NCBI GenBank assembly: GCA_029259185.1 | Contig: JAPDJF010000028.1 | Location: 1-16,213 of the forward strand | From: Hadesarchaea archaeon | Lineage (GTDB): Archaea; Hadarchaeota; Hadarchaeia; Hadarchaeales; WYZ-LMO6 | Direction of reading: 5' to 3' | Length of the DNA stretch: 16,213 nt | Shown here: one piece after another, positions 1-16,213 of the stretch | Layout of the letters: each line of letters opens with the position of its first letter | Numbering within the stretch: position 1 is the stretch's first letter | Position numbers and translations under genes: made by a program | Notes under the pieces: model-generated | The model's input: only the letters and a program-made list of their open reading frames with translations | Databases searched by the model: none | What the model was told of the DNA's origin: nothing

Positions 1-192
1 GTGGTGTTCGTGGATTGCTTCGAGGAGCTCGTCACCGCCAACGGGTTCGAGCGGGCCATGGGTTTCCTGGTGGAGATCGCGGGGCTCTGCTCCAGGAGGA
101 ACTCGAACCTGCTCGTGAGGGGCGATCGAACGGGACTCTTGAAAAGGCGGTGGGTTGAGGTAGGGTGTTTGCATACATGTCGTCATCGTTGA
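1..192 (+). CDS. 5'-truncated gene, C-terminus resembling a DUF835-type archaeal domain
   Basis: Open frame from the window edge. VVFVDCFEELVTANGFERAMGFL resembles the 'vvvlDclEyLi..NGFe.v.kFL' pattern of DUF835 domains. The tail after NSNLLV is less typical. Confidence 0.5.
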   Translation: MVFVDCFEELVTANGFERAMGFLVEIAGLCSRRNSNLLVRGDRTGLLKRRWVEVGCLHTCRHR

Positions 193-258
193 GGAGATAA
201 TGAATTTCCGAAACACGCTTCGGGTGCTTTTTTCTTCAGAAGAGAAAAATAAACATGG

Positions 259-774
259 ATGGACGTACATCTCGCGATCAGGACTCGGAGGAGCGTTAGG
301 TCATATAAGCCGGTTCCGGTTCCAGAAGAGAGTTTGAAAAAGATACTCGAAGCCGCGCGGCTCGCCCCATCAGCCAAGAACATACAACCTTGGAAATTCG
401 TGGTCGTTCGAGATCCTGGAAGGAAGAAACAACTCGCTGATGCGGCTCAAGGTCAAAAGTTCGTTGGAGAGGCACCCGTGGTGATAGCAGCAGTAGCCCT
501 AGACCCCGAGCGGGTGTTGAAGTGTGGTGTGCCATCGTATGCAGTGGATTTAGCGATTGCAGTAGATCATATAACCCTAGCCGCCGTAGAAGAGGGCCTA
601 GGGACATGCTGGGTAGGGGCATTCTCCCAAGATGATGTTAGACGTATTCTGAAGATCCCAGAGCAGTATAAGGTGGTGGCATTGCTTCCCTTAGGATTTC
701 CCGCCGACAGACCGACCGAGAAGTCGAGAAAGGATCTGGACGAAATAGTGTGTTATGAGACTTTCCATGAGTAG
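259..774 (+). CDS. Nitroreductase family FMN-dependent oxidoreductase
   Basis: 171 aa with the motifs IRTRRSVRSY, AARLAPSAKNIQPWKFVVV, LAAVEEGLGTCWVG and LLPLGFP. Confidence 0.95.
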   Translation: MDVHLAIRTRRSVRSYKPVPVPEESLKKILEAARLAPSAKNIQPWKFVVVRDPGRKKQLADAAQGQKFVGEAPVVIAAVALDPERVLKCGVPSYAVDLAIAVDHITLAAVEEGLGTCWVGAFSQDDVRRILKIPEQYKVVALLPLGFPADRPTEKSRKDLDEIVCYETFHE

Positions 775-860
775 GATGAATTTCGTCTAGTCCTGCTCGC
801 AGTAGGGCAAAAATCGAAGCTGGGGAGCAGGCTATATTGGTAGTCTTCCTCTTAAGGTGG

Positions 861-1223
861 ATGGATGGGATTTACGTTATTCAAAAGCACAGGGCTAGGC
901 ACCTACACTATGATTTGAGGCTGGAGATGGGGGGAGTGCTTAAGAGCTGGGCGATACCGAAAACCCCTCCCATAGAAAAAGGGGTGAAAAGGCTGGCGAT
1001 CCAGGTGGAAGATCATCCCCTCGACTACGCGGATTTCGAAGGGGTAATCCCTGAGGGGATGTACGGGGCGGGAAAGGTAGAGATTTGGGATAAGGGTGAG
1101 TACGTTCTGAGGGAGGAAAGGGGGGACAGAATGATTCTTGAGATCCGAGGCAAGAAGTTGAATGGGAGCTATTGCTTGGTGAAGTTTAAGGGAGAGAAGA
1201 ACTGGTTATTTTTCAAAATTTAG
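861..1223 (+). CDS. Standalone LigD-type DNA 3'-phosphoesterase (PE) domain protein
   Basis: [63 protein letters not shown] are LigD PE signatures. ATG 861 follows AAGGTGG and is preferred to the TTG at 837. Confidence 0.93.
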
Positions 1224-1243
1224 TTTTGGGCATATGCACATAA
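1224..1243. promoter_or_regulatory. Imperfect 20-bp palindrome upstream of the acyl-CoA dehydrogenase promoter region
   Basis: TTTTGGGCAT|ATGCACATAA has 8 of 10 arm positions complementary. It lies just upstream of an A-tract and TATA-like ATAAATA at about 1250. Confidence 0.3.
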
Positions 1244-1299
1244 AAAAAAATAAATACTCACTCAAAAGAAGAGTTCGGTAAAAAATTGGAGGGATGTGA

Positions 1300-2505
1300 A
1301 TGGATTTTGAGTTTACTGAGGAACAGCAGATGTTCAGAGATACCCTTCGAGAGTTCTTGGAGAAAGAGTTTGGCGCGATAGTGGACAAGAGGGACAAACA
1401 AGGTCCACTGAGCAAGGAAGAGGCCATAGACGTGATGAAGAAATTCAAGAAGGTTGGAGTTGGATTGGATCCGGAGAGCATAAGGACGTTGACAGATCCC
1501 GTGATCTTCGGCATAATAGCGGAGGAAGTCGGGAGAGTTTGGCCGAGCTTGCTTCCCCTTTTGGGTATGGGGGCGATTCCGGCGTTGTTCGTCCCAGTGG
1601 CCACTGATGATGTGAAGGATCGGCTGATGCCTAAGCTGGAGAGAGGAGAGTTCATCGGATGTTTTGCAGAAACTGAGCCGGAGGCGGGGTGTGATACTTC
1701 CAACATCAAGACGACGGCCAAACTGGAAGGGGATTATTACATAGTGAACGGGAGGAAGACATGGATAAGCAACGCAACGATAGCCGATGCGGCATTCACG
1801 GGGGTCAAGGATGCGAGTACGGGGGCAGACACCTTTATCCTCATCGATAGGGAGAGTTCTCCGTTCGAAACCAACGAGCTGCATAAGATAGGATGGAAGG
1901 CCTCCCCCACAGGAGAAATATTTTTCGACAACTGCAAGGTTCACAAAGATAACGAAATGAGCGTATTGATCCAGAAGACATTCGAAGCTGGGGGTCTCCC
2001 GGTTTCGGAGGGATACATGAAGCTGCTGAGCACGATGTCCCCTGCCACGGCGATGCTCACCCTCCCTAGGGCGGGGATGGCACTCGCTTCGGTTGGGATA
2101 GCCCAAGCAGCGTTCGAGAAGGCAATTGAGTACTCTAAAGAGAGAGTGCAGTTCGGCAAGCCGATAGGGAAATTCCAGTTGATTCAAGAGATGCTTTACA
2201 AGATGAATGTGTTGATCGAGACGTCTAGGTTGCTTGGATACAAAGCCGCCCATGCGATCGTCAGTGGGAGTCCGGAGGCGAGGAAGCTTTCGTCGATGGC
2301 CAAGGTGTACGCGGGCGAGGCGGCGGTTAAGGTGACGTACATGGCCATGCAGATCTTCGGGGGAAATGGGCTCTCGGATGAAATGCCACTTGAGCGTTAC
2401 TTCAGAGATGCAAGGATGATGACGGTTCCGGACGGCACTAGTGAAATAATGAAGTTGATCACCGGTTACACCATTCTGGGCAAAGGGTTCTCAGCATACG
2501 CCTAG
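1300..2505 (+). CDS. Acyl-CoA dehydrogenase family protein
   Basis: 401 aa: MDFEFTEEQQMFR, GCFAETEPEAGCD, YIVNGRKTWISN, ERVQFGKPIGKFQLIQ, AMQIFGGNG, LERYFRDAR. SD-like GGAGG upstream. Confidence 0.95.
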   Translation: MDFEFTEEQQMFRDTLREFLEKEFGAIVDKRDKQGPLSKEEAIDVMKKFKKVGVGLDPESIRTLTDPVIFGIIAEEVGRVWPSLLPLLGMGAIPALFVPVATDDVKDRLMPKLERGEFIGCFAETEPEAGCDTSNIKTTAKLEGDYYIVNGRKTWISNATIADAAFTGVKDASTGADTFILIDRESSPFETNELHKIGWKASPTGEIFFDNCKVHKDNEMSVLIQKTFEAGGLPVSEGYMKLLSTMSPATAMLTLPRAGMALASVGIAQAAFEKAIEYSKERVQFGKPIGKFQLIQEMLYKMNVLIETSRLLGYKAAHAIVSGSPEARKLSSMAKVYAGEAAVKVTYMAMQIFGGNGLSDEMPLERYFRDARMMTVPDGTSEIMKLITGYTILGKGFSAYA

Positions 2506-2514
2506 GAAAATCAC

Positions 2515-2540
2515 TTTATTTTTTTTCATCCTTTTCCAAG
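2515..2540. terminator. T-rich tract between convergent genes, probable archaeal intrinsic terminator
   Basis: TTTATTTTTTTTCATCCTTTTCC-type tract just after the ACAD stop and before the convergent dtxR stop. Confidence 0.45.
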
Positions 2541-2969
2541 TTATCCCTGCTTAAACTGCTTCAACCACTTAGACCTCTTCGGGGATTTCTTTATGAATTC
2601 CACGAGCTTTCTCAGCCTCCACACAGTTTTTGGGTGGACCACGTGTTCGATCCTGCATGCATCCCGCTCGGCGGTTTTCCTGTCTATTCCTAGGAGGAGA
2701 AGAAAACTCGTGAGCGTTTCATGCCGATGCATGACTTTTTTCGCTAGTTTCTTTCCCTCTGGGGTGAGCAGAACAGATCCATACTTTTTGTGTTGGATCA
2801 TCCCTATCTTACCCAGTTTCTCCAACATTTCAGTCACGCTTGGGGGTTTGTGTCCAAGCAAGGTGGATATCTCAGAGATCCTAGCCTCGCCCCTTTCTCT
2901 AGATATCTGATATATCGCCTCTAGATAGTCTTCCATGCTTGAACTGAATTTTTTGTTCCCTTGGGTCAT
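2541..2969 (-). CDS. DtxR/MntR family metal-dependent transcriptional regulator
   Basis: SSMEDYLEAIY, PPSVTEMLEKL, LTPEGKKLAKKVMHRHETLTSFL, AERDACRIEHVV. No C-terminal FeoA/SH3 domain. The start overlaps the feoA stop (ATGA). Confidence 0.95.
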   Translation of the reverse strand: MTQGNKKFSSSMEDYLEAIYQISRERGEARISEISTLLGHKPPSVTEMLEKLGKIGMIQHKKYGSVLLTPEGKKLAKKVMHRHETLTSFLLLLGIDRKTAERDACRIEHVVHPKTVWRLRKLVEFIKKSPKRSKWLKQFKQG

Positions 2970-3208
2970 ACAACGCTCTCCACGAGTACCTTTTGAGCCA
3001 CACCCCTCCCAAGCGCAACTTGTCGGCCGTTGACCTCAACCACAACGGGTCCGGGGGATGATGAGACTACCCGTAATTGGGAACCCTCCTTCACCCCTCT
3101 TAGAGCGAGTTTCTGTCTCAGCCCGTATCCCCCTAAAATTCTTGTCACGGTGCATTTTTCTCCTGGTTTGAGGTCTGCGAGACTTGGTAGATATCTCATA
3201 TCATACAT
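2966..3208 (-). CDS. feoA: Ferrous iron transport protein A
   Basis: LADLKPGEKCTV, LRQKLALRGVKEG, GPVVVEVNGRQVALGRGVAQKVLV. The true start may be ATG 3199. Confidence 0.93.
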   Translation of the reverse strand: MYDMRYLPSLADLKPGEKCTVTRILGGYGLRQKLALRGVKEGSQLRVVSSSPGPVVVEVNGRQVALGRGVAQKVLVESVV

Positions 3209-3230
3209 TCGAGTTCGACCACTCTAAAAA

Positions 3231-3258
3231 ATGTTAGGTGAACCGAAATATTTAAGAA
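3231..3258. promoter_or_regulatory. Putative DtxR box plus shared divergent BRE/TATA
   Basis: TTAGG-TGAA-CCGAA (3234-3247) matches the TTAGG-N4-CCTAA DtxR-type palindrome at 9 of 10 arm positions. It abuts TATTTAAG (3249-3256), which is TATA-like on both strands, between feoA-dtxR and feoB. Confidence 0.65.
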
Positions 3259-3314
3259 AAGAATTGTTTCTCTTTTTGGGTTAACTCTAAACGAAGAAAA
3301 CCCGGGTGTAAAAA

Positions 3315-5087
3315 ATGAAAAAGATCCTCCTCGTCGGGAACCCGAACGTGGGAAAGAGCGTGATCTTCAACAGACTCTCCGGAGCTAGGTCGGTCGTCTC
3401 TAACTATCCGGGAACCACGGTCGACTTCACCCGAGGATACATGGAGATACATGGAGAAAGATTCGAAATAATAGACTTACCCGGGAGCTTTTCTCTTGAA
3501 CCCAAAGACAAGGCGGAGGAAGTCACCCGCAGGATGTTGAAGGAGAAAAAGCCCCATGCAGTGGTGAGTGTAATAGATGCCACTTCAGTGGAGAGGGGAC
3601 TCTACTTAACATTGGAGCTCCTCGAGGAGGGTTACCCCCTCGTGGTAGCTCTGAACATGTCGGATCTGGCTAGAGACAAAAAGATCGCAGTGGATGGTCA
3701 AAGGCTTGAGGAGATTCTCGGGGTTCCGGTGGTATCCACCGTGGCGACCACGGGGGGAGGTCTAAGAGAGCTCGTGTCTAGGATCCCCGAGGCTAGGAGG
3801 GTGGATGTCACGCAAGTCGTGCAGAGGATCAAGGGCAAGAGGGGTGGCAAGCTCCATACCCCCTTGAGTCCAGATGACAGATGGAATCTGATAGATAAAA
3901 TTTCAGGCCAAGTGGTCTTCAGGGGGAAGTATAAGCACACGCTTAAAGATGTGATTTCTGATCTGAGCGTCCAACCGTTGACCGGTATCCCTCTCGCCAT
4001 AGCAGTACTTTATGGTTTTTGGTCATTTTTCTCAGCATTTGCTGGTTTCTGGACAGATGGGTTCCTGAGCAAACTGTTTGATGAATACTGGTTGCCTTGG
4101 ATTCAAGGTAGTTTCCCGGGTGCTGGGGCAACGATGGCAGCGAGTAGTCCTCTTTATGCTGTTTTGGTCGGGGATCCAGTCGCAAGTAGTTCACTAGAGG
4201 CGATGGGCGTGCTCACGAGCGGCCTATTCGTTCCCTTCGCAATAGTCTTGCCAGCCATCATATCCTTCTACCTCGTTTTGACGGTCTTGGAGGATACGGG
4301 TTACTTGCCTAGATTAGCCGTTATGGTAGACTCAGTTTTCCACAAGATAGGGTTGCATGGTTTCGCGATAGTGCCCACCATCCTTTCTCTCGGGTGCAAT
4401 GTTCCGGCGGTTCTCGCAACTAGGATTCTCGAAACCCGGAAGCAGCGGTTTATGGTAATGACGTTGTTAGGGGTATTCATCCCCTGTGGCGCTCAAATCG
4501 GAGTTATGCGAGATCTCATTCCTGAGTATGTGGGTCTGATTATCGTTTTCTTGTTCTTCGGGTACTTCGTGATGGGGGCCATCTTGAATAAGCTCATCCC
4601 CGGCACATCTCCCGAGATCCTCATGGACGTTCCACCTTATCGAACCCCGAACGAGAGGACGGTGATATCTAAAACTTGGATGCGAGCCTCCCACTTCCTA
4701 GTGGAGGCGATTCCCATTGTGCTCACTGGCGTGCTGCTGGTGAACACGCTTTACTGGCTTGGGGTGATAGACTGGATAGGAAATATCTTCGAACCCATCT
4801 TCGTCACTTGGTTCGGAGTACCGGCTGAGACAGCTAGACCGCTCGTCATGGCTTTCATGAGAAAAGACATGGCGGTGGGGATGCTGGGCGGGATCCCAAT
4901 GAGCACGGGACAACTGATAACTTCTGTAGTACTCGTTTCCCTGTATTTCCCATGTTTGGCCACTTTTTTGATGATCCTGAAGGAGGCCGGGCCAAAAGAT
5001 CTCTTGCGATCCGTGGCCGTGATGGTATTCTCGTTCTTTCTTTTCGGAGGACTTGCCCATTTGATGGTGGCGTTGGGAGGTATTTAA
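3315..5087 (+). CDS. feoB: Ferrous iron transport protein B
   Basis: G1 GNPNVGKS, VSNYPGTTVD, G3 DLPG, G4 NMSD, then membrane gate motifs LEDTGYLPRLA, LGCNVPA, IPCGAQ and YFPCLAT. Confidence 0.97.
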   Translation: MKKILLVGNPNVGKSVIFNRLSGARSVVSNYPGTTVDFTRGYMEIHGERFEIIDLPGSFSLEPKDKAEEVTRRMLKEKKPHAVVSVIDATSVERGLYLTLELLEEGYPLVVALNMSDLARDKKIAVDGQRLEEILGVPVVSTVATTGGGLRELVSRIPEARRVDVTQVVQRIKGKRGGKLHTPLSPDDRWNLIDKISGQVVFRGKYKHTLKDVISDLSVQPLTGIPLAIAVLYGFWSFFSAFAGFWTDGFLSKLFDEYWLPWIQGSFPGAGATMAASSPLYAVLVGDPVASSSLEAMGVLTSGLFVPFAIVLPAIISFYLVLTVLEDTGYLPRLAVMVDSVFHKIGLHGFAIVPTILSLGCNVPAVLATRILETRKQRFMVMTLLGVFIPCGAQIGVMRDLIPEYVGLIIVFLFFGYFVMGAILNKLIPGTSPEILMDVPPYRTPNERTVISKTWMRASHFLVEAIPIVLTGVLLVNTLYWLGVIDWIGNIFEPIFVTWFGVPAETARPLVMAFMRKDMAVGMLGGIPMSTGQLITSVVLVSLYFPCLATFLMILKEAGPKDLLRSVAVMVFSFFLFGGLAHLMVALGGI

Positions 5088-5088
5088 T

Positions 5089-5368
5089 GTCAACTACCCC
5101 TCCCTAAAGGAAGGGACTTGCAGGTGATCATGGTGTTCGAAACTCATCGCCCTCAGACCCGCACGGGGCCGGTTGACGGCGGCCGGTCTAGAGCGAGCCT
5201 GCTCGACTCCTCCGCCCGCTTCGGTCCGGAGCACTATTCGGGCTTCCGGACATCCGGACCACATCCAAGCCGTTTCTCCCCGGGGGATTGCCTTTCAGAG
5301 ATCGCACGCGCATTTTCACCTAAAAATCTCCCAGCCCTTTCGGACGGGGTCTCCTCGCGGTGGTCGAG
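5089..5368 (-). mobile_element. Non-autonomous miniature IS200/IS605 (IS1341/TnpB-derived, PATE-like) element retaining an omegaRNA-like scaffold
   Basis: Minus strand: TAM TCAT (5372-5369), guide tetramer GAGA, left-end hairpin CCCCGTCC-GAAA-GGGCTGGG (5349-5330), relic SD+ATG (AGGTGAAA-ATG 5313, MRVRSLK), GCCGTCAACCGGCC ('AAVNRP'), guide CAAG, right-end hairpin TCCCTTCC-TTTA-GGGAGGGG, terminus TAGTTGAC at 5089. No target-site duplication. Confidence 0.85.
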
Positions 5369-5797
5369 ATGAGCTGGGGTTCGCTCTATTTTGGATTCTT
5401 AGGCGTAGTCTTGTTGGTATTTGGGGCCATCGAGTTCATTACTGGTCTTCCAGGTATTAGAGAGGTCAGCGACCTAGGGTGGCTATCCATTCCTGGAGAT
5501 GCGTGGCGAGGAATCATCACTTTTTTTTCGGGGCTCTTCGTCTTCATGGGTTCAGTTAAATTTCAGAACATCCACGGGCTTGGGGAAGTGGTGCTGGGAC
5601 TCATAATGCTATGGATCGTGGCTGGGTGTGATATCTTCTCGACGGTACTTGAGTCGATTCCTGGAGGGGAGGAAGGCTGGTTCAACACGTTTCAAGGATT
5701 TGTGAGCTCATACACCCCACCTTATGCACCGGAGCTTTGGTTGTTTCCATTTTCGGTTGTGGTGATTTACTTTATACGAAAGAGAGGTGGTGGATAG
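5369..5797 (+). CDS. Hypothetical membrane protein (about 4 TM segments) in the feoB operon
   Basis: Hydrophobic segments LYFGFLGVVLLVFGAIEFI, IITFFSGLFVFMG, VVLGLIMLWIVAG and LWLFPFSVVVIYFI. ATG 5369 is preferred because the GTG at 5360 lies inside the inserted element. Confidence 0.8.
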   Translation: MSWGSLYFGFLGVVLLVFGAIEFITGLPGIREVSDLGWLSIPGDAWRGIITFFSGLFVFMGSVKFQNIHGLGEVVLGLIMLWIVAGCDIFSTVLESIPGGEEGWFNTFQGFVSSYTPPYAPELWLFPFSVVVIYFIRKRGGG

Positions 5798-6113
5798 AGT
5801 GATCAAAAAGATGTTGCTTTTGATGGGGAAAGGTTTAGATGTTGAAGCGATAGCCAAAAAACTCGGGATCGCCCGTGGAACCATCGAGGCGGTTTTGGAA
5901 TCGGCCGTTAGGGAAGGATATCTGGAGAGGGTGAGGCTCCCATCCGGTTGCTCAGGGTGCCCTCTCTACCGGGCATGTCGGGTTGAGGGAGTCCAAAGTG
6001 GCGGTGGGGTGATGTACATCCTCACTCCACGAGGGGAGGAATACATCCTGGAAAGGAGAAAACCTCGAGGCGATGTGAACGATGAGGGACAAACCTATTT
6101 ACCGATTCCCTAA
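5787..6113 (+). CDS. FeoC-like winged-helix protein with a Cys cluster
   Basis: HTH-like VEAIAKKLGIARGTIEAVLESAVREGYLERV followed by C-x2-C-x5-C (GCSGCPLYRAC) and YILTPRG. Located at the end of the feoB operon. Confidence 0.75.
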   Translation: MVDRVIKKMLLLMGKGLDVEAIAKKLGIARGTIEAVLESAVREGYLERVRLPSGCSGCPLYRACRVEGVQSGGGVMYILTPRGEEYILERRKPRGDVNDEGQTYLPIP

Positions 6114-6126
6114 AAGTTTTGGTGGT

Positions 6127-6221
6127 GGCCAGGGTGGTGTAGCGGTTAGCATCCGGGACTGTGGATCCCGTGACCCGGGTTCGAATTCGAGTTCATCTCG
6201 TCGAGATTCCCGGCCCTGGCC
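6127..6221 (+). tRNA. tRNA-His(GUG) with encoded G-1 and a 22-nt intron in the T-loop (59/60; 6186-6207)
   Basis: Acceptor GCCAGGG/CCCTGGC, anticodon arm CGGGA-CTGTGGA-TCCCG, G6127 opposite discriminator C6221. The T-stem CCGGG/CCCGG encloses 29 nt that fold into a BHB-like motif; removing 6186-6207 restores TTCGAAT. CCA is not encoded. Confidence 0.92.
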
Positions 6222-6254
6222 CTCCCTGACATCCTCGGTGGAGAAATCTCAATT

Positions 6255-6270
6255 GAAAAGTCTTAAGTAC
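6255..6270 (+). promoter_or_regulatory. Putative rRNA operon promoter (BRE/TATA)
   Basis: GAAAAG-T-CTTAAGTA, about 25 nt upstream of a structured leader starting near 6294 (CCACACCA...TGGTGTGG stem). Confidence 0.6.
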
Positions 6271-6468
6271 GTGTTCCATTCTAAACTATAATTGAGCTCC
6301 ACACCAAGGGCATGAAGGCGTCGACCAGGAGTATGAGCCTCTTTGGCTCGCGATGAGAGGTCGTACTCGTGGTGTGGATCCAAGATGTGGATCCGAATAA
6401 CCCAGGCTACTGGAGAGCTCGGGTCCGAGAAAGGTCCGATGCTTCCACGCCGAACTTGCGGCCACTTA

Positions 6469-7949
<1,481 letters not shown>

Positions 7950-7984
7950 ACGTATTTATTGGTGGGAAGCATCGGACTCTCGGA

Positions 7985-8056
7985 GGGCCCGTAGCTCAGT
8001 GGTAGAGCGTCGGCTTTGCAAGCCGAAGGTCCCGGGTTCGAGTCCCGGCGGGTCCA
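7985..8056 (+). tRNA. tRNA-Ala(UGC) in the 16S-23S spacer
   Basis: Acceptor GGGCCCG/CGGGTCC with G3:U70, anticodon arm TCGGC-TTTGCAA-GCCGA, T-arm CCGGG-TTCGAGT-CCCGG. Confidence 0.98.
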
Positions 8057-10308
8057 CATCAATATGCAACGTGCGGAGTCGGAGGAGTTCCGTGCGTGAA
8101 GGGCGAATAAGTTCATTAGATGACGCCACGCATAGGTTCCCAACGCCGGCCAAGTGGAAACGCTAAGCCACTTGGTGGATGGCTGGGCTCGAGCGCCGAG
8201 GAAGGTCGTGGCAAGCTGCGAAAAGCTCGGGCGAGGCGCATGCAGCCTTAGAACCCGAGATTACCGAATGGGAGTCCTGGAGGAGGGTTTGAACCTCCTC
8301 CGCTCGCGGCAGCGAGCGGGAACCCCGGGAAGTGAAACATCTCAGTACCGGGAGGAAGAGAAAGCAAATGCGATGCCCTCAGTAACGGCGAGTGAAGAGG
8401 GCACAGGGCAAACCGAACCTGGTGGCGAAAGTCACTGGGGATGTGGGGTTGTAGGACTTCCCCCAATTCCTCGCGCGGGAAGCCGAAGTTGCCTGGAATG
8501 GCACGCCGCAGAGGGTGAAAGCCCCGTAGGCGTAACTGCGCAGGATACGAGGGGAAGGATCCTGAGTAGGATGCCTTGGGATTGGCGTCCGAAGCTGGGA
8601 GTCACCAACTCCCAACCCTAAATACGTCTCGAGACCGATAGCGAACGCAGTACCGCGAGGGAAAGCTGAAAAGCACCCCGGAAGGGGGGTGAAAAGAGCC
8701 TGAAACCAAGTGGTGACAGTAGGATACGGCTCGAAAGAGATGATACCTCCCGAAGGAACCCGTCGTGAGACGGTAGTACGAGGGAGGGGAATCGGGGTCG
8801 TATCGTCCGTCTGGAATCACGGGCCAGGGAGTTCATCGTCGTGGCGAGGTTAAGGGGATAAACCCCGGAGCCTCAGCGAAAGCGAAGGTCCGCAACCCGA
8901 AAGGGTGAGGGACTGGGTGTTAAGAGCGCCCGGAGTCACGGCGATGAGACCCGAAACCGGGCGATCTAGTCCGGGGCAGGCTGAAGTCCCGTTTGGGGAT
9001 GGAGGGCCGAACCGGTCTTGACGTGCAATTCGGTCGGATGACCTCGGGCTAGTGGCGAAAGACCCATCAAGCCCGGTGATAGCTGGTTCCTCCCGAAGCT
9101 GGCCGCAGTCAGGCCCGGCGCGAGGTGGCTGGCCGTGTAGAGCACCGATTGCGGGGTGACAGGGGGAAACCCTTGCCCTCGCTGTCGAACTCCGAAGCGA
9201 CCAGCGCCGTAGACCGCCGGAGACGGGGTGCGGGGGGTAAGCTCCCGCTCCGAGAGGGGAACAACCCAGACCGAGGTTAAGGCCCCTAAATGCTGGCTAA
9301 GTGCAGAAATCCAAAGGGCGTCTCCACCCTAAGACAGCGGGGAGGTAGGCTCAGAAGCAGCCACCCTTTAAACAACGCGTAAAAGCGGACCCGTCGAGGG
9401 TGGGGGCACCGAAGATGGACGGGGCTCAAGCCAGCTGCCGAGACCTCGGGGCAGGCGAAGTATAGTAGCCTGATCCGGTAGGGAGGCGTCCCGCGTGGGC
9501 AGAAGCTCGGCCGTGAGGTCGAGTGGACCGCGTGGGAATGAGGATCCTGGTGGTAGTAACAGCGAAGTGGGGTGAGAATCCCCACCACCGAAGGGGCTCG
9601 GGTTCCTCGGCAACGATCGTCAGCCGAGGGTTAGTCGGTCCTGAGGTGGCCCTCAACCAGAGGCCACCGAAAGGGAATCCGGTTAATATTCCGGAACCAC
9701 CTAGGTACCAGCGGCAACGCAGGCTGGACTCCTGACATCTCGGGGTAGACCGAGTGAGGTCGTCGCCTCATCTAACCACTGAAGTCCGGGGAGTTCCGTA
9801 ATGGAGAGAACCGGATGAAAGTGGGAATGGCCTGCCGTTAGGTGGGTTCGGTTGATCCCTGGGATCCGTGAAAAGGGAGTCCGGAAATGGGATCCTAGGT
9901 GTCCGTACCTAGATCCGACACAGGTGCCCCTAGGTGAAAAGCCTAAGGTGTGTCGGGATACACCAGGTCAGGGAATTCGGCAAGTTAGCCCCGTAACTTC
10001 GGGAGAAGGGGTGCCTGCCTTGCGGAAGGCAGGTCGCAGTGACAAGGGGGGACCGACTGTTTAATAAAAACGTAGGTTCCCGCAAGCCCGAAAGGGTGTG
10101 TACGGGAGCTGAATTCTGCCTACAGGCGGTACGTGAAAGCAGGGTTCAACCTGCCGAAGCGCCGCCAATGGGCGGGGGTAACTATAACCCTCGAGTGAGG
10201 GGGTTGTAAAACCCGGCTGTATGCGGGGAAGATCAGAAAAGCGGACTACCCTCTTGGGTAACAAGGTCCGCATTTGATGAGGTCGACCCGCAGGAAACCC
10301 CTGAGAGT

Positions 10309-10323
10309 CAGAAAGCATAAGTA
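10309..10323 (+). promoter_or_regulatory. Putative intron-internal promoter for the homing endonuclease
   Basis: CAGAAAG-CATAAGTA resembles the rRNA promoter GAAAAGT-CTTAAGTA. Standard spacing predicts a TSS at C/G 10345/10346, 8 nt before GTG 10354. Confidence 0.5.
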
Positions 10324-10353
10324 TTTGACAAAGTCCCTCTTAAACGGGGATCG

Positions 10354-10995
10354 GTGTCGCTGGCTTACTTGGTGGGCTTGATGCTTGGCGATGGCGGCGT
10401 TTACGGGGACACGTATACGGTTTTCTGTAGGGACAAGGATGAGGAGTTCGTACGTCGCTGTGCAGAGACGGTCAAAAAAGTGTTCGGAGTTCAACCAAGA
10501 GTCCACAGAGCGGCCCCTAATTGCTGGGCCGTTAGCACGAACCGCCGGGATATCCACCGCTTCATGTGCAAACTCGGATACCCCAAAGGACGGAAGTTGA
10601 CCACAGCAGGAATCCCCTTGACTTTCCTGAAGACTGAGAGTGATAAGATCGATGTTATCAAAGGGCTGTTCGATGCGGAGGGGTACTGTGGGGTCGATAG
10701 ACAGAAGCACGGGGACAAGGTTTACCAATACCCGTACGTCGGCATCGACATGATAGCAAAGCCCATGATCAAAGAGGTGAAAAAAATTCTCGGAGAATTG
10801 GGCATCGGTAGTACCCTTCAAGTCAAGAAGCCCCACGCTTGGGGGAAGCATCCCCAGTGGTCCATAATCATCAAAGGAAAAGAGAGAGTAGCGAAGTTTG
10901 AGAAAATCGTGGGGTTCAGACATCCGGTGAAGTCAGCACGTTTGAGAGAACTCGTTGAGGGGGGATCCCCAGAGACCATACGCCGGGCACCCTGA
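10354..10995 (+). CDS. Double-motif LAGLIDADG homing endonuclease (intron-encoded)
   Basis: Motif 1 LAYLVGLMLGDG, motif 2 VIKGLFDAEG. The C-terminal GSPETIRRAP is read through the ribozyme P7/P3' core, with the stop in P8. Confidence 0.93.
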   Translation: MSLAYLVGLMLGDGGVYGDTYTVFCRDKDEEFVRRCAETVKKVFGVQPRVHRAAPNCWAVSTNRRDIHRFMCKLGYPKGRKLTTAGIPLTFLKTESDKIDVIKGLFDAEGYCGVDRQKHGDKVYQYPYVGIDMIAKPMIKEVKKILGELGIGSTLQVKKPHAWGKHPQWSIIIKGKERVAKFEKIVGFRHPVKSARLRELVEGGSPETIRRAP

Positions 10996-11058
10996 TTAGA
11001 AGGGTGATGATATGGTCCACCCTTTTCGATAGGGAAAAGGGCGCTTAAGGTAGCGTAA

Positions 11059-11090
<32 letters not shown>

Positions 11091-11677
11091 GGAATCAACG
11101 AGTCCCCCACTGTCCCGACCTGGAACCCGGTGAACCCGCTTGCCGGCGAACATGCCGGGGTCCCCCGAAGGGAAACGAAGACCCCGTGGACCTTTACTGC
11201 AGCCTGTCGCTGAAACGCGGTTGCGGGTGCAGAGGGTAGGCGGGAGCCTGCGAAGCCGGATCTCCGGGTCCGGTGGAGGCATCGATGTAACACCGCCCAC
11301 CCCTAACCACGTTTCTAACCCCGCGAGGGGAACACCGACAGGTGGGCAGTTTCGCTGGGGCGGCAGCCCCTCGAAAAGATATCGAGGGGGTCCAAAGGTC
11401 GGCTTAGGTGGGTCAGAACTCCGCCGGTAAGGACAAGGCCAAAAGCCGGCCTGACTGCGTGCTCACTACCAAGGCACGCAGGGGCGAAAGCCGGGCCTAG
11501 CGAACCCAGATGTCCCTCTTGGTGAGGGCTCTGGATGACAGAAAAGGTACCCCGGGGATAACAGAGTGGTCGCGGGCGAGAGTCCATATCGACCCCGCGG
11601 TTTGCTACCTCGATGTCGGTTCTTCCTATCCTGGTCGTGCATAGGCGGCCAAGGGTCGGGTTGTTCGCCCATCAAAA

Positions 11678-11719
<42 letters not shown>

Positions 11720-12063
11720 TGCTATCTTTCGGGGGTGTTCGGTGTCTGAGGGGAAGGTGTCCCTAGTACGAGAGGAACGGGACGCCGGCGCCTCTGGTGT
11801 ACCGGTTGTCCGACAGGGCATCGCCGGGTAGCCACGCGCCAGTCGATAAGGCCTGAAAGCATCTAAGGCCGAAGCGACTCCCGAAAATAGACACCGTGTC
11901 CGGCTGCCTCGCAAGGGGTGGTCGGCGGAGAGCTGGGGCTAGAAGACCCCGTTGATAGGCCGGGGGTGTACGCGCGGAGCTTCGGCGACGCGTTCAGCCC
12001 ACCGGTACTAATCGCTCGAACTCCATTTGGCTGGTTGGGAACCTGTGTGTGGCCTTTTTTTAA

Positions 12064-12229
12064 CTGATGCGGGTGGGAAGTTCCCCTTCCGAAAGGGAGG
12101 GGGTGAGAGCCCGCAAATCTTTGTCGGGGACGCCTCTGGGACAGAGGTCTCCGTAAAGGGTCCCGTGCTGGAGTTCCAAGCCGTGAAGGCGCGGTCGGAG
12201 GAGCTCCTTCCGGAGGGAGGGTAGTTCAC
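12064..12229 (+). mobile_element. Second non-autonomous miniature IS200/IS605 element with a TnpB omegaRNA-like scaffold, in the 23S trailer
   Basis: Preceded by TTTAA (TAM). Guide AAGT plus left-end hairpin CCCCTTCC-GAAA-GGGAGGGG (12083-12102), stems GGGGAC/GTCTCC and CCGTGCT/GGCGCGG, internal GTGAA (12183-12187) complementary to the terminal TTCAC. Ends in a hairpin plus GGGTAGTTCAC, a typical TnpB-element right end. Confidence 0.78.
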
Positions 12230-12331
12230 AGATTTCCAGATAGTGCGTTGCTGTCACTCCAGAGCTCTAGGCGCATCGTTCGCGCTTCGTAAACCGGTGG
12301 CTTGTTTGGTCGGCCAGATGGTGAAAAATTT

Positions 12332-12529
12332 CTACTTTTTTTGAGGCTGGAGCTTGATGAGGGAAGTGAGATACCCGGCTACCCGATTCTTCAGCGGTTT
12401 ACTCTCAACTTGGAGGAGTTCATCCACTACCTGGCGGTTGTGCTCGAAATCGGTTGAAAACTTATCGGGATAAAGTTCGAGCAGTTGTCTAGCCGCCCGC
12501 TTTATGTAAACCTGTCTCACCTTTCCCAT
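12332..12529 (-). CDS. rps17e: 30S ribosomal protein S17e
   Basis: MGKVRQVYIKRAARQLLELYPDKFSTDFEHNRQVV...SKPLKNRVAGYLT. ATG 12529 follows GGGGTGA. Confidence 0.96.
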   Translation of the reverse strand: MGKVRQVYIKRAARQLLELYPDKFSTDFEHNRQVVDELLQVESKPLKNRVAGYLTSLIKLQPQKK

Positions 12530-12531
12530 CT

Positions 12532-13887
12532 TCACCCCTCGAGCATGCTCGCTATTCTCAGCGCTAAACCTGCAACTTCGGTTGGAGTGGTCCCCAGTAG
12601 TCTTATCATCGCTTCCTTGCCATGTGCCCCTCTATCCACTACTACTCTCGGAACTCTGTTCATTCTCCTCACGATCGATTCGATTCCCCATACCATCGTC
12701 TTGGTTCCTTTTGGTTCTTTTGCTCGATCGAACTCTCCTATCTCCAGACCCAACTTTCTGCACACCTTGAGGATCCCATTTGAAAAGCGGATGTTCATCC
12801 CCGCCCGTATGGTGGGGTCAAAGCGCATCGCGGTGAGTACCATCCTAGCTACATGCTTTGAACCTCCAAGCTTTGGGAAGCCTGTGAGATGTGGAGACCC
12901 TGAGACCTTCACGATGCGTCCGGACAGTCCAACGACCTCGGAGGGGTCGGTGGAGTTGGGAAGGGCCATAACCACGTTTGTTCCAACCTCTGGCAGGAGG
13001 GCGGAGAACTTCGGGTCGGAGACGAGGAGCTCGGCGGCCTTCCACACCTCTTCCACAGCATTTCCTCTCTCGGCCTCCCTTATCAAGGATCCGAGTGGAT
13101 CGAGTGTGGGGAGGCCCTTCCCTACATTGATTCGATTCGCTATCGATACTCTGACGAACTCTATAGCCCTTGCCACGGACTCGCAGAGCTCGTTTCCCTT
13201 CGCGAGTTCAGCGGTGATAGCGGCCGAGAGGGAACATCCGGTTCCATGCACGGGTCCGGATCGCACGCGTGGGTTCTTGAACACTTCAAATCCCTTCTTC
13301 GTGTAGAGGACGTCGACCACTTGTGATCCTTCCAAGTGTCCGCCCTTTACGAGCACAGCTTTAGCACCCAGCTTTCCTATCCTCTCAGCGGATTTCTTCA
13401 TCTCCTGAACCGATCGTATTTTGAGGTTGGAGAGCTTCTCGGCCTCTGGCACATTAGGAGTTACTAGCTCGGCGAAACTTATCATCGCTCTCAGAGAGGC
13501 TTCCGCACTTTCGTTCAGGAGCGGGGCCCCGGTTGAGGCCATCATAACGGGGTCGATTACCAATCGCAGACCGTGTTCGCGAGCTTTTGTGTGAACGGCT
13601 TCTATTACCCCCTTGCTGTAGAGCATGCCCGTTTTGGCCCACCCGATCTCGAAATCTTCAAGCACAGCATCCATCTGCTCTTCCACGAATTCCGGGGGTA
13701 CCTCCAGGATGGATTTTACACCCTTCGTGTTCTGAGCAGTGAGCGCCGTTAGCACGGAGGTCCCATGCACTCCTAGAGCGCGGAAGGTTTGAAGATCGAT
13801 TTGGATACCAGCACCTCCACCCGAATCAGATCCGGCTATGGTGAGTGCGGATACAATTTTTCTGGATTTTGGAGGATCTTTGGTCAC
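12532..13887 (-). CDS. thiDN: Bifunctional HMP/HMP-P kinase-thiamine phosphate synthase ThiDN
   Basis: ThiD part ALTIAGSDSGGGAGIQ, LTAQNT, VIDPVM, VTPNVPEA, VLVKGGH, HGTGCSLSAAI. ThiN part LLPEVGTN, GGSKHVAR, FDRAKEP, DRGAHGKEAMI. Confidence 0.94.
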   Translation of the reverse strand: MTKDPPKSRKIVSALTIAGSDSGGGAGIQIDLQTFRALGVHGTSVLTALTAQNTKGVKSILEVPPEFVEEQMDAVLEDFEIGWAKTGMLYSKGVIEAVHTKAREHGLRLVIDPVMMASTGAPLLNESAEASLRAMISFAELVTPNVPEAEKLSNLKIRSVQEMKKSAERIGKLGAKAVLVKGGHLEGSQVVDVLYTKKGFEVFKNPRVRSGPVHGTGCSLSAAITAELAKGNELCESVARAIEFVRVSIANRINVGKGLPTLDPLGSLIREAERGNAVEEVWKAAELLVSDPKFSALLPEVGTNVVMALPNSTDPSEVVGLSGRIVKVSGSPHLTGFPKLGGSKHVARMVLTAMRFDPTIRAGMNIRFSNGILKVCRKLGLEIGEFDRAKEPKGTKTMVWGIESIVRRMNRVPRVVVDRGAHGKEAMIRLLGTTPTEVAGLALRIASMLEG

Positions 13888-15165
13888 TCAGCTCACCCTT
13901 TCAGCCATCAAGTAAGTGGGTTTTGCATCAACGATTCTTACCTCTACGAGTTCCCCCAACCGTGCCTCTTCCAAGATGGCGAGTTTGTAGTTCGGTAGTC
14001 TGGTGACGTATCTTCCCTTCCATCCCCTCTCCGTGACGAGAGCCTCTCCTCTCCACCCCACATATTCAATGTTTCTCTCGTAAGTGATCCGTCTGCAAAT
14101 TTCACTGAGGATCCTGGACCTCCGAGCAATCTCTCTCCCCTCGAGTTGGGGCATGCCAGCAGCGGGGGTTCCAGGCATCGGGGAGAATCGTGATATGTTC
14201 GTTTTGTCGGGCTTCACACGCTTGATGACTTCTATCGTGCGTTCGAATTCTTCTTCCGTCTCGGTTGGAAAACCGACTATCAAATCGGTGGCAAGGTATA
14301 GATCTCGGAACTTCCGCCTGAAAGATCTCACTATTTCGAGAAAATCCCGCACCGTGTGTCCTCTTCCCATCATTTCGAGTATCCTGTCGTCGCCTGATTG
14401 GAGGGGGAGGTGGAGAAATTTGTACACCTTTTCGTTATCGTACGCTTTGAGCAATCTAGGTAGGATGGGCCTCACATGGGCAGGATTCATCATCCCGATC
14501 CTGATTTTGAAACTTCCTTCTAGGGTGGTCAAGGAGTGGATGAGTTCGGGGAGGGAGCTGCTTATATCTCTCCCGTAAGCGGCGGTGTCTTGGGAGGTTA
14601 GGAGGATCTCCCGATGTCCGGCTCGGATGGCAGCTTTGACTTCGGACACGATATTTTCAGGCTTGAAACTTCTCAGTCCCCCTCGAGCGAGCTTCACGGA
14701 GCAAAAAGTGCAGGCTGAGAGGCATCCCTCCCCTATCTGCACTATGGCACTGACTGCACTCGACCGGAGTTTTGGAAAACACGGCTTTTCGACCTTCTCC
14801 CCGTCCAAGAGTTCGATTCCGGTCTCTCCATCTCTCACCCTCTCCACAATATCCCCGATTTGAGTTAGGGAGCGGCAAGAGAGAACGGCCGCGAAGCTTC
14901 CAGCTTTTCTCGTGGAGTTGAAGTCTATCATCGGGAGACATCCGGTGACGATCACGGGTTTTCCCACCCGGTTCAACTCCTGTAACCTCTTCAGCATTTT
15001 CCTGTAGGTTGTACCTTTCACCGCACATGTGTTGACTATCACCACATCGGCTTCCTTCAGCCCTCGAACGGGTGAATGCCCGCGTTTTGAGAGGATTCCG
15101 AGCATCAGCTCGCTGTCTCCTCGGTTAGCAGTGCACCCATAGGTTTCACAGTACACGTGCATCAT
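13888..15165 (-). CDS. Radical-SAM tRNA methylthiotransferase, archaeal MtaB/CDKAL1-like
   Basis: UPF0004 domain (ETYGCTAN, VNTCAV, VTGCL), CxxxCxxC motif GCLSACTFC, FLHLPLQSG, TDLIVGFPTET and a C-terminal TRAM-like domain. Start is 15165 or 15162; the ORF extends to 15189. Confidence 0.92.
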   Translation of the reverse strand: MMHVYCETYGCTANRGDSELMLGILSKRGHSPVRGLKEADVVIVNTCAVKGTTYRKMLKRLQELNRVGKPVIVTGCLPMIDFNSTRKAGSFAAVLSCRSLTQIGDIVERVRDGETGIELLDGEKVEKPCFPKLRSSAVSAIVQIGEGCLSACTFCSVKLARGGLRSFKPENIVSEVKAAIRAGHREILLTSQDTAAYGRDISSSLPELIHSLTTLEGSFKIRIGMMNPAHVRPILPRLLKAYDNEKVYKFLHLPLQSGDDRILEMMGRGHTVRDFLEIVRSFRRKFRDLYLATDLIVGFPTETEEEFERTIEVIKRVKPDKTNISRFSPMPGTPAAGMPQLEGREIARRSRILSEICRRITYERNIEYVGWRGEALVTERGWKGRYVTRLPNYKLAILEEARLGELVEVRIVDAKPTYLMAERVS

Positions 15166-15252
15166 CAATTTTTTATGCATAGGAAACAAAAACCTTCAAA
15201 TTGACCATCGAAACCGTAAAAAAGATCGATGTCAGAATAAAAGGGTTTAGAT

Positions 15253-16005
15253 ATGATCCAGATAACCTTAATCCAGCTAGATAACTATGGTCCTTGGACG
15301 GTAAGTCCCAAGCCGAGACCAGAGGCCGAACTCCAGATATTGCAGTCCGAAATTTTTTCTGAAGTGGAGAGGGAGTTCAGAAAGCGCCACGGTCTGGTAT
15401 TTCAAACCCGATACGACAACATGTTAGCCGTTACAAACGGTGTTTCGCTTGGGGATCACCAGAAGATCTTGAAGAGAATCAACCGGAAGTTTCCAGTAAC
15501 GGTGAGTATGGGTGTTGGGGTGGCCCGGACAGCTTATGATGCACAGAAAAAAGCGACGATGTTCCTCCAGCAGGCGGGAAGTAGTAGGTCTCCAGATCGA
15601 ACGGGAATGTTAGTGGGGAAAGCATTGAGATCCATTAGCGATGGGTGGGTTCAGCTGACCCACATAGATATAAACCACTCCACAGCTCTGACGGATACGG
15701 AGCCCATTTACGATACACACTTCTACATCCAACAAACGTATCTTATGCTCATGAAATTCCTTCTCAAGAAAAAATCACTCGTGTTTTATACAGGAGGAGA
15801 TAATTTTATGGCACCTTCAAATGGGCTAAGCGTTGCCGATTTCTCTAAGGTCTTCAGCAGGATCAGGAAAGAGCTCGATGTTGGTCTCAAAGCCGGAGTG
15901 GGTCTCGCACGCACGGCCGAGCGGGCGGCCCATCTCGCGAGTGAGGGTCTCCACGAAATTAGAGAGGGAAAGGTTGGAGCTTCGATAGTCTTCAAGAGAG
16001 ACTAA
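15253..16005 (+). CDS. gch3: Archaeal GTP cyclohydrolase III
   Basis: MIQITLIQLDNYGPWT...E..LQ.LQ, RYDNMLAVTNG, HIDIN and FYTGGDNFMAPSNG are characteristic of the MJ0145 family. Confidence 0.94.
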   Translation: MIQITLIQLDNYGPWTVSPKPRPEAELQILQSEIFSEVEREFRKRHGLVFQTRYDNMLAVTNGVSLGDHQKILKRINRKFPVTVSMGVGVARTAYDAQKKATMFLQQAGSSRSPDRTGMLVGKALRSISDGWVQLTHIDINHSTALTDTEPIYDTHFYIQQTYLMLMKFLLKKKSLVFYTGGDNFMAPSNGLSVADFSKVFSRIRKELDVGLKAGVGLARTAERAAHLASEGLHEIREGKVGASIVFKRD

Positions 16006-16061
16006 AACTCTTGCCGCATACATCCGCTTTGGCCCTCTCCAGGGAGGTGAGTAACAGTTGC

Positions 16062-16078
16062 CGATAACTTTATATATC
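16062..16078 (+). promoter_or_regulatory. BRE/TATA promoter for the terminal HTH gene
   Basis: CCGATAAC-TTTATATA about 24 nt before ATG 16101, consistent with a leaderless transcript. Confidence 0.55.
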
Positions 16079-16100
16079 TTCACAAATACTAATACAATTG

Positions 16101-16213
16101 ATGGTACTAATGAGAATGAAGGAGGCCGCCGAGTACACGGGATTACACCCCCATACGCTACGGAAGTACATCGATCAAGGAGTGATAAGGGGAGTGAGGA
16201 TTGGAAAACATCG
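16101..16213 (+). CDS. 3'-truncated MerR/excisionase-like HTH protein, probably the N-terminus of an IS607-family serine transposase (TnpA)
   Basis: Not in the ORF track. Translates as MVLMRMKEAAEYTGLHPHTLRKYIDQGVIRGVRIGKH, matching the 'EAA..lGlHp.TLR.y...G.I...R' pattern. Confidence 0.65.
   Translation, partial: MVLMRMKEAAEYTGLHPHTLRKYIDQGVIRGVRIGKH

What the first reader, a model, noticed from the sequence alone, without database searches (positions are those of the whole stretch)
5076..5372. Protein-free IS200/IS605 mini-element that inserts at a start codon and supplies a replacement Shine-Dalgarno
Seen: a 280-bp element bounded by two hairpins. Their foot tetramers satisfy the IS608-type guide/cleavage pairing at both ends (GAGA with TCAT, CAAG with TGAC), and most stem mismatches become G:T wobbles on the minus strand. 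Its TAM, TCAT, is the reverse complement of ATGA, the start of the next gene. Removing 5089-5368 gives GGAGGTATTTAAT-ATGAGC: a canonical SD in the feoB tail, 8 nt before ATG. The element's own end, GCGGTGGTC-GAG-ATG, matches this genome's SD consensus (GAGGTGATC, read from the 16S 3' end) at 7 of 9 positions plus a wobble. Established: IS200/605 elements insert 3' of a 4-5 nt TAM without duplication. Inference: this family targets start codons and limits the damage by carrying an outward-facing RBS, which could also retune translation of the downstream feo genes.
Basis: partly seen in the sequence, partly recalled or inferred. Interest (0 to 1): 0.82.

Follow-up and report, generated by a model that had tools for sequence, protein, structure and literature searches.

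The report
Mini-transposon parked at a start codon
A 280-base, protein-free remnant of an IS200/IS605 transposon sits exactly between the iron-transporter gene feoB and the start codon of the next gene, and its relatives in archaea and bacteria lie at gene start codons far more often than chance allows.

Summary
Window 5089-5368 is one copy of a repeat family, with boundaries fixed by other copies. It shares both ends with TnpB-bearing IS200/IS605 elements in the same genome, so it is a PATE-type mini-element. Relatives and a paralogous locus have the feoB stop 0-4 nt from the ATG of the next gene, or overlapping it (7 of 7). The insertion therefore lies exactly between TAAT and ATGAGC, with no duplication. 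In this genome, 7 of 10 mini-type left ends abut verified gene starts. About 3% of ATGA sites are starts, or 19% of non-coding ones. In four bacterial genomes, 26 of 30 related left ends do the same. The N|ATGA target and PATEs are already published; I found no paper linking them to start codons. The replacement Shine-Dalgarno is plausible, because GGTG sits at -10, this genome's modal position. It is untested and not family-wide. Whether the pattern reflects active targeting or survival after insertion is unresolved. The seven young full-length copies, whose target reads GTGA, are not at verified gene starts.

The parts
5089..5368 (-). PATE-type non-autonomous IS200/IS605 element, 280 bp; top strand is the minus strand
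   Evidence: Multi-copy, with boundaries shared by C15 and C10 copies. Both ends are shared with TnpB-bearing 916-bp copies and with a full-length IS collapsed at contig ends. No TnpB Pfam match inside it.
5089..5121 (-). Right end (RE): terminal tetramer TGAC (5089-5092 on plus = GTCA), subterminal hairpin 5097-5116, foot tetramer CAAG (5117-5120)
   Evidence: The motif GT[C/G]AACTACCCnnCCCTAAAGGA was found in more than 112 loci of bacteria and archaea. Stem and tetramer covariation.
5122..5290 (-). Interior, homologous to the 3' non-coding/omegaRNA-side region of the TnpB elements (inferred omegaRNA scaffold)
   Evidence: Aligns with the RE-proximal ~125 nt of the 916-bp TnpB copies, the full-length IS and remnants. 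An internal GTCAAC pairs with the terminal GTTGAC in the consensus fold. No Rfam family. Single-sequence fold z = -1.13.
5321..5327 (.). A/T box TAAAAAT, 42-48 nt upstream of ATG 5369; inferred TATA box of the lost tnpB gene, and a possible outward promoter
   Evidence: Conserved in the three mini copies. In the 916-bp copies the corresponding TTTTAA lies 31 nt upstream of the tnpB ATG on the minus strand. Promoter function is inferred only.
5330..5368 (-). Left end (LE): hairpin 5330-5349, foot tetramer GAGA (5350-5353 on plus = TCTC), 15-nt linker 5354-5368
5359..5364 (+). GGTGGT, an SD-like motif with GGTG starting at -10 from ATG 5369
   Evidence: GGTG peaks at -10/-9 upstream of 1074 gene starts: 48 and 47 against about 7 background. 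Up to about 7 of those at -10 may be the element copies themselves. 16S 3' end.
5369..5372 (-). Target motif (TAM) TCAT = ATGA on the plus strand: the start codon plus first base of codon 2 of the downstream gene
   Evidence: ATGA flanks 8 of 10 mini-type LE ends, and GTGA flanks 1 more. Empty sites.
5369..5797 (+). 142-aa membrane protein gene (MJ0565-like lead only); native start codon
   Evidence: Orthologues in 6 relatives and one paralogue start at the same position, directly after feoB. No Pfam hit. Atlas lead.
3315..5087 (+). feoB; its tail GGAGGT (5076-5081) was the native SD of the next gene, 7 nt before ATG in the empty site
   Evidence: Pfam FeoB_N, Gate and FeoB_C. Sequence. GGAGG modal position is -13 to -11.

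Best explanation
Window 5089-5368 is a PATE: a deletion derivative of a TnpB-type IS200/IS605 element. It keeps the left end with the tnpB promoter box, the right end, and the omegaRNA-side region.

It was inserted as single-stranded DNA by a Y1 TnpA supplied in trans, 3' of TCAT on the minus strand. That tetramer is the complement of ATGA, so the element landed exactly between the feoB stop (TAA plus T) and the ATG of the next gene, without duplication. These steps are shown by comparison.

Elements of this N|ATGA-target lineage are found mostly at start codons and at ATGA stop/start overlaps. The 4-nt target occurs there, and I infer that copies elsewhere are lost.

At this site the insertion moved the native SD 280 nt away. 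The left end now puts GGTG at -10, and an A/T box at -48 to -42. I infer that the downstream gene is translated from this element-derived SD, on a transcript that either reads through from feoB or starts inside the element.
For: Repeat family and boundaries.

TnpB link:
- The 916-bp copies carry a truncated TnpB-like ORF on the minus orientation. Pfam OrfB_IS605 gives E 3e-5, below the curated cut-off.
- The same ends lie 127 nt inside 8 and 7 contig ends.
- The genome has 26 TnpB zinc-ribbon matches.

IS608-type end rules are supported by covariation.

Empty sites:
- feoB junction: 7 of 7 loci.
- aroE-pdh junction: 9 of 9 relatives.
- Topoisomerase start: 10 of 10 relatives.

Start-codon association:
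- 7 of 10 mini-type LE ends abut verified starts. Six have Pfam domains starting at residues 1-16; the window gene is verified by orthologues.
- Null: 310 of 10,089 ATGA sites are starts, or 19% of non-CDS sites. P = 3e-9 and 6e-4 respectively.
- Other genomes: 26 of 30 LE ends in four bacterial genomes open real genes. 25 of the 26 carry a Pfam family.

SD:
- GGTG at -10 is the modal position.
- Genes behind copies are intact and include the only type IA topoisomerase and the only Tsr3 in the genome. They must therefore be expressed in the filled state (inference).
- Three copies (C15, C2:62641, C26) separate a TATA-like box from the start codon.
Against: - No RNA run holds the locus, so transcription and translation are untested.
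- The SD-like motif is absent from related left ends in other genomes. It may be incidental, or required by TnpA.
- In the C15 and C10 copies a 12-nt segment can pair with the GGTGG region.
- This copy's left hairpin is damaged, and no intact TnpA is assembled. The best hit has an internal stop; the others are fragments.
- The null model rests on my own crude gene caller: 1209 genes, 85% coverage. If true neutral sites are half as many, P rises to about 0.03.
- 26 of 30 in bacteria is hard to explain by loss of coding insertions alone. It is P = 3e-11 against 25% (computed for 25 of 30). Survival alone may therefore be insufficient.
Confidence: 0.7

Rival explanations
1. Active targeting. The transposase, or the state of the DNA (for example accessible, unstructured single strands around translation starts), directs insertion to start-codon regions. 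Selection then plays a minor role.
For: The excess over non-coding ATGA sites is large: 7 of 10 against 19% here, and 26 of 30 in four bacterial genomes. Many bacterial copies are 92-100% identical over the 120-nt query, so they are young. They precede housekeeping genes such as smpB, rpiA and a GTPase.
Against: Only 4 nt are conserved at the target. The fifth base and the other flank vary. In this genome the near-identical full-length IS, which has the same hairpins but flank GTGAA, is at gene starts in 0 to 1 of 7 cases. That is P = 0.004 if 70% were expected. No known IS200/IS605 mechanism reads more than the TAM (recalled from IS608 work).
Confidence: 0.25
2. The element is a neutral passenger. 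The SD and promoter likeness of its left end is incidental, and the downstream gene is expressed by read-through from feoB with weak or SD-independent initiation.
For: Related elements without any SD-like linker also sit in front of intact housekeeping genes. A 4-mer SD core at its modal position has roughly a 2% chance per linker (my estimate), which is not negligible given that many families were examined.
Against: Both element types in this genome keep GGTG at -10 or -9 while the rest of the linker differs. Three copies separate a TATA-like box from a start codon, so read-through alone leaves those genes with leaders of 289-916 nt.
Confidence: 0.25
3. It is mainly an omegaRNA cassette. The mini-element persists because TnpB, supplied in trans, uses its guide (the flank beyond the right end) to cut empty sites and restore the copy. 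Start-codon sites are favoured because their flanks are conserved between strains.
For: The right-hand 125-190 nt align with the omegaRNA-side region of the TnpB copies. The genome has many TnpB genes. Meers et al. state that PATEs often encode omegaRNAs acted on in trans (PMC10055086, passages seen).
Against: No Rfam match. Single-sequence fold z = -1.13. Covariation within the genome is modest: 6 of 28 pairs. No expression data. Several copies keep only the left half (C2:59674, C7, C20) or only the right half.
Confidence: 0.3

Closest known systems
PATEs (palindrome-associated transposable elements) of Haloquadratum walsbyi; Dyall-Smith et al. 2011, PMC3119063 (passages seen)
   Same: Protein-free. 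No terminal inverted repeats and no target duplication. Near-terminal palindromes shared with IS605-type (TnpB-only) elements. Arise by internal deletion.
   Different: The passages I saw make no link to start codons ('start codon' occurs 0 times in the main text). Different host lineage. This element keeps about 190 nt of the RE side.
IS605B and ISC transposons with the N|ATGA target; Kapitonov, Makarova and Koonin 2016, PMC4810608 (passages seen)
   Same: Same target and insertion point (immediately 5' of ATGA), same GT... terminus, no duplication. TnpB and IscB elements share their ends. Marinobacter sp. ELB17, which I re-examined, is one of their genomes.
   Different: They do not report that occupied ATGA sites are gene starts, and they describe no protein-free derivative with an SD-like end.
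ISGst5 (IscB) of Geobacillus stearothermophilus, TAM TTCAT and TEM TTCAC; Meers et al. 2023, PMC10055086 (passages seen)
   Same: Same 5-nt TAM as most copies here (ATGAA flank). Same guide-pairing logic. PATE-like minimal elements are noted in that genome.
   Different: They report an orientation bias of IscB elements relative to upstream genes, not adjacency to start codons. Here the protein partner is TnpB, on the strand facing away from the host gene.
IS608 of Helicobacter pylori (guide/cleavage-site pairing rule; recalled, no paper read here)
   Same: Subterminal hairpins. A tetramer at the 5' foot of each hairpin pairs with the TAM (left) and with the terminal tetramer (right). A linker of about 19 nt on the left end.
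   Different: The TAM is TTAC there and TCAT here. My register for the pairing (positions 1-2 crossed, 4-4) is inferred from covariation, not from a structure.
MITEs that bring promoters or ribosome sites to neighbouring genes, such as Neisseria Correia elements (recalled, not read here)
   Same: A short non-autonomous element whose end may supply expression signals to the adjacent gene.
   Different: Those use DDE-type ends with a target duplication and are not tied to the start codon itself.

Membership tests
IS200/IS605 family, non-autonomous derivative (PATE) | No terminal inverted repeats; imperfect subterminal hairpins at both ends | tested here: met
   Hairpins at 5097-5116 and 5330-5349. 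RE stem compensatory in 52 of 82 distinct ends. Single-sequence folds are not significant.
IS200/IS605 family, non-autonomous derivative (PATE) | Insertion 3' of a 4-5 nt TAM without target-site duplication | tested here: met
   The flank ATGA is conserved and the other flank is not. Empty sites: 7 of 7, 9 of 9 and 10 of 10 loci, with no duplicated bases.
IS200/IS605 family, non-autonomous derivative (PATE) | Ends shared with a protein-coding IS of the family in the same genome | tested here: met
   916-bp copies carry a truncated TnpB-like ORF (the Pfam score is below the cut-off). A full-length IS with the same ends breaks 15 contig ends.
IS200/IS605 family, non-autonomous derivative (PATE) | Hairpin-foot tetramers pair with the TAM and with the terminal tetramer | tested here: met
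   RE: 55 concordant against 1 discordant. LE position 2: 36 of 37 concordant. LE position 4: mixed, with 3 discordant copies in this genome.
IS200/IS605 family, non-autonomous derivative (PATE) | A Y1 (HUH) TnpA available in trans | tested here: inconclusive
   PF01797 matches: one with an internal TAA, one partial, and two 24-residue fragments at contig ends. An intact copy may lie in unassembled repeats.
IS200/IS605 family, non-autonomous derivative (PATE) | No protein-coding capacity | tested here: met
   No PF07282 match inside 5089-5368 among the 26 genome matches. The copies differ by 3-nt and 12-nt indels.
N|ATGA-target group of IS605B/ISC (Kapitonov 2016) | Terminus GT..., insertion immediately 5' of ATGA on the strand opposite the TAM | tested here: met
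   Passages of PMC4810608 seen.
omegaRNA-bearing element | A conserved structured scaffold ending at the RE, with a guide in the flank, used by TnpB | tested here: inconclusive
   Homology to the RE side of TnpB copies and a long-range GTCAAC/GTTGAC helix. No Rfam model. No RNA data.
Element-borne Shine-Dalgarno or promoter | Translation and transcription of the neighbouring gene depend on element sequence | not testable with these tools
   Positional evidence only: GGTG at -10 and an A/T box at -48 to -42.

The most novel reading that the evidence does not exclude
The N|ATGA-target IS200/IS605 lineage (TnpB, IscB and protein-free members) occupies a 'translational punctuation' niche. Its 4-nt target is the start codon, or the ATGA stop/start overlap, which is the commonest gene junction here (87 of 795 same-strand pairs overlap by 4 nt; 51 of these read ATGA).

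Its ends make that position survivable:
- The right end closes the upstream reading frame. In the ATGA-overlap frame, a TAA in the invariant hairpin loop follows 5 extra residues. This is seen at C10.
- The left end restarts the downstream gene. Here it offers GGTG at -10 and an A/T box. In Marinobacter the iscB gene reads toward the host gene.

Pooling this genome with the four bacterial genomes, 33 of 40 such ends abut real gene starts. These include the single-copy topoisomerase and smpB and rpiA. The element would then be adapted to live inside operons without killing them.
Probability: 0.4. Interest if true: 0.8.

Novelty: new variant of a known kind. Interest (0 to 1): 0.68.

Why it matters
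IS200/IS605 elements and their TnpB/IscB nucleases are the ancestors of Cas12 and Cas9, and how they coexist with compact genomes is an open question.

A lineage whose 4-nt target is the start codon, and whose copies sit in front of intact housekeeping genes, suggests a safe-harbour strategy built on translational punctuation rather than on a long recognition site. If the left end really supplies an SD or promoter, these elements rewire the expression of operon-internal genes. Here that would be the gene after feoB, next to an iron-dependent repressor. They could also split or uncouple genes.

The claim is directly testable with reporter assays and with selection-free transposition assays. It also matters for annotation: 280-bp 'intergenic' gaps inside operons, and 5-12 extra residues on the upstream protein, may mark such insertions.

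Tried and rejected
- Rfam at E up to 10 over 5000-5450: no family.
- Structured-RNA or riboswitch reading: rejected, because the same 280 bp precedes unrelated genes.
- Order-level search with a degenerate LE pattern: hits were chance matches in coding sequence, and the reversed control was as frequent.
- Metagenome scan with the same 18-nt pattern: 120 loci, none related to the element by BLAST. That scan was wasted by a pattern that was too loose.
- Sequencing runs: no RNA holder listed.
- Laying contigs of X1, X4, X5 and X6: contigs join feoB to the element (4700-5181) and the element to the next gene (5343-5900) in three runs of two studies. No joint skipping the element was seen. Contigs drop rare variants, so an empty allele in the population is neither shown nor excluded.
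- RE-only hits (7 places) proved to be truncated remnants without a left end.
- C7:45947, counted at first as a start, was dropped. Its 148-aa ORF has no Pfam hit, and an enoyl-CoA hydratase gene lies on the other strand.
- The internal GTTGAC partner of the RE terminus was found in 23 of 33 GTC-class ends, but a matching GTTCAC in only 2 of 20 GTG-class ends. The long-range helix is therefore not general.
- The sigma-70 promoter scanner was not used, because the organism is an archaeon.
- Literature searches gave no paper linking this target to start codons. These cover open-access text only, and supplements are closed.
- I recall that Weinberg et al. 2009 (HEARO RNA) may mention flanking ATGA. 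The paper is not held, so this is unverified.
Full report
WHAT IS THERE

The window comes from a 1.27-Mb archaeal genome in 54 contigs. It carries an archaeal rRNA operon at 6469-12029.

The gene order around the finding is as follows:
- A DtxR-type iron-dependent repressor at 2541-2966, minus strand.
- feoB at 3315-5087.
- A 281-nt gap.
- A 142-aa membrane protein gene at 5369-5797, with no Pfam family.
- A small winged-helix protein gene at 5799-6110.

The Protein Atlas places the 142-aa protein among uncharacterised archaeal membrane proteins near the MJ0565 domain. This is a lead only.

THE ELEMENT AND ITS BOUNDARIES

BLAST of 5076-5372 against the organism's own genome gives 27 matches (repeated).

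Two further full copies lie at C15:26849-27137 and C10:31173-31459. They are 89-91% identical to the window copy. Homology starts exactly at GTCAAC (5089) and ends exactly at GGTCGAG (5368).

Two 916-bp copies (C29:6397-7312 and C2:61726-62641) have the same ends. On the minus orientation they carry an ORF that reads like the first ~270 residues of a TnpB. Pfam OrfB_IS605 gives E 3e-5, below the curated cut-off.

The same right-end sequence lies 127 nt inside 8 contig ends. A related left end lies inside 6 contig ends and at C6:658. This marks a young full-length IS that the assembler collapsed.

The genome has 26 TnpB zinc-ribbon matches. Its Y1 transposase matches are all damaged or partial.

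The 280-bp element is therefore a protein-free deletion derivative of a TnpB-type IS200/IS605 element. This kind is known as a PATE (PMC3119063, passages seen).

WHICH STRAND, AND THE END RULES

Both hairpins fold better on the minus strand, but as single sequences they do not beat shuffles.

A scan of species-representative genomes for the right-end motif returned more than 112 loci from bacteria and archaea. Among 82 distinct right ends:
- The two variable stem positions are exactly compensatory in 52.
- One position is always C.A on the plus strand, which is G.T on the minus strand.
- Terminal GTC goes with CTTG after the hairpin 40 times and GTG with CTTC 15 times, with one discordant case.

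For 39 left ends, target TCAT goes with a G-first foot tetramer in 19 of 20, and TTAT with an A-first one in 17 of 17. The fourth position is less clean, with three discordant copies in this genome.

The rule itself is recalled, not read here. The top strand is the minus strand, the left end is at 5368, the target is TCAT, and the terminal tetramer is TGAC.

EMPTY SITES

Six relatives of the same order, and a paralogous feoB locus on C3, all have the feoB stop followed by the ATG of the membrane-protein gene after 0-4 nt or with an ATGA overlap. An example is ggggatttaatATGAGG.

The window reads TAA-T-[280 bp]-ATGAGC. The insertion is therefore exact and adds no duplicated base. No same-family genome matched at the DNA level.

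Contigs of three public runs from two studies carry the filled allele, and none shows a joint across it.

For two other copies:
- The aroE-pdh junction is uninterrupted in 9 of 9 relatives. The aroE stop is the TGA of an NTGA overlap, by frame arithmetic.
- The topoisomerase start is uninterrupted in 10 of 10 relatives, and orthologues start at the same codon.

START CODONS IN THIS GENOME

Seventeen left ends were found: 10 of the mini type and 7 of the full-length IS.

Of the 10 mini-type ends, 8 are followed by ATG or GTG opening an ORF of 142-692 aa.
- Six have Pfam domains starting at residues 1-16: metallo-beta-lactamase, ParA/CbiA, Tsr3, Toprim/topoisomerase IA, phosphoribosyltransferase and prephenate dehydrogenase.
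- The window gene is verified by orthologues.
- The eighth (C7) was dropped, because a real gene lies on the other strand.
- Two further ends (C1:61617 and C20:9529) are not at genes.

This leaves 7 verified of 10.

With my own crude gene caller (1209 genes, 85% coverage), 310 of 10,089 ATGA sites are gene starts (3.1%). Among non-coding sites the figure is 19%. Seven of 10 gives P = 3e-9 against the first null and 6e-4 against the second. It gives 0.03 if the neutral sites are only half as many as I counted.

The seven full-length IS copies are flanked by GTGAA. None is at a verified start:
- C53 lies beside the stop of a PIN-domain gene on the other strand.
- C6 is followed by a 125-aa ORF without a Pfam family.
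- The rest have ORFs of 5-63 aa.

START CODONS ELSEWHERE

Left ends could be located in 19 of the loci from other genomes.
- Fourteen have an ATGA or GTGA flank.
- Eleven of these open ORFs of 43 aa or more.
- Eight of the 10 tested carry a Pfam family, mostly starting near the N-terminus. Examples are TrmB, response regulator, DUF1249, LptM and a zinc protease.

I then searched the whole genomes behind five of these loci with 120 nt of a Marinobacter left end, without any flank. Four had matches. Of the 30 ends fetched:
- All 30 have ATGA at the junction.
- 25 open ORFs of 157 aa or more.
- One opens the 43-aa LptM lipoprotein gene.
- Four open nothing.

All 20 newly tested ORFs carry Pfam families. 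These include SmpB, ribose-5-phosphate isomerase, a TPP enzyme from residue 1, an epimerase from residue 4 and an EngB-type GTPase. Five more are the loci already tested, and one was not tested. The two cross-genome sets overlap by five loci.

The Marinobacter elements encode IscB (RRXRR plus HNH) reading toward the host gene. The Methanoculleus element encodes TnpB reading away from it, as here. The Thiodiazotropha copies measured are 213-613 bp, which is PATE-like.

WHAT THE ENDS DO TO THE NEIGHBOURS

The 16S 3' end is GATCACCTCCT.

I took 1074 gene starts chosen by a longest-ATG rule that ignores SD. Upstream of them, GGAGG peaks at -13 to -11, and GGTG peaks at -10 and -9 (48 and 47 against about 7). 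Up to about 7 of those at -10 may be the element copies themselves.

In the empty site, the native GGAGGT sits 7 nt before the ATG. In the filled site, the left end puts GGTG at exactly -10.

The full-length IS keeps GGTG at -12 and -9, although the rest of its linker differs. Related left ends in other genomes lack the motif. The replacement SD is therefore a reasonable inference for this genome, not a family trait, and it is untested.

An A/T box (TAAAAAT, 5321-5327) corresponds to the box 31 nt upstream of the tnpB ATG in the 916-bp copies. It is most simply the tnpB/omegaRNA promoter. An outward role is speculation.

Three copies separate a TATA-like box from the start codon they now precede. 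One of these genes is the only type IA topoisomerase in the genome.

On the other side, the upstream radical-SAM gene at C10 originally ended in the TGA of an ATGA overlap. It now reads 5 extra residues into the right end and stops at the TAA of the hairpin loop. Four-nt overlaps are the commonest same-strand junction here: 87 of 795, of which 51 read ATGA.

THE OMEGARNA SIDE

The right-hand 125-190 nt align with the RE-proximal region of the TnpB copies and remnants. The consensus fold pairs an internal GTCAAC with the terminal GTTGAC. Six of 28 pairs show double changes.

Evidence for a functional scaffold is otherwise thin.

WHAT IS ALREADY KNOWN

- PATEs: PMC3119063.
- PATEs that often encode omegaRNAs used in trans, and the TTCAT TAM of ISGst5: PMC10055086 (passages seen).
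- The N|ATGA target of IS605B and ISC elements, including those of Marinobacter sp. ELB17: PMC4810608 (passages seen).

The main text of PMC4810608 does not contain the word 'codon'. My six full-text searches found no paper tying this target to start codons. Supplements and subscription papers were out of reach.

VERDICT

The element is a new member of a known kind, with a published target.

The apparently unreported part is that occupied ATGA targets are overwhelmingly real gene starts, in one archaeon and four bacteria. In this genome the left end also offers an SD at the modal position.

Target sequence plus loss of harmful copies is my preferred explanation. The size of the bacterial excess keeps active targeting alive as a rival.

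Noticed in passing
window 8151-12029 (ORF 10381-10992): The 23S rRNA gene spans 3879 nt against a 2987-position model. It contains a 204-aa ORF with a LAGLIDADG_3 domain, so it is probably an rRNA intron with a homing endonuclease.
   Followed up: partly
G000:C3:~15146-15946: A second feoB plus membrane-protein pair (about 66% DNA identity, 51% protein identity) without the element. It serves as an in-genome empty site: TAA-TGTG-ATGAAG.
   Followed up: yes
G000:C29:5551-7312 (locus L010): In the reconstructed empty site, aroE runs in frame into pdh with no stop. In 9 of 9 relatives aroE stops at the TGA of an NTGA overlap. This genome's aroE is therefore 1 nt out of register over its last ~7 codons, and it now ends 12 residues inside the element. 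The cause is unexplained.
   Followed up: partly
G000:C10:31441-31459 (locus L003): The upstream radical-SAM/SPASM gene lost its overlapping TGA stop to the insertion. It now ends RSTTPP*, using the TAA in the right-end hairpin loop. That TAA lies in the invariant CCCTAAAGG of the family motif.
   Followed up: partly
contig ends of C1, C4, C5, C20, C26, C31, C35, C43 (right end) and C15, C19, C20, C31, C32, C53 (left end): A full-length IS with identical ends breaks the assembly 127 nt inside the repeat. The flank at its left end is GTGAA in all 7 copies (six contig ends plus C6:658). Its interior is largely missing from the 54 contigs: only about 600 nt inside the left end survive on C6, and 95 nt inside the right end.
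   Followed up: partly
loci L203-L314 (genome contigs): The right-end motif GT[C/G]AACTACCCnnCCCTAAAGGA is shared by elements of Methanothrix, Methanoculleus, Deinococcales, Bacteriovoracaceae, Parachlamydiaceae, Marinobacter and others. A second target class (flank ATAAA, TAM TTAT) includes a ~250-bp PATE with at least 10 copies in one Bacteriovoracaceae genome.
   Followed up: partly
loci L342, L346, L343, L350, L354, L347, L351, L357, L358, L370 (Marinobacter): In these IscB elements the left end itself ends in ATG, in frame with and directly before the host ATG. The host protein could therefore start MM....
   Followed up: no
G000:C15:26849-26905 against window 5325-5368: The C15 and C10 copies have 12 extra nt (CTCCGCAGTTCC region). 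In the predicted fold these pair with the GGTGG of the SD-like motif. The window copy and the C2:59674 remnant lack them.
   Followed up: no
G000:C9:42044-42385; C1:115323-115517; C34:7642-7713; C53:1116-1187: All Y1 transposase matches are damaged or partial: one has an internal TAA, one is half-length, and two are 24-residue fragments at contig ends. Whether an active TnpA exists is therefore open.
   Followed up: no
G000:C2:59674-59806; C7:45907-45947; C20:9495-9529: These are remnants that keep only the left-end side. The C2 remnant (133 bp, with A/T box and GGTGGT) still abuts the start of a metallo-beta-lactamase-fold gene.
   Followed up: partly

Follow-up and report, generated by a model that had tools for sequence, protein, structure and literature searches.

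An insertion of 852 nt in helix 69 of an archaeal 23S rRNA gene, with a LAGLIDADG gene inside it, raises the question of what kind of intron it represents, and of how its RNA and its enzyme came together. The gene lies in a stretch of 16,213 nucleotides (the window, by which all positions below are numbered) from a Hadesarchaea-type archaeon known from deep-sea hydrothermal-vent metagenomes, and is preceded by a 16S rRNA gene (6469-7949) and a tRNA gene (7985-8056). We consider 10192-11043 to be, very probably, a group I intron of the LSU-1923 family, with the splicing, the homing and the enzyme history proposed below.

Position of the intron in the host gene

In the Rfam alignment of the archaeal LSU rRNA, an insert of about 857 nt separates ...UAUAACCCUC from GUAGCG. 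Because three intronless relatives (L011-L013) read continuously as GTAACTATAACCCTCTTAAGGTAGCG across the predicted junction, and hence supply the ligated sequence, the bounds of the intron could be fixed at 10192-11043. The insertion point is directly 3' of U10191, the counterpart of U1923 of E. coli, and both the coordinates and the L1923 site given in an earlier note on this DNA proved exact, by this read-through and by the Rfam insert. A DNA contig from run X1 spans 10054-11066 with no differences and at a depth equal to that of the flanks, and run X5, which belongs to a second study, contains fragments of the intron, each 151 nt long, that show 0-1 differences.

Two runs labelled as metatranscriptomes (X6 and X7) were considered as evidence of splicing and rejected. 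They come from another study, of hot springs, and the presence of this organism in them is not demonstrable; many of their contigs join 10191 to 11044, with 10929-11026 thinly covered, and these joints are uninformative on splicing because intronless relatives would yield an identical joint.

Ribozyme core

Pairings were scored on an alignment (A1) of seven homologous introns, taken from the genomes of related Hadesarchaea. The 52 pairs are formed in 97.2% of 360 cells, against 45-52% when the partners are slid, and 16 of them have compensatory, both-sided changes, a number that none of 500 shuffles matched. No core helix is lacking, and the helices are rich in G+C (Table 1). The group I core claimed in the earlier note is borne out by the covariation of P1, P3 and P7-P9, and by the splice-site U.G pair and the terminal G11043, each kept in all seven introns. 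The same claim extended to P4 and P10; P4 is present and uninformative for covariation because it is invariant, and the P10 candidate (10197-10199 with 11044-11046, 3 bp), judged by eye on A1, amounts to only 2-4 bp over the seven sequences. P2 is absent, P1 and P3 being separated by AAA alone (10209-10211), and one intron (G036) has a short hairpin in place of the P5 extension. In another (G029), an A-to-G change in the exon is answered by a U-to-C change in the guide; guide and exon pair at 6/6 positions in 32 of 37 L1923 introns, which use six exon/guide combinations. The P6 pairing spans the ORF, which is therefore located in L6.

The Rfam group I model (Intron_gpI, RF00028) matches 10859-11038 with 32.8 bits (E 2.3e-6), under the gathering score of 50. 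An ORF of 640 nt interrupts the core, which is why the score is low and the match confined to the 3' part. The trustworthy part of this alignment is the 3' half of the catalytic core (10971..11017), and the placement of P3 and P4-P6 within the ORF by the model was rejected, since covariation has P3 and P6 spanning the ORF. The L1931 intron of a relative, which is 420 nt long and holds only an ORF remnant, scores above the threshold (53.6 bits) and has conserved P4 and J6/7-P7 motifs in common with the window, and the L028 homologue, which carries the other enzyme type described below, gave no Rfam match at E<=0.01. The intron would belong to subtype IB4, an assignment based on insertion site and taxon rather than on a model score, following Nawrocki et al. 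2018, who classed all of their archaeal LSU/1923 introns as IB4 (PMC6125680).

Table 1. Features of the host gene, intron and endonuclease ORF, in window coordinates
Feature	Position	Strand	Evidence or remarks
Archaeal 23S rRNA, host gene	8151..12029	+	Rfam LSU_rRNA_archaea, 2756.8 bits, full model 1-2987
Group I intron, 852 nt, LSU position 1923 (very probable)	10192..11043	+	Intronless L011-L013, covariation, partial RF00028 match
5' exon strand of P1 (helix-69 3' strand), ending at splice-site U10191	10183..10191	+	Pairs with 10200-10208
P1	10183-10192 with 10199-10208, including U10191.G10200	+	10 pairs, 97% paired, 1 compensatory
Internal guide sequence (P1 3' strand)	10199..10208	+	A1 covariation, L1923 intron comparison
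P3	10212-10217 with 10982-10987, closing across the whole intron	+	6 pairs, 100% paired, 2 compensatory
P4	10222-10227 with 10287-10292	+	Invariant in A1
P5	10231-10233 with 10282-10284	+	2/3 pairs compensatory
P5 extension, variable, with conserved GGUAACAA bulge	10234-10281	+	A1 alignment, MFE fold
P6	GG 10293-94 with CC 10969-70	+	A1
P6a	CCCCU 10298-10302 with 10959-63	+	3/5 pairs compensatory
Conserved block AAAGTCCCTCTTAA in L6, 11 nt upstream of the ORF start	10330..10343	+	Intron alignment
Homing endonuclease ORF, 213 aa, GTG start, in L6	10354..10995	+	Pfam LAGLIDADG_3
P6a and P6 3' strands	10959..10970	+	A1 covariation
J6/7 AGA	10971-73	+	
P7	10974-80 with 11011-17	+	1 compensatory pair
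P3 3' strand (P3')	10982-87	+	P3 total 2 compensatory pairs
P8	10988-93 with 11001-06	+	4 compensatory pairs
J8/7	11007-10	+	
P9 hairpin	11020-26 with 11035-41	+	3 compensatory pairs
3' exon start CTTAAGGTAGC	11044..11054	+	Comparison with intronless alleles

Endonuclease encoded in the intron

The ORF is intact in all seven introns, and six homologues have an ATG at the aligned start or at most two codons from it. At the 3' end, its last 12 or so codons overlap P6'-J6/7-P7-P3'-P8, with the stop TGA (10993-95) in P8/L8, and translation and RNA folding therefore compete. The ORF is under purifying selection, with dN/dS of 0.08-0.12 wherever dS is unsaturated (4 of 21 pairs), and pN/pS of 0.20-0.38 in the remaining 17 pairs. 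The Pfam family LAGLIDADG_3 (PF14528) matches it in two stretches with 60.1 bits, against a cut-off of 22.5 (38.7 and 51.6 bits for homologues), and LAGLIDADG_1 (PF00961) gave no match to it at E<=1. The LAGLIDADG motifs occupy residues ~3-15 (...LMLGDGG, with D13) and ~101-110 (...GLFDAEG, with E109), and we take D13 and E109 to be at the positions of the catalytic acidic residues of LAGLIDADG enzymes. Both are invariant in the seven introns; in a wider alignment of 26 sequences, E109 is invariant and D13 at least 90% conserved.

An AF2 model (pLDDT 90.5, pTM 0.86) has a predicted pseudo-dimeric fold, alpha-beta-beta-alpha-beta-beta-alpha twice over. The best Foldseek match to it is I-Tsp061I (2dch; E 4.3e-14, TM 0.72/0.75), followed by inteins (5e-11) and then I-DmoI (~3e-8). 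A profile search agrees with this order, giving I-Tsp061I, the intein endonucleases PI-PfuI and TliVMA, and I-DmoI, and the profile of the seven ORFs had no match to I-CeuI at E<=1. The two-motif enzyme of intein/archaeal DOD type that the earlier note had recognized is thus found again by the double PF14528 match and by profile and fold. Beyond L1923 introns, the nearest relatives in sequence are aRF1 inteins (23-28% identity), and the clusters of homologues are named only "LAGLIDADG family homing endonuclease". The ORF is a possible source of a monomeric meganuclease, which would be thermostable and would cleave the proposed target.

Distribution and two enzyme lineages at one site

The intron is carried by six of 40 relatives; in 15 others the L1923 site is uninterrupted, in one it is cut by the end of a contig, and for the remaining 18 there was no rRNA match. 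The pair of ribozyme and enzyme is found in at least nine Hadesarchaea-type genomes, and also in Caldarchaeales, Calditenuis and Nitrososphaerota; intron homologues were found in Aig-/Caldarchaeales, Thaum-/Nitrososphaerota and Micrarchaeota, all of them named as hosts by Nawrocki et al. 2018 (PMC6125680). The motif J6/7-P7-P3'...P7' occurs in at least 120 GTDB species, including Actinomycetota, Chloroflexota, Armatimonadota and Patescibacteria, and 6 of the 29 loci of L1923 type are bacterial. The earlier note overstated the novelty of the locus, because the event is shared with other genomes; archaeal LSU/1923 group I introns with LAGLIDADG ORFs had, moreover, been published (PMC6125680).

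Twenty-nine L1923 introns of one ribozyme family are divided by their genes into 8 with LAGLIDADG_3 and 21 with LAGLIDADG_1, and no cross-matches between the two ORF classes were obtained at E<=10. The LAGLIDADG_1 gene is of the single-motif, I-CeuI type, occupies the same loop as the window ORF and has both archaeal and bacterial hosts; these ORFs match I-CeuI (2ex5, E 4.5e-11). The earlier note had placed I-CeuI at L1923, in agreement with the published description of a homodimeric LAGLIDADG enzyme of LSU site n.1923 from an intron of the Chlamydomonas chloroplast (PMC3315327). Because a LAGLIDADG_3 gene here fills the loop that usually holds a LAGLIDADG_1 gene, sequence comparison supports separate histories of ribozyme and endonuclease, and the division into 8 and 21 without cross-matches favors the separate endonuclease invasion that had been suggested from the window.

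A ribozyme tree was built on 178 columns for 36 taxa, leaving out L095, which has no P4 anchor. All nine introns of Hadesarchaea type group together with support 82, and the best tree does not unite the 15 two-motif introns as a monophyletic group. Constraining the latter to monophyly costs 11.2 lnL, a borderline result (AU p 0.041; KH and SH 0.058). The two-motif ORF of a different helix-69 intron, in the relative G035, was tried as a donor and rejected, at 24% over 119 aa and with no profile match. Two unrelated LAGLIDADG lineages, one I-CeuI-like and homodimeric and the other intein-like and monomeric, occupy one and the same loop in homologous ribozymes, and they provide a natural experiment in which differing scaffolds read a nearly identical 23S sequence. 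An expanded version of the table of Nawrocki et al. may already display both enzyme types at L1923.

Proposed splicing and homing, and alternative explanations

On the anatomy described above, the pre-23S RNA would fold with the exon end AACCCU paired to the guide GGGGUU in P1, P7 would bind an external guanosine that attacks after U10191, and the freed exon would attack after G11043, restoring helix 69. The 213-aa monomeric enzyme encoded in L6 would most likely cut intronless 23S genes around ...TAACTATAACCCT/CTTAAGGTAGCG, and repair of the break would then copy the intron into the cut gene (homing). The enzyme gene itself belongs to the LAGLIDADG_3 (archaeal-intron/intein) lineage.

A group I-derived RNA may also have lost self-splicing and come to need a protein (maturase) or host factors, in which case the protein would be kept for splicing, not for homing. 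LAGLIDADG maturases do exist, and the fold matches include I-AniI, whose title calls it bifunctional, as homing endonuclease and as splicing factor; the purifying selection on the ORF in all seven introns, the absence of P2 and the short P10 are also consistent with such a role. We nevertheless regard it as quite unlikely, given that both catalytic acidic residues are kept in the seven introns and, to the extent stated above, in the 26 sequences, that the core helices are complete and G+C-rich, and that the patchy distribution in relatives and phyla fits active homing. An archaeal bulge-helix-bulge (BHB) intron, excised by the splicing endonuclease EndA, is the default expectation for archaea, being the kind to which most characterised archaeal rRNA introns with LAGLIDADG genes belong (PMC6125680). 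The nearest solved relative of the enzyme, I-Tsp061I, comes from a BHB intron according to the title of 2dch. I-DmoI, too, comes from such an intron. With both splice sites expected in 3-nt bulges 4 bp apart, a scan of 15 introns at all bulge offsets found no Hadesarchaea-type copy with 4/4 central pairs and flanking helices (0 of 9 junction pairs form the 4-bp central helix and flanking helices); the closest approach had 3/4 central pairs and no inner helix. The structure that covaries and is conserved is instead the group I core, and we hold the BHB explanation to be very improbable.

The insertion might, lastly, be no functioning intron at all, that is, an assembly chimera, an insert within an rRNA operon that is dead, or an intervening sequence left unspliced, and the origin of the window in a metagenome-assembled genome of 54 contigs speaks in its favor. 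We judge it extremely improbable all the same, in view of the single X1 contig that crosses both junctions without differences and at flank-like depth, the rRNA gene, which scores as full length, and the homologues at this site, which occur in other phyla as well as in 6 of the 40 relatives. Helix 69 is a functionally essential bridge, so that 852 nt left in place there are unlikely to be tolerated. The preferred reading thus remains a group I intron of the LSU-1923 family with a homing endonuclease in L6.

A conserved block upstream of the ORF

Within the block at 10330-10343, positions 10335-10343 copy the ligated-exon junction CCCTCTTAA. The sequence A[AG]AGTCCCTCTTAA is found in 8 of 9 Hadesarchaea-type introns, with a variant in G018, and is absent from the Caldarchaeales/Nitrososphaerota copies. 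Local hairpins were computed around the block. By eye, its AGUCCCU can pair at 7/7 positions with the guide GGGGGUU, one of them a U.G pair where cleavage would fall, and the 3'-exon-like CUUAA comes next. There is perhaps a small chance that this Hadesarchaea-specific 14-nt block, a copy of the junction CCCUCUUAA, is a working part of the element. If so, the excised intron may cut or circularise there, releasing the endonuclease mRNA, or the pyrimidines of the block may mask a ribosome-binding stretch rich in purines up to the time of excision. On a historical reading, the block would be the scar where an endonuclease recognising that sequence first cut and entered the intron.

Comparison with known systems

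Nawrocki, Jones & Eddy 2018 predicted 39 archaeal group I introns, of which 21 have LAGLIDADG ORFs and nine lie at LSU/1923, namely IB4.7,.9,.11,.13,.17,.18,.20,.21 and.28 (PMC6125680). The window intron is like these nine in host gene, in insertion position and in its archaeal and metagenome-derived source, and a LAGLIDADG ORF such as it contains is common in that set. The Hadesarchaea-derived records in the Table 1 of that study are only IA3 introns at LSU/2500 (PMC6125680), so that an L1923 intron in this lineage represents an added host. We found no experimental report in the literature of splicing by any of these 39 predicted introns. The window intron, a well-documented addition to them that leaves the current picture of archaeal introns unchanged, is well suited to what would be the first in vitro splicing test on an archaeal group I ribozyme, probably a thermophilic one, because it has seven covarying homologues, exact intronless alleles and a compact core.

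The Chlamydomonas chloroplast intron with I-CeuI has in common with the window intron the rRNA site n.1923 and a LAGLIDADG enzyme, whereas the window enzyme is, by prediction, a two-motif LAGLIDADG_3 monomer; this comparison covers the site and the enzymes. With I-Tsp061I, I-DmoI, PI-PfuI, TliVMA and PI-SceI, the window enzyme shares a predicted two-motif pseudo-dimeric fold at 17-20% identity; those enzymes are found in BHB introns or inteins and have other targets, whereas the gene of the window enzyme lies within a group I ribozyme, in its loop L6. Bacterial 23S introns around helices 69-71, together with tRNA introns, are of the same ribozyme family as the window intron, and the bacterial copies at L1923 itself have the exon AACGGU with a matching guide and carry an enzyme of the LAGLIDADG_1 type in all six cases.

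The 23S rRNA gene and its insertion

The window, contig 25 of a 1.27-Mb genome in 54 contigs (~95% complete) whose closest named relatives are Hadesarchaea/Hadarchaeales MAGs, carries an archaeal rRNA operon. Its 23S alignment is interrupted for ~857 nt between ...UAUAACCCUC and GUAGCG. Three insertion-free relatives show GTAACTATAACCCTCTTAAGGTAGCG at this site; the insertion is therefore 852 nt long, and both of its ends fall exactly where the earlier note had placed them from the sequence alone. It is preceded by U10191, which we take to be E. coli U1923 by our own numbering of the helix-69 sequence, and its last base is G11043.

The DNA of the intron-bearing region is real. In one sequencing run (X1), a single contig spans the intron with 0 differences and at a depth equal to that of the flanks, and a run from another study (X5) yielded four 151-nt pieces of the region with 0-1 differences, three internal to the intron and one crossing the 5' junction. 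The stretch was present in five DNA runs, each described as a hydrothermal vent metagenome: four come from one study and may be the source, and one comes from a second study.

Coordinates of features in the window
Feature	Coordinates	Remark
16S rRNA	6469-7949	rRNA operon
tRNA	7985-8056	rRNA operon
23S rRNA	8151-12029	rRNA operon
Contig of run X1	10054-11066	
L1923 intron	10192-11043	
Block upstream of ORF	10330-10343	
Endonuclease ORF	10354-10995	213 aa, GTG start
Rfam group I match	10859-11038	32.8 bits, E 2.3e-6
ORF C-terminal tail	10944-10995 region	last ~12 codons overlap P6'-J6/7-P7-P3'-P8

Group I fold

The match of the single Rfam group I model is limited in extent and lies below the curated 50 bits; it squeezes P3-P6 into the end of the ORF and was not relied on. 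Sequence comparison gave stronger evidence. Among 40 relatives searched at the DNA level, six had full-length homologous introns (69-78% identity), and we aligned these with the window's copy, drew up a canonical group I fold and counted its pairs. Over 52 pairs, 97.2% of 360 cells were paired, falling to 45-52% when the 3' partners were slid by 1-3 columns. Both sides had changed in 16 pairs, a number reached by none of 500 shuffles, with compensatory pairs in P1 (1), P3 (2), P5 (2), P6a (3), P7 (1), P8 (4) and P9 (3); P4, the sole helix lacking one, was invariant, as was the terminal G. The strands of P3 and of P6 pair across the ORF, which places the ORF in loop L6; P2 is absent.

P1 also covaries: the exon GACCCU of one relative (G029) faces the guide GGGGUC, and elsewhere AACCCU faces GGGGUU. 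In 32 of 37 L1923 introns from many phyla, P1 is a perfect 6-bp helix with U.G whose distance from the P3-P4 anchor is constant, and six different exon/guide combinations are represented. The five misses comprised three bacterial introns with a single mismatch (by eye), one archaeal intron whose exon the pattern did not capture and one intron lacking the P4 anchor. A junction scan for a bulge-helix-bulge (BHB) motif was blank in all nine Hadesarchaea-type copies. The P1, P3 and P7-P9 pairings, the U:G splice site, the terminal G and the group I rather than BHB assignment proposed in the earlier note are supported by these data.

A block A[AG]AGTCCCTCTTAA precedes the start codon by 10-25 nt in eight of nine Hadesarchaea-type introns. 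It has nine letters in common with the ligated-exon junction; by our own arithmetic, ~0.06 shared 9-mers would be expected by chance for an intron of 852 nt and a site of 26 nt. One relative (G018) has a variant block, and its downstream purine run is altered to match (UUCCUCUU / AAGAGGAA). Local hairpins occur at the block in most copies, and on visual inspection pairing of the block with the guide sequence would be possible as well. The block is absent from the Caldarchaeales/Nitrososphaerota copies. Translation control and self-processing are guesses at its role.

The endonuclease

The six homologues have ATG at the aligned start position or at most two codons from it. A database gene call for the window starts nine codons further 3' and would truncate the first motif. 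The protein matches Pfam LAGLIDADG_3 (60.1 bits) in two stretches, and the acidic residues closing both motifs, D13 and E109, are kept in all seven copies. Synonymous sites were unsaturated in four of the 21 pairs, whose dN/dS was 0.08-0.12; pN/pS was 0.20-0.38 in the remaining pairs. An AlphaFold2 model from 26 homologues (pLDDT 90.5) has a doubled alpha-beta-beta-alpha-beta-beta-alpha topology. Foldseek placed I-Tsp061I at the top (E 4.3e-14, TM 0.72/0.75), then the TliVMA and PI-PfuI inteins, PI-SceI and I-DmoI; a sequence profile search ranked these relatives in the same order and gave no match to I-CeuI at E<=1. These data agree with the earlier suggestion of a two-motif enzyme resembling intein and archaeal DOD endonucleases.

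The C-terminal tail, which overlaps the RNA core, is in a different frame in two homologues (the two readings found among the window's copy and L004-L008 are GGSSETIR... and GDPQRPYA...), three homologous ORFs extend across P7-P9 and stop at a TAG within the 3' exon, and the tail is disordered in the model. It is therefore shaped by RNA, and what is conserved there is the RNA core, not the protein.

Distribution and two enzyme types at L1923

Among the 40 relatives, the intron was found in six (three families) and an uninterrupted L1923 site in 15; one was cut by a contig end and 18 gave no rRNA match. All three intronless loci read have a target that matches the ligated exons at each of 26 nt. 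MAGs of Calditenuis, Calditenuaceae, Caldarchaeales and Nitrososphaerota also have this ribozyme at L1923, together with the same enzyme (51-57% identity). This patchy spread and presence in other phyla fit a homing element, without proving current activity.

The J6/7-P7...P7' core pattern occurs in at least 120 species genomes, many of them bacterial. We took 80 such loci among the matches listed: 29 lie at L1923 (six bacterial), and 51 lie elsewhere, by eye at L1931, at a helix-69-loop site, in tandem arrangements and in tRNA genes. Bacterial 23S genes with the core motif often hold two tandem introns a few bases apart (e.g. L044, L050, L064 in the set L041-L120), and in L047, L078, L115 and L119 the motif adjoins tRNA-like 3' ends.

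At the 29 L1923 loci, again among the matches listed, eight ORFs hit the two-motif profile and the other 21 the single-motif seed, with no cross-hits between the two types at E<=10. The single-motif type is Pfam LAGLIDADG_1 and matches halves of I-SmaMI/I-OnuI, I-Vdi141I (3e54) and I-CeuI (2ex5, E 4.5e-11). Homologous ribozymes at one site therefore hold, in the same loop, either of two unrelated LAGLIDADG genes, which supports the earlier idea of an independent endonuclease invasion. In a ribozyme tree of 36 taxa and 178 columns, the nine Hadesarchaea-type introns cluster (support 82) and the two-motif introns are non-monophyletic; forced monophyly was borderline worse (AU 0.041; KH and SH 0.058), and we claim neither number nor direction of exchanges from this tree.

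Outside L1923 introns, the two-motif enzyme is next most closely related to aRF1 inteins (23-28% identity). Those in L024-L027 are inserted after the GGQ motif and have a LAGLIDADG_3 domain and HTH_3 (Pfam-confirmed in L024 only). A single-motif L1923 intron on a 2.5-kb contig of a Hadarchaeum MAG (L085, NZ_JBMFOX010000080.1) is nearly identical to that of a Brockarchaeota MAG (L082), and the same Hadarchaeum MAG has a two-motif L1923 intron on another contig (L021/L040); possible explanations are a second operon and erroneous binning. The longest ORF of another L1923 intron (L104, JBEPYN010000001.1; 354 aa) looks like two serial LAGLIDADG_1 units.

Other insertions near helix 69

A same-order relative (L162 = G038:C10:1-700, ~134-539) has a ~406-420-nt group I intron at LSU 1931, with exons ...CTTAAGGT / intron / AGCGTAATACC. 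It has conserved P4 and J6/7-P7 motifs in common with the window's ribozyme family and scores 53.6 bits with Rfam Intron_gpI, above threshold; of a single-motif LAGLIDADG ORF just a remnant is left. In L161 (G035:C8:6450-7450, ~161-810), a ~650-nt insertion follows GGGGGTA in the helix-69 loop; its LAGLIDADG_3 ORF, which shares only 24% identity with the enzyme of the window, stops behind an A-run and seemingly resumes in another frame. Rfam gave no group I match in the insertion, so this may be a BHB intron. An extra ~34-nt stretch follows GGTAGCGTAA at ~835-868 of this locus. In an otherwise intronless relative (L010, G015:C4), a ~31-nt hairpin-forming insert in the helix-69 loop, between GTAACTATA and ACCCTCTTAAGG, could represent either a mini-intron or an expansion.

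Comparison with known introns

The earlier observation is correct and its interpretation supported; we infer catalysis, cleavage and thermostability for this intron and its enzyme. Our literature search found no paper in which splicing of an archaeal group I intron was shown by experiment, and none combining L1923, a group I intron and a homing endonuclease; a 2025 database paper, in its accessible part, cites archaeal group I introns solely via Nawrocki et al. I-CeuI is described as a homodimer cutting the n.1923 site (PMC3315327), whereas the window's L1923 enzyme is two-motif, with a profile lacking an I-CeuI match at E<=1. The 39 archaeal group I introns of Nawrocki, Jones and Eddy are all metagenomic (27 IB4 and 12 IA3), and 21 of them had LAGLIDADG_1, _2 or _3 ORFs (PMC6125680). 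Nine IB4 introns were at LSU/1923 in Aig-, Thaum-, Micr-, Pace- and Aenigmarchaeota, and Hadesarchaea-derived records had IA3 introns at LSU/2500 only (PMC6125680). Both enzyme types at L1923 may already be in their expanded table. The window's intron occupies the same site as these IB4 introns and is thus a further member of a class already in print, in an additional host lineage.

What the first reader, a model, noticed from the sequence alone, without database searches (positions are those of the whole stretch)
12054..12290. Second orphan omegaRNA mini-element lodged in the rRNA operon trailer, in sense with rRNA transcription
Seen: a 166-bp element starts about 10 nt after the 23S processing stem, directly behind TTTAA. 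Its left-end guide AAGT predicts a TTxA target. It has GTGAA/TTCAC pseudoknot potential and ends in GGGTAGTTCAC. Sequence beyond it can still pair with the operon's spacers: GTGCGTTGC 12243-12251 with GCAACGTGC 8066-8074, and CTCCAG 12257-12262 with CTGGAG 6410-6415. This suggests the element lies inside the pre-rRNA 3' ETS. Its TAM and terminal motif differ from the 5089 element, so it belongs to a different family. Inference: the guide RNA could be expressed from the strong rRNA promoter and released by rRNA processing. Its guide (AGATTTCCAGATAGTG) would target element-free rRNA operons. Caveats: the right-end hairpin and guide (GGAG rather than GAAG) look slightly degenerate, and the preceding T-tract could terminate transcription.
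Basis: partly seen in the sequence, partly recalled or inferred. Interest (0 to 1): 0.78.

Follow-up and report, generated by a model that had tools for sequence, protein, structure and literature searches.

The report
Guide-RNA mini-transposon behind rRNA terminator
A 166-bp gene-less mini-transposon of the IS200/IS605 kind, carrying what looks like a TnpB guide-RNA scaffold, sits just behind the terminator of an archaeal ribosomal RNA operon; it is a real mobile element but an ordinary member of a known class.

Summary
Window 12064-12229 (166 bp, + strand) is one of 11 copies in this 1.27-Mb archaeal genome (9 full-length, 2 cut by contig ends). In the 9 full copies it starts directly after TTTAA (8 of 9; one ATTAA). 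In the 10 copies that reach the right end it ends in TAGTTCAC (8 of 10, two variants). Flanks are unrelated and there is no target duplication.

It is a non-autonomous IS200/IS605-type element (a PATE/MITE). Its left-end architecture, TTTAA target and right-end terminus recur in tnpB- and tnpA-bearing elements of the same genome. Its right ~110 nt look like an omegaRNA scaffold, including pseudoknot potential between the last 5 nt and an upstream loop.

Its closest high-quality relative has the empty site: 23S stem, T-tract, TTTAA, then rps17e at once.

The reading [quoted passage not shown] is not supported:
- The element lies behind a T7 tract, and 12 of 13 relatives have a T-run there.
- The proposed pairings with the spacers are at chance level.
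- The DNA beyond the element is a relic of a tnpB gene on the other strand.

This copy is a deletion form that lacks the TATA-like segment of the long form. No RNA data exist. PATEs that encode omegaRNAs are already described, so this is a new member of a known kind.

The parts
8125..8158 (+). 5' strand of the 23S processing stem
   Evidence: Co-fold of 8058-8160 with 12016-12062
12022..12053 (+). 3' strand of the 23S processing stem (23S ends at 12029)
12055..12061 (+). T7 run, the likely native terminator of the rRNA operon
   Evidence: Sequence. 12 of 13 relatives have a run of 5 or more T within 90 nt after the 23S end
12059..12063 (+). TTTAA target / transposon-adjacent motif, made partly of the terminator's last Ts
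   Evidence: 8 of the 9 full G000 copies follow TTTAA, one ATTAA. 18 of 25 distinct junctions have TTAA
12064..12229 (+). The 166-bp non-autonomous IS200/IS605-type element, short form
   Evidence: 11 copies in the genome with common ends and unrelated flanks. Empty site in G001
12064..12114 (+). Left end. Outer stem GCGGG 12069-12073 / CCCGC 12110-12114 encloses the hairpin CCCCTTCC-GAAA-GGGAGGGG at 12083-12102
   Evidence: Read. The same architecture stands at left ends of tnpB- and tnpA-bearing elements
12120..12229 (+). omegaRNA-like scaffold, conserved block of about 110 nt
   Evidence: Model R1, 114 bits here. Weak end-to-end matches to right ends behind tnpB (19.4 bits, rough E 0.005). 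Identity 0.91-0.95 among copies against 0.81 for the left end
12183..12187 (+). GTGAA, candidate 5' strand of the pseudoknot
12204..12221 (+). Right-end subterminal hairpin CTCCTTCC-GGA-GGGAGGG, slightly degenerate in this copy
   Evidence: pair 94-113: UA 20, UG 11, CG 7
12225..12229 (+). TTCAC, last 5 nt of the element and candidate 3' strand of the pseudoknot
12230..12245 (+). Flank that would serve as the 16-nt guide (AGATTTCCAGATAGTG). It is unique in the genome
   Evidence: 1 match at 0-1 mismatches, 2 at 2
12244..12333 (-). About 30-codon relic of a TnpB-like gene (type of G000 C11:25505-26953)
   Evidence: tblastn E 7e-6. The matching DNA of four relatives lies inside homologues that align over 310 aa or more
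12332..12535 (-). rps17e, convergent with the rRNA operon
   Evidence: Pfam Ribosomal_S17e, E 1.5e-16. Same synteny in G001 and G002

Best explanation
Window 12064-12229 is a non-autonomous IS200/IS605-family mini-transposon (a palindrome-associated transposable element, PATE/MITE).

Inferred mechanism: a Y1 transposase (TnpA) supplied in trans inserted it as single-stranded DNA 3' of a TTTAA. That TTTAA happens to be formed by the last Ts of the rRNA operon's T-tract terminator plus AA.

Anatomy:
- The left ~50 nt and the last ~30 nt carry the subterminal hairpins that a TnpA would act on.
- The right ~110 nt are a TnpB guide-RNA (omegaRNA) scaffold. Its 3' end is the element boundary, so the next 16 nt of host DNA become the guide.

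If it is transcribed and bound by a compatible TnpB made elsewhere, that RNA would direct cleavage of the scarless empty site (TTTAA + AGATTTCCAGATAGTG) and so favour retention of the element. [quoted passage not shown]

This copy belongs to a short form that has lost the ~27-nt TATA-like segment of the long form. Any transcript would therefore have to come from read-through of the T7 terminator. The most likely state is a passive or weakly expressed passenger beside the rRNA operon, not a part of the pre-rRNA.

Shown: repeat family, ends, target, empty site, and kinship of the ends with tnpA/tnpB elements. Inferred: omegaRNA function, promoter, and trans-acting TnpB/TnpA.
For: Repeat family and ends:
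- 11 copies in the own genome, 9 full-length and 2 cut by contig ends (C27, C5:54632-54748). The 9 full copies follow TTTAA (8) or ATTAA (1). The 10 copies that reach the right end finish in TAGTTCAC (8), TAGCTCAC (C27) or TAGTTCAG (C33). Flanks are unrelated and no duplicated target is seen in the 9 full copies.
- Target census: TTAA at 18 of 25 distinct junctions from genomes and metagenomes, TTCA at 3, others at 4.

Empty site:
- In G001 (same family, 4 contigs) the order is 23S stem, CCTATTTTTAAC, then about 20 nt later the rps17e end. G002 has a ~70-nt spacer.

Kinship with coding elements:
- The left-end design (TTTAA | outer stem, inner CCCTTCC-GNRA-GGGAGGG hairpin, GATGAGAG) stands at the left ends of elements carrying a small ORF plus tnpB.
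- It also stands in a decayed LE-tnpA-tnpB-RE element at C9:42470-41487, which ends in GGGTAGTTCAC.
- The terminus GGGGTAGTT[CG]AC occurs 33 times in the genome, including directly behind tnpB at C34:1128 and C19:21551.
- An HMM of the family finds the M2 mini-element at E 9.6e-6. M2-type sequence follows the tnpB remnant in C9.
- Covariance model R1 aligns end to end, stopping exactly at the right-end boundary, to the tnpB-linked ends (19.4 bits, rough E 0.005).

Pseudoknot:
- GTGAA lies 47-49 nt before the TTCAC terminus in 7 of the 10 family copies that one search scanned (including the window), and at 58 nt in one (C1). It lies 62-64 nt before the end in the second mini-element family.
- All 7 long elements of the TTGAC-ending 5089 type scanned have GTCAA 83-89 nt before the end.
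- The G011 copy has GTGAG with CTTAT, which keeps all five pairs.
- In ISDra2 omegaRNA the pseudoknot is formed by nt -6 to -2 with -102 to -106 (PMC10097598, passages read).

Conservation:
- The block outside the search pattern is 0.91-0.95 identical among copies, against 0.81 for the left end.

Prior knowledge:
- PATEs that 'often encode omegaRNAs' to be used in trans are stated by Meers et al. (bioRxiv 10.1101/2023.03.14.532601, passages read).
Against: - No tnpB lies next to any copy of this family. That holds for 11 copies in G000, 7 stretches from named MAGs and 26 metagenome contigs. The cognate nuclease is therefore unknown.
- The only near-full TnpB of the matching end type (C34, 373 aa) has only positions 1-33 of 60 of the TNB zinc-ribbon profile.
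- No demonstrably intact tnpA is in the assembly. Of 4 Y1 matches, one has a stop inside, one is a 76-aa piece, and two are cut by contig ends.
- Covariation within the family is not significant: 41 to 92 of 500 shuffles reach the observed measures, and only 2 pairs change on both sides.
- Rfam gives no match up to E 10 in 12000-12360.
- The match of R1 to tnpB-linked ends is weak and is driven largely by the last ~30 nt. The protein-level trace of a tnpB 3' end is not significant.
- The six long-form copies in G000 lack the 5' arm of the inner left hairpin yet sit at six different loci, which the simple TnpA-hairpin picture does not explain.
- No RNA data exist.
Confidence: 0.72

Rival explanations
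1. First reader's reading. The element is part of the pre-rRNA 3' external spacer. Its omegaRNA is made in quantity from the rRNA promoter, freed by rRNA processing, and guards the rRNA locus against loss of the element.
For: - Sense orientation, 10 nt behind the processing stem.
- This copy lacks the TATA-like segment of the long form, so it could only be expressed by read-through.
- The rRNA operon is the only one in the assembly and is presumably very strongly transcribed (the strength is general knowledge).
Against: - A T7 run stands between the stem and the element, and 12 of 13 relatives have a T-run of 5 or more in that place.
[quoted passage not shown] U-tract strength correlates with termination efficacy (PMC8716108). 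For both papers only the abstract starts in the search listing were seen.
- The spacer pairings are at chance level.
- The downstream 'trailer' is a tnpB gene relic.
- Of the two other short-form copies, one has a co-oriented upstream ORF and one has a divergent neighbour, so there is no pattern.
Confidence: 0.1
2. A mobile element, but with no RNA function. The conserved right half only holds DNA signals for TnpA, or is conserved because the copies are young. This copy is an inert scar.
For: - Copies are 76-97% alike to the window copy (short form 93-97%, long form 76-79%), and the long forms are 95-98% alike among themselves, so conservation may reflect recent spread.
- No significant covariation, no Rfam hit, no adjacent tnpB.
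- The sample was selected by an exact 28-nt core, which biases conservation upward.
Against: - The right half is more conserved than the left end, even outside the selected core (0.91-0.95 against 0.81).
- A TATA-like box stands about 25 nt before the conserved block in long forms from several genomes. The archaeal TATA position is recalled, not tested.
- The terminal 5 nt and an upstream loop change together between families.
Confidence: 0.15
3. A conserved, single-copy native trailer of the rRNA operon rather than an insertion.
For: None found.
Against: - 11 copies in the genome.
- Absent from the 23S trailers of all 13 relatives compared.
- Found in 2 of 65 genomes of the class.
Confidence: 0.01

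Closest known systems
PATEs (palindrome-associated transposable elements) of IS200/IS605 that encode omegaRNAs, as noted for Geobacillus stearothermophilus by Meers et al. 2023 (bioRxiv 10.1101/2023.03.14.532601; passages read)
   Same: - Gene-less, with the left and right ends of a tnpB/tnpA element family.
- Inserted behind a short target motif without duplication.
- The right end carries the guide-RNA scaffold, which a TnpB encoded elsewhere must use.
   Different: - Archaeal host, in the same order as a MAG titled Hadesarchaea.
- TTTAA target.
- The long form seems to carry its own TATA-like box in front of the scaffold.
- No cognate tnpB with this scaffold was found anywhere searched.
- The paper's Extended Data and supplements on PATEs could not be seen.
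ISDra2 TnpB omegaRNA (Nakagawa et al. 2023, PMC10097598; passages read)
   Same: - Scaffold of about 110-116 nt that ends at the transposon boundary, with a 16-nt guide from the flank.
- The last few scaffold nucleotides pair with an upstream segment to form a pseudoknot.
   Different: - No sequence similarity was tested, since no ISDra2 sequence was in hand.
- The upstream partner lies 47 nt before the end here, against about 100 nt in ISDra2.
- Not overlapped by a tnpB reading frame.
PATEs/MITEs of IS1341-type elements in Haloquadratum walsbyi (PMC3119063; seen only in the search listing)
   Same: Archaeal gene-less derivatives of IS200/IS605-type elements.
   Different: Different phylum and sequences. 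The text was not read, so no finer comparison is made.
The tnpB-bearing elements of the same genome: C34:2-1128, C19:21551-22349, and the decayed tnpA+tnpB element at C9:41487-42470
   Same: - TTTAA target and left-end architecture.
- Right-end hairpin followed by TAGTTCAC.
   Different: - The interior of the scaffold is only weakly alike (19.4 bits).
- Those elements carry coding sequence.

Membership tests
IS200/IS605 non-autonomous element (PATE/MITE) | Several copies with identical ends and unrelated flanks | tested here: met
   11 copies in G000: 9 with both ends, 2 cut by contig ends. More copies in three other MAGs and 26 metagenome contigs.
IS200/IS605 non-autonomous element (PATE/MITE) | Insertion 3' of a fixed tetra- or pentanucleotide, with no target-site duplication and no terminal inverted repeats | tested here: met
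   TTAA at 18 of 25 junctions and TTCA at 3. Right flanks differ and none of the 9 full G000 copies repeats TTTAA.
IS200/IS605 non-autonomous element (PATE/MITE) | Subterminal hairpins of like sequence at both ends, in the same orientation | tested here: met
   Left CCCCTTCC-GAAA-GGGAGGGG and right CTCCTTCC-GTGA-GGGAGGGG. One right-hairpin pair shows UA 20 / UG 11 / CG 7. Against: the six long-form G000 copies lack the 5' arm of the left inner hairpin.
IS200/IS605 non-autonomous element (PATE/MITE) | Empty site in relatives | tested here: met
   G001: T-tract, TTTAA, then rps17e at once. No element in 13 of 13 relatives' trailers.
IS200/IS605 non-autonomous element (PATE/MITE) | A Y1 transposase with matching ends in the genome to move it | tested here: inconclusive
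   4 PF01797 matches. The one at C9 sits in an element with matching ends but has a stop inside. One is a fragment and two are cut by contig ends.
TnpB omegaRNA | Encoded at the right end, with its 3' end at the transposon boundary and its guide from the flank | tested here: met
   The conserved block 12120-12229 ends at the boundary. R1 matches to tnpB-linked elements end exactly at their boundaries.
TnpB omegaRNA | Overlaps or follows the 3' end of a tnpB gene | tested here: not met
   No tnpB beside any copy. Met only for related end types (C34, C19, C9).
TnpB omegaRNA | Pseudoknot between the last scaffold nucleotides and an upstream segment | tested here: inconclusive
   95% of cells paired, with one pair changed on both sides. 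Between families, GTGAA/TTCAC against GTCAA/TTGAC. Not significant against shuffles.
TnpB omegaRNA | Secondary structure supported by covariation, or a match to a curated RNA family | tested here: not met
   41-92 of 500 shuffles reach the observed values. No Rfam match up to E 10.
TnpB omegaRNA | Transcribed, bound by TnpB, and directs cleavage next to the target motif | not testable with these tools
   No run on record as RNA holds the stretch. This is told only as a blank.
Pre-rRNA 3' external transcribed spacer | Lies upstream of the operon's terminator and is conserved or paired with other spacers | tested here: not met
   It lies behind the T7 run, and 12 of 13 relatives have a T-run there. 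Pairings are at chance level.

The most novel reading that the evidence does not exclude
The short form of this mini-element has given up its own promoter and lives on leak-through of the rRNA operon terminator. The strongest promoter of the cell would then supply a trans-acting TnpB with a guide against the empty rRNA-trailer site. That would make the single rRNA operon a safe harbour from which the element cannot be lost. More widely, the long form would be a self-contained mobile guide-RNA gene (TATA box plus scaffold) that spreads between distant vent archaea without its nuclease.
Probability: 0.1. Interest if true: 0.6.

Novelty: new member of a known kind. Interest (0 to 1): 0.3.

Why it matters
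- It documents a compact family of gene-less IS200/IS605 derivatives in uncultured hydrothermal-vent archaea, with clean ends, target motif and an empty site.
- Its right half is a candidate trans-used guide RNA. This is a useful, small test case for how TnpB guide RNAs travel without their nuclease.
- If a working TnpB partner is found, it could be a source of a thermophilic TTTAA-specific scaffold.
- For the rRNA operon itself it matters little. The insertion sits behind the terminator and leaves the processing stem intact.

Tried and rejected
- Rfam at a loose threshold on 12000-12360: nothing up to E 10.
- Protein-level trace of a tnpB 3' end inside the element: the long form reads ...GEAPSVREG* against ...KQEAPCESWG* at the C34 TnpB end, but tblastn gives nothing significant. 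Dropped as evidence.
- Covariation within the family: the sequences are too alike to be significant.
- Model R1 over the 65 genomes of the class: only G000 and G011 match, and all matches are in mini-element form. No parent tnpB element was found.
- Two weaker R1 matches in G066 turned out to be cut by contig ends.
- Guide off-targets: no other site in the genome with 0-1 mismatches. The single 2-mismatch site lacks TTTAA.
- Public runs: no RNA holder listed, so there is no evidence on expression either way.
- Contigs of four DNA runs laid on 11800-12600:
  - The right junction is bridged in X1, X3, X4 and X5 (records 7, 16, 24, 31).
  - The left junction is covered only by a 98-nt contig (X1, X3, X4) with 25 nt inside the element. 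That is under the tool's 31-letter rule, so it is not counted as bridged.
  - No joint for an empty allele was listed. Contigs drop rare variants, so this says nothing on absence.
I only note that the observed targets fit TTxA.
- The archaeal TATA position (about 25 nt before the start) is recalled, not tested.
- Supplementary files of the papers were closed. Meers et al.'s Extended Data on PATEs may hold closer parallels.
- Rows dropped:
  - One search's regular expression missed the C1 copy (its junction TTTTAA is seen).
  - One search kept 16 distinct full-length sequences out of the copies in hand, because its pattern missed some.
  - One search scanned only ends lying 150 nt or more from a contig start.

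Full report
Setting.
The window is contig C25 of a 1.27-Mb, 54-contig archaeal genome. It lies in the same order as G011. G011's hit places equal those of G067, the genome of a locus whose record is titled Hadesarchaea archaeon. Rfam places 16S at 6469-7949, tRNA-Ala at 7985-8056 and 23S at 8151-12029. This is the only rRNA operon in the assembly. Downstream, on the minus strand, lie rps17e (12332-12535), a ThiD/ThiN gene and a radical-SAM gene.

The observation.
- The 23S processing stem pairs 8125-8158 with 12022-12053.
- Then come C, a T7 run (12055-12061) and AA, so TTTAA is 12059-12063.
- The element is 12064-12229, 166 bp. It ends GGGTAGTTCAC, and the flank is AGATTTCCAGATAGTG.

The element is a repeat. 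BLAST and an HMM find 11 copies in the genome:
- Three are of a 166-171-bp short form: the window, C3:56765-56935 (97% identical) and C19:5835-6008 (93%).
- Six are of a ~195-bp long form with an extra ~27 nt (TTCATATATACACTTTTGGTGACATAT).
- Two are cut by contig ends.
- In the alignment with flanks, the 9 full copies begin right after TTTAA (8) or ATTAA (1). The 10 copies that reach the right end finish in TAGTTCAC (8), TAGCTCAC (C27) or TAGTTCAG (C33). Flanks are unrelated on both sides and no target is duplicated.

What kind of element.
- The genome is full of IS200/IS605 debris: 23 matches to the TnpB zinc-ribbon profile and 4 to the Y1 transposase profile.
- The terminus GGGGTAGTT[CG]AC, preceded by a hairpin, occurs 33 times. 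Some of these lie directly behind tnpB reading frames (C34:2-1128, C19:21551).
- The left-end design is: TTTAA, an outer stem, an inner hairpin CCCTTCC-GNRA-GGGAGGG, then GATGAGAG. It stands at a dozen left ends that are followed by a small ORF and tnpB.
- At C9:42470-41487 a decayed but complete LE-tnpA-tnpB-RE element has the same TTTAA, the same left-end design and the terminus GGGTAGTTCAC.
- A second mini-element family (about 230 bp, 5 copies) links the two. The HMM of the window's family finds it at E 9.6e-6, and its scaffold follows the tnpB remnant in C9.
- The left and right hairpins have the same sequence in the same orientation, as in IS200/IS605, and are not inverted repeats.
- The element is therefore a PATE/MITE of this family.

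Empty site and distribution.
- The 23S trailers of 13 relatives lack the element.
- In G001 (same family, 4 contigs) the stem is followed by CCTATTTTTAAC and, about 20 nt later, by the end of rps17e. That is the same synteny, with TTTAA present and unoccupied. G002 has a ~70-nt spacer.
- By DNA and by covariance model, the family is found in 2 of the 65 genomes searched at order and at class level, the same 65 (G000 and G011).
- It is also in two ~2-Mb MAGs titled Thermococci archaeon that are not among those 65, and in 26 metagenome contigs. All are in gene-less form.
- Across 25 distinct junctions the 4 nt before the element are TTAA in 18, TTCA in 3 and other in 4.

Is the right half an omegaRNA?
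In favour:
- It occupies the place where omegaRNAs are encoded and ends at the boundary.
- Model R1, built from the 110-nt block, aligns end to end with the tnpB-linked right ends, the 5089 element and the second mini-element, each time stopping exactly at the boundary. The scores are weak, 19.4 to 11.9 bits.
- The last 5 nt (TTCAC) can pair with GTGAA 47-49 nt before the end in 7 of the 10 family copies that one search scanned, and 62-64 nt before the end in the second family. All 7 long elements of the TTGAC-ending 5089 type scanned have GTCAA 83-89 nt before the end.
- The G011 copy has GTGAG with CTTAT, which keeps all five pairs.
- In the ISDra2 structure the pseudoknot is made by nt -6 to -2 with -102 to -106 (PMC10097598), so the geometry is the known one.
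- Long forms from several genomes carry ATTATATATATA about 25 nt before the conserved block. From recalled knowledge of archaeal promoters, this is where a TATA box would stand.
- The block is more conserved (0.91-0.95 outside the search pattern) than the left end (0.81). That sample was picked by an exact core match.

Against:
- Covariation is not significant.
- There is no Rfam match.
- No tnpB lies beside any copy.
- The one near-full TnpB of the matching end type has only half of its zinc-ribbon profile.
- No RNA run is available.

Is it part of the pre-rRNA?
- The T7 run lies between the stem and the element. 12 of 13 relatives have a run of five or more T within 90 nt after the 23S end, most of them right behind the stem. 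The ancestral operon therefore ends there.
- Abstracts seen in a search listing report efficient archaeal termination at five to six T (PMC2253867) and a correlation of U-tract with termination efficacy (PMC8716108).
- The DNA beyond the element is not trailer. Window 12244-12333 on the minus strand encodes ...GRPNKPPVYEARTMRLELWSDSNA. It matches residues 116-147 of a 483-aa TnpB-like protein of the same genome (E 7e-6).
- The 80-85% identical DNA of four relatives lies inside homologues that align over 310 aa or more.
- The spacer between the rRNA operon and rps17e has thus been hit at least twice by IS200/IS605-type elements.

How it most likely works.
- TnpA in trans placed the element behind a TTTAA that the terminator happened to offer.
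- The short form arose from the long form by loss of the TATA-like segment and moved afterwards: three loci share the deletion.
- At this locus any scaffold-plus-guide RNA needs read-through of the T7 run.
- If it is made and loaded on a compatible TnpB, it would cut the empty site TTTAA+AGATTTCCAGATAGTG, which is unique in the genome. This follows the model of Meers et al..
- I hold the element's identity as near certain, the omegaRNA nature as likely, and rRNA-driven expression as unlikely but open.

Novelty.
Meers et al. already state that PATEs often encode omegaRNAs for use in trans, and archaeal PATEs are on record (PMC3119063, listing only). This is a new family in a little-studied archaeal lineage, placed beside an rRNA terminator. 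It is a new member of a known kind.

Noticed in passing
window 8151-12029, ORF 10354-10995 (+): The 23S gene spans 3879 bases against a 2987-position model. It holds an ORF with a LAGLIDADG_3 domain (E 2.5e-16), probably an intron with a homing endonuclease.
   Followed up: no
window 6127-6221 (+): A tRNA-like gene just upstream of the rRNA operon, with anticodon loop CUGUGGA (GUG, His) and a 24-nt insertion in the T-loop. ARAGORN misses it, and Rfam gives only a sub-threshold tRNA-clan match (22.1 bits, E 0.02). It may be a tRNA with a non-canonical intron.
   Followed up: partly
window 5089-5372 (-): The other mini-element, ending GGGGTAGTTGAC at 5089. It has three near-full copies in the genome, several partial copies and many short end matches. 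Its left end is different (TCATCTCGACCACCGCGAGG...) and no TTTAA stands before it. Its terminal TTGAC is matched by GTCAA 83-89 nt before the end.
   Followed up: partly
window 12244-12333 (-): About 30-codon relic of a TnpB-like gene wedged between the mini-element and the rps17e stop. Full homologues at 66-75% amino-acid identity are in four relatives.
   Followed up: yes
G000 C5, C20, C26, C35, C43 at 116-127; C1:127300-127311; C4:57060-57071; C31:10882-10893: Eight contigs carry the same right-end motif about 116-127 nt from a contig end, so the assembly breaks at a high-copy element of this superfamily. Copy numbers given here are therefore lower bounds.
   Followed up: no
G000 C5:15500-15800, C4:56700-56844, C7:45304-45450 and others: The tnpB elements of this group carry a small ORF (MTKYTITVEDRLGEEFKRTITKDKTINEAIAELMKKEV...) between the left end and tnpB, behind a TATA-like CATATATAG. 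Its function was not examined.
   Followed up: no
L046 = G000 C34:2-1120 (+): The only near-full TnpB with the TAGTTCAC-type end matches only positions 1-33 of 60 of the TNB zinc-ribbon profile (TSQNIPEGFDRD in place of the cysteine pairs). It is either decayed or a natural ribbon-less form.
   Followed up: partly
L061, L063-L067 (MAGs titled Thermococci archaeon): The same mini-element family occurs in two ~2-Mb MAGs that are not among the 65 genomes of the window's class. This suggests spread between distant archaea of hydrothermal settings.
   Followed up: partly
G000 C5:33926-34116, C36:6800-6988, C33:6628-6822, C1:29796-29988, C13:32832-33024, C37:4314-4492: All six long-form copies lack the 5' arm of the inner left-end hairpin (a 7-nt gap), yet they sit at six different loci. 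Either the outer stem is the real TnpA signal or they spread in another way.
   Followed up: no
L061, L074, L092: One and the same insertion site in related populations reads TTGTTA, TTGTTCA and TTGTTAA before the element. Some non-TTAA 'targets' may therefore be later mutations.
   Followed up: no
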